Positions 1-64,000 of a stretch of DNA of 64,000 bases are shown here, one piece after another. Source of the DNA: Mobula hypostoma (lineage: Eukaryota). Location: contig NC_086097.1 of the NCBI RefSeq assembly GCF_963921235.1, forward strand, positions 20,276,001 through 20,340,000, read 5' to 3'. How positions within the stretch are numbered: the stretch's first letter is position 1; every line of letters begins with the position of its first letter. The notes under the pieces are model-generated. The model was given only the letters and a program-made list of their open reading frames with translations. It had not been told where the DNA came from and did no database searches. Position numbers and translations under genes: made by a program.

Positions 1-2393
1 TCTGCCATAGAGTGGCGTAACCAGCAACATTCACTTGTATATTTTTTCCAGCAACTGTTTCGTATAGGTGTCTATAAAGTGACAATTTGTTTGCTACCTT
101 AAAGGGAGAACTGGAGGAAGGAACAGGAGTCACCAGATATGTTAGTACCATTATCAGCACCATCTCTCCCAAATACTGCTGCAGGATGTTTATAAACATG
201 AGATCTTGCAGCTACTGGAAATCAAGAGCAACACACACAAAATGCTAGAGGAACTCAGCACATCAGGTAGCAGAATCCAAATCAGGTTTATTATCACCGG
301 CATGTGACGTGAAATTTGTTAACTTAGCAGCAGCAGTTCAAGGCAATACATAATCTAGCAGAGAGAAAAATAATAATGAATGAAATAAAACATAATAAAC
401 AAACAAGTAAATCAATTATGGATATTGAATAGATTTTTTTAATGTGCAAAAGCAGAAATACTGTATATTTTTTTTAAAAAGTGAGGTGGGCCAGCAGTGG
501 TGGCCAAATCACTGAGCTGGAAGCCAGGAGCAGATGGGCAGTGATTTGGCCACCACTGCCAGCCCACCAACTGGAGAGTGTCGTGGTTAAGGGTTGAAAC
601 ACACTGTGAAGGTTGGGAACCACCTGATGACATCTGCTCCTGGCTGAAGGCTATGGTTACCTTATAAGGTAACTGGAGAATACACCCTAACAGGTGTATG
701 TAACAAGGTAGTGTCTAAAGCTTCAATGTCCATTTGGGAATCGGATGGCAGAGGGGAAGAAGCTGTTCCTGAAAATGCATCTATGAAAATGAATAAAAAG
801 TCAATGTTTTGGGCTGAGACCCTTCGTCGGGATTGGAAAGTAAGGGGGAAGGAAGCCCAAATAAGGTGGGGCAAAGGGAGGGAGTACAAGCTAGAAAGTG
901 ATAGATGAAACTAGGGTGTTTAGGTATTTTTGGGGGATTCCCTGAAAAATACTACTTTATAGGTGGAAATATGATCTGAGTAATTTGAATCAATATAATC
1001 TCAGCATAGTGATACTACCTTCCCACAAGGAAAATTGCCTCAGTTCCACCCTGATTATCAACTGAATACGTACTGTTTGTGGCCAAAGAGTAAGGCTGCA
1101 CAAGAGTATTGTGTACAGTTCTGGCCACTCTGTTACAGAATGGATGTGGAGGCTTTGAAAACAGTGTATAAAAGGTTTACCAGGCTGCTGTCTGGATAAC
1201 AGGGCACTGAGCCATAAGGGAATAGGACAAACTTGGGTTGCTTCTGGGGCATTAGCAGCTGAGGGGTGACCTGATATGAGAGGTGTAGTTAGGATAGTTA
1301 GTCAGAATCTTTTCCCAAGGGTAGAAATACTGAATATTAAAAGACATACCTTTAAGCTGAGGACAGAATTTAGGAGTAGGGATATTATGTTGGAGTAGGA
1401 ACATTTTGTTTGTTATATAATAGGTGAGACCACACTTGGAGTATTCTGTACAGTTTTGATTACTGTAGGAAGGACATCAAGCTGGAGAGAGTGCAGAAGA
1501 GATTTATAAGGGTGCTGGCTGGACTAGAGGGTCGATAATTGTAGGAAGAGGTTGACCATGCTGGATCTTTACTCCTTTGAGCACAGGAGAATGAGCAGTG
1601 ACCTCAAGGAACTTTTTAAAATCATGAGGGATATGGATAATGTGGATGGTTATAGTCTTTCTTCCAGGGTCTGAGGGTCTTAGAACAGATACAAGAGAAG
1701 AGGGGAGAGATTTACAATAGCTGGGAGTGACTTCTTTAAACAGAGTAGTACCTGGGCAATGAGCTGACAGAGGAAATGACTGAGGCAGGTATGATTGCAA
1801 CATTTAATAGGTACATGAAAAAGGGGGTCTTGGAAGGTTATGGGCTAAACATGGGCAAGTGAAACTACAAGGGAGGACAAATTGGGCCCAAGGGCCTGTA
1901 TCTATGCTGTATTCTGAGGTGAGTGGGGACCAGGTTTAAAGGAGATTTTTGTTACAGGGAGCAGTGGATGTCTAGCACATGTTGCCATGTAGTGGTGGAA
2001 GCAGAAATGATAAAGGCATTTAAGAGGCTTTTAGATAGGCACATAAATGCACAGGGAATGGAGGGATTTGGATCATGTGCCAGATAGAAGAGATTCAGCT
2101 TAATGTGGCATTGTATTCGATACAGATATGATAGGCTGAAAGGTCTGCTCTTGTTCAATGTCTGTGTCAGTAGTGATGGCTTCAAGTTGAGCAGCACAGG
2201 AACACATTATCAAAGGTTCATACTGGGGAGTCTTGTCTGAGATGACTTCCACCCATCACCAGAGGAAAAACATTGATCAACGAAAGAGGAAGAGAGATTG
2301 ATTAAGCAGAGGATAAAAAGATTAAATTCCTTTTCTGTATGTGAGTGTACAATTAACTTTTACTTCACACGAAACCATTCTCCTTTTTGCCAG

Positions 2394-2548
2394 AAAAATG
2401 CCACTTTTGAGGCCGAGAAACGATACCGTGAAGCACTACGGCAAGCTGGGGTGGATGAAGAATTTGTCTGGGACAAAGGAGGAAATGCAGAGGATATTCC
2501 ACTCTCAATACCGGATATTGAAGAGAGCAGTCATGACAGTGCAGACAG
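2394..2548 (+). CDS. FAM161B: FAM161-family (probably FAM161B) penultimate coding exon
   Basis: Acceptor ttctcctttttgccag, donor ACAG|gtagtc. Encodes KNATFEAEKRYREALRQAGVDEEFVWDKG, resembling the FAM161A/B C-terminal segment as I recall it. Convergent with ZNF410, the human FAM161B arrangement. 155 nt, phase 0 to 2. Confidence 0.8.
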
Positions 2549-2989
2549 GTAGTCCATTTGTGGCATCAAAAGGGGGCACTTGGGTCATTCCTGAGTAATG
2601 GAAGGGATTACTCAATTCAGTTACAATACAGTATACCCCTCAGGTTATGGAGGGTTTGCATTCCTATAAAAACAGCTGTCTGTAAGGAGTTTGTACCTTC
2701 CTCCTGTGACTGTACGTGTTTCCTCAGGGTGCTCCAGTTTCCGCCCACATTCCAAAGACATGGGGGTTAGCGGGATAATTGGTCAATTGGGTAATGTGGG
2801 CTTGTTATGCCAGAAAGGCTTGTTATCACGCTGTATCTCTAAAATGAAATATCTGCAATTTTCCAAAACATGAATCCTTGATAAATTTATTTCTTTTGCA
2901 TTTTGTGGCTATTTTTTTTCTCTTACACACTCCATAAGAGTGAATTTTTAATTTGGCAATGAGATGTGAATTCCATAATTTTCATTACC

Positions 2990-3600
2990 TGATTGGTTGG
3001 CATCCATCTGTCTCAAAGAACAATGGATGATAATCATCATCATCATCACGAGCCTGGGCAGAAGGTATGGAGATCCTGAGACGCCTAGTCGTCAAGATCT
3101 CCCTCTCGGCCTCACTAGTGTAGTCCAAAGGAAAGTTTATGAAGCAGTATGTTTGGCACCAGTTCGGCTGCAGGAGCTGCTGGGAGGATGTTCAATGATG
3201 TCCAACCGCCTTAGGGGCTCCACTCCGGATTTGTTGTCTGGATTTACTCTCATAGCCTTCGTCTCTCTCCAGGCTGCCCACAAGGCAGTGGAGCTATTTA
3301 CCCATAGCTGGGGATCTGGTTTACAAGCACCAGGCCGTATCCACACACTGGTGGGCCTGTGTGCTACATGTGCAGGGGCCAAACCTCCTCCTCTTCCTCT
3401 GTAGTTCAGCTTTCGTGTGTTGCCAGTGTGGAGGCACTACATGAGGCTTGCTGTTGGGGAGGCTATGTACTGGCAGGGAGAGATTTGCACATTCAGCTAT
3501 CCTTTTCACAAAACTGCTAGCCAGCAGTGGAAGTTGAAAGTGAGAGCGACAAGCACTACCCACTACACTACCACACTAGATGCATCACAACAACCATTTT
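2990..3600 (-). mobile_element. Non-autonomous retroposon (possibly RTE-dependent), copy 1
   Basis: Homologous over about 600 bp to 15546-16155 in the opposite orientation. (CAT)n tract; 3' part resembles the tail of the SINE at 58002. Confidence 0.65.
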
Positions 3601-3689
3601 ATCTCACTAAACCTTCAGCCATTAATTATGTGGAAATGGTGAATCATGAATGGGAATCTGCAGTCCAAGCAGGAATGCCAATTTTATGT

Positions 3690-4405
3690 CAGAATCAGGT
3701 TTTATTATCACCAGCATGTAATGTGGAATTTGGTAACTTAGCAGCAGCAGTTCAATGCAATACATAATCTAGCAGAGAAAAAACAAAATAATATAAAAAA
3801 ATAAAGTAAATCAATTACATACAGTATATTGAATAGATTTTTTAAAGTACAAAAACAGAAATACTGTATTTTTTTTTAAAGTGAGGTAGAGTCCAAAGGT
3901 TCAATGTCCATTTAGGAATCGGATGGCAGAGAGGAAGAAGCTATTCCTGAATCGCTGAGTGTGTGCCTTCAGGCTTCTGTACCTCCTACCTGATGGTAAC
4001 AGTGAGAAAAGGGCATGCCCTTGATGCTGGAGGATGCTGCCTTTCTGAGACACCACTCCCTGAAGATGGCCTGGGTACGTTGCAGGCTAGTAGCCAAGGT
4101 GGAGCTGACTAAATTTACAACCTTCTGCAGCTTCTTTCGGTCCTGTGCAGTCGCCCCTCCATACCAGACAGTGATACAGCCTGTCAGAATGTTCTCCACA
4201 ATACAACTATAGATGTTTTTGAGTCTATTTGTTGACATGTCAAATCTCTTCAAGCTCCTAATAAAGTATAGCCACTGTCTTGCTTTCTTCATAACTACGT
4301 CGATATGTTGGGACCAGGTTAGATCCTCAGAGATCTTGACGCTGCTCACTCTCTCCACTTCTGATCCCTCTGAGGATTGGCATGTGTTCCTTCATCTTAC
4401 CCTCC
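3690..4405 (-). mobile_element. Rex1/Babar-like LINE 3' fragment
   Basis: Encodes ISEDLTWSQHID...KKARQWLYFIRSLKRF...ILTGCITVWYG. Its 3' UTR is shared with a copy at about 272-775. Confidence 0.7.
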
Positions 4406-4684
4406 AGTTTTATTTAGGAAAATCTAATTATGTATGTCCTGAATTCCAAACTGTGAAAAAACATGAGGTGCTGCAGATGCTGGAAATTCACAGTAACACA
4501 CGCATAATGCTGGAGGAACTCAGCACGTTAGACAGCATCTACAGAGAGGAATAAGAAGTTATTGTTTCAAGTGAGACCCTTCATCACTCCTGCTCTGCTG
4601 AGTTCCTCCAGTATTTTGTGTATGCCAAACTGTGAAAAAACTTGGACTGATAGATTTTCCAAAACTCTGGGATCTCCATCTTAA

Positions 4685-5422
4685 GACAAGTTAGCATCGG
4701 GGCCACGGGAGGCAGACAAGTGGGTCACGGTTAGGAGGGGGAAGGGGAAAAGGAAGGTGATGGGGAGTACCCCGGCGGCTGTGCCCCTTAACAACAGGTA
4801 CTCCTGTTTGAGTACTGTTGGGGGGGACAGCTTACCCGGGGGAAGCGACAGTGGCCCTGCCTCCGGCACAGAGTCTGGCCCTGTAGCTCAGAAGGGTAGG
4901 GCAAGGAAGAGGAGGGCAGTTGTGATAGGGGACTCGATAGTAAGGGGGTCAGATAGGCGATTCTGTGGACGCAGTCCAGAGACTCGGATGGTAGTTTGCC
5001 TCCCTGGTGCCAGGGTCCGGGATATTTCTGATCGTGTCCAAGATATCCTGAAGTGGGAGGGTGAAGAGCCAGAGGTCCTGGTACATATAGGTACCAATGA
5101 CATAGGTAGGAAAAGGGATGAGGTCCTGAAAGAAGAATATAGGGAGCTAGGAAGGGAGTTGAGAAAAAGGACCGCAAAGGTAGTAATCTCGGGATTACTG
5201 CCTGTGCCACGCGACAGTGAGAGTAGGAATGCGATGAGGTGGAGGATAAATGCGTGGCTGAGGGATTGGAGCAGGGGGCAGGGATTCAAGTTTTTGGATC
5301 ATTGGGACCTCTTTTGGCGCAGGTGTGACCTGTACAAAAAGGACGGGTTACACTTAAATCCTCGGGGGACCAATATCCTGGCAGGGAGATTAGCGGGGGC
5401 TACTGAGGTGACTTTAAACTAG
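4685..5422 (+). CDS. CR1 ORF1 C-terminal part, SGNH/GDSL esterase-like domain
   Basis: Motifs VVIGDSIVRG, CLPGARV, VHIGTND and DGLHLN. Frame open from 4685 to TAG at 5420-5422. Confidence 0.88.
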   Translation, partial: DKLASGPREADKWVTVRRGKGKRKVMGSTPAAVPLNNRYSCLSTVGGDSLPGGSDSGPASGTESGPVAQKGRARKRRAVVIGDSIVRGSDRRFCGRSPETRMVVCLPGARVRDISDRVQDILKWEGEEPEVLVHIGTNDIGRKRDEVLKEEYRELGRELRKRTAKVVISGLLPVPRDSESRNAMRWRINAWLRDWSRGQGFKFLDHWDLFWRRCDLYKKDGLHLNPRGTNILAGRLAGATEVTLN

Positions 5423-8400
5423 AATGGTTGGGGGGTGGGAATCAAATTAAAGCGGCTAGGTGTGAGGAGGTTAGTTCACAACAGAGGGATGGGAACCAGT
5501 GCAGAGAGACAGAGGGGTGTAAAGTGAGCGTAGAAGCAAAAAGTACAAAGGGGAAAAGTAAAAGTGGCAGGCCGACAAATCCAGGGCAAGCATTAAAAAG
5601 GGCTAAGAGAGTTGTAAAAGAGTGCCTGAAGGCTTTATGTGTCAATGCAAGGAGCATTCGTAATAAGGTGGATGAATTGAAAGTGCAGATTGTTATTAAT
5701 GATTATGATATAGTTGGGATCACAGAGACATGGCTCCAGGGTGACCAGGGATGGGAGCTCAACGTTCAGGGATATTCAATATTCAGGAGGGATAGACACG
5801 AAGGAAGGGGAGGTGGGGTGGCGTTGCTGGTTAAAAAAGAGATTAACGCAATAGAAAGGAAGGACATAAGCCGGGAAGATGTGGAATCGATATGGGTAGA
5901 GCTGCGTAACACTAAGGGGCAGAAGACGCTGGTGGGAGTTGTGTACAGGCCACCTAACAGTAGTAGTGAGGTCGGAGATGGTATTAAACAGGAAATTAGA
6001 AATGTGTGCAATAAAGGAACAGCAGTTATAATGGGTGACTTCAATCTACATGTAGACTGGGTGAACCAAATTGGTAAAGGTGCTGAGGAAGAGGATTTCT
6101 TGGAATGTATGCGGGATGGTTTTTTGAACCAACATGTCGAGGAACCGACTAGAGAGCAGGCTATTCTGGACTGGGTTTTGAGCAATGAGGAAGGGTTAAT
6201 TAGCGATCTTGTCGTGAGAGGCCCCTTGGGTAAGAGTGACCATAATATGGTGGAATTCTTCATTAACATGGAGAGTGACGTAGTTAATTCAGAAACAAAG
6301 GTTCTGAACTTAAAGAGGGGTAACTTTGAAGGTATGAGACATGAATTAGCTAAGATAGACTGGCAAATGACACTTCAAGGATTGACGGTGGATATGCAAT
6401 GGCAGGCATTTAAAGGTTGCATGGATGAACTACAACAATTGTTCATCCCAGTTTGGCAAAAGAATAAATCAAGGAAGGTAGTGCACCCGTGGCTGACAAG
6501 AGAAATTAGGGATAGCATCAATTCCAAAGAAGTAGCATACAAATTAGCCAGAGAAAGTGGCTCACCTGAGGACTGGGAGAAATTCAGAGTTCAGCAGAGG
6601 AGGACAAAGGGCTTAATTAGGAAGGGGAAAAAAGATTATGAGAGAAAACTGGCAGAGAACATAAAAACGGACTGTAAAAGCTTTTATAGATATGTAAAAA
6701 GGAAAAGACTGATAAAGACAAATGTAGGTCCCCTGCAAACAGAAACAGGTGAATTGATTATGGGGAGCAAGGACATGGCAGACCAATTGAATAATTACTT
6801 TGGTTCTGTCTTCACTAAGGAGGACATAAATAATCTTCCAGAAATAGTAAGGGACAGAGGGTCCAGTGAGATGGAGGAACTGAGCGAAATACATGTTAGT
6901 AGGGAAGTGGTGTTAGGTAAATTGAAGGGATTGAAGGCAGATAAATCCCCAGGGCCAGATGGTCTGCATCCCAGAGTGCTTAAGGAAGTGGCCCAAGAAA
7001 TAGTGGATGCATTAGTGATAATTTTTCAAAACTCGTTAGATTCTGGACTAGTTCCTGAGGATTGGAGGGTGGCTAATGTAACCCCACTTTTTAAAAAAGG
7101 AGGGAGAGAGAAACCGGGGAATTATAGGCCGGTTAGCCTAACGTCGGTGGTGGGGAAACTGCTGGAGTCAGTTATCAAGGATGTGATAACAGCACATTTG
7201 GAAAGCGGTGAAATGATCGGACAAAGTCAGCATGGATTTGTGAAAGGAAAATCATGTCTGACGAATCTCATAGAATTTTTTGAGGATGTAACTAGTAGAG
7301 TGGATAGGGGAGAACCAGTGGATGTGGTATATTTGGATTTTCAAAAGGCTTTTGACAAGGTCCCACATAGGAGATTAGTGTGCAAACTTAAAGCACACGG
7401 TATTGGGGGTAAGGTATTGGTGTGGGTGGAGAATTGGTTAGCAGACAGGAAGCAAAGAGTGGGAATAAACGGGACCTTTTCAGAATGGCAGGCGGTGACT
7501 AGTGGGGTACCGCAAGGCTCAGTGCTGGGACCCCAGTTGTTTACAATATATATTAATGACTTGGATGAGGGAATTAAATGCAGCATCTCCAAGTTTGCGG
7601 ATGACACAAAGCTGGGTGGCAGTGTTAGCAGTGAGGAGGATGCTAAGAGGATGCAGGGTGACTTGGATAGGTTGGGTGAGTGGGCAAACTCATGGCAGAT
7701 GCAATTTAATGTGGATAAATGTGAAGTTATCCACTTTGGTGGCAAAAATAGGAAAACAGATTATTATCTGAATGGTGGCCGATTAGGAAAAGGGGAGGTG
7801 CAACGAGACCTGGGTGTCATTGTACACCAGTCATTGAAAGTGGGCATGCAGGTACAGCAGGCGGTGAAAAAGGCGAACGGTATGCTGGCATTTATAGCGA
7901 GAGGATTCGAGTACAGGAGCAGGGAGGTACTACTGCAGTTGTACAAGGCCTTGGTGAGACCACACCTGGAGTATTGTGTGCAGTTTTGGTCCCCTAATCT
8001 GAGGAAAGACATCTTTGCCATAGAGGGAGTACAAAGAAGGTTCACCAGATTGATTCCTGGGATGGCAGGTCTTTCATATGAAGAAAGACTGGATGAACTG
8101 GGCTTGTACTCGTTGGAATTTAGAAGATTGAGGGGGGATCTGATTGAAACGTATAAGATCCTAAAGGGATTGGACAGGCTAGATGCAGGAAGATTGTTCC
8201 CGATGTTGGGGAGGTCTAGAACGAGGGGTCACAGTTTGAGGATAGAGGGGAAGCCTTTTAGGACCGAGGTTAGGAAAAACTTCTTCACACAGAGAGTGGT
8301 GAATCTGTGGAATTCTCTGCCACAGCAAACTGTTGAGGCCAGTTCATTAGCTATGTTTAAAAGGAAGTTAGATATGGCCCTTGTGGCTACAGGGGTCAGG

Positions 8401-8427
8401 GGGTATGGAGGGAAGGCTGGGTTCTGA
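5407..8427 (+). CDS. CR1 ORF2, uninterrupted AP endonuclease plus reverse transcriptase
   Basis: APE motifs NARSI, ITETWL, GDFN and SDH; RT motifs YRPVSLTS, LDFQKAFD, GVPQGSVLGP and FADD. No internal stops. First in-frame ATG is only at 6031. Confidence 0.95.
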   Translation, partial: GDFKLEWLGGGNQIKAARCEEVSSQQRDGNQCRETEGCKVSVEAKSTKGKSKSGRPTNPGQALKRAKRVVKECLKALCVNARSIRNKVDELKVQIVINDYDIVGITETWLQGDQGWELNVQGYSIFRRDRHEGRGGGVALLVKKEINAIERKDISREDVESIWVELRNTKGQKTLVGVVYRPPNSSSEVGDGIKQEIRNVCNKGTAVIMGDFNLHVDWVNQIGKGAEEEDFLECMRDGFLNQHVEEPTREQAILDWVLSNEEGLISDLVVRGPLGKSDHNMVEFFINMESDVVNSETKVLNLKRGNFEGMRHELAKIDWQMTLQGLTVDMQWQAFKGCMDELQQLFIPVWQKNKSRKVVHPWLTREIRDSINSKEVAYKLARESGSPEDWEKFRVQQRRTKGLIRKGKKDYERKLAENIKTDCKSFYRYVKRKRLIKTNVGPLQTETGELIMGSKDMADQLNNYFGSVFTKEDINNLPEIVRDRGSSEMEELSEIHVSREVVLGKLKGLKADKSPGPDGLHPRVLKEVAQEIVDALVIIFQNSLDSGLVPEDWRVANVTPLFKKGGREKPGNYRPVSLTSVVGKLLESVIKDVITAHLESGEMIGQSQHGFVKGKSCLTNLIEFFEDVTSRVDRGEPVDVVYLDFQKAFDKVPHRRLVCKLKAHGIGGKVLVWVENWLADRKQRVGINGTFSEWQAVTSGVPQGSVLGPQLFTIYINDLDEGIKCSISKFADDTKLGGSVSSEEDAKRMQGDLDRLGEWANSWQMQFNVDKCEVIHFGGKNRKTDYYLNGGRLGKGEVQRDLGVIVHQSLKVGMQVQQAVKKANGMLAFIARGFEYRSREVLLQLYKALVRPHLEYCVQFWSPNLRKDIFAIEGVQRRFTRLIPGMAGLSYEERLDELGLYSLEFRRLRGDLIETYKILKGLDRLDAGRLFPMLGRSRTRGHSLRIEGKPFRTEVRKNFFTQRVVNLWNSLPQQTVEASSLAMFKRKLDMALVATGVRGYGGKAGF

Positions 8428-8632
8428 GTTGGATGATCAGCCATGATCATAATAAATGGCGGTGCAGGCTCGAAGGGCCGAATGGCCTACTCCTGCACCT
8501 ATTTTCTATGTTTCTATGTTTCTATGAATACAATTAGTCTAACACTGAAATACTTCTGGCAAGGATCTCTTAATTATTATGAAGGTCCAATCAAGAACCA
8601 AGGCAACCAATTTCTGTTTTGTTCTACTGCAG

Positions 8633-8843
8633 AGAAAAGAACAACTGTTACAGGTCAAGTGAATCTTTGGAAAATTTTAAATCCTTGGATGAAGAAAAGA
8701 ACTTTAAGATCAGGGATGAGGATGAAGATGAGAATGAAGAGCAGGATGAAGATGGTGAGCAAGAGACTAGTTCTAATACTGATCAGGAGAATGATCTTGA
8801 TTCTCATGTAAAGGAGAATTCAGCCAGCGAACAGGACGAGTAA
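8633..8843 (+). CDS. FAM161B: Probable terminal coding exon of the FAM161 gene (acidic tail)
   Basis: Acceptor tttctgttttgttctactgcag is phase-compatible with exon 2394-2548 (AG+A = Arg). Reads EKNNCYRSSESLENFKSLDEEKNFKIRDEDEDENEEQDEDGEQ...SEQDE with TAA at 8841-8843. A second in-phase AG lies at 8652-8653. Confidence 0.6.
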
Positions 8844-8900
8844 TTCTGTCCCTCAAATAGTGGTGTCCCGGCACTGTTAAGGAAATATTTTTATCCATGT

Positions 8901-9418
8901 TGTAAGGGAGTATTCTGGAATTGGGTGAATATAGCAGATATTAATTTAAGCAAGAATCAGTCTTCAGTTCTTATTATACATTGCAAGCAATAAATTGGTG
9001 AAAATAACAGACTCTTCCACAAACTAAGATTGTGTATGCATCAACTGAACATTAAGACAATGGGGTTGTGCTAACTGCCCTGCATCAACTATGGGGTTAA
9101 GGCATTTACGCCATTATAAATATAAATAAGTTCAGGAACCTTGCAATAAGTTTGTCCCAGCAAAGTTATTTCAACATTCAAAAGTGTCTCCCATCGTAGA
9201 TATATCATTCAAAGGAAGCATTATCAATCCAAAATATTGAAGTAAACATCTTTGTAAGTATTGAAACTGAAATGAATCATCTATTGATCTTAAGGGTATA
9301 AAAATGTGATATACTTTGAATTTGTGGGACTCTACCATGACTGTCTTCCTGCTTGTTGTGATGAATAAAGATCACCAGCTTCAGTGTCTCTCCAGTGACT
9401 GTGATCACATTCACAACA
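8901..9418 (+). mobile_element. Solo LTR (518 bp)
   Basis: TG...CA termini (TGTAAGGG...CACAACA), 5-bp TSD CATGT at 8896-8900 and 9419-9423, TATAAAA at 9297 and AATAAA at 9364. Confidence 0.75.
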
Positions 9419-11898
9419 CATGTAACTTGATTTTGCATTAAACCAGTACATTTTTTTCAGCTTGTGAACTTTGGCATATATGAGTTAACCAAAACAGTCA
9501 GCCAATATGCCAGAGAAATGTGTCACTTTAAAAACTAATCACAAACACCTCAGCTTAATAAACAACTTGGGTTACATATAATACAATGTTTCTCAAGGTG
9601 TTATATCTCAAAACTGTGTGCTGTTTATACATTGTTTTTAATTTAATGCATGCAGGAGGGCAGTGGGCAGGATGACAAGGACGTCATTTTACTCAAAGTA
9701 CCGATGCCCAAAGAAAAAACAAATTTAGGCCATTCATGCTGGTTCTTTAAAAGAATTATCCAATTAGTTCCACTTTATACATCTATGCAATTATGTAATC
9801 TTGAAATAATAATTACACATTTTCTATTTACAGATCTAATAATCACAAAGAAACTTCTTCAGACCAAAACTCATGCATAACAGTAAAATAAACTGAATAT
9901 AATGTTATACAAAACACAATTTCCTTATCCCAGCTTCTAGCATCTATAGGATTATCCCAGTGTACTCTTTTAATAGCTGTATACTTACTTCCATTAAGTG
10001 TGCTGCAGAAGCAGAACACTCTTCTATCTCTTGCAAGTTTTCAAGATTTAGTTCCAACTGAAGTAAATTACTTCTGCTCTGATGATGTTTTAGAATCTTA
10101 TTACCAAGAAATATTTAACAGGAAATAATATTTCTTGGATTACTGTCACCTAATAACAATTAGTGCATTTTTAATTTCATAACAGTATATTCAAGACTTT
10201 ATTGAATAGTTTGTTCCTTTCTAAAACTAAATTATACGTAAATCATTATTATGGAAGCAGACGCTTTTTTATTGCTGTTTATCTTTCTAGTGAAATTAAG
10301 ATATACAAACACAATTGAGGAAATAAAGTTTGAGGAGTTGTAAATACTGTTTATATTGTTTAAATTATTTATTATTTTTACCCATGCACTATATGATTAC
10401 AGCCACTTAACTGTTTATAATTTCCATCAGGCTCTGTTCTGATATCAAACACCAATATTTATGCTTATCTTTGACATTTTACAATGTCCAATTCATTCAG
10501 CAAATGGGTTAAATTAAATAATTTTCCTGCCAATAATCTGGCTGTTAAACATGGCACCTGTTTTATTTCCAAATTTCTTTTTTTTTCAAAATGAAATTCA
10601 CCCTTACTAGTAAGCAAATTTAGTTATCTCAGGGTAACACACAAAATTCTAGAGGAGCTCAGAACAGGTGAAGGAATTCAGCCCGAAACATCAATTCGTT
10701 ATTCCTCTCCATCGATGCTGTCTGATCTGCTGAGTTCCTCCAGCATTGTGTTTTACTCTGGATTGCCAGCATCTGCAGAATCTCTTGTGTTTATAGTTGA
10801 CTAAGAGGTTTCCTCATAGAAGAGATCAGGTAATCTACTAATGTAAAGGATATAAATCACAACTATTGGTATCAAAAAGCTTATTTCCTTATTACTACTG
10901 CATAATTCTTTCTCCTGATCTGTTTTGTCTTTCAGATATGACAGTACAGTAAATTTATGGGATTAGTCTCTGTAGTGGAGAGTCAATCCAGAGATAGAAA
11001 TGCAAATCCCACTATGGCAGTAGGGAAATTTAAATACAAATAATTAATTACAACTAGAATAACATTTGTTTTAGAGACAGTAAACATAATAAACTGGATT
11101 GTCATAAAATCCCATCTGATTCATTGATGTTTTAAGAGAAAGAAAGCTGTAGTTCTTACCCAGCCTGGTCTATGGTGCATCTTCAGTTCAAGAAAAGAAA
11201 GGCCTTCTCTGTGGCACCTAAATGCCACAAATGGATAAATAGAAAGGTACCACCTGACCTGCTACATCTAGCAATTTGTTCCTTTAACTTGATCCAACAA
11301 GGTTTACAGGAACTTTATTTGTCACACGTACATTAAAACATACAGTGATACGCGTTGTGTCAACAACCAACACCATCTGAGGATTGTGTGTGCCAGGGTC
11401 AGCTATGCTGCTGGCTGAAACACTGCATGCCCATAACTCACTAAACCTAACCATAGGTCTTTGGAATGTGGGAGGAAACCAAGCACCCAGAGGACACCTA
11501 CAGGGTCACAGGAGGACATACTAAGTTCTTACACACAGTAGAGAAATGAAATCCCAAGCAGTAATTGCTGGCACCGTAACGTGTTGGCCATCCATTAATA
11601 TTGTATTCAATATTACACCCTGCCGCTCATCATTGGTATCACCATGCAGATCTATTTCCCTCAGCTCTAAGAAGAAATTGAAAGTGAAAGACAAGGCTTC
11701 TACTTGAACTTTTTTTTGAATATCCTGTAGCAAGGGGTGGGGAAGCATCTCCCTTTGGCAGCTGCTCAGAATGGACTGTGCAGAAGGGTTCTTATCTATT
11801 TACACAAAAATGAAACTTAGACTACACTGCCTCTATTACGTAACTCAGACTTTCCAGCAATTCTGAATACCATTCACACAACAGTGGTATAAACATCT

Positions 11899-11904
11899 TT
11901 TATT
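11899..11904 (-). terminator. Candidate ZNF410 polyadenylation signal AATAAA
   Basis: tttatt on the + strand, about 690 nt past the stop codon and just before repeat-derived sequence begins. Confidence 0.45.
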
Positions 11905-12592
11905 TAATGTGATGTATAGCAAAATTCACAAGGAGTATCTTACACACGCAGCATTCAGACCCGATGCCAGGAGGGCAGATGAAATTTATATTTGGAAGAC
12001 GTTTTAGTAACTACACCACTAATCCTTCATTGAACCCAATCTTTAAACCTGCCAATTTCTTGGGAAGTTGAAGTCCACAGCTTAAACCCTTCAATCACAG
12101 GTGATGCCGGAAGTGGGTGGAGTGACCTTGCCAGGGGAATACAGGACGGTTAATGGAGGACAGAACACATGGAGATTTCCTCCAATATTCACAGCTGATT
12201 TGCAGTCTAGGCCTTTCAGACTGCCAGCACCTGACGAAGTTCACTGTGAAGCAAGTGAAATCAAACAGCCCTTTGTAAACAAATACCAGTCTACTCCTTT
12301 TCTCTGTTGCTCCAAGAAAAGTCGTCAAATTTAGATCAATTTCCTCATGCAGGATATCGTCAGGATCTTGCATACACAGGTAGATACACAAGGAAGAGCT
12401 AGAATGGAGAAATTATCCAGCAGCATTGCTTTCGATGTTGATTTCTTGCATATGTAAAGATAAATTCGTGTCCGAGTTCACATTTTAGTAAACTAGGGAA
12501 CAGAGGCAGTCAGACCTGGATCAAAGCAGCCTTGCTCTCCATTTCATGAGGTCCTTTGACCAAAATATAACAACTAGAGGGCCCATAGCCAT

Positions 12593-12735
12593 TCACTGTA
12601 TTAATACAGTTACTACTTCCTCATAAGAATGTCCTGCAGTGGCTATGGCAACAAGATGGTGTGGCTGGGGCAGAACCACAATGGATGCTGTAGTTGTTGT
12701 GCCAGTAACTAATGGTGAACTCTCAGGTAATACTT
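12593..12735 (-). CDS. ZNF410: ZNF410 last coding exon
   Basis: Encodes EVLPESSPLVTGTTTTASIVVLPQPHHLVAIATAGHSYEEVVTVLIQ* (human EVLAEGSP...HHLVTMQSGRQSYE). TGA at 12595-12593. Exon lengths sum to 1194 nt = 397 aa plus stop. Confidence 0.87.
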
Positions 12736-13347
12736 CTATCAGGAAATAAAGAAAGATAATGTTAGAATATATTCATTACTTCTCAAAAAGTAGGTGCAGT
12801 TTCATCCAAACAACACAGAAATCTGGAATCTCTCCCCTAAGATTTACTGATTAGTTTTATTTGTCTCATGCACATTGAAAGATAGTGAAATGCATCACTT
12901 TTGCATCAACATTCAACGGATTGTGTTGGGGGAAGCCAACAAGTGTCACCACTCTTCTGGCATCATCATAGTACGCTCACAACCCTCTCACCCTGACTGA
13001 TACAGCTTTGGGATGTGAGAGGACACCAGCACACCAAAAGGAAACCCACACAGTCATGGGGAAAACGTACCATTCCTTTTCGAGAGCGTTGAGAATCGAA
13101 CCCCAATTAGTGATTGGTAGCATTGTAAAGCGATTGCATTAGCTGCTATGCTACCGTGCTCTACTTAGTAGGTATGAATGAAAACATGAATTGCCCCTCA
13201 AACAGGAACCAGGGAATAATTACGGAAGTTAGCACTGGGTCAACAACTTAAACTCAGGCTCCCAGGGTGAGAAAAGGCGTGCAACCCTGAAGAAGGTGGG
13301 TGAAGGTGACAACAGAAAGAAATGGCAGGCACAAGATTTACACCTAC

Positions 13348-13491
13348 CCTCTTCTGCTCCAAGTACGCTCTGTGGTAACACCAAAGGCTGTGCTTCCAGG
13401 GCAGATGGTGAAATCACAGAAGCTGTAGCTATTGAAAATCCTGAAGGCATCTCTGGTACACTTCCCACACCATCGTCAGGTAGGCCACTGG
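13348..13491 (-). CDS. ZNF410: ZNF410 coding exon 8
   Basis: Encodes ASGLPDDGVGSVPEMP...LVLPQSVLGAEE (human ...NSILGVDDE). Phase 1-1, donor gtaggt, 144 nt. Confidence 0.8.
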
Positions 13492-15057
13492 CTTTAGAAG
13501 GCACAATGATGAAAATTGTAATATTAGCATTGTGTACAATGGATAGTTTATTTTCTCCAAGGATTTTGTTTGAAGCGTCATTCACTCAAGATAATATTGC
13601 AGGCAATGATCCTTTCTGTTATATATTTTCTCACAACACAGGAGGCCATCTGGCCCATTCAGTCTATGCTGATTCTGGGAGCAACTTGTTTCCCCGTTAC
13701 CTATTCTCACCTATTCTCACCTAGCCATTGACACCTCTGGCTTTCCCTCACAACCACTTGAGGTTGATGGACCCCTTTAGCTTTATTTATTTATTGAGAT
13801 AAAGCATGGAATAGGCCCTCCTGGACCTGTCAGCCATGCCACCAAGCAATCCCCCGATTTAATCCGAGCCTAATCACGGTACAATTTACAATGATCGATT
13901 AACATCAGCCGCTACGTCTTTGGACTGTGGGAGGAAGCCCACGTGGTCATGCGGAGAATGGACGAACTCCTTACAGGCAGTGGCAGGAATTGAACCCAGC
14001 TCACCGGTAAAGTGATGTGATAACCACCACGTTACCATGCCGCCTTACCAGCCTCCATCTCCTCAGCTACAGCATCACTGTGGCACCTGCTCTAGTTGGT
14101 CCCTTCTTAAACTGGTGGCGTCCCGGTAAATATGCTGACAGCATTGTGGGAAATAGGTTTATTATTGTCATATTGTCAAGTTACAGTGAAAAACTTTGTT
14201 CTATAGGCTATCTATACAGATCATTTCATTTCATTACAACAGTGCACCGGGGTTGGAGAAGGGAAAACAGTTTTTGTGTTGATTGTGTCAAGATTTTGAT
14301 CAAGGGAAAAATGAAGGGAATTGAGGGATTTAGGCTATGTACATTCTAAATTGACATTGGCACAGTGGTCAGCACAAATGCTTTGTGCTGAAGGAACTGT
14401 TCCTATACTCTCTCGACTTATAACCTCTTTTCATCTCTATCAGCTCTCATATCATCGGGGGGATGAGTTTATTTTACCTCATTCCTAGAACAGTGTAATT
14501 TAATGTCAACTGGACAAAATAATTTGCCTTTATCAAATGGCTGCTTTGTTCCAAAATAGAGGAAATTAAAGGAAAACAATCACTGGAGCCAGGAATTGAT
14601 AAAATTGGGACTGGTGGTGTCTAAAATATACTGTCTAGGGAAAGCAAAGATTAAAGATATTTTAAGATAAGCTTTATTTGTCACATGTACATTGAAATAT
14701 ACAGTGAAATGTGCTGCTTTGCATCAACAACCAGCACAGTCTGAGATGTGCTGGTGGTAGTCCACAAGCTCCCAGTACCAACAAATTACTTAGCCGAATC
14801 CACAGCTTTTTGGAATGTGGGAGGAAACCCACACTGTCACAGAGATGCCATACAAACTCCTTACAGAAAGTGGCAGGAATGGAACCCCGATTTTATAGCT
14901 GGCATTGTATAGTGTTACATTACCTGTGGTGCTACCATGACACCCCCATTTGTACATGCACCTAATACTCCAAAGTTGGAGATACTTGGTCCAGTAATTG
15001 GAAATATGTTCCCCCCCCTTTGCACCCTTCCATCTGCCCCTTCACACCACCACACAC

Positions 15058-15180
15058 CTGTAGCCTCTTCTTGGTCACTGAAGACAAGACGGATATCGTG
15101 GCATTTCCGCATGTGGACATTCCTGCTGCCGCTCTGAGAGAACGTCTTCCAGCAAATGGTACACTGGAAAGGCTTCTCAC
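15058..15180 (-). CDS. ZNF410: ZNF410 coding exon 7 (zinc finger 5)
   Basis: Encodes GEKPFQCTICWKTFSQSGSRNVHMRKCHDIRLVFSDQEEAT. Canonical AG/GT, 123 nt. Confidence 0.93.
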
Positions 15181-15545
15181 CTTTAATTCAAATAAACAGT
15201 AAGCAATGAAAAGGTTTTAATGAATCACTTTCTTCAAGATCTTCCTGAGCACTTTCCTCCACCAACTGTTGACAGCACAAACAAAACACCATACTGTATC
15301 TGATCTGAGACTGGTGAGAATATGGACTCATTACTACAGCAGAGTTTGAGACAAATGCTCTAGATGCAGTTAAGTGGGGAGACAACACAAATACTTAACG
15401 AAGGGAACAGACAGTAGAGCTGAGGAATGATGGCAGGAACTTTCAGTGGCTCAGATACACTGGCATACACAGAGACAAAGAACAGAAAACACTGGATGCA
15501 TTATTCAGTAGGTTAGTTAGCATGTGTGTAAAGAGAAAGGTGTCA

Positions 15546-16155
15546 AAATGGTTGTTGTGATGCATCTAGTGTGGTAGTGTTGTAGTAATGCTTGTTGCTG
15601 TCATTTTCAGCTTCCACCGCTGGCTAGCAGTCTTGCAAAAAGGAGAGCTGAATGTGTAAATCTCTCCCTGCCAGTACATATCCTCTCCAACAGCAAGCCT
15701 CGTGTACTGCCTCCTCACTGGCAATACATGGAAACTGAATTCCTTTTGGAGAGGATGGGGAGGAGGTCTGGCCCCTGCACATGTAGCACACAGGCCCACC
15801 AGTGTGTGGACACACCCCGATGCTTGTGAACCAGATCTCCAGCTATGGGTAAATAGCCCCACTGCCTTGTGGGCAGCCTTGGGAGAGACGGAGGCTACGG
15901 GAGTAAACCCAGACAGCAAATCGGGGAGGAGCCCCTAAGGCAGCTGGGTGTCAATTGAACATCCTTCCAGCAGCTCCTGCAGCCAAGCTGGTGACAAATG
16001 TATTGCTGCATAAGCTTTCATTTGGACTACACTAGTGAAGCTGAGAGGGGGATCTTGATGACTGGGCATCTCAGGATCTCCATACCTTCTGCCCAGGCTT
16101 GTGATGATGATGATGATGATGATCATCATCCGTTGTCCTTCACCACAAAGAGAAA
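15546..16155 (+). mobile_element. Non-autonomous retroposon (possibly RTE-dependent), copy 2
   Basis: Inverted homologue of 2990-3600. Confidence 0.65.
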
Positions 16156-16984
16156 CCAAGTCAATGTTTTAGGTCAAGGACCCTGGTTGCAGGTCGATGG
16201 GAGTAGGCAGTTTAAATGGTTTCAACAAGGATTAGATGCTCCAAATGGCCTGTTTTTGTGCTGTACTTTTCTGTGACTCTATGACCCATTATCAGACTGG
16301 GAAAGGTTACATGGTAAAAGCGTGGATAGGGTGAACCCGGGATGTGATGGGGATGTGTTGGCTGGTCATACGGGTTAATGGAAATATTTTAGAAGATGGC
16401 TATGCTTCTTAGTCTGTGTTAAACATTGGTAACTGCAGTTCTGTGGGACCATACTCAGGCCAAGGTCAAGGTAAAATTTATTATCAAGGTACATACAGGT
16501 TACCTTGAGATTCATTTTCTTGCCAGCATTTACAGAAAAATAAATACAATTGAATTTACAAAAAGGCTATACATAAACAATGACTGACAAACAACCAATG
16601 TGTACATGAAGCCAAATAGTGCAAAAATACAAAACTGGTGGAGAGAGAACTATCAGGTCAATATACAGATGGATGACTTACAGCAGAAGTGACCAGTTCG
16701 AATAAAGACAGAGAAAGCAGATTACCCGGTCGTAGAATTCAGCACCGAATCCAGAAGGCTGCCAAGAGGTGAGGGGGTAGAGCTGGCAGTGGGAGTTTAC
16801 ACAAGAAACTGTAGTGGGTCTAGAATGCTAATATCCTTCAGATTAAGTGATCTCCAAGAACTGGAGGTGACCCAACAACAGTTACCTCCCCTTACAGTAT
16901 CCTTAATCATTGCCAACTCAGAGACAATGGATTCCTCTTTCCCTTAACCTGTCAGAACGACAGCAAGCACAAGATCTTCCGTAC

Positions 16985-17074
16985 CTGAGTGCACGACCAT
17001 GTGTTTACGTAGACTGGAGTACTCTGTGAAACACCGTCCGCAGCTTCTGGCTGCACAGACAAATGGCTTCTCCC
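16985..17074 (-). CDS. ZNF410: ZNF410 coding exon 6 (zinc finger 4)
   Basis: Encodes GEKPFVCAARSCGRCFTEYSSLRKHMVVHS. Acceptor ttttccttttgtcag, donor CAG|gtacgg, 90 nt. Confidence 0.93.
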
Positions 17075-17708
17075 CTGACAAAAGGAAAACACGCCAACAA
17101 ATTAACATACAGTAGAAATTTCCGCAAGAGGTTTCTGCACGTGCCAGTGGAACGGAAGAAAATATCCTCTTATTCCATCAGTAAATCACTCTGCAGAAAA
17201 CGCAAAAGTAACTGCTTCCAGCTTTTCTAGGGAATCTAAGAGGTGGAGAGGATCGGAAGCTCCGGTGCACCTTTAAAGCCACTGGAAAAGGTGGAAACAG
17301 TGCTAATAGAGGTCAAGTCATTTGCCTATCCTAATAGCTCCAACTCCCCATAGGACTTGATGGTGTGTTGGTTATGGTATTGGGCTTACGCCCAAAACCT
17401 CACCAAGACAATGAATTCAAATGGAAATCATTAGGTTATCACAAAATAATATTACAGCAAGAGAGAAGATGGACTTGCATTTCTATAATGCCTGTGGAGT
17501 CTTGAAGTCTGAAAGCACTTTGAAGATAGAAAACTTCTGAAGCACTTCCACCACTACAAAAATGCAACTTCAGGGAATCACATTCACATGGATAAAAGAA
17601 CAAAAGCAGGGCTAAGTGGGAAGGAACGTTTACATTGATCTTAGAGAAAGTTAAAAGGTCAGCACAATATCACAGGCCAAAGGGCCTTTACTATGTTGTT
17701 ATGTTCTG

Positions 17709-18169
17709 CATTCAGTGACCACTTTATTACATACAGGAGTGGATCCCAGTATGGTCTTCTTCTGCTGTAGCCCATCCACTTCCAGGTTCAACATGTTGTG
17801 CAATCAGTGATGCTCTTCTGCACACCACTGTTGTAACACGTGGTTATATGAATTACTGTCGCCTTCCTGTCAGCTTGAACTTGCCTAGCCATTCTCCTCT
17901 AACCACTCTCATCAACAACGTGTTTTTGCCCACAGAACTCCCGCTCACTGGATGTTTTTTTGTTTTTCCACACCATTCCCTTTCAACTCAGTGACTATTG
18001 TGCGGTTAGATCACACTTCTTCCGCATTCCGATGTTTAGTCTGAACAACAACTTAACCTCTTGACCATGTCTACATGCTTTTCTACATTGAGTTGCTGCA
18101 CAATTGGCTAATTAGATATCGGCATTAATGAACGGGTGCACAAGTGTACCTGATAAAGTGGCCACTGTG
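17709..18169. mobile_element. Non-autonomous Tc1/mariner-like MITE
   Basis: Terminal inverted repeats cagtgaccactttatta and tgataaagtggccactg, followed by TA on the right. Confidence 0.7.
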
Positions 18170-18253
18170 TATGTTCTGATTTGCACACAGCCAATTGCTA
18201 CCAACTGCAATGAAGCAACCAGATCACAGATTTTAATATTTAATGTACTGCTA

Positions 18254-18450
18254 CAAATATCTTGATTCCACATTATGGATTCAGATTTAGATTTATTTAT
18301 TTATCACATGTGCATTGTAATATACAGTGAAATGTGTCACATGCATTAGCAACCAAATATCTTGATTCCACATTATGGATTCAGATTTAGATTTATTTAT
18401 CACATGTGCATTGTAATATACAGTGAAATGTATCACATGCATTAGCAACC
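18254..18450 (+). repeat. Tandem duplication of about 100 bp
   Basis: Units 18254-18353 and 18354-18450 are near-identical and span a unique/SINE junction. Confidence 0.9.
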
Positions 18451-21400
18451 AACACACCCAAGGCAGCCCGCAAGTGTCGCCAACATAACAGAGCAACACA
18501 GAACTTAGTAAGCAACAAAACAACAGGAAAACAAGCCCCATACTCCCTACCACCCACCCACCCGCACACGTAGTCCTTTAACCCCAGAACAGGCCATCTT
18601 TGATCTCCAGTAGACTCAAGGATTTGTGGATGCTGGAGTTACATTTTACACTTTGTAAATGTGATGACAACATGGTGGTTGATTTAGTGATAAAAGATCA
18701 TTAAACTAAAACAATAACTCGGCATTGAGAGAGGTAGGTGCAACAAAATGGCTCAGCGTTTCCAACAAAGTGCTTTAAATAAAGAAGCTTGAACCCATGA
18801 TTGTGAGATGCAAATTCAAATTTTCAACAACTGAGGAATCTGAATTCCTCAACTGTTGTGGAGAATTGAGTAATATGGAATAAAAATCTGTGTAGGGGTG
18901 GGGGTGGTTGCCTAATTCATTCATGGAAATTCTGCACAAGGGTACAGGAGTTCAGCACACAGGGGAAAATACAATTTGCAGCCAATACTCTTCCCAAACA
19001 CAACACCATGCTGACTCCTAATCAGACTGCCTGTCCAAACACTGGTACATTCTGTCCCTCAGAATTCCCTCTAACTCCCCCACTACTGACGTCAGGTTGA
19101 CCAGACTGCAGTTCCCCAGCTTGTCCTTTTTAAACAGTGGAACATTAGCCACCTTTCAGTCTTCTGAGGTATCTAATGATTTGGGTTTAAATAACTTACT
19201 GTCACAGATTCACTGTGTTTTTGAAGAAACTCCTCCTCATCTCAGTCCTGAATGGTTTAGCCCTTACGCAAGGACCAAAATCTCTGATCCTGGATTCTCC
19301 TGCCATTGGGTACATACTTCTGGCACCTAGTCCACAACTGCTCAAATGTTTTAGGATATTCTACATGGTACTCTTACAGTTCTTGTAAATAAATATTCTG
19401 GCGAATAAGAGCGGAAATAGCTCATCTCCTTGATACAGTAGTCATACAATCCCAGCAATGTATAGTGAACCTTTACTGAACTCCTTCCACAGCAAGAGCG
19501 TGGCTCTTCAGATAAAATGTTCAAAGTTTTACACAATACTCAAAATCCAGTCTCATCACGATACTGTATAACTGCAGCACGGATTCTAGCTCCAATACTC
19601 GAATCCTCTCACTGTGAAGGCCAAACAACCACTTGATATCTTAAATCATCTGGTGAGTAGTGCACCCCCCACTTCAACTGATTAGCATTCAGATAACAAT
19701 CTACTTTTCTACTGTCAAAGTGAACAGACCCTCATTTATCCAGCTTGTATATACATCTACAAGTATCTGCCGACTCCCTCAATCTGTCTTAATAAACCAG
19801 GAGCTTCTCCAAGGATGGCCCTCCCACCCAGATTTATAACATCTGCAAAGTGGTATAAATTCATTTTAATTCCCCTGTCTAAATCGCTAATGTATATCGG
19901 TCCCAGCACACATCCTGTGGTGTCTCTTTAGTTGCTGCCTGGCACTTGGAGAAAAAAAACCTTTATCCATATGTTTGTCAGTGAACCATCCGCATTCTCC
20001 ATCCAGATTGATGCCTCACTATAAATGTTGCATGCTGATCTCTTTTATGGAGCTTTATCAAAAACTTTCCAATCAATATTGTCCACAGGATTCCACAAGA
20101 CCTCACCACTTCCCAATATAACTTAGAAATACTCTTACTTCAACAGTTCATTAACACGACCTCGATATTTTGCTCTCTTTGTACTACCTACTTTTTAAAT
20201 TTCTTATTGTAAGTTATTTATGTAGTACACTGTACCGCTGTCGCAAAACAACAAGTTTCACAACAGCATGTTAGTGATAATAAATGTCATTCTATTCTAC
20301 TTTTGTAATCAATTCCTCTAGCAAAAAGCAGTAACAGTGAGCTTTCATGATTGCTTGCAGCACCTTTGTGAATACACTGGAACGTATGCATTCCTCTGTG
20401 ACTCAGAGTTCTAAAGCAGACCATAAGACACAGGAGCAGAGTTAGGCCATTTGGCCCATCGAGTCTGCTCCAGTAGTCCACCATGGCTGATTTACTATCG
20501 CTCTCAACCCCATTCTCTAGCTTTCTCCTTGTAACCCTTGATACTCTGACTAATCAAGAACCCATCAGCCTCACTGTAATATTGTTTTATTTCAATAATG
20601 TGCTTTATCTTTCCTGCCAAACATGGACAAGTTCTTATTTTCCACTTTATGCTCCAACTGCCAGAAGAAGGGAAAGATCTGTTCAGCCAGGAGTAGCCAT
20701 AGACAGCCAGTGTGTATTTCCCATGGCAGGGTTAACTTAATTAGAGGGCATGGGTTTACTGTGAATGCACGGAGGTTTAAAGGGGTAGAATTTAACCCAA
20801 ACACTGTGCAGTTAACATCTGGAATGAGCTGCTAGAGAAGATGCTGGAGATAGGAAACATCTTAAGAGGTATCTTGAATGAGCGGGATATAGAATTAGAG
20901 CAAGCAACTGGGATAAGCACAATGGTCAACACAGGCACAGTGGGCAGAAGGGCCTGTTTCTATGCTGTACACTTTTATTTTTGTCCACTGACTTAACCTG
21001 CCTTTATAAACTCAGGTCCTCTTCACAATTTATTTCCCTGCCTTGTCTTTACTAATTATATATTCAATGTCATTACCCAAGTCATCTATAAACACTGTTA
21101 AGTAATTGGAAAACCCAACACTGATGCCTGTGACACTCATTACTTTTTGCCAAGCTGAAGAAGATACATTGTGATGCTACCTCCCATTAGCCATATCCAT
21201 ATCAAAATGTTGCTCCAATGTGATATTTTCCACAATGTTTGATGTGAAACCCCCATCAAATTCCCTCTGGAAATTTACCTTTTTCCCTTTATTGATGGCA
21301 CATTACTTCAGCAAAGAACTCTCATTCTCCCAACCTGCAGCCACTACAGCAAAAGGGATAAAACTACTTTTTTTTCTCTAGGCAGTTGTGGAAGGCAACA

Positions 21401-22379
21401 CTTTGACAAATTGTGCATTCTGCATCTGGTGTGATACTTCTTTAGAATTTACCCCACACAGGATACACTCAAATATCTTAAAATGTAAGAGCTGCCTTTA
21501 CGGTAAAATAGCACGGAATGAAGTAATGGGTTCAAAAGTTTGTTAATTCATGGAATGGATCAGCTCACAGTCTGGAGAGCTACACACTGCTCTCACGCAG
21601 AGACCTGCCTCCTCAACATCAGGCCAACCACACAGCCTTGCCAGAATCATTAGAAAGTAACTGCAGGAGTTATGAACTTAGCCCAAACTAATCTCCCCTC
21701 CACTGACTGTGTATACTTCCTGCTGATTCAGAAAAGCAGCCAATATTATTAAGGACCCCTCCCATCCCGTTATCCCCTCTCCTATCAGGCAGAACAGACG
21801 AGAGAATCTTTTGATTCTCTTGAATCAAACTTGAGAACATATACTAGACTCGAGGACAACTTCTATCCCGCTGACCTCATACCTCCCATGGCATGGCAGC
21901 AGAGCAGCCAGCGTAACGCGTTACAGTACCAGCGACACAGATTCAATTCCCATTACCGTCTTTAAGGAGGTTGTAGATTGTCGCTGTAACCGCGTGGTTT
22001 TCCTACAGGATCTCCAGTTTCCTCTCACATTCCAAAGACCTACAGGTTAGTAAATTTTGGGTAGATTACTTTGGCACTGGAAGCATGGCAACACTTGTGG
22101 GCTGCCCCAGCCCATCCTCAGACTGCATTGGTAATTGCTGCAAATGACACATTTCATTGTATGGTTCAATATACATGTGACAAAGCTAATCTTTATCTCA
22201 ATCTCTTTATCAATCTGTCCTCATCGCTACCCTTGCACTTTTTCCCTACCTGCCATTGTACAAGATCACAGGTTATAAGAGCAGAATTAGGCAATTTGGC
22301 CCATCGAGCCTGCTTTGCCATTTCATAATGGCTGATGCATCTCAGTACATGTGATGATAGTAAACCAATCCATTTGTAC

Positions 22380-22561
22380 CAGTGTGAATTCGCATGTGGT
22401 TCTTCAAGTTGCCGGCTGTTGTAAACTTCTTCCCACAGTCATCCTCAGGGCAGGTGTAGGGCTTCTCTCCGTTATGAGTCCTCATGTGCACCTTTAATCT
22501 CTGGAGCACGTAGAAACTCTTCCCACATCCTTCCTTCGGGCAGGTGAATGAGCGGTCATTC
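22380..22561 (-). CDS. ZNF410: ZNF410 coding exon 5 (zinc fingers 2-3)
   Basis: Encodes NDRSFTCPKEGCGKSFYVLQRLKVHMRTHNGEKPYTCPEDDCGKKFTTAGNLKNHMRIHT. Canonical AG/GT, 182 nt. Confidence 0.95.
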
Positions 22562-24241
22562 CTGCAGACAGACAGGAAATACTTGGAATAAAGGTAGAAG
22601 CTGATGGCCAGGTGCGGCCAATGACTAGGTGAGTACACAGTCAAGTCCAAGCTTAAACATCAAGATGTCCAATTGCGTTTTTAAACCCTAACAATGAGAA
22701 TGGGGAGAGATGAAGCTCAAAGAGAAGGAAGCACAAATAGAACAGTGAAACTGCTTCCCAGGTACAAAGAGAGGAAAGGACTGAGATCTTTCACTAAGCT
22801 CCTGTCAAAGGCACCACAAGCCGCAGATAGTATTCCACCACCACCACCACCCTCCGGATTGAAATGTCTAGTATGGTGGATTAGGCTGCATAATTGTTAT
22901 TTTCCTAGTAGTTTAACTTTCTTAGACTTGTTTGTATTTTTATATAATCAACCTATATACATGTTCAGTAATGAGTTTTCTAGTGGTTGTAGTTGGCTCT
23001 ATATTTTTCTGGAAACTTCTTGGTTTCAGTGGTGGGCATCACATTACTTGAATGAGGGTGGTGGTGGAGGAGAATTGGTTCTTGTCAAGAAAGAAGTGGA
23101 GAGCTTTGAGGCCTTCTTGATGAGGGATAGAAGTGTATGGGGACTGGGCAACCATGGTGAAGATGAGTAGTGAGGGCCAGGGAAATGAAAGTTACTGAAG
23201 AGATCAACAGCATGAGAAGTGTCACAGATGTAGGTAGGGACTGAACCAAGGGGATAGAAAGGAATTGAGGTATGAGGACAAGAGTTCAATGGGACAGGAA
23301 CAGGCACAGACCCAGATAGTCCGGTTTATGGATCTTGGGTAGGAAGTAGGAGGTAGTAGTCTCTCTCAATTCTTTCCCCTTAGGCTCTCTTTCTGTTCTC
23401 TTTTCTTTTTCCCTCCGTCTCTCACCATGCTTGTCCCCTCATTTTCTTTGTTCTTGTAACACTTAATGACAGTCTCAGAATAGAGTCCTTTTAGAATGGA
23501 AAGGAGCAATTTCTTTAGTTGGGAAGTGGTGAATCTACGGAATTTGTTGTCACAGGCAGCTGTAGAGGCCAAGTCTTTACGTACATTTTAAGCAGAGATC
23601 AATAGATTCTTGATTGGTCAGGACATGAAGGGATACAGGGAGAAGACAGGAGACTGGGGCTGAGAGGGAAAATGAATCAGCAGACTCGGGCTAAATGGTC
23701 TAACTCTGCGCCTATATCTTATGGTCTTGTGGTTAATAAAATGATCATAAGCAATGAGCTTTATGCCTCATTCTTAACTTCTGCAAAAGCATCAGGAGCC
23801 AACGACTATGCCAGGGGTGGTGGTAGAGCAGACAGCAAAGGGAGCATTTAAGGGACTCTTCAAAAGGCATGTGAATATACTGAGAAAGGAGGGATGTGGT
23901 CAATGTACAGGGAATCAAATATCATTGGCATATGTCATGAGATTTGTTGAGGGATTAAATAAATTAAGAGTCATTGGTTTAATTAGTTCACCACAACATC
24001 ATAGGCAAAGGACCAGATCAAAGTCAGCATTTTCCCTTGTAGATTCACTAATATGCTGTTCAAGAAGCTATAACAGATACATTGTAATGATGTCCTCCTC
24101 GAGAATACCTTGACCAGTTCTTGTGCAAGTTAAAGTCCTCCATGACAAAGGGCCTGTACTGTTCCATGTTCTATACACATCTGTCAATTTCTCCATGATT
24201 AATCTGTAGGAAAGAAAACTCACAGGTGTTCAGAAACTCAC

Positions 24242-24407
24242 TTGTGGGTTTTCAGGTGATATTTCAGATGGGCGTGCCAGAGGAAAGTCCTGCTGCAGCC
24301 TTCATAGGAGCACTTGAGGGTCTTCTCACCCTGTGGAGTCTCTTGATTCACCTCAGTTGGCGCACCTTCCATAGAATCTGCTGCACCGCAGCTGTCCTCT
24401 GACTCTC
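24242..24407 (-). CDS. ZNF410: ZNF410 coding exon 4 (zinc finger 1)
   Basis: Encodes ...EKTLKCSYEGCSRTFLWHAHLKYHLKTH. Acceptor tttgttccccag, donor gtgagt, 166 nt. Confidence 0.93.
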
Positions 24408-24709
24408 CTGGGGAACAAACATCAGAGGTTGCAACTAGAGCCTCCGCTATTCAGGGTTGGGCTGCGGGGAGGACAGAAGGGGGAAGCTTTTTCCAGCTAT
24501 GGCAATCCTGATATGAACATGCTTCAAGTCTATGCGGCTAGCTTTAGGGCCTTTGGACCGGAGGGGAGATCACCACGATCGGTAGTCCCTCATTAACACT
24601 AAAGGTTGTAAAATACTTTGGGATCCCCAGAAAGTCTGAACAGCAGCATATAAATTTAAGATTATTATTCTCTCTTTTAAATTTTAATGGGAATGGACAG
24701 AAAATCCAA

Positions 24710-25090
24710 ATAACACACCCAAATTGCGGGAGGAACTCAGCAGGCCAGGCAATATCTATGGAAAAGAGAAAACAGTCGACGTTTCGGGCCGAGACCCTTC
24801 ATGAGGACTGGAAAGGAAGAAGTCAGAGTAAGGTGGTGGGGGGAGAAGCAGAAGAAATACAAAGTGGTAGATAATAGGTGAAACCGGGAGAGGGGGAGGG
24901 GTGAAGTAAAGAGCTGGGAACTTGATTGGTGAAAGAGGTAAAGGGCTGGAGAAGGGGGAATCTGATAGGAGGGAAGACTATGGAAGAAAGGGAAGGGAGT
25001 GGCGCACCAGTGGGAGGTGTTGGGCAGATAAGGAGTTGAGGTGAGTGAGGGAAATAGGAATGGGGAATGGTGAAAGAGCGGGGGGAATTG
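24710..25090 (-). mobile_element. Old PLE 3' terminal repeat
   Basis: Same terminal family. Hammerhead at about 24774-24809 has CUCAUGA in place of CUGAUGA. Confidence 0.7.
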
Positions 25091-25459
25091 CATACTTCTT
25101 GCTACTAACAAAATACTCAGGCGATCAAGAACAAAGATCCAGGTTGACAGGGTGTGGAGGGAGTTCCTACACGCATAATGGAGGGATGAACACAGAGTAG
25201 AAAACTAAGTGGTCAAGTGGTCAGGGTAAGGAACTAGAGACAGGGAATGAATGAAAGAGGGAAAAAAAAATGATGAATCATGAATCCTCTCTGCAAAATC
25301 TGTTGAGAGGAATGAAATGGAAGTACTATATAATCAGAAGAGTAAGGCTGAAGAAATTTCAGATTCTCCCCGTTCACTGCAAGGGCTCAATTCTGGGGCA
25401 ATAACCAGGTCAGCTGGAGAGAGGCTGGCGTGCGAGGAAACCATCAACACCACTGGCAC

Positions 25460-25639
25460 CTTTTGAATGTTTGACCAGCTGTGCCCTAGTTGCAGCTACG
25501 AGGCTGTCATGCGCCAGTTCCTGAACGCGGAGATACCACGGGGCGCTGCCATCTGCATTTTCACCGGAAGCTGACCTGCCTCCAGCTTCTGGCGCCCCGA
25601 CTTGACTTGGCACCACAGGATCAGAGGCAGAGGAGTCAC
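25460..25639 (-). CDS. ZNF410: ZNF410 coding exon 3
   Basis: Encodes ...ADGSAPWYLRVQELAHDSLVAATRAQLVKHSK (human PWFLRVQELAHDSLIAATRAQL). Acceptor ttctttgtacttcag. Donor uncertain: three in-phase GT options end the exon at 25460, 25451 or 25442. Confidence 0.85.
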
Positions 25640-28617
25640 CTGAAGTACAAAGAAGAACTTGTGTTTACGTGGTGCCCATCACACTCCTTATACATTTCCC
25701 GAAACACCGCACATAGGCAATGGACTGCATTTGAAGTACAGTCAGTGGCAGTGTTGGATACCTGGCAAATTTATACTCAGCAAACTCCCACAAACAGCAG
25801 GATGTTTCGTGAGGGATTACTTATCAAGCAAGGCACAGAGTAGAACTCTGCTGAACTTCAATATGGTCCCACCGGGCATTTTATATCCACCCGAGGCAGC
25901 AGAGAGGGCCCCATAAATAATGTGTAATTTGGATAAACACAACACTCTCAAATAAGCACTGGTGTCAGAGCAACACACAAAATAACCCATAATTTGCAGA
26001 AGAATCATTGATTTTAAAATAAATGAAAGCGAAAGGTTAATCCAGAACCTGGGAGGAAAGGACATGTGGCAAGGCACAGGTAGCCAGGGTGGTGAAGAAG
26101 GCACTTGGTGCACTTGCCTTCTATTGGTCAGGATACTGAGTACAAGAGTTGGAACCTCATGTAACAGCTATACAAGATGTTGTTAAGACCACATTTGGAG
26201 GAATGCGTATAATTCTGGTCACCCTGCTATAGAAAAGATGTTCCTAAATTGGACAGGGCGCTAAAAAGACTTACGAGGACGTTACCAGTACTAGGAGAGG
26301 TTGGATAGACTCGGACTTTTATTCCACCCCACCACCCCCTGGAGCTCAAGAGGCTAAGTGTTGACTTTATAGGGGGTTTGACCTTCAAGAGGAGTCTACC
26401 TGGATGATCAGAGTCTTTTTCTCAGGGTAGGCCAGTCCAAAGTTGGAGGGTATAGATTTAAAAGGGATCTGAAGTTCACCATTTTCCCCACAGAGATTGG
26501 TGAGTAAATGGAACAAGCTGTGAGAGCAAGTGCTGAAAGTGAGTACAATTACATGGTTGAAAGACATTTGAAGAGGTATATGAATAGGAATCATTTAGAG
26601 CAGGAATTCCCAACAACCTGGGTTCCACTGACCCCTTGTTTAATGGCATAAAAAAGGTTGAAAACCCCCGGTTTAGAGGGATATGGGCCAAATACAGGCA
26701 AATGGGACCATTCAGCATGGATAAATTTGGTCAAAGCCCCCAGTTTTCAAACTGCATCACACTATAGCAGGAAGTTTACTGTACAATAAAGATGGATTCA
26801 CAGCAGGTTCAGCCGTTCCTGCTTGGAGCTGCACTAATACAAGGCACGTAGACTGGCCACAGCAGAGGATGGAAATGTTAAGTAAGTGCCAGAGCAAGGG
26901 AGCTCCTATTCCTAGTCACAAACAACAGAAAATCTGCAGATGCTGTAAATCCAAGCAACACACATAAAATGCTGGAGGAACTCGGCAGACTAGGCAGCAT
27001 CTACAGAAAAAAAGTACAAGGTTTTGGGCCAAGACCCTTCTCCTACCCTGTTCCTAATCCTAGTGGCTGGGTTCAGAAGGGAACCAGCTGAAACTTGAGT
27101 ACACATCCCTGGTCTTACTTGGGCCATGAGGACAATGGAACAAAATGTGTAAAAACAGGCTAAAAAAATAGCAATTGGATGCCCTCCTCTCATGAGCACA
27201 ATTGCCAGCTACTCCAATTTAACATCTGGTCCATCTGCAACAACAATTCTTACAAAGCGAGGACACACTGAATGATGAACTAACTTCCACATTCCTGCTG
27301 CCTTTCTACCAATAAGACAAAGAGCTGTGTAACATTAAGGGTCCCAGCAGTACATTGATCAAGACCTTGCTATATTATTTGTCCAAGTTCATTGTCCAGT
27401 TTGTATCTTCTCAAGAGATACAAGCCTAGACAATGAACTTGAAGAAATATGGTTATGTCCCCATCAAATCTTGCCTATTGTTTTTAATGCACCATTCTGA
27501 CTCAATGCTCAATGGTTTGGTATAGCAACTGCTCTGCCCAGGACCGCAAGAAACCACAGAGAACTGTGGACACAGCTCAGCACATCACAGAAACCAGCCT
27601 TTCCTCTCCAGACTCCTATACTTCTCGCTGCCTCAGTAAAGCAGCCAGCATTATCAGAGACCACAGTGATCCTGGACATTTTCTCTTCTTCCCTCTCCCA
27701 TTTGGGAGAAGATGCAAAGGCCTGAAAGCATGTACCATCAAGCTCGAGGACAGCTTCCACTCCACTGTTATAAGGTCCTTGAACAGACCTCCTGTACGGT
27801 GGGATGGACACTCGGCCTCAATCTACTTTTTATGATCTTGCACTTTATGATTTACTTGCACTGCACTTTTTTGGCAGCTTTTACACTTATTCTGTTTTGT
27901 TATTGTTTCACCTTTTTCTAGCTCAATGTACTGTAATGACTTGATCTGTATAAACAGTATGCAAGACAGGTTTTTAGTGTACCTTGATACGTGTGACAAT
28001 AATAAACCAAAACCAATCAAATTCAGCCCTCAATGCAACACAACCTGCCAGTGAGGATCACCAGATTACCCAATGCTCCCTGCAAAATGCAGGTGGAGGC
28101 TTCAGTACGTGCTCCAACTACAACCAAGCAACCTGCTTACACTCAAAGTCTACCAGTACAGGTGATAAAGTGCTGGTGAATAATGCACAGGGAAGAGTCA
28201 GCACCTTCAATAATGCAGCTCAAAGGTAATGAAGAGATCACAGGAGGGTAAAGAAAACATTAAAATTTTAAATGCCTTATCTTTTAAAAAAAAGAAACTT
28301 ACCAATAGCAAAATTCATATTTTAAAAACCCCAGGCACACATTTAACAATTAGAAGGCACATTTAAAGATTAGCTGTTTCACAGAAGCTTTGATTATAGG
28401 CAACACTATTTAATAACTAATTAAAACAATAGCCATTTAGTCTCAATGTCAAACAGAGCTGGACTCTACATTCAAGCAATAAAATGCAGAGAATATGTTA
28501 GGTGGGACTAGGAACATTTCCGAACACAGGGCATTCTCACAAGAATAATTAAACTGACATGGACACAACCCAGCATGTCATAAAACTCCCAAACACACAC
28601 TTGTCTATTCTACTTAC

Positions 28618-28750
28618 CAGAGGGCAAGATTCCGTTGTGTACTGCACTCTTACTGCCTTTTGTTGGAGGTAGACATTGGACTGCACCCTGTGGCTCTTCA
28701 AACCCTTCTCCTAAGGGTATAAATGTATTCTGCACAAACTGCACCAGCAA
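28618..28750 (-). CDS. ZNF410: ZNF410 coding exon 2
   Basis: Encodes LLVQFVQNTFIPLGEGFEEP... (human LLVQFVQNTSIPLGQG). Acceptor ttatttacag, donor G|gtaagt, 133 nt. Confidence 0.92.
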
Positions 28751-28934
28751 CTGTAAATAAACCAGGTCAAGACATCAGCTTTGAGATGCAACTCATCACA
28801 TTTTAGTGGCAGTGTTGCCCAATAAGTGTTGAAATTAAGACAACCACGTGTGATTTTTACATCAAATATCACAGGAGTGAAATATTCTCGAGATAAGCAA
28901 AAGAGAAGAAACAGCCTACAAAGAATATGGACAT

Positions 28935-29580
28935 GGTAATGCTTGACAAAAGAGGGATTGAATTCAAGAGCAGGGAGGTCATGCTGCAACTATACAGGGT
29001 ACTGGTGAGGCCGCACCTGGAGTACTGTGTGCAGTTCTGGTCTCCATACTTGAGGAAGGATATACTGGCTTTGGAGGCAGTGCCGTGGAGGTTCACCAGG
29101 TTGATTCCAGGGATGAAGGGGTTAACCTATGAGGAGAGATTGATTCGCCTGTGACTATACTCTCTAGAGTTCAGAAGAATGAGAGGGGATCTTATAGAAA
29201 TGTACAAAATTTTGAAAGGGATAGATAAGATAGAAGTAGGAAAGTTGTTTCCATCGGTAGGTGAGACTAGAAGTAGATGACATTGCCTCAAGATTCAGGG
29301 GAGAAGATTTAGGACAGAGATGAGGAGAAACTGTTTTTCCCAGAGAGTGGTGAATCTGTGGAATTCTCTGCCCAGGGAAGCAGTTGAGGCTTCTTCACTA
29401 AATAATATTTAAGAAACAGTTAGATAGGTTTTTACATAGTAAGGGAATTAGGGGTTATGGGGAAAAGGCAGGTAGTTGGAGCTGAATTTATGGGCAGATT
29501 AGCCATAATCTTATTGAATGGCAGGGCAGGGTCGATGGGCCGGATGGCCTACTCCTGCTCCTATTTCTTCTTATATTCTA
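28935..29580 (+). mobile_element. CR1 3' fragment; similar fragments at about 1105-2160, 19400-20100, 23460-23730, 26050-26720, 42200-42545, 45590-46020, 49910-50930, 58500-58860, 61115-61660 and 61790-62370
   Basis: LVRPHLEYCVQFWSP motif and CR1 3' UTR (gggcc..atggcctactcctgctcct). Confidence 0.8.
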
Positions 29581-30918
29581 AACCAAAGTCAAACATAGCC
29601 ATGAAAAATGAGATCAGTTGTGCATGATGGTGTCTATGTCATGGTGTCATATCAAGTCCTACTCTCAAACATATGAGCAGACCTAAGCCAACTTTCTAGT
29701 ACAGGTGTCCCCCACTTTTCGAACGTTCGCTTTGCGACATCTCACTGTTACAAAAGACCTACATTAGTTACCTGTTTTCGCTAACAGAAGGTGTTTTCAC
29801 TGTTACGAAAATAGGCAGCGCGCGCCCCGAGTAGCCAAGCTCCTCCCGCAGAACTGCATTTTAGCTGGCATTGCTTAAACACGTGCCTGTGAGCATCTGT
29901 GCTTTATGTCGATTTATTTTGTGCATCCGTTAGCAAGATGAGTTCTAAGGTATCAGTAAAGCCTAAAAGAGCTCGTAAGGGTGTTACACTTAGCGTAAAA
30001 CTAGACATAATTAAGCATTTTGATCGTGGAAAACGGAGTAAGGACAAAGTGAGTTTGGCTTGTGGAAGTTGACGAAGATGATGTTGAAGAGGTTTTGGCA
30101 TCCCATCACCAAGAACTAATAGTTGAAGAGCTGATGCTATTGGAAGATGAAAGGATAACAATCAAAACTGAATGCAGTAGGAAATGGACTGAAAGTGAAG
30201 TTGTCCAGGAAATGAACGTGAAGCAACTGCGTGAGATTTTCACTGCAATTGACAACAACGATTGCGGAAAAGTACGACTTTAATTTTGAAAGGGTACGTA
30301 GGTTTATACTTTATTGTCGCCAAACAATTGACATTAGAACGTACAATCATCACAGCGATATTTGATTCTGCGCTTCCCACTCCCTGGATTACAAATATTA
30401 AAAATAGTAAAAATTAGTAAATATTAAAATTTTAAATTATAAATCATAAATAGAAAATAGAAAAATGGGAAGGAAAGTAGTGCAAAAAAACCGATAGGCA
30501 GGCCCGGATATTTGGAGGGTGCGGCCCAGATCCGGGTCAGGATCTGTTCAGCAGTCTTATCACATTTAGGGCATATTTGCAGGATGGTTTGAGTGCTTAC
30601 AAAGAACTGTATGATAGAAAAATGCGCGAGGCTAAGCAGTCAAGCATACTGTCGTTTTTCAAGCCTTCCACATCAGCCACAGCAGACGACGAACCTCGAC
30701 CTTCGACATCGAGGCAGGCAGACATAAAAGATGACCTACCTGCCCTGATGGAAACAGATGACGATGAGCTGACACCCCAGTGTCACACCACCCCAACTTC
30801 TGATGACTCAGCCTAACACACCATCATCAGTGTGCTCACTGTCTTCCCAATTCCGGTAAGTGATACTACACTGCACATAACATTATTTCTACTTTATCTA
30901 GGCTGTGTATTTTTATGT

Positions 30919-33900
30919 AGTCATAGTCATACTTTATTGATCCCAGGGGGGAAATTGGTTTTCGTTACAGTTGCACCATAAATAATAAATAATCATAGAA
31001 CCATAAATAGTTAAATAGTAATATGTAAATTATGCCAGTAAATTATGAAATAAGTCCAGGACCAGCCTATCGGCACAGGGTGTCTGACCCTCCAAGGGAG
31101 GAGTTGTGAAGTTTGATGGCCACAGGCAGGAATCACATCCTTTGATGCTCTGTGCTGCATCTTGGAGGAATGAGTCTCTGGCTGAATGTGCTCCTGTGCC
31201 CACCCAGTACATTACATAGTGGATGGGAGACATTGACCAAGATGGCATGCAACTTGGACAGCATCCTCTTTTCAAACACCACCGTGAGAGAGTCCAGTTC
31301 CATCCCCACAACATCACTGGCCTTACGAATAAGTTTGTTGATTCTGTTGGTGTCTGCTACCCTCAGCCTGCTGCCCCAGCACACAACAGCAAACATGAAT
31401 GCCTACAGGATGGCTTTTTGGAGCAACTTGTCCAGAAGCCCACCAGGGGACCGGCTGTTTTGGATTGGGTGCTGTGTAACGAACCTGAGGCGATTAGGGA
31501 GCTGGAGGTAAAGGAACCGCTTGGAAGTAGTGATCATAATATGATTGAGTTCAGTTTCAAATTTGAAAAGGAGAAGCTGGTATTAGGTGTATCGATATTT
31601 CAGTAGAACAGGGGAAATTACATTTGTATGAGAGAGGAACTGGCCCAAGTCAATTGGAAAAGTAAACTAAATGGAGGGACGGCAGAGCAGAATTGGATGA
31701 AATTCCTACAAGAAATAAGGAAAATGCAGGAAAAATATATTCCAAGAAAAAAGAAAATCATGAATGGAAAAATGGCACAAATGTGGCTAACGAGAGAGGT
31801 TAAGGCAAAAATAAAAGCAAAAAAAACGGCGTACAAGGAAGCAAAAATTAGTGGGAAAAATGAGGACTGGAAGACCTTTAAAAACTTACAGAAAGAAACT
31901 AAGAAAGTCATTAGGAAAGAAAAGATGAATTATGAAAGGAAGTTGGCGATTAACATAAAAAAAGGATACTAAGAGTTTTTTTTAAATATATGAAGAGTAA
32001 AAGAGTGACAAGGGTAGATATGGGACCGATTGAAAATGATGCTGGAGTAATTATAATGGATAACAAAGAGATGGCGGAGGAACTGAATGAGTATTTTGCA
32101 TCAGTCTTCACAGTGGAAGACATGAGCAATATACCTGATAGCCAGAGGTATCAGGGAATAGAATTAGGTACAGTCAAGATAACTAGAGAGAAAGTGCTTG
32201 GGAAGCTAAGTGGACTAAGAATAGATAAGTCTCCCGGCCCGGATGAGGTGCACCCAAGGTTTCTGAAGGAGGTGGCTTTGGAGATTGTGGAAGCATTGGA
32301 AATGATCTTCCAGGAATCAATAGACTCTGGCATGGTTCCGGAGGACTGGAAGGTCGCAAATGTAGTTCCGTTATTTAAGAAAGGAAGGAGGCAGCAAAAA
32401 GAAATTTACAGACCTATTAGTCTGACATTAGTAGTTGGAAAGATATTGGAGTCAATCCTCAAGGATGAGGTTATGAAATACCTCGAGGTGCATGACAAGA
32501 TAGGCCGAAGCCAGCATGGTTTCATGAAGGGAAGATCCTGCCTTACCAACTTATTGGAATTTTTTGAGGTAATCTCGAATAAGATTGACAAGGGAGAGGC
32601 TGTGGATGTTGTGTATTTGGATTTTCAAAAGGCCTTCGATAAGGTGCCGCATATGAGGCTGCTTAATAAGATGAGAGCCCATGGAATTATAGGAAAGATA
32701 TTGAAATGGGTGGAGCATTGGCTGATAGGCAGAAAGCAAAGGGTGGGACTAAAGGGATCCTATTCTGATTGGTTGCCGGTTACTAGTGGTGTTCCACAGG
32801 GGTCGGTGTTGGGGCCGCTTCTTTTTACGCTGTATATCGATGATTTGGATTATGGATTAAATGGTTTTGTGGCCAAGTTTGCGGATGACACCAAGATAGG
32901 TGGAGGAGCAGGAAATGTTGAAGAAACGGAAAGGTTGCAGAGAGACTTAGTCAGTTTAGGAGAGTAGGCAAAGAAATGGCAGATGAGATACAATGTTGAC
33001 AAATGTACGGTTGTACATTTCGGAAGAAGAAATAATCGGGCAGGTTATTATTTAGATGGGGAGAAAATTCAAAAATCGGAAGTGCAGAAGGACTTGGGGG
33101 TCCTCGTGCAGGATACCCTAAAGGTTAACCACCAAGTTGGATTGGCGGTAAGGAAAGCGAATGCTATGTTGGCATTCATTTCAAGAGGAATAGTGTATAA
33201 GAGTAAGGAGGTGTTGATGAGGCTCTATGGGGCATTAGCGAGACCTCATTTGGAATACTGTGTGCAGTTTTGGGCCCCCTATCTTTGAAAGGATATACTG
33301 ATGTTGGAGAGAGTTCAGAGAAGATTTACAAGGATGATTCCTGGAATGCAGGGGCTAACATATGAGGAGCGTCTGTCGGCTCTTGGATTGTATCCATTAG
33401 AGTACAGAAGAATGAGAGGGGATCTCATAGAAACATTTCGAATGTTGAAAGGGTTGTACAGAGTAGATGTGGAAAGGTTGTTTCCCTTGGTGGGTGAGTC
33501 CAGGACAAGAGGCCATAGTCTTAGAATTAGAGGGTACCCAGTTAAAACAGAGATGAGGAGAAATTTTTTTAGCCAGAGGGTCATGGATTTGTGGAATTCG
33601 TTGCCACATATGGCTGTGGAGGCCCGATCATTGAGGGTGTTTAAGGAGGATATTGACAGGTATCTAATTAGTCAGGGTATCAAGGGATATGGGGAAAAAG
33701 CCGGAAATTGGAACTAGATGGGTGAATAGTTTAGCTCATGGGGGAGCTGCGGAGCAGACTCAATGGGCCGAATGGCCTACTTCTGCTCCTTTGTCTTGTC
33801 TTGTGATGATAGCACTGGCCACCACAGACCCGTAGAACATCCTCAGCATCCTCTGGCAGATGTTAAAGGACCTCAGTCTCCTCAGGAAGTAGAGACGGCT

Positions 33901-34107
33901 CTGACCCTTCTTGTAGACAGCCTCAGTATTCTTTTACCAGTCCAGTTTATTGTCAATTCGTATCCCCCGGTATTTGTAATCCTCCACCATGTCCACACTG
34001 ACCCCCTGGATGGAAACAGGGGTCACCGGTACCTTAGCTCTCCTCAGGTCTACCACCAGCTCCTTAGTCTTTTTCACATTAAGCTGCAGATAATTCTGCT
34101 CACACCA
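30919..34107 (-). mobile_element. Rex1/Babar-like LINE 3' fragment split by a CR1
   Basis: Encodes FAVVCWGSRLRVADTNRINKLIRKAS...NVSHPL...TFSQRL, with a (GACTAT) tail. TSD TTATGT at 30913-30918 and 34108-34113. Confidence 0.75.
31399..33805 (+). pseudogene. 5'-truncated CR1 ORF2 with stops and frameshifts
   Basis: ORF pieces 31223-33717 carry SDHNMI, LDFQKAFD, GVPQGS and FADD. Short TSD ATGA. Confidence 0.9.
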
Positions 34108-36811
34108 TTATGTGTTATTTGGTATGATTTGGCAGCTTCATAGCTTAAAGGTTACGCGAGAGAGTGCTTCTGCTGAGAGCGCTTGTGTGAAATTTTCACT
34201 ACGGTGGACAGTGCAGCAATGATTGTAGAATTTCTACTCTATATAGGCTGTGTATTTATCATATCATTCCTGCATTTACTATATGTTACTGTTATTTTAG
34301 GTTTTTTGTGTTATTTGGCATGATTTGGTAGGTTATTTTTTGAGTCTGCAAACACTCACAAATTTTTCCCATATTAATAAATGGTAATTGCTTCTTCACT
34401 TTACGACATTCTGGCTTATGAACCGTTTCATAGGAACGCTCTACCTTTGGATGGCGAGGGAAACCTGTACAACATGCCCTAGAAAATTTATACATAATAT
34501 TTTTACGTGTACATATTTTTAAAATTTATAATTTATAGTTTATGTCTTGCACTAAACCGCTGCCGCAAAACAACAAATTTCACAACATCCATGATAATGA
34601 ACTTGATTCTAATTCTGATTCTGCTTGTTTGACTAAGATCTTAAGGGAAAGGTCGCAGGGCACTATTTGATGAAGAGTATGGAAAAATCTATGTCTTACA
34701 CTCAAATCAACATTGCAGATCATCTGGGTGTTATCTTTTTGCATTTTCTGGGACTTAAAGTAGCCAGTGACTTTCAGGATTATTTTCAAACTGCATCAGT
34801 AACTTCAGAAATGTTTCTGTGCCCATGAAGCATTTGGCAACGTATCAAAGTTGTTTCAAGTCAACACAAGTAATCTTTTATCTTATGAAAAAGACGCTGG
34901 CGTTTTTACAATGATTCACCATAAATGTCACCAGACAAGTCGAGCAAGAGAGCTCCACTCACAGTTATGCAACAGCACTCAAGATGCATATGTTAGGTCA
35001 CTGGATAAAGAAAGCACTGATTTCAATTGAATGTTTTCAGGCTATTCATTATCTCTGTATAGTAAGAAAAAATCATCTTTTATATTCCTTCATAAGCTCA
35101 TGACTTCCCAAATTACTATTAGCTATTAAAATACTACCTTGGTCATTGTGATGTGCTATCCACGTTTAGAACATTTTCTCTTCATATTACTGTCTTCAGG
35201 AAGGTGGTACAGGAGCCTGAAGGTATACACTCAACATTTTAGCAACAGCTTCTTCCCGACTAGCCCACCCCACTATCAGATTTCTGAATGGACAATGAGT
35301 CCATGTACACCACCTCAATATTTCTGCTTTCACTTAGCACTACATATTTAATTTATTTTTTATATATACATTTCTTACTGTAATTTAGTCTTTTTTGAAA
35401 TATTGCACTGTACTTCCACCTCAAATTAAATTTCACAACATATGTCAGTGATGTTAAATCTGATTCTGATATTAAAAAACACCATGGCCAATCTGTACAC
35501 AGCAAGATCCCACAAACCATGTGGCATTTGAATCAACAGGTATTGTTTTAACTATACCATCTCAAAATTAGGCAGAACTATATCAGAACATAAATAACAG
35601 TAACAAAAGTAGCTCAAACACGAAGAAATCTGCACATGCTGGAAATTCAAGCAACACACACAAAATGCTGGAGTAACGCAGCAGGCCAGGCATCATCTAG
35701 AGGAAGAAGTACAGTCGACGTTTCAGGCCAAGACCCTTTGTCGGGACTAACTGAAAGAAGAAATAGTAAGAGATTTGAAAGTGGGAGGGGGAAATCCAAA
35801 ATGATAGGAGAAGACAGGAGGGGGAGGGATAGAGCTAAGAGCTGGAAAGTTGATTGGCAAAAGGGATACAAGGTTGGAGAAGGGAGAGGATCATGGATGG
35901 GAGGCCTAGGGGGAAAGAAAGGGGAGGGGAGCATCAGAGGAAGATATAGTGAGAGGGACAGAGGGAGAAAAAAGAGAAAGGGGGGAAAAATAATAAATAA
36001 TAAATAAATAAGGTATGGAGTAAGAAGGAGAGGAGGGGCATTAACTGAAGTTAGAGAAATCGATGTTCATGCCATCGGGTTGGAGGCTACCCAGACGGAA
36101 TATAAGGTGTTGTTCCTCCAATCTGAGTGTGCCTTCATCTTACAGTAGGAGGCCATGGATTGCCATATCAGAATGGGAATGGGACGCGGAATTAAAATGT
36201 GTGGCCACTGGGAGATCCTGCTTTCTTTGGCAGACAGAGCGTAAGTGTTCAGTGAAACGGTCTCCCAGTCTGCGTTGGGTCTCACCAATATATAGAAGGC
36301 CGCACCGAGAGCACCAGACACAGTTTATCACACCAGCCGACTCACAGGTGACGTGTCGCCTCACCTGGAAGAACTGTCTGGGTTCCTGAATGGTGGTGAG
36401 GGAGGAAGTGTAAGGGCATGTGTAGCACTTGTTCCGCTTACAAGGACAAGTGCCGGGAGGGAGATCGGTGGGAAGGGATGGGGGGAATGAATGGACAACG
36501 GAGTCGCGTAGGGAGCGATCCTTGAGGAAAGCGGGGGGGGGTGGAGGGAAAGATGTGCTTAGTGGTGGGATCCTGTTGGATGTTGCGGAAGTTACGGAGA
36601 ATTATATGTTCGACCAAGAGGCTGGTGGGGTGGTAGGTGAGGACAAGGGGAACCCTATCCCTAGTGGGGTGACGAGAGGATGGGGTGAGAGCAAATGTGC
36701 ATGAAATAGGAGTAAACAACAGGAATTCTGCAGATGCTGGAAATTCAAGCAACATACATCAAAGTTGCTGGTGAACGCAGCAGGCCAAGCAGCATCTATA
36801 GGAAGAGGCGC

Positions 36812-36847
36812 AGTCGACGTTTCAGGCCGAGACCCTTCGTCAGGACT
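36812..36847 (-). ncRNA. Minimal type I hammerhead ribozyme motif, intact core
   Basis: Exact reverse complement of 37751-37786. Confidence 0.75.
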
Positions 36848-37750
36848 AACTGAAGGAAGAGTGAGTAAGGGATTTGAAAGCTGGAGGGGGAAGGGGAGAT
36901 GCAAAATGATAGGAGAAGACAGGAGGGGGAGGGATAGAGCCGAGAGCTGGACAGGTGATAGGCAAAAGGGGATACGAGAGGATCATGGGACAGGAGGCCT
37001 AGGGAGAAAGACGGGGGGGGGGGTGACCCAGAGGAGGGGCAAGAGGTATATTTAGAGGGACAGAGGGAGAAAAAGGAGAGTGAGAGAAAGAATGTGTGCA
37101 TAAAAATGAGTAACAGCTGGGGTACGAGGGGGAGGTGGGGCCTAGCAGAAGTTAGAGAAGTCAATGTTCATGCCATCAGGTTGGAGGCTACCCAGACGGA
37201 ATATAAGGTGTTGTTCCTCCAACCTGAGTGTGGCTTCATCTTTACAGTAGAGGAGGCCGTGGATAGACATGTCAGAATGGGAATGGGATGTGGAATTAAA
37301 ATGTGTGGCCACTGGGAGATCCTGCTTTCTCTGGCGGACAGAGCTGGCCTCCTCTACTGTAAAGATGAAGCCACACTCAGGTTGGAGGAACAACACCTTA
37401 TATTCCGTCTGGGTAGCCTCCAACCTGATGGCATGAACATTGACTTCTCTAACTTCCGCTAGGCCCCACCTCCCCCTCGTACCCCAGCTGTTACTCATTT
37501 TTATGCACACATTCTTTCTCTCACTCTCCTTTTTCTCCCTCTGTCCCTCTAAATATACCTCTTGCCCATCCTCTGGGTCACCCCCCCCGTCTTTCTCCCT
37601 AGGCCTCCTGTCCCATGATCCTCTCGTATCCCCTTTTGCCTATCACCTGTCCAGCTCTCGGCTCTATCCCTCCCCCTCCTGTCTTCTCCTATCATTTTGC
37701 ATCTCCCCCCCCCCCAGCTTTCAAATCCCTTACTCACTCTTCCTTCAGTT

Positions 37751-37786
37751 AGTCCTGACGAAGGGTCTCGGCCTGAAACGTCGACT
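37751..37786 (+). ncRNA. Minimal type I hammerhead ribozyme motif, intact core
   Basis: AGUC-CUGACGA-AGG(GUCUCGG)CCU-GAAAC-GUC-GACU: stem I AGUC/GACU, both catalytic boxes present, no true helix III. Confidence 0.75.
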
Positions 37787-39419
37787 GCGCCTCTTCCTAT
37801 AGATGAAATAGGAGTGATGCGTTTGAGAGCAGAGTTGATGGTGGAGGAAGGGAGGCCCCTTTCTTTAAAAAAGAAAGACATCTCTTTCGTCCTGGAATGA
37901 AAAGCCTCATCCTGAGAGCAGATACAGCGGAGGCGGAGGAATTGCAAGAAGGGGATGGCATTTTTGCAAGAGACAGGGTGGGAAGGGAAACAGTCCAGGT
38001 AGGTGTGATAGTCAGTAGGCTTACAGTAGACATCAGTAGATAAGCTATCTCCAGAGATAGAGCAGAAAGATCAAGAAAGCGGAGGGAGGTGTCGGAAATG
38101 GACCAGGTAAATTTGAGGGCAGGGTGAAAGTTGGAAGCAAAGTTAATGAAGTCAACGAGCTCAGCATGCGTGCAGGAAGCAGCGCCAATGCAGTCGTCAA
38201 CGTAGAGAAGGAAACATGGGGACAGATACCAGTATAGGCTTAGAACATGGACTGTTCCACAAAGCCAACAAAAAGGCAGGCATAGCTGGGACCCATACGG
38301 GTGCCCATGGCTACACCTTTGGTCTGGTGAAAGTGGGAGGAGCCAAAGCAGAAATTATTAAGAGTAAGGACGAATTCCGCTAGACGGAAGAGAATGGTGG
38401 TAGAAGGGAACTGGTTGGGTCTGGGATCCAAAAAGAAGCGGAGAGCTTTGAGACCTTCCTGGTGGGGGATGGAGGTATATAGGGACTGGACATCCATGGT
38501 CATTGAAAAAATTTAGAGCGTGAGAAGTGCCACGAACATAGGTGGGAAGGGATTGAACAAGGGGGGATAAAACAGTGTCGAGGTATGCAGAAATGAGTTC
38601 AGTGGGGCAGGAGCAAGCTGAGACAATGGGTCTACCTGTGCAAGCAGGTTTGTGGATCTTGGTAGGAGGTAGAAACGGGAAGTGTGGGGTGTGGGAACTA
38701 TGAGGTTGGTGGCAGTGGATGGGAGGTCCCCAGAACTGATAAGGTTGGTGATGGTGTGGGAGACAATGGCCTGGTGCTCCTTAGTGTGGTCATGATCGAG
38801 GGGTAAATAAGAGGAGGTATCAGCGAGTTGCCACTGTGCCTCGGCAAGGTAGAGGTCAGTACACCAGACTACAACAGCACCCCCCTTATCAGCGGGTTTT
38901 ATAATAAGGTTGGGATTGGTGCGGAGGGAGTGGAGAGCAGAGCGTTGGGAAGGAGTGAGGTTGGAATTGGAACAAGTTGTGAAGTCGAGACGGTTGATGT
39001 AACAAGGTGTGGTGAAGTAGCTATTCACTCATTCAAGGTTGTTCCACTACCCATCAAGATAGCCAGATAGATACTTTATTGATCCCAAAGGAAATTACAA
39101 TGTCACAATATCATTACAAGTGCACAGAAATAAAAATTAGAAGAGATATAGAAAGAATAAAAAATAAGTTACCACAAACAGTCTAACAGGAGGAGATCAT
39201 CACTTTCCCAGCTATAGGTTGACTAATTTTCGAGCCTAGTGGCTGAGGGTAAGAATGACCTCATATAGCGCTCTTTCAAGCACCATATCATGGCAGATCT
39301 TTCAGCTCAGTATCACCATATCCCTTCATCTCATTAATGCCCCAAAAAAACTCCCTTTTCTTCCAACAGCAGTGGCAATCTTTTGCATCTGCCCGGACGT
39401 TTTACAAGCCTCATTTAAC

Positions 39420-39800
39420 CAGTGCAGGGGGCGGAGTGGAGATACATCTCTTTTAAAGGAGATGTAAAGCACTCCTTCCCCCCACTAGCCCGCAGGTCAC
39501 CCTTGAGAATGGTGTAGCACCTGCTTAGCCCCACGATCAAGGTCACGTGAAGCCATGGGGGCAGGTGGTGGATGGTCATATGAGCAGCCGCTGTAGATCC
39601 CAAGTCCTGGTTATGCAAACACTGATGCAAACATTGAAGAGTATTGATAATGGCTGGGGTCACCCATCTTGTAAAGACACTGCCCAGAAGGTGGCAATGG
39701 CAAACCTCTTCTGTCGAAAACTTTGCCAAGAACAGTCATGGTCTTTGGACCATTATTGCCTACATCATACAACACGGCACATAATGAAGATGATGAAGAT
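39420..39800 (+). mobile_element. Short retroposon with BovB/RTE-like 3' end
   Basis: 3' segment gaaggtggcaatggcaaacctcttctgt...ttgccaagaa...catgg and a (GAT)-like tail. Confidence 0.5.
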
Positions 39801-39934
39801 GTTTAACCAGCCTTCGCTAAGACATCAAAATGGAAATGATAGGTATATCAAGTGTCGTTTCCTTGATTTTTTTTTTACCTAATAATCTAAAAAAATGCAA
39901 CATTTTAACAAATTAAAAAGGTTTCACAACTCAC

Positions 39935-39967
39935 CTCAGGTTTGGATTCTAGTTCATCTGACAACAT
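39935..39967 (-). CDS. ZNF410: ZNF410 first coding exon (exon incl. UTR 39985-39935)
   Basis: Encodes MLSDELESKPE, matching the human ZNF410 N-terminus. Acceptor tgcctttctctacag, donor GAG|gtgagt. Confidence 0.93.
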
Positions 39968-42900
39968 AGATTCAGCCTCTGATTTCTGTAGAGAAAGGCA
40001 GAAACAGATCATTGTGATTGAGCAGAACAGGCAGCTTAATGCAAAAGCTTTTCCAATGAGTTCTACTCATAATCTCTTGTCATATACCACAGAAAGTTCT
40101 TCTTTTCAAATATTTATGCCAAAGCATCAAAATGAACACACTGCACACTTAAGTGTTATTTCAATTTACATTTCTCTGTTGTTTCAGACAAGCTTACCAA
40201 CACAGTCCTTACCTCAATCATATGAGAAGATGTTTTCTTTGGTAAAGCTAATTGCTAGGAAAGTCTTGACCGGTTCTAGATTTCTTTCCAGAATGTCCTC
40301 ACTAAAAATTAAAATTAAACATAAAAATTAATGATCTCCAGGCCTGGCTGTATTCATTAATGTTATGAATTAATTCAGCCAGAGACTCATTCCACCGAGA
40401 TGCAACACTGAGCGTCATAGGAAGTTATTCCTGCCTGTGGCCATCAAACTTTACAACCCCTCCCTTGGAGGGTCAGACACCCTGAGCCAATAGGCTGGTC
40501 CTGGACTTATTTGCTGGCATAATTTACATATTATTATGTAATTATTTATGGATTTTATATTGCTATAACTATACTCTATTCTTGGTTGGTGCAACTGTAA
40601 CGAAACCCAATTTCCCTCAGGATCAATAAAGTATGACTATGACTATAAAAGCAGTACATTCATTGAAGTGATGAATACATTTGAGGTTACCAAGCACTCT
40701 TCACCTGGATCTGGATCAGATTCAGATTTATCACACATACATCAAAATGTAGAGTGAAATGCGCCATTTGCGTCAACAACCAATCATGTGTTGGGGGCAT
40801 CCTGCAAACATCACACATTCCAACACCAGTAGAGCATGCCCACAATGTTCAACACAACACAACAAAACAAGACAAAAACTAAAGCTCCTTTCCCACTCCC
40901 TCAGCATACAGGCCTCCAAAACAGGACAGGGCACCTCAGGGCCTCCAGTCCTTGGCCTTGGGCTCTCAGTTTTGCAGACACCGAGTCTCCAACCTCAAAT
41001 CTCTGGCCTGGACTCGCCCAGATCTGATTCTGGTAATGAACGTTGGGATGATCAGAAGACTGCAGGTTCGAGACATTTGTCGTTGAACAAATCAAAGACG
41101 TTTGGGACAGCACAGTAGAGTGGTGGTTAGAGTAACAGTATTACAACACCAGCAACCTGTGTTCAATTCCCGCCACTGTCTGTAAAGAGCTTGTATGTTC
41201 TCTCCATGACCAGTTTCCTCCCACATTCAAATGTACAAGTTAGTAAGTTAATCAGTCACATGGGTGTAATTGAGCAGCACGGGCTCGTGGGCTGGAAGGC
41301 CCTGCTACCATGCTGTAAACAAACAAACTAACCAGGAACAGCACCTGGCTTTAATTTGCCCCAGACAACACCCTCCCCAATACCCACTGCACCTTAACAA
41401 ACTAGCAGCCGCACTCTTACTCTGTGTCAGAAGACTGCTGAGTCAAGTCCCACTTCACACATTCGAGCAGAGAAATCTAGGCCAGTATTGCTTCAGTGCA
41501 GTACCGAAGGGCTGTTCCACTGCAAGAGATGTAGCCTTTCGGTTGAGGTTGCATCTGCTGTCAAAGACACATTTAAAAGATCACGTTCAAAGTTTGTTCA
41601 ACTTCAGAGTTCAAAATAAATTTGGTACATATATGTACCTGACTAAATACAAGAAACACAACAGAATTAATGAAAAACTGCATCCAGCAGGATGCACAAC
41701 AACCAATGTGCAAACCAAACTGTGCAAATACAAAAAGAGAATCTAATAATCAGCAAAAAATAATGAGAACATGAGATGAAGCTATTCAAAGAGCAGAAGT
41801 CCTGTTCTATGTCCTGATATTTTCAAAATGTGTTTATAATCATTGCAGTTTTAGGAGTCCTACTCTGTGTAAACTGGCTTCATTACCATGGTGACTGCAA
41901 TTGTAATTTCAATTTACTCTCCTGTGAAGAAATGAAGATCAAATAAACACCCATGAAAATAAATTTCTCACCTATTGACAATGAATAATCTCCCGAGATT
42001 CAGCAAGTGCAGAGTTGACTGACCTCAACCTGAATAAACAACCCTGAACAGACCGACTGCAACCTGCACGAAATGCATGGATTTTGGCTTGGGTAGGACA
42101 ACAATGAAGGGTGGCTGCAATATCAACCTGTCAACAATATCAACCTCAATGTGAACTGATCCACATGGAACACAGACACCATACCTACCAAATACTGAAA
42201 GCCCTAAATAGAGAGGATGTGAAGAAGATGCTTCCTATAGTGGAGGGAGGAGGGGGAGTCTAGGACCAGAGGGCCCAGCCTCAGAATCGAAGGACGTCCC
42301 TTTAGAAGAAAGATGAGGAGGATGGTGAATCTGTGGAATTCACTGGCACAGATGACTGAGTATTTGAGTAAGTCATGGAGTATATTGAAACCAAGGTTGA
42401 TAGGTTCTTGATTATTCAGGATGTCAAAGGTTATGGGGAGAAGGCAGAACAATGAGATTGAGAGGGATAATAAATCAGCCATGATGGAATGGCAGAGTAT
42501 ACTTGATGGGCCAAATGACCTAATTCTACTCCCATATCTTGTGGTCATACAGCCCCAACAATGTCCCAAGGCAGGGCAGGAGCAGGGTTGAGAGAAAGTT
42601 TAGTGAGAACAAGACAGATGTAGCTTGAAGTAAGATTCAACACTCATCTGTTTATTTACAGTAATACACACAAAGTGGCAGAGGAACTCAGCAGGTCAAG
42701 CAGCATCTATGGAGAGGAATAATTAGTCAACATTTTCTGATGAAGGGCCTCAGTCCAAAACAGCAACTGTTTGTTCCTCTCCATAGATGCTGCCTTATCT
42801 GATGAGTTCCTCCAGCAGTTTCTATGTGGTACTCTAGATTCCCAGCACCTACAGAATTGTGTTTCTGTTTCTTTAACTTTTTGATCCATATTTACAGGAC

Positions 42901-44569
42901 AGCATACTCACAAGACCTATCAACCAATTCTTGGATATTAAATTCCAAGTACATTTATTATCAAAAGTAGGTATACATTATACATCCTTGAAATTTATCT
43001 CCTCACAGGCAAACACAAAACAAACCCCAAAAGAACCCATTAAAAACAAAACTATCAAACACCCAATGCGCAGAGAGAAATAAATTGCACAAACAATAAA
43101 AGTAAATAGCATTCAGAATGGAAGTTTTATGAAAGGCTCGAAGCCAGGAATCACTGCACTGGAGCAGGCCACAGCCTCAGTTCAGCGCAGAGCCGAGTAA
43201 ACGTTGCTGAGCAGTGAGCAGAGCGGAACCAGCCCAGCCCTCGTCTCCGGTCCCAACACCTTGACCTTTTCGATCTGCCTGGCGCTTAAATCCAATGAAC
43301 TGGTACAGGTGCAAGAAAACAGCCAAAGGGCAAAACATCAATGATCTTGCAGCAAGCACCGGGGACCAAATGACCCACTCCTGATTCTATTTCTTACACT
43401 CTCTCCTAGAAAAGCTTGACACCCAAGGACTGGGGAGCACAGTCAATGCACAAGACGTTAATGGGTGCAGACAACATTCATCTTGTTGTACATCTCTACC
43501 TCAGATATCCACAAGAGTTTGACAGTACAGCAGCCACGCGCATAATTCATTTCTGTAAAAGTGTTACCATTGAATCAGCTTTCATCACCCTTTCAGAGAA
43601 CTTTTTCCAAATCATCACAACCCGCTGTACTCAAAGAAAAACTCCTCCTTTGGTTCTCTTCTCAATTGGGTTTCCCCTCCGGTTATTGATCCATCTGTCA
43701 GGAGATGCAAAATGTGATCAATAGAAAACTTGGCACTTCAGCACCTTCATCTTAACATCAAAAGCAATCAGAAATCGCTGAATACCAGGGATTACTCCCG
43801 TAATCTCAGGAGACAAAAGAATCTGCAGACGCTAGAATCTGGAGCAGCAAGCAATCTGCTGGAGGAACTCAGCAGGTCAAACAGCAAGGAATTGTCAATG
43901 TTGGAGGTTTAAGCCCTGCATCATGGACCCCTCACGCAGAGTTTCAACCTAAAACACTGACAATTCCCGCCCCCCACCAACCACTGAGGCGGTTTGATCT
44001 CCTGAGTTCCTCCAGATTATTGAATGCCTGTAGTTTAACCTTGGTGCGACCACAGGACAACAGTAGTTCCACAAACACAAGAAACCGCTACACAAGACTT
44101 CAGAACCTCACGTCATCCCAGAACACTTCACAGTTTAAGAACAAATTCGTCAAGTTTTAAACAAAATGTTAACAAGCTCACAAAAGCAGCAACGTGACAG
44201 CTGCCCAGGTGATTTGCCTTCATCACATTGTTGGGGTCTAAGCATCAATCGGGACACCTACTGCTCTCTGGAACAGTTGCTGGATCGTCCACTCCACCTC
44301 GAATAATCGAGAATGCTCCCTCATATTTATCACTGGACAGCAGCCACCTCCAACACTGCAGACCTCCTTCGGCTCTACATCGCCTGAACATCTCACAGAG
44401 GTGCAAAATGGAACGGGAAGGGAAGAAATCCCCAAAATTACACTGAAAGTCAGCGCAGTAAATCCTGTTGATGGGGCAGCTACCAACAATACTCGAAGAC
44501 AAACCTTACTGCGTTAAAGGCATCAACGACTGACCTAACGGGGCTCTTAAATCAGGGTTACACCTTTCC

Positions 44570-44880
44570 ACAGCGTTTGTTCCCTCCCCCACCACGCTAC
44601 CGAATTCACCCGGCCCCCTCATCCTCGAGAGGCGCAGACCGTCTATCCATCCCCCCGGCCACCGCCCCTCCGCCCTCACCGAGCCGCCCCGACCTTCCGT
44701 CCGCTCCGCCGAGCGGGCCCGGCGCCACCGTCCACGCCTGCGCTCGAGTCGCAGGACGGCGAGTGGAAACGGACAAACGCTGTGGCCACCGGCGAACACT
44801 CGAAATGCGTTTTCTTCGCCCTTCGCAGCGATGTTCTGAAAGTGCTGGTGCAGAATTTTGACCCGAAATTCCGGTGCTTA
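44570..44880 (-). promoter_or_regulatory. ZNF410: CpG island: probable ZNF410 promoter and non-coding first exon
   Basis: The most conspicuous CpG/GC-rich unique tract, with GC-box-like ccgccc motifs, 4.6 kb upstream of the ATG exon. Candidate minus-strand donors at 44679 (CG|gtgagg) and 44509 (CA|gtaagg). Confidence 0.7.
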
Positions 44881-47533
44881 GTTGCCCCAGATTCTGGGAT
44901 CTGCAGTCTCTTGTGCCTGTTTCCCTCCGGGGATGCAGCCTGACCCGCTGGGTTCCTCCAGCAGCATGTGCGTGGTTCAGGGTTTCCAACATCTGATTAA
45001 GGGTCTCGTCCCGAAACGTCGACTCGTTATTTCTCTCCACCGATTCTGCCTGGCCCACTGAGTTACCCTGAGTTTAGCATTTGGTTTGTTCCGCATTTAA
45101 GCAACCTGTGGTCACTTGTGTTTCCCTGAAAGAAGTGGCGTTTCATTAGTAAGTTCACTTAAGTCGATTTTTTAACATTCTATCCGAGCTGTTTAAGAGT
45201 AATTCGCTTTTATACGAACACATGAGATTCTGCTGCTGCTGAGAAAGCTGAGCGACACCCACAAAATGCTGGAAGAACTTTGTGGTCAGCCGGCATCCGT
45301 GGAGGGGAATTAACAGTCGACATTTCAAACTGGGATGCTTCATCAGGACTGGAAGGAAAGGAGGGGGGACGGGGGCAGAAGCAGAATTCTTATATAATTC
45401 CTTGAATGATCCCTGCAGTTTCTGGTTAGAAAATAACCGGAAAAGTTCCAAGCCCGTGACGTGTAAAGACTATTTCTAAAATGGATTGAAGGGATGTGGA
45501 AATATTTGCTTGCCTGTTTAGCAGATTTGGAACAATAGTTGACCAGCATCTGTTGGAGGGAAGAAGGGGGTTGCCATTATTTTAGACCACAAGACATGGC
45601 AGCAGAATTAAGCCATTCAGCCCTTCCAGTCTACTCTACCATTCCATCAAGCCTGATTTATTATCCCTCTTAACCCCGTTCTCCTGCCTTCTCCCCATAA
45701 CCTTTGGAGCCCTTATTAATCAGGAGCCTACCAACCTCCACTATAAATATAACCAATAACTTGGCCTCCACAGCCATCTGTGACAACAAATTCCATAGAT
45801 TCACCACCCTCTGGCTAAAGAAATTTCTCCTCACCTCTGTTCCAAAGGGGCACCCTTCTAGTCTGAGGCTGTACCCCCTGGTCCTAGAGCCCACCCCCCC
45901 CTGTAGAAAATATGTTCTCCACATCCACTCTATCTGGGTCTCTCACTATTTAATAGGCTTCAATGAGCTCCCCCTCATTCTTCTAAACTTCTGCGAGTAC
46001 AGGCCGAGAGCCATCGAACCAGGATGTGCCTTCTTCTAATTACTACCACCAGGGAGGTGGTACAGGAGTCTTTAGATACTTCAGGAACAGCTTCTCCCTG
46101 TCTGCCAACAGATGTCTGAATGGTCAATGAACACTATCTCACAATGCCGGCTCTTTTTTACCTTACTTACTTTACACCAAACAACAAGTCTCATCAGATA
46201 TGTCGATGATCATAAAGATGGTTCAGACTCTGTGTAGTTCATGGATTACAGATGCCACTGGTAAAACTGAAAGTGATTGCCCGTCCCTGTTTGTTCCTGG
46301 GAAGCTGCCTTCTTGAAACTTTGCCATTCACATGGTGAAGGCACTTGTCCCATGATCAATACAAGGGGATTCTGCAGATGCGGGAAAATCAGGGCAACAC
46401 GGAGGAAATGCTGGAGGAACTCAGCAGGTCAGGCAGCATCTGTGGAGAGGAATAAACGGTCAAAAGTTTTGGGCTGAGACCCTTTGCTACATCGATGGTA
46501 CGGAAAGAGCTGCAGAATTTTCACTTGCCCAAAGTGAAGGCAAATATATTTCCCAGCTAGAGATGCATGTGTCTTTTTCAATTATACGTGTCACCCAGCT
46601 GGCAGATGGTGTCGAGGAAGCCTGAGCGTGGTACTGCCGTGTGATGGCACGCAGTGCAATTACTCGGTTGTCAATGTGATTTAAGTGGAGTTGAGGCCCC
46701 ATTTTCAGATCTTGATCCTATTTTCTGGGTACTTGAGCTTGGTATCATTCTAGAACCTGTTGGTGTGGGACGGGGGTCCTTGATGATGGATGTTGCTTTC
46801 CTGTGGCAACGCACCTTGTCGATATGCTCAATGGTGGGGAGGGCTTTTCCCGTGATGGACTGGACCGTACCCATCATTTTCTGCAGTACTTTTCTGTTCC
46901 TGGGCATTGGTGCTACCATACCAGGCCAGGATACTCTCCACTGTGCATCGGTAGAAGTTTAACAAAGTTTTTGGTGACATACTGAATTTCACAAAATTCG
47001 AAAACTAAGTTCTTTATTTCTACCCAACCCATCTGTTCCAGAGAGAAGATGATCTAGTATCCAGGGAAATAAATTAATTAGGGTCCAATATATGCACAGG
47101 CAAAATGAAAAACATATTTGCAGCAGCATCACAGGGACATAGGACCAATACATAACTCTCACAAGAAATATATAAATTATACACGACATTTACAATTTAA
47201 AAAATGTCGCTACAGAGGAGACCTTGTGAGTTGCTTAATTACCCTGGACAAGAAAATAGGAGTTGCATTTATATTTTAAAAATCACAATATGAAAGCAAT
47301 TTACATCCAAATATATATATACCCACTGCTGACAAGTAGGAGACACAAGTAGTAGTTCTTGCGGGAGCCCCACAGACAGATATCAATGTGGGAATGGCAG
47401 GTTCCAAGACAAAAAAAAACTGCAGACTCTGGAAATCCAAAGCAACACACACAAGATACTGGAGGAACTCTGCAGGCCAAGCAGCATCTATGGAAAAGAG
47501 TAAACAGTCAACGTTTCGGGCCAAGACCTTTCA

Positions 47534-49753
47534 TAGACAGATAGATACTTTGTTGATCACAATTGAAATTACAGTGTCACAGTAGGATTACAAGTACACA
47601 GATATAATTATTAGAAGAGAAAGAATAAAAAATAAGTTACCTCAAAGAGTCTAACAGGAGGGGGGTCATCACTTTCCGGACTATAGTTTGACTCATTATA
47701 GAGCCTAATGGCCGAGGGTAAGAATGACCTCATATAGTGCTCTTTGGAACAGTGCAGTTGTCTTAGTCTATTACTAAAAGTGCTCCTCAGTTCAGCCAAG
47801 GTGGCATGCAGAGGGTGAGAAACATTGTCTAGATTTGCCAGAATTTTCTGTAATGTCCTTTGTTCTACCACAGCCTCCAGTGTGTCCAATTTGACTCCTA
47901 TAACAGAGCCAGTCTTTCTAATCAGTTTATTGAGCCTGTTGGCATCACCCATGTTGATGCCATTGTCCCAGCACACCACCACATAAAGGATTGTACTGAC
48001 AATAACAGACTGGTAGAACATGTGATGGAGAGGCCTGCATGCGCCAATGGACCTCAGTCTCCTCGAGAAGTAGAGGCAACTCTGGCCCTTCTTGTACACT
48101 GCCTCTGTGGTGGTTCTCCACTCAAATCTGTCATCCAGGTGCATCCCCAGGTACTTGTAGTCCTCACCATATCCATGCCCTCACCATCAATAGTAACAGA
48201 GAGCAACACTGGCTTAACTTCCTAAAGTCCATCACCATCTCCTTTGTCTTACTGATGTTGAGCTATAGATGATTCATCTTGCACCATTTGATAAAGTCCT
48301 CCACCAGGGCCCTGCATTCATCCTCTCTTCCTCCCTTTATACACCCAACTATTGCTGAGTCATCAGAGAATTTCTGCAGATGCATGACTCAGCGTTGTAT
48401 CTAAAGTCTGAGATATACAGGGTAAACAGGAAGGGAGCCAATACAGTTCCCTGTGGGGCCCCAGTGCTGCTGATAGACGTGTCTGACACACAGCTCCAAA
48501 GCTGCACAAATTGTGGTCTGCCAGTCAGGTGGTCCATTATCCAGGATACAATGGAAGTGACAACCTGCATTGAATGGAGCTTCTCCCCCAGCAATGAGGG
48601 CTGCGTTGTATTGACGTGATCATCACTGTGCTACCCTACATATCCAAATGGGAGAAGGCTCTGTTCAGCAGGTAGGTGACAGCATCATTGACTCCATTGT
48701 ACTCCTGGTAGGCAATCTGCAGAGTATTGAGGGCTGACCTGACCAGGGGTCAGAGGTGAGCCAGGACCAGCCTCTCTAGGGTCTTCATGATGTGTGAAGA
48801 TAAGGCCACTGGACAGTAGGTCGTTCAAGACTTTTGGTTGGCCCTTCTTGGTTACTGGGACCACGCATGATGTTTTCCACACATTCGGGACCCTTTCCGG
48901 GCTGAGACTCAGACTGAATATGCTCTGGAGAACTCCACACAACTGCTCAGCACACACCTTGGGGTTCGCACCATCCCGTTCCAATGTCTAGGTTTCCCCA
49001 GAGCCCTTCTCACCTGCTCAGTAATAAAGGTGAGTCCGTGATGACTGGGGAGCTGGTGGAAGGTGGGGGCTGAGGGAGGCAGCGGTTGGTATGCAGAGGT
49101 ATGGATGGAAGGTGCAGGGCAAGGAGGAAATGTAGACAGTGGTAGTCTGAGTTGTTCAGCCACCTGTTGAATGGGGGGGGGGCACTGGTACTGATGGAGT
49201 ATTAGGTGCCTTGGCACCTGGACTGGTGTGCCTCTCCTTTAGCTCTCTCTGCACGTGTTTCAATTCCTCTCTGTCTCCTGATCTAAAGGCTCTCCATTTG
49301 TGGTTGAGAACAGCCTTTAGATCTCTGGTGACACATGGTTTGTTGTTAGGGAAGCAGTGCACAGTCCTCGATGGTATTACAGTGTCCACACCGAAGCTGA
49401 TGTAGCCAGTGATGCAATCAGTAAGTCTGTTAATGTCCTCCCCATAGGGTTCACAAATCACATTTCAGTCAGTAACTTCAAAGCAGTCCCTCAAGATCTT
49501 GATGGTCTCTGGAGACCATTTCTTTACTATCTTGTTGGTAGCTTGCTATTGCTGCACTTTGGGCTCACACAAGGGCATGAGGTGAACCAGATTGTGATCT
49601 GATCTACCAAGCATGCATCTTTAATATTTGCATACAAGAGATCCAATGTTTTATTTTCTCTTGTGTGACACTTGACAAACTGATTGAAGGTGGATATGGT
49701 TGGTTGAAGCCACCCGATACTTCAATGAACACACTGGGGTGTTGAGTCTGAAC
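47534..49753 (-). mobile_element. Degraded Rex1/Babar-like LINE (APE end, RT, C-terminus)
   Basis: Motifs STGAPQGTVLAPFLFTLY, WKTSCVVPV, FPNNKP and ANRLNKLIRK, with many frameshifts. Confidence 0.8.
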
Positions 49754-51919
49754 TGGCCCGAAACATCAACTGTTTATTCTTTTCCATAGATGCTGCCTGG
49801 CCTGTCTGTTGCAATGGCAGGTTCCTCCGTTCCATCTTGGGTGGTGAGTGTTCTTAATGATGGATGCTGCCAGAATATTGAGGAGAATTCCCTTGTTTGC
49901 ATAAAACCCATAAGACGTAGGAGCAGAATTAAATCGTTTGGCCCATTGAGTCTGCGCCTTTCTTCCCTTCCTCAGCCCCAATCTCTGGCCTTCTCCCCAT
50001 AACCTTTGATGCCATGTCCAATCAAGAACCCATCAAGCTCTGCCTTAAATACACCCAACGACCTGGCCTCCACAGCTGCCTGTGGTAATAAATTTCACAA
50101 ATTCTCCATCCTCTGGCTAAAGAAATTTCGCTGCATCTCTGTTTTAAATGGACACCCCTTTATCCCGAGGCTGTGCCCTCTTGTCATAGACTCTCCCACC
50201 ATGGGACACATCCTTTCCACATACATTCTGTCTAGGCCTTTCAACATTCGAAAGGTTTCAATGCGATACCCCTCATCCTTCTAAATTCCAGCAAGTACAG
50301 ATGCAGAGCTATCAAATGTTCTTCGTATGATAACCCTTTCATTCACAGAATCATCCTTGTGAACCTCCTCTGAACATTCTCCAATGCCAGCACATCTTTT
50401 CATAGATGAGGAGCCCAAAACTGTCCACAATACTCAAGGTGAGGCCTCACCAGTGTCTTATAAAACCTCAGCATCACATCCCTGCTCTTGTATTCTAGAC
50501 CTCTTGAAATGAACGCTAACATTGCATTTACCTTCCTCACCTGCAAGTTAACCTTCAGGGTGTTCTGCACAAGGACTCCCAAGCCCTTTTGCATCTCAGG
50601 TTTTTGGATTTTCTCCCCATTTGGAAAATAGTCTGCATGTTTATATCTTCTACCAATGTGCATGACATTGTAACATTTTCCAACATTGTATTTCATTTAC
50701 CACCTTCTTGCCCATTCTCCTAATCTGTCTAAGTCCTTCTGCAGCCTTCCTGTTTTGTCAATGCTACCTGCCCCTCCACCAATCTTCATATCATCTGCAA
50801 ACTTGGCAACAAAGCCATCTGTTCCATCATCTAAATCATTGATATACAGCAGAAAAAGAAGCAGTTGCACACCTACCCCTGCAGAACACCACGAGTCACT
50901 GGCAGCCAACCAGAAAAGGATCCTTTTATTCTGACATTTTGCTTCAATTTGCAAGGAAAGCAGGCCCTTGGTTCACAATCTCACTAGGTCAGCAGGAACT
51001 CTGACAATGTATCACTTTCTCAGGACCATACAAGAATTTCTCATTGAATTTGGTGCTTAAAGCCCAAAAACAGGATTTGAGCTTGGAACCTTCTGGCTCA
51101 GGGGCAAGAGAGCCATCTATTGAGACCAGCTGCCGCACACTTATGGTCGGGATAGGCATGTTAATTTTTCGGTATGAGGTACCAGAAGGTATTGAAGCCA
51201 ACAAGACAAATCCATTTTCTCACTTCAACCCCCCTTCCCCCATCATCCTACTTTCCCTTTCACCTGGCTTCACCTATCACCTGCCAGCAGTTTGTACTCC
51301 TTCCCCATCCTCACCACTTTCTTATTCTGTTTTCCTCCCCCTTCCTTCCCAGTCCTGATGAAGAGTCCGGCTCAAAACGTTGACTCTTTATTCCACTCCA
51401 TGGATGCTACCTGACTGACTTGGTTTCTCCAGCGTTTTGTGTGTGTTGCTCTGGAATTCCAGCATCTGTAGAATCTTTTGTGCTTGCAAATCAGAGGAAA
51501 TACTCAGAAATTCTTGTAGCACCAGAGTAGAAATAGAAACGGAGGTTTCATACACAATCATCCTTCCTCAGAACTGCGTGAATTTAGAGGTGAAACATAT
51601 TTTAGGCTGCTGAGGAAGTGGTGGGGCATCGAGATCAGAAGGGAAGAGTGAGGAGGAGAGACTGAATTGACCACCCGTGGTAGGGTTGCCAGCTGAAAGA
51701 GTGGTTGTGTCTATCTGGAGCAATTGAAAATAGGAAGAAGTGAATGAAATATTAGAGGAGATAAGGCTAACAAATGGAGGAATTATGAGATTAGAATCAT
51801 TTTCTGTATTGTTGTATATGGTGCTGAGACTTGAGGAAGTGTGAGGTGTCCATTCTGAGGTTAAGGTGCTGCTTTTCGACTTGGCTTTGAGGTTTGTAGA
51901 GGCCAAAATAACTGAACCT

Positions 51920-52337
51920 ACCCCATCTGTTATTTATTTATATACACACATTCTTTCTCTCTCTCTCCTTTTTCTCCCTCTGTCCCTCTGTCTATACCCC
52001 TTGCCCATCCTCTGGGTTCCCCCCCCTCCCCCTTTTCCTTCTCCCTGGGCCTCCTGTCCCATGATCCTCTCATATCCCCTTTGCCTATCACCTGTCCAGC
52101 TCTTGGCTCCATCCCTCCCCTCCTGTCTTCTCCTATCATTTTGGATCTCCCCCTCCCCCTCTCCCTCCCACTTTCAAATCTCTTACTAGCTCTTCCTTCA
52201 GTTAGTCTTGACAAAGGGTCTCGGCCTGAAACATCGACTGTACCTCTTCCTAGAGATGCTGCCTGGCCTGCTGCGTTCACCAGCAACTTTGATGTGTGTT
52301 GCTTGAATTTCCAGCATCGGCAGAATTCCTCGTGTTT
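51920..52337 (+). mobile_element. Single PLE 3' terminal repeat
   Basis: Same sequence family as the fold-back arms, with a degenerate hammerhead at about 52204-52239. Confidence 0.8.
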
Positions 52338-53989
52338 ACGAACCTGAATCAGAATCAGGTTTATTTTCACTGACGTGTATCATCACAAAAGAACAGTGCA
52401 AAACAACATACAAGAAACAGTGCATAGAAAAATTCACTATAAGTTACAATAGGAAATATAAAAAATAAGTACTATAAATCGTGCAAGAACAAAATAGCAA
52501 GGTAGTGTTCATGGACCATTCCAGAATCTGATGCCAGAGGTGTAGAATATGTTTCTGAAAAATTGAGTGAGTGTCCCTCTGATGTATTACTTCTTCCATG
52601 ATGGCAGTAATGAGAAGAGGTCGTGTCCTGGATGGTGATATTTAAAGTAATGGCCATTAAGGGAAAGAATTAATTCTGCAGATTCTACAGTACAATACAT
52701 AAAAATTACTATATTTTACAATAAGAAATACAAAAGATAAACAGTGTAAAAAGAGGGCAAAATTGAGGTCATGGGTTCATGGACAGTTCAAGAATCTGAT
52801 GGCAAAGGGGAGGAAGTTGTTTCTAAAACGTAGAGTGTGCGTCTCCCTGATGCATTACCTACTCCATGAAGGTAGTATTGATGAGGGCACATTCTGGATG
52901 GTGAGAAGTAAAGTAATAGCCATTAAAAGAGAGAATTAATTGTGCAGAACCTCAGCAGGTCCAAGTAGAGAGTTAGTGTTACAGGTCGAGCTTAGTGTGT
53001 CTGAAGTTGGAAAGAAAAGAGGGGAGGGTGGAGAGAACAAAGGAAATATCCGTGGTTAGTGGAGATTGAGGTCGTTCAAGTTACTGTTGTCCAAGAGAGA
53101 GTGATGGATACTTGTTAATTACAGTTAATCTGTCTGGAGGCAGTGTATATAGGGGAAGATGAATAAATCCAGCAATGAGGAAGGAAAAGCAGGATTTCCA
53201 CTGTGCGATACGGAATGTAGCACATGCTGCAAATCTGCATCAAAACAGAAAGGTGTAAATACCCAACCTATCATGCAGAAACAGTGAAAAGAAAAAAACT
53301 GGTATTAGAAAGATTATTTTTAGAGATAAAGATCACATGTCACATGTACATCAAAACATATAGTGAAATGTACTTATTTCAAATCAACTGAGCGAGGATT
53401 GCCCTGGGCAGCTTGCAAGTGTCACCACACGTCCCGCACCAACACAGCACGCCCACAGCTCACCAACCCTTACTGTACGTCTTTGGAATGCCAAAGGAAA
53501 CTGGGGCACATGGAGGAAACCCATACAGTCATGGGGAGAAAATACAAACTCCTTGCAGACGGTGGCAGGAGTTGAACCCCAATCTAAATGCGGGCACTGT
53601 AACAGTGTTACGCTAACCACTACACACACCACTGTGGCCCCATGTTACAGGGGGATGGCCCGGCATCAGAACGAGCCAGTTCTGATATGAACAGGAAAGC
53701 CTGATTATCTGAGATTGTTGAATTCAATATTGTCACCAAAAAAAAAACTTTTTTGAGCTTAAAGTAGACTTCACTGGAACAGAAGAGATGGCTACGGACA
53801 GAGAAGTTAGTCTATTGTAGCTCCATGACAGAGAAAGGGATAGGCAACTGGAAGTTAAAAATCCCATGAGAACTAAATGGAGATGGTCTGCTACATAGTC
53901 AAGTGAACTCCACTGGGGTCGTCTAGTGTAGGGAGTGAAACTGCATAGCAGCATGGCCTCCTCTCCTGCCTCAGTAAGGACACTCACCA

Positions 53990-54475
53990 GGCAGAGGAGC
54001 AAAACCACATATTCCATCTTGGCAGCCTCCAAGCTGGCAGCATGAACACTGATTTCTCCAACTTCCAATAATTTCTCCTTCTCCTCCTCCCCCTCCCCCT
54101 TCTTTCCTTTTCCATTCTCCATTCTGGCTCCCCTCTTACCCTTTCCCTTCTCCTCACCTGCCCATCACCTCCGTCTGGTGTCCAGCCTCCTTCCCTTTCT
54201 CTAATAGTCTATTATCTTCTCTTATCAGATTCCTTCTTCTTCAGACCTTTCCCTCGTCCACCTAGCTTCTTAGCGCATCCCCCCTCACCGACTCTCTTTG
54301 CCTCTCACCTGTTCACACCATAATTTGCCAGCTTGTACCCCCACTTTCTTATTCTGGCTTCTTCCCCCTTCCTTTCCAGTCCTGACAAAGGGTCTCTGCC
54401 CAAAACGTCAACTGTTTATTGCCTTCCATACACGCTGTCTGAGTTCCTCCAGCATTGTGTATGTGTTGCTCTAGA
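53990..54475 (+). mobile_element. Old PLE 3' end
   Basis: Degraded EEQHLIFRLGSLQPDGMNIDFS-like region, pyrimidine tract and degenerate hammerhead near 54378-54414. Confidence 0.65.
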
Positions 54476-54639
54476 ACCTTCTTTCGTGTTACCTTCCCTG
54501 ATTCTCTCCGTGTCCAGAACATAATCAATTGAGCCTTGGAAGTTCTGAATGAGTGAGGATCCTTTGTCCTCAAGCATCCGGGCATCTATTAAACCGCTGA
54601 GACCCTTCACCACTCTCTGGCTAAAGAAACCCCTTCTAA

Positions 54640-55300
54640 AGCTTTAAAAATCAATTTACAACCTAATAAATTGACAGTTTTGTTTGGTATAATTCCTCAA
54701 TATATTCACGGTATTTCTACATCAGACCAACACGTAATTGCATTTGTCACATTATTGGCTAGAAGGGCTATTTTATTAAAATGGAAAGATGCCTCTGCTC
54801 CCACTTTGATACAATGGTTCTCTCAGGTGATGTTATGTCTTAGTTTGGAAAAAATTAGAAGTCGAACTTTTGATCCTAGATTTGACTTCGAGAAAAGGTG
54901 GGGCTCTTTTGCCCGTTATTATCATTTGATTTGAGTTAATAAAGATGGTCCTTTTCTAATGCTTGGGTATGTGGATTTGGTTGGCGGATTGATGTCTTTT
55001 TTTTATGGAAGCTTGTATGGCGGATAGCTCCGGGTTTGTGCTCCAAATGGGTTTTTTTTCTGTTTTTTTTTGTTTTAGTTAGTAGAGGTTCTTTTTTCCT
55101 TATTTCTTTTTTCCCAAAAAAAGCTTTAACATTTTGTTTTTTTTAAATTATTGTTGATATACTGTTTAGTTTGGTTGATAGTTTAACTCTTATTCTACAT
55201 ATGGATATGTTGTCTTGATTATCTTGATGTATTTTTCTTTGTTGTTGATTTTCAATAATAATTAATTAAAAAGATTTAAAAATGAAAAATATATAATTAT
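54640..55300 (+). mobile_element. L1-clade LINE 3' fragment
   Basis: IAFVTLLARRAILLKWKDASAPTLIQW...LSLEKI resembles a fish L1 ORF2 C-terminus. T-rich 3' UTR and A-rich tail; inserted in a CR1 fragment. Confidence 0.75.
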
Positions 55301-55609
55301 TAAGAAATCCTTCCTCATCTCCATTCTAAAAGGACGCCTCTCCACTCTGAGACTATTTATTGTGGTGGACGCAGCTCAACATGTCATAGGAACCAACTGC
55401 CCCTCTCTGGACTTGGTCTATACTTCTCACTGCCTCAGTAATGCAGCCAACCTAATGAAAGATCCTACCCACCCTGGACTTTCTCTCCTCTACCTCCTCC
55501 CATTGGACAGAAGTTACAAAAGGCTGAAAGCCTTACCCACCAGACAGCAGTGTTATAAGACTACTGAATGTTTCCCAAGTATGATAAAATGGACTCTATT
55601 ACAATTGAC

Positions 55610-56424
55610 ACACATAAAAGTTGCTGGTGAACGCAGCAGGCCAGGCAGCATCTCTAGGAAGAGGTACAGTCGACGTTTCAGGCCGAGACCCTTTGTCAGG
55701 ACTAACTGAAGGAAGAGTGAGTAAGGGATTCGGAAGTTGGAGGGGGAGGGGGAGATCCAAAATGATAGGAGAAGACAGGAGGGGGAGGGATGGAGCCAAG
55801 AGCTGGACAGGTGATAGGCAAAAGGGATACGAGAGGATCATGGGACAGGAGGTCTGGGAAGAAAGACGGGGGGGGGACCCAGAGGATGGGCAAGGGGTAT
55901 ATTCAGAGAGACAGAGAGAGAAAAAGGAGAGTGAGAGAAAGAATGTGTGTATAAAAATAAATAACAGATGGGGTACGAGGGGGAGGTGGGGCATTAGCGG
56001 AAGTTAGAGAAGTCGATGTTCATGCCATCAGGTTGGAGGCTACCCAGACGGAATATAAGGTGTTGTTCCTCCAACCTGAGTGTGGCTTCATCTTTACAGT
56101 AGAGGAGACCTCCCCCCGCCCCCCCCCGTCTTTCTTCCCGGACCTCCCGTCCCATGATCCTCTCGTATCCCTTTTGCCTATCACCTGTCCAGCTCTTGGC
56201 TCCATCCCTCCCCCTCCTGTCTTCTCCTATCATTTTGGATCTCCCCCTCCCCCTCCAACTTCCGAATCCCTTACTCACTCTTCCTTCAGTTAGTCCTGAC
56301 GAAGGGTCTCGGCCTGAAACGTCGACTGCACCTCTTCCTAGAGATGCTGCCTGGCCTGCTGCGTTCACCAGCAACTTTTATGTATGTTGCTTGAATTTCC
56401 AGCATCTGCAGAATTCCTGTTGTT
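55610..56424. mobile_element. PLE inverted terminal-repeat (fold-back) insertion
   Basis: Inverted arms at about 55610-55876 and 56119-56385. 15-bp TSD TCTATTACAATTGAC at 55595-55609 and 56425-56439. Confidence 0.9.
56292..56327 (+). ncRNA. Minimal type I hammerhead ribozyme motif, intact core
   Basis: Identical 36-mer agtcctgacgaagggtctcggcctgaaacgtcgact. Confidence 0.75.
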
Positions 56425-58001
56425 TCTATTACAATTGACCCACTTGTGATCTTACACCCTTTATCTACCTGCATCACACTTTACCTGTACAGTAACACTT
56501 TATTCGGCAAAGTATTCTTTTATTGTTTTACCTTGTACTACCCCAATGTACTGTTGTAGTGAACCAATCCGTTTGGACAGCAGGCAACATGTTTTTCACC
56601 ATCACAAGAGGTTCCCCATTTGCCTGGGGAGCCGCACTCATCCAGGTGTTCACTGTCTCACTCTCTCCAAGTTCCCCTGGTAAACTAGCAACTGGATTTA
56701 TCCCAACAGCAACCTTTACACTAACCCTATCGGAGATATTCCCTTTGTCTTATCCATTCCTACTGCATCCATTTTGCATCTTATAGCTAACTTATTTCCT
56801 GTTCTTCCCAGTTCTGATGAAAAACTGATGCCTCGTTAATTCTATTTCTCCTCCCAAGGATGCTGCCTAACCTGCTTAGTGTATCTAGCATTTCCTGGTT
56901 TCAATTCCGATTTCCAGCATCTGCAGTTTTATTTTATTTTCTAGAGATGCTGACTATAATTGTGGAGTCTGGGGTATTGCCTGTAAGGTAATGATTCTGA
57001 GAGTACGACTGTGTCAGCCTGTTGCTTGTCCGGCTCTCCCAGTTAAGCCACCTGTCCCCATATCTTTGTGATGAGGACATTGGGATAGTAAGGTAGTGTA
57101 AGCATGAAGTCATTACAGCACTGGCAATTATTGATCGGGGTTCAATTCCTGCTATTGCCTGTAAGGAGTTTGCAAGTTCTCTCTGTGACCACGTGGGCTT
57201 TCTCCAGGTGTACCCGTTTACTCTCACATTCCAAAGACGTACGGTTTAGAGTTTTTGAATTGTGGGCCTGCAGTGTTGGTGTCGGAAGCATGGAAGCACT
57301 TGTAGGTAGTCCGGCAAAATCTTCTCTGATCTGGTTCGATGCAAAATGATGCGATTCGCTGCATGCTTCGATGTTTCGATGTACATGTGACGAATAAAGC
57401 TGATCTCATTTAATCTCCTTGCAAGCTGAGGACTGAGCTGGGAGGGATTTGTTGTGTCCAAATTCACTACCTCAGCCAAGTTTTCAGTCCAGTTTTACAC
57501 CTCTGTTTCAGTGCTCTGCTACTAGTACACTGGCGTGGCTTGCACAGATAGCATGCATGTATCTAACTATCTAGATAGTTAGATACAGTGCAGAATAGGT
57601 CCTTCTGGCCCTTCGAGCTGCACTGCCTAGCAACCTCCTGATTTATCCCTAGCCTAATTGTGGGACAATTTACGATGACCAATTAACCTACCAACTGGGT
57701 ATGCCTTTGGACTGTGGGAGGAAACCAGAGGAAGCCCACGAAGAGAACATACAAATTCCTTACAGGCAGCGGTGGGAATTGAACCCAGGTCTCCTGCACT
57801 ATAAAGTGTGGTGCTAACCACGATGCTATTGTGCTGCCCTATTTAAGGGATGAGTCTGGAGTCACATGAAGGCCAGAATGGGCAAAGACAACAAAGTCCT
57901 CCCCTGAAGGACATTGGTGGACCAGGCATTTTGAACAACACTCCGGTAGTTTTACATTGTTATCATTAATAGGATTTGTTTTTATTTTCTGACGTGTTAC
58001 T

Positions 58002-58296
58002 CATTATTTATAAGCATCCGATAGTCCCATGAGACCATGGATTTGCGCCTTGGAGGGTGTCCAGGGCGCAGGCCTGGGCAAGATTGTATGGAAGACTAGC
58101 AGTTGCCCATGTCTCCACACCACCAATGATGTCCAAGGGAAGGGCATTAGGACCCATACAGCTTGGCACCAGTGTCGTTGCAGAGCAATGTGTGGTTAAG
58201 TGCCTTGCTCAAGGACACACAAGCTTCCTCAGCCAAGGCTCGAACTAGCGACCTTCAAATCACTAGATGAACGCCTTAACCACTTGGCCATGCGCC
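58002..58296 (-). mobile_element. tRNA-derived SINE with RTE-like tail
   Basis: Head GGCGCATGGCCAAGTGGTTAAGGCG (A box) and AGTTCGAGCC (B box), then ccttgagcaaggcacttaac. Confidence 0.75.
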
Positions 58297-59059
58297 AACA
58301 CAACTCCTTACTCATTAACAGAACTTAAATTCCACACTGGCTGTGATGGGAATTGAACTTATGTCTCTGGATTATCTGGTGTTCTCATCTGCAATCCATT
58401 TCAATTCTGCTCCCCGTTCACACACTGACCTGGCCGCCCTCAGCCTCTTCCACTGCCAGGCTGGACAGGACCAGCACCTCATCTCCTGCCTGATTGGGTC
58501 TACAACACTGAAAGCCCTCGATAGAGTGGATGTGGAAAGGATGTTTCCTCTAGTGGGGAGAGTCTAGGACCAGAGGGCACAGCCTCAGAATAGAAGGATC
58601 TCCCTTTAGAACAGAGATGAGGAGAAATTTCCTTAACCAGAGGGTGGTGAATCAGTGGAATTCACCGCCACAGATGGGTGTGGAGTCCAAGTCATTGGTG
58701 TATTTAAAACAGATGTTGATAAGTACTTGATGAGTCAGGGCATCAAAGGCTACGGGGAAAAGGCAGAGAATGGGGATGAGAGGGATAATAAATCAGCCAT
58801 GATGGATGGTGAAGAAAAACTCAATAGATCAAATCCTGCTCCTGCATCTTATCGTCTTGCGTTCTTAACCTGACAGCATAAAGTTGAATTCTCCAGTTTC
58901 AGTTAACCGGCTTCCCCTCTGTCCTTTTCCCTCTCCTGCAGATCTACCCAGTTCCTCCTGCACGCTATGAGACCCCATCACCCAGTTTCTCTCCCCACCA
59001 TCACTCTTTCTAAATGCCCACCTGATCTCCCTCATCTGGTTCCACGCTTTCCACTTGTG

Positions 59060-59350
59060 GGTAGCACGGCAGTGTACCGGTTAGTGTAATGCTATTACAG
59101 CACCATCAGTCAGCGATCGGGGTTCAATTCCTGCTGCTGTCTGTAAGCAGTTTGTACGTTCTCCTCGTGGCTACTTGGGTTTCCTCTGGATGCTCCGGTT
59201 TCCTATCAAATTCCAAAGATGTGCGGGTTAGTAAGGTTCAGTGAGCTGTGGGCGTGCTATGTTGGTGCCGGAAACATGTCAACACTGCCCCACCATAACT
59301 GTGATACATTTCACTGTATGTGTCGATGTACATGTGACAAGTAAATCTAA
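59060..59350 (+). mobile_element. tRNA-derived SINE; related copies at about 11310-11580, 12860-13160, 13785-14045, 14660-14945, 21890-22200, 41105-41320, 53330-53635, 57090-57415 and 57575-57838
   Basis: B-box ggttcaattcc followed by the shared core ctgtaaggagtttgtacgttctc...ggtttcct...cattccaaagac. Confidence 0.7.
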
Positions 59351-60010
59351 TCATTATCTAAAAAAGGTATCTTTATAACTTCCTGAACTGTCACTGTTTC
59401 CACTCTTCTGTCCTCCTCCTGCCTATCACCCTTCCTCACCTGGTTCCACCCATCCCTTACCTACTCTTGCCCACGCCTCCCCCTCACTCGCTATCTACCC
59501 TCTACTCTTTTCAGTCCAAGTGTACCGTCTCGATCCAAAATATTGACTGTTCATTTCCCTCCACAGATGCTGCCTGACCCACTGAGTTCATCCAGTACTT
59601 CTTATTTGTTGCTCTGGATTCCAATGTCTGCAGTCTCTCTTGTCTCTCTGGATTACCAGTCTGGTAATATTTAATCGTTGTGCCACAACTGTACCTATAA
59701 TCCCCATTTCGGTTCTAACTGCGAATGGCCTATCCTTAGATTCAGATTCAGATTTACTTATCACGTGTACATCGAAACATACAATGAGATGCATCATCTG
59801 CGTCAACAACCAACACACCCAAGGATGTGCTGGGGGCAGCCCGCAAGTGTTGCCACATACTCTGGTGTCAATATAGCATGCCCACCCACAACGTTTACAG
59901 CAACACAAGCAGCAACAACAAAACAAAGCAAGACAACAACGGTGAGGGTCTTTCATACCCTCACAACCACTCACCCACCCAAAGTCAAAGTATGTCTGTG
60001 TCATCATATA

Positions 60011-60012
<2 letters not shown>

Positions 60013-60066
<54 letters not shown>
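60013..60066. repeat. (CA)n microsatellite; second tract at 60530-60559
   Basis: Direct reading. Confidence 0.97.
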
Positions 60067-60068
<2 letters not shown>

Positions 60069-60520
60069 CTTCTTCTCTATCTTCGGTTGTCCATCGAAAT
60101 CCGGTGACGACGTCCACTCCTTTAACGGTGAGATCTTTGATGACGATATAGTCCTATCCTGGACCCACAAGCTCTAATACAAGTGGGACATGTATATGTG
60201 GTAGTGGTGGCAACCATGGCTGCATTTCTCCTGGCTCTCTTCTGCTGCCTTCTGGTTGTTCTTTCCATCTCCAGAACACGATCCCCATCCCTACGCAGCT
60301 GTTGCCAAGTGGTACGGTCAGCAGCAACATCCCCCAGGTCCTTGGGTCTGATCTTGCACTTCCTTAAAGCATTCTTCATCTAATCCTTATAGCGCTTCTT
60401 CGACCCTCCAGTTGAGCATCGACCATGATGTAGCTGGCCATATAACATCCTTATCACGTGCCCCAGCCACTGCAGCTGACGCTGGGTGATCATGGCCTCA
60501 ATACTCCTGCAGTTGGTCTT
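60067..60520 (-). mobile_element. RTE-clade LINE 3' fragment
   Basis: Encodes RQLQWLGHVIRM, GGSKKRYKD, AADRTTW and CPTCIRACGSRIGLYRHQRSH, with a (GAA)n tail. Confidence 0.8.
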
Positions 60521-60526
60521 TACAAG

Positions 60527-60561
<35 letters not shown>

Positions 60562-63500
60562 CTCCAACCCAGGACTGGCCCTCCATTATGCCCTCAACAG
60601 TCTACTTACGCAGCTGAAGGAACTAGCCTCTCAGCACCCACCCTGTCAATCCCCTCAGGAACTTAGAAAGCACTTCTTTGTAAATTCCTAGTATCACTCT
60701 TTGCAGGAGAATCTTCTAATCTCAGGAATCAATCTAGGAAATCCGCACTGGACTGAATCCAAGGCCAGTACATCCTTCCTCACAGACAAGATAAAGATTA
60801 AAAACTGCACAGAGTGCTCTAGAATGATGTTTCAAACCCTATCTAATCTCTTCTCGCCAGATGTGGCTACTTTTGCAGTTCTGTCACCCCCCAAAAAAAC
60901 ATAAAAAAACAACATGGACATTGAAATGGCAGGAGAAGCTCCAAAGGAATTGGGACTCAGTTCCAAATGAAGCAGAAACACTGTAGAAAAGTAGCATTTG
61001 TGTTTCACTATTGTGGTAATTTGCAATGATCACAGGTCATATTCATTTCTGCCTGTTGTGGTGAGGGGTCAGGAGGAAGAGCAGCTAAGGGTAATAATTA
61101 CTATTGGAATACAGAGGTATTGTCAGCAGTTTTGGGCCCCATATCTCAGAAAGGATGTATTGTCATTGGAGAGAGTCCAGAGGAGGTTCATGAGGATGAT
61201 TCTGGAACCAAAGGGGTGTATGAGGAGCATTTGGGATCTTTGGGCCCGTACTCACTGGAGTTTAGAAGAATGCGTGGAGATCTCATTGAAACCTACTGAA
61301 TGTTGAAAGGACTAGATAAGGTGGACATGGAGAGGATGTTTCCTCTGGTGGGAATGTCCAGAACTAGAGGGCACAGCCTCAACATTGACCTTTTAGAACA
61401 GAAATAAGAAGGAATGCTTTTAGCCATAGAGTGGTGGATCTGTGGAATGCTCTGCCATAGACTGCGGTGGAGGCCAAGTTACTGGGTATATACAAAGTGG
61501 AAGTTGATAGGTTCCTGAATGGTCGGGGCATCAAAGGATATGGCAAGAAGGCGGATGTATGGGATTGAATGGAGTCTGGGATCAGCCATAATGGAATGGT
61601 GGAGTGGACATGATGGGGTAAATGGCTTAATTCTGCTTCTATGTCTTATGGTCTTATTATTTTTCTTTGAGACATAGACGTTGCTGCCTCACAGCTCCAG
61701 CAGGTAGAAACCCAACCTCAGGGTTGCTTTTGGGGAGTCTGCATGTTTGCTCTGTGACAGAACCTGGAACACAGGATGGGCCGACATTTTAAACTACTCC
61801 AAGATCATTCTTCCCCCTTCTTCCTACACAGCCCTCCATTTCTCTTTCACCCATGTGTCTGTCTCATAGTTTCTCAAATGTCCCTAATGTAATCTGGCTC
61901 TACCACCACCCCCGGCAACATGTTCTATGTTCTCACCACTTTTTTGTGTAAAAAAGCATACTTTTGACATCCTCGCTATACTTTCCTCCAATTGCTTTAA
62001 AATTATGCCCCCCCAGATTATATCCACTCGATCTATGCCTCTTATTATCTTGTACATCTTTATAAGTCAACTCTCATCCTCCTTTGCTCCAGAGAAAAAG
62101 CCCTCACTTGCTTACCTATCCTCATTAGACATGCTCTCTAATCCGGGCAACATCCTGGTAAATCACCTCTGCACCCTCTCTAAAGCTTCCACATCCTTCC
62201 TATGATGAAGTGACCAGAACTGAACTCAGTATTCCGAGTGTGGTCTAACCAGCTTTTGTTAGAGGTGGAGCATTACCTTGTGGGTCTTGAACTCAATCCC
62301 CTGTCTAATGAAGGCCAGTACACCATTCGCCTTCTTAACCGCCCTATCAACTTTCACAATCATGTGGGCTTCCTCGAGTTTCCCACCACACCTGAAAAAT
62401 GCGCAGTTTCCTCTGCTATTTTGCCCAGCGATAATTGGCCCTGTGTCTAAGTGGGTGGCAGAGGCTGGCTGGAGCAGTTGGGGAATGTAGTTCACGGAGA
62501 AAATTAGTGGAGAATAGGATTAATTGGTGAGCTGGCATGGATGATTACCCAAAATGGCCTCACTCTATACTGTAAGGAAATTATAATTATGTATATGGAT
62601 ATATTTAAAGCTGAGATTGTTAGGTTCTTGATTAGTAAGGGAGTCAAAAGTTATGGGGAGAAGTCAGGAGAATGGGGCTGAGAGGGATAATAAATCAGCT
62701 ATGATAGAATGGTAAAGCAGACTTGATGGGGTGAATGGCTTAATTATGCTCCCCTGTCTTCTGGTCTTATTTTAGAGTAGGTTAAAGGTCAACACAACAT
62801 CACGGGCTGAAGGGCTGTAATGTTCTATGGGAATTAAATCACATTGGTGAAGTGTTTTATCTCAGTACCTCCTGCATTTTTGACCTACATCCATTGCTAC
62901 TTTGGAGTTAATTGCTCCAACTCAGGAATGCAATTGGATTCTTTGGTTTGCAGAATCAGGGATCTTCAAAAAGGCGATGCCTCAGAAAGGTGACTCCATC
63001 ATTAAGGACACCCATCTACCAGGACATGCCCCCTCCTCATTGCTACCATCAAGGAGGAGGTACAGGAGCCAGAAGATACACACTGAACATTTCAGCAGTA
63101 ACTTCTTCCCCTCTGCCACCAGATCTATGAATGGGCATTGAACCCATGAACACCTTTTCCTCACTTTTTGCACCAATTATTTATATATATTTCTTATTGT
63201 AATTTATAATTTATTATGTATTACAATGTACTGCTGCTGCTAATCAACACATTTCAAGACAAATGCCGGTGATATTAAACCTGATTCTAATTCTGAAGAA
63301 AGAGATGAGTCTATGATAAAGTGAGCAAACAGAAGGCCCAGGGATGGCTGAGGAGGTCACAACCCCAAGAAAGGGGTCGTGTGTGAGGGAAACCAGAGAC
63401 CACAGGAACAGACGGAATGGAGGCCTGGAACCTTGGGATTGGGCAAAATGGGAGCCAAAGACCGCAGGAGCTGGAATGCTCAGACAGCTTGGTCCCTTGC

Positions 63501-64000
63501 GTTAGAGGTCTGATCTAGCAGAATTCTGTAATATCGAGGCCCTGGTCTGTGCAACTTCAGAACACCACAAAAAAAAACCCAGACTGCTGGAGAAACTCAT
63601 CAGGTCAGGCAGTATCTGTAGAAGGAAATGGGCAATCAAATTCCTCCCCATGCCCTGCCACAGATGCTGCTCGGCTCACGGAGTTCCAGACGAAGGGTCT
63701 CAACTCAGAATGTTAACCATCCATTTCACTCCACAGATGTAGCTTGGTCTGATGTTTTTTTTGTTTTAAACATCCCTCCAACAGTCTGCTTTTTTTGTGT
63801 CAGATTGCAGCATCTGAAAGCTTTTGTTTCTCTTGGAAAGAGAAATGGAAGGTTATGTGGGAGGGCAGGGTTAGTTTGATCGTAGAATAGGGCCTGTCCT
63901 GTAGGTAACTTCAATTCAGCATAGGACGTAGTGACGTGGAATCTCCCTGTAAACATTCCTAATATCTAGAACGTTAGGACCAACCATTTGGTGCCCACCG

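Follow-up and report, generated by a model that had tools for sequence, protein, structure and literature searches.

Among the closest described systems, the retroviral gag-pol junction (RSV) and the coronavirus ORF1a/1b junction (IBV, U_UUA_AAC) share with the CR1 junction described here the class of slippery heptamer, its phase and a short overlap of the two frames (PMC5009743, in the sections available). According to the same sections, frameshifting in PRRSV nsp2 is trans-activated by nsp1beta and a poly(C)-binding protein, with CCCANCUCC placed '11 nucleotides 3'' (PMC5009743). A non-LTR precedent for -1 frameshifting is provided by the Dictyostelium elements TRE5-A and TRE3-A, both of the APE-RT type, which are said in the accessible part of one source to need the shift for ORF2 (PMC5911963). 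In two-ORF Penelope-like elements, ORF1 can be set apart by a frameshift with a pseudoknot (PMC8557442, available part), and some Penelope-like elements carry the same esterase as CR1 (PMC3905857). SART1, with its UAAUG stop-start, and mammalian L1, which reinitiates, have a bicistronic LINE RNA and need low expression of ORF2, as in CR1. According to the available parts of two sources, it is unclear how LINE RNAs with two genes give rise to ORF2 protein, and the tested cases use reinitiation (PMC5972666, PMC3708506).

In the chicken genome, CR1 ranks first among repeats in abundance (11.8%). CR1 subgroup 7 of Metcalfe and Casane, with a type IVB ORF1 (zinc finger/leucine zipper plus esterase), shares with the element studied here the esterase ORF1, the APE-RT ORF2 and vertebrate hosts; neither 'frameshift' nor 'overlap' occurs in the available part of that paper (PMC4120745). 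No earlier report of a CR1 frameshift was found in the literature searched, the founding CR1 papers lying outside that search.

The element and its two reading frames

The window, a stretch of 64,000 nucleotides from Mobula hypostoma, contains a young, 5'-truncated CR1 copy, an esterase-type LINE on the forward strand. Its ORF1 (4700 to 5422) begins at about 4700, where the match to the full-length homologue P0001 starts, ends in Thr-Leu-Asn-stop and shares 99% identity with a Mobula hypostoma protein of 311 aa. The N-terminal Cys finger, which P0001 shows as two CxxC pairs, is lost in the window copy. The SGNH/GDSL esterase domain lies at about 4922-5368 (PF13472, E=1.6e-16), with a profile match to the ZfL2-1 ORF1 esterase 4c1b (E=1.5e-45), and a tree of esterases places this ORF1 with named shark, frog, turtle, lizard and bird proteins (95/93). 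As the copy is truncated inside ORF1, the signal at the end of this frame is counted as a trait of the CR1 family, and its activity in the window copy is only predicted.

CR1 LINEs end in a 3' hairpin and short 8-bp terminal repeats, without poly(A). Both features are present at 8461-8526 on the forward strand, where an 8-bp inverted repeat (8461-8468 / 8492-8499) and three TTTCTATG repeats can be read from the sequence, and which we take to be a CR1-type 3' end. No clear target-site duplication was found around the element. Elsewhere in the window, CR1 is represented by 3' fragments that lack the junction.

ORF2 is open in the -1 frame from 5407, as had been noted earlier, and runs uninterrupted from stop to stop over 1006 codons (5407-8427). 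It encodes an APE endonuclease (5644 to 6243; PF03372, E=3e-12; PF14529 was also found) followed by a reverse transcriptase (7102 to 7755; PF00078, E=1.1e-33). Its first in-frame AUG is codon 209, at 6031, and indeed falls inside the endonuclease (IMGDFN), behind the motifs NARS, TETW and YRPP. Between ORF1 and the endonuclease, a linker of about 75 codons (5419 to 5643) contains no stop and no Met in the -1 frame; it is open in 1.6% of dinucleotide shuffles, and the other two frames hold 5 and 7 stops. Some contigs of the four sequencing runs that were compared carry an in-frame form of the linker that is 27 nt longer, at 5597. The 2A/StopGo element of CR1/L2 ORF2 is marked by a DxExNPGP motif ahead of the endonuclease; no such motif was found in the window linker, where an NPG precedes Gln and lacks the Asp/Glu.

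Conservation of the junction

The ORF1 frame reads GTG ACT TTA AAC TAG, which places the heptamer T5413-TTA-AAC5419 (5413 to 5419) in exact X_XXY_YYZ phase, with the stop codon (5420 to 5422) adjoining its 3' side. The junction was compared at the DNA level in 13 loci, the window and 12 relatives, which span ray, bird-type and a deeper sister clade and include no amphibians, turtles or lizards; 22 loci had been assigned by hand to the group ending in Leu-Asn (LN), and 10 that end before the junction were not counted. TTTAAAC is in phase in 11 of the 13, from ray to bird-type and the deeper sister clade, and is followed by TAG in eight junctions and by TGA in two, the remaining three being decayed copies. 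The signals of L010, L012 and L022 are decayed. No relatives of the element were found among viral contigs or in the genome contigs collection, and the supplements of PMC7140322 contain no junction sequences.

That this layout arose by chance in one decayed copy, or that UAG is read through in frame 0 (type III: UAG plus a purine-rich tract), is jointly a very remote prospect, and both appear largely refuted by the sequences compared. TTTAAAC does occur 14 times in the window on both strands, but a stop follows only the junction copy, as does GGGGG 10 nt later; the layout recurs in lineages whose esterases are only 29-36% identical, and there is no junction indel among the variants listed for contigs of the four runs. 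The same check, covering 40 of 48 variants, lists none at 5397-5452. The UAG and the purine-rich stretch behind it resemble type III readthrough motifs (PMC3542737, in its available part), but in the window a ribosome in frame 0 would meet 5 stops ahead of the endonuclease, and ORF2 lies in -1.

The codon before TTA AAC varies (Thr, Ala, Cys, Tyr, His) and always ends in T in the 11 junctions. In the four bird-type elements tested, TTA encodes only 4-8% of leucines, and free synonymous choice would yield the T/TTA/AAC combination with a probability of 0.007-0.075 per element (7 elements tested). At the protein level, 81 of 84 homologous ORF1 tails, from sharks to birds, end in Leu-Asn-stop (17/17 clusters at 60% identity), among them tails of named sharks, rays, coelacanth, frogs, turtles, lizards, snake and bird; the search profile was made from LN-ending proteins and is hence biased toward them. 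The residue before LN is one without a possible NNT codon (K/Q/E/M/W) in 1/55 cases, vs 32/110 at the two preceding positions (p=7e-6), a test weakened by the fact that positions -6, -7, -9 and -10 are likewise poor in these residues. Among 104 tails of representatives at 50% identity, 10 end in GN (9 QGN, 1 SGN) and 3 in KN (SKN, SKN, AKN). These tails of distant clusters would fit G_GGA_AAC and A_AAA_AAC, heptamers read back from protein only, which together with U_UUA_AAC are three of the four named most shift-prone (PMC5009743, available sections).

The conserved bases might instead serve the protein, as a C-terminal Leu-Asn for the esterase, or act at the DNA level only, with ORF2 translated from a spliced or internally started RNA; we consider this quite improbable. 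LN does sit at the end of the last predicted ORF1 helix, for which reason some protein-level constraint on it may exist, although model confidence falls at these last residues (pLDDT 66). An amino-acid requirement, however, does not account for TTA, AAC and the preceding T being fixed though synonymous codons dominate elsewhere, and the heptamer appears to be conserved beyond amino-acid need. With regard to splicing, TAG-G resembles a 3' splice site and gene predictors splice into the junction region in stork copies, but the TGA of L015 and L028 leaves no acceptor, and no joint at the junction is among those listed for the putative RNA run X10 (contigs only, hence weak). An RNA started internally would first meet the AUG at 6031 and lose the N-terminal endonuclease motifs.

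All 6 linkers scored have a -1 frame without stops as far as the endonuclease. L028, left out of the scores for a motif mis-hit at codon 10, also reads open to the endonuclease, and L015 has stops in its -1 linker. Three database proteins, P0121 and P0122 (Hypanus) and P0400, run in one frame from the esterase through FKLxxxG into the endonuclease, which confirms the -1 register. The linkers of the window, L003 and L005 contain no Met. The expectation that no in-frame AUG precedes the endonuclease holds in part: among the variants listed, only one contig of one other organism has such an AUG, but bird-type linkers do carry them (L001 at 4, 16 and 58; L002 at 4, 11 and 28; L009 at 22 and 24). 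In most stork copies a Met precedes the endonuclease by 13 residues, and P0121, P0122 and P0400 have a linker Met as well. Since these linkers contain in-frame Met, AUG initiation is possible in those lineages.

Such starts bear on termination-reinitiation in the style of SART1 or L1, in which ribosomes would terminate at the ORF1 UAG and begin again close by, on an AUG or a near-cognate codon (TTG 5428, ATT 5446, GTG 5524, CTG 5626 in the window) to make a separate ORF2p, the conserved bases being a reinitiation signal. This is the mechanism described for tested LINEs, many relatives have a linker Met, and in L001 and L002 an in-frame AUG lies 2 nt behind the stop; reinitiation could coexist with frameshifting in birds. 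But no start is conserved: an in-frame AUG adjoins the ORF1 stop in only 2 of 13 junctions, the ATG codon of L001 and L002 is TGG, TCG, GTG, GAC or GAA elsewhere, and the adjacent AUG of the window, at 5424, is out of frame and yields only the 8-codon peptide MVGGWESN that had been predicted for it. Reinitiation also leaves the canonical heptamer in exact phase and the GN and KN alternatives unexplained, and as the general mode of ORF2 translation it is judged improbable.

The G5 motif and the proposed slip

The stop is followed by a 7-nt spacer (5423 to 5429) that includes the AUG at 5424; its columns, +4 to +10, vary in sequence, and all 11 junctions long enough to include it keep the same length. 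The G-rich tract reported earlier does begin 7 nt downstream of the heptamer, at 5426 (+7), but the conserved part can be narrowed to a G5 motif at 5430-5434 (+11 to +15), a candidate 3' stimulator that the window copy extends as G6 plus GGG to 5439. GGGGG stands exactly 10 nt behind the heptamer in 10 of the 11 junctions long enough, the decayed L012 having AGGGG. All five proteins in which the esterase continues into the -1 frame have Gly at position 7 of FKLxxxG.

No stimulatory fold was found behind the site in four window stretches (z = 0.27, -0.34, -0.36 and 1.21), nor across 11 junctions, the window and 10 relatives (z -1.55 to +1.41, near 0), with folding that excludes pseudoknots. Over the 90 nt that follow the window site there is no C-run with which the G-run could pair. 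More distant partners for the G-run were considered and dismissed: in a comparison of raw energies, the strongest one in the window (-20.0 kcal/mol) belongs to the element's own 3' hairpin, as one of its arms, and is scarcely better than an upstream site (-19.2), and in five other loci the top-scoring partners fall at unrelated positions, one of them about 700 nt past the ORF2 end. An intramolecular G-quadruplex is unlikely as a general stimulator, since L003 and L005 hold only one G6 run.

Programmed -1 frameshifting that yields an esterase-endonuclease-RT fusion, in gag-pol fashion, is very probably the mode of ORF2 expression in this CR1 family. This reading, put forward in the earlier note, is supported: the computational checks that might have overturned it were run and none did. 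The same slip most likely takes place in bird relatives and probably in frog and reptile relatives, to judge from their sequences. Most ribosomes would terminate at UAG, and ORF1p (about 311 aa) would be released; in a minority, the tRNA-Leu and tRNA-Asn paired with UUA and AAC would slip back to UUU and AAA, and reading would resume at CUA. This would give a fusion of esterase, linker, endonuclease and RT, about 1,310 aa long (311 + 1002), in which ...EVTLN is followed by LEWLGGG... The pause would probably come from the adjacent stop codon and the G5 at its fixed 10-nt distance, rather than from local RNA structure. What the sequences show is the geometry, its conservation, an open linker free of AUG and the lack of a predicted fold; the slip, with its rate, the parts played by G5 and the stop, and any later cleavage of the fusion are inferred.

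If the fusion is made, the mode of RT production would be explained for a very common vertebrate jumping-gene family. The CR1 ORF2 protein would have been drawn with the wrong N-terminus, as ORF1p with its esterase would stand in front, and the ratio of ORF1p to fusion would be set by a 22-nt signal.

Outgroup junctions and known recoding systems

In outgroup esterase LINEs, ORF2 lies in frame behind UGA-C in 27 of 33 loci, and the endonuclease motif, where found, is in frame 0 with no further stop (18/18); 25 of the 58 outgroup loci are outside the count, as the motif was not found, the contig ended or the tail fell outside 24-46 aa. UGA-C is a readthrough context, and by its sequence this would be a second recoding route to the same ORF1-ORF2 fusion, which would parallel the frameshift-versus-readthrough split among retroviruses. 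A broader proposal, possible but doubtful, is that a protein, either a host G-tract-binding protein or ORF1p, binds G5 and activates the CR1 shift, and that esterase LINEs all recode ORF1-ORF2 fusions, by -1 heptamers or by UGA-C readthrough. U_UUA_AAC, G_GGA_AAC and A_AAA_AAC would then be interchangeable in vertebrate CR1s and the deeper sister clade, and a protein-activated frameshift would be conserved from rays to birds, with the RT tethered to a membrane-binding esterase particle.

Metcalfe and Casane describe esterase ORF1s as exclusively vertebrate (PMC4120745, available part), whereas distant esterase LINEs appear among the sequences collected here. The Dictyostelium TRE elements differ from CR1 in being other elements with another ORF1, and Penelope-like elements in their GIY-YIG endonuclease class and pseudoknot stimulator. 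SART1 and L1 make a separate ORF2p by termination-reinitiation, according to the available parts of their descriptions, whereas CR1 would make a fusion. What CR1 has in common with the arterivirus PRRSV is a short homopolymer-rich stretch, free of structure, placed at constant spacing behind the shift site: the CR1 G5 starts at +11, and a short motif at the arterivirus-type spacing of about 10 nt is present in 10 of 11 junctions. This likeness is positional only, as the CR1 motif is G-rich rather than C-rich and has no known activator. In retroviruses and coronaviruses the polymerase is an extension of the upstream protein (PMC5009743, available sections), as it would be in CR1. Unlike these viruses, CR1 is a non-LTR retrotransposon with its stop directly adjacent to the heptamer, and its junctions have no predicted stem-loop or pseudoknot, the stable structure expected 5-9 nt 3' of the heptamer at sites of the coronavirus and retrovirus type. 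Because the CR1 signal lacks the usual RNA structure and carries a G5 at fixed spacing, it may define a new kind of stimulator.

The ORF1/ORF2 junction in the window

The CR1-type LINE occupies about 4700-8526 on the plus strand. Its ORF1, an SGNH esterase (PF13472) truncated at the 5' end, is 99% identical to a 311-aa protein of Mobula hypostoma, which makes the host a ray or a near relative and the family young. ORF1 ends in GTG ACT TTA AAC TAG, which places the heptamer U_UUA_AAC (5413-5419) in slippery phase immediately 5' of the stop, as the earlier note had claimed. The other claims on the reading frames also hold. ORF2, recognized from domain matches (APE endonuclease and reverse transcriptase) and the ORF listing, is open in the -1 frame for 1006 codons; its first in-frame AUG, at 6031, is codon 209 and lies within the endonuclease; and the AUG at 5424 is out of frame and yields a peptide of eight codons. 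Of the 14 TTTAAAC sites in the window, only the one at the ORF1 end is followed directly by a stop, or by GGGGG (G5) ten bases on. Just upstream of this copy, 3969-4391 on the minus strand contains 140 codons without a stop and resembles the C-terminal portion of an ORF2 from another LINE. Related CR1s have also left older 3' fragments (31397-33790, 28921-29566, 49987-50945, 45682-46008, 61117-61553 and 58508-58718), which show 50-70% amino-acid identity; none reaches the junction.

Variation within the family was surveyed with contigs from four public runs aligned to 5250-5750 at 80% likeness, one of which (X1, 12,424 records aligned) may be the window's own source; these contigs are silent on expression or translation. 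Among the 40 of 48 variant positions listed, no variant and no indel falls in 5397-5452, and the loose contig ends of more distant subfamilies likewise continue into TTTAAA. Some contigs carry 27 extra nucleotides at 5597, in frame and starting with the same letters that follow, and the window copy has probably lost these bases between short repeats. Among these listed positions, the sole in-frame linker ATG is an AAG-to-ATG change at 5549 in a single contig of organism C.

Conservation of the heptamer among relatives

At least 80 loci were found in the metagenome scan, and 22 among those listed were assigned by hand to the LN group, in which ORF1 ends Leu-Asn-stop; 12 of the 22 reach the junction and, with the window, form a set of 13. 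TTTAAAC is present in 11 of these 13 junctions and is followed directly by a stop in 10 of the 11 (TAG in 8, TGA in 2), bearing out the conservation of heptamer and phase that the earlier note had put up for checking. The junction is decayed in L010, L012 and L022. The codon preceding TTA varies (Thr, Ala, Cys, Tyr, His), its third base being always T. TTA makes up only 4-8% of Leu codons in four scored bird-type elements, and if codons were chosen freely, the combination of NNT, TTA and AAC would have a probability of 0.007-0.075 per element. Seven variable bases follow the stop; of the 11 junctions that are long enough, 10 then have G5 at +11 to +15. G5 could reflect the need for a Gly in the fusion protein, yet all 11 use GGG for it, preceded by G in 10. 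In the esterase tree the window groups with named shark, ray, coelacanth, frog, turtle, lizard, snake and bird proteins and the bird-type loci (95/93), while L003, L005 and L010 form a separate clade (99/94) that is weakly joined to this group.

ORF1 tails could be scored in 84 of 120 homologues (24-33 residues behind the DGLH motif), and LN is the C-terminal end in 81 of 84 and in 17 of 17 clusters at 60% identity. Codons for K, Q, E, M and W cannot end in T; one of these residues directly precedes LN in 2 of 81 tails, whereas they account for 108 of the 567 residues at positions -4 to -10 (p=3e-5), some hydrophobic helix positions being just as poor in them. Gln never precedes LN in the scored tails. 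A profile biased toward LN gave the 150 best representatives at 50% identity; 104 of them have a scorable tail, which ends in LN in 55, in GN in 10 and in KN in 3. The GN tails are nine QGN and one SGN (P0285, P0286, P0292, P0301, P0302, P0309, P0320, P0329, P0345, P0359) and the KN tails two SKN and one AKN (P0304, P0369, P0371). Judged from protein, such ends would fit the requirement of G_GGA_AAC and A_AAA_AAC slippery sites, two heptamers that PMC5009743 counts, like U_UUA_AAC, among those most prone to shifting. Several others carry KN or FF and then a few extra residues. In the predicted esterase fold the terminal helix includes LN, and confidence falls there (pLDDT 66 in the last block). 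SH3 domains occur in the homologues P0126 and P0128. Four esterase-LINE proteins, P0019, P0135, P0075 and P0247, are filed under Pseudomonas aeruginosa, Carnobacterium, Protopolystoma and Cooperia, and are probably foreign DNA within those assemblies.

The linker and the outgroup junctions

The -1-frame linker between the ORF1 stop and the endonuclease is without a stop in 6 of 6 scored elements (36-87 codons), as it is in 0.4-34% of shuffles (window, 1.6%); L015 has stops in it. Met is absent from the linkers of the window, L003 and L005, and present in those of the bird-type loci L001, L002 and L009. Reinitiation of translation for ORF2 is the main rival explanation, most of all in birds, which have in-frame AUGs, and could operate together with frameshifting. 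Stork gene models, which are biased toward open frames, read FKLD(S/L)K and then mostly Gly, with an open linker of 94-97 residues and a Met usually 13 residues ahead of the endonuclease. In five database proteins the esterase is followed without a break by the -1 frame, always with FKLxxxG, and three of them (P0121 and P0122 from Hypanus, and P0400) reach the endonuclease; they presumably come from copies with an upstream frame change. P0122 (Hypanus sabinus), an in-frame CR1 ORF1-ORF2 fusion, is misannotated as 'hydroxyacid oxidase 2 isoform X1'. An NPG tripeptide (NPGQ) at 5575-5590 in the window linker does not match the 2A consensus; some CR1/L2 elements carry 2A sequences in this region.

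Outside the LN group, 58 loci are found among the matches listed. Their ORF1 stop, scorable in 33, is TGA in 30 and TGA-C in 27 (for example L044:1152, L067:1186, L080:4207), counts that are not independent, since a single related clade (16 rows, 100/99) takes in many of the loci. These outgroup esterase LINEs include L006, L008, L026 and L029-L080. With all three frames checked separately, the endonuclease motif, where found behind the stop, is in frame 0 with no intervening stop in 18 of 18, and L042 has lost the stop, its frame continuing into ORF2. UGA-C is a type II readthrough context (PMC3542737). These junctions are candidates for stop-codon readthrough, a second recoding route, and are regarded as a lead because most of the linkers contain Met at varying positions.

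Proposed mechanism and known recoding systems

Tandem tRNA slippage at the heptamer would yield an ORF1-ORF2 fusion of about 1,310 aa, along with free ORF1p made in excess. Such slippage is the simplest account of the exact heptamer, its fixed phase, the swaps among canonical heptamers and the open linker without AUG. On these comparative grounds, the -1 frameshift and gag-pol-like fusion proposed in the earlier note appear very probable. Behind the site, folding z-scores are near zero in the window and relatives, and long-range pairing finds no support in the window and other loci; the stimulator differs from the usual RNA structure.

ORF2 translation has been termed 'not clear' (PMC3708506). 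Full-text searches, with passages covered from PMC5972666, PMC4120745, PMC3905857, PMC8557442, PMC4700185, PMC4255032, PMC11835228, PMC6609765 and 10.1101/788562, brought up no account of frameshifting or readthrough at a CR1 ORF1/ORF2 junction. The supplements of PMC7140322 contain no junction sequences; those of other papers could. Novelty is claimed within this range, because the original CR1 papers and Repbase Reports, which lie outside it, may already describe the overlap or propose a frameshift. 'CR1' is absent from the 300,000 characters of text covered in PMC5009743.

Among other retrotransposons, TRE5-A and TRE3-A depend on a -1 frameshift (PMC5911963). In pea enation mosaic virus a stop adjoining the shift site helps shifting, and in PRRSV a protein complex binds a C-rich motif that lies 11 nt 3' of the shift site (PMC5009743). 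The CR1 G5, which starts at +11, is alike in position to this motif and may be comparable to it.
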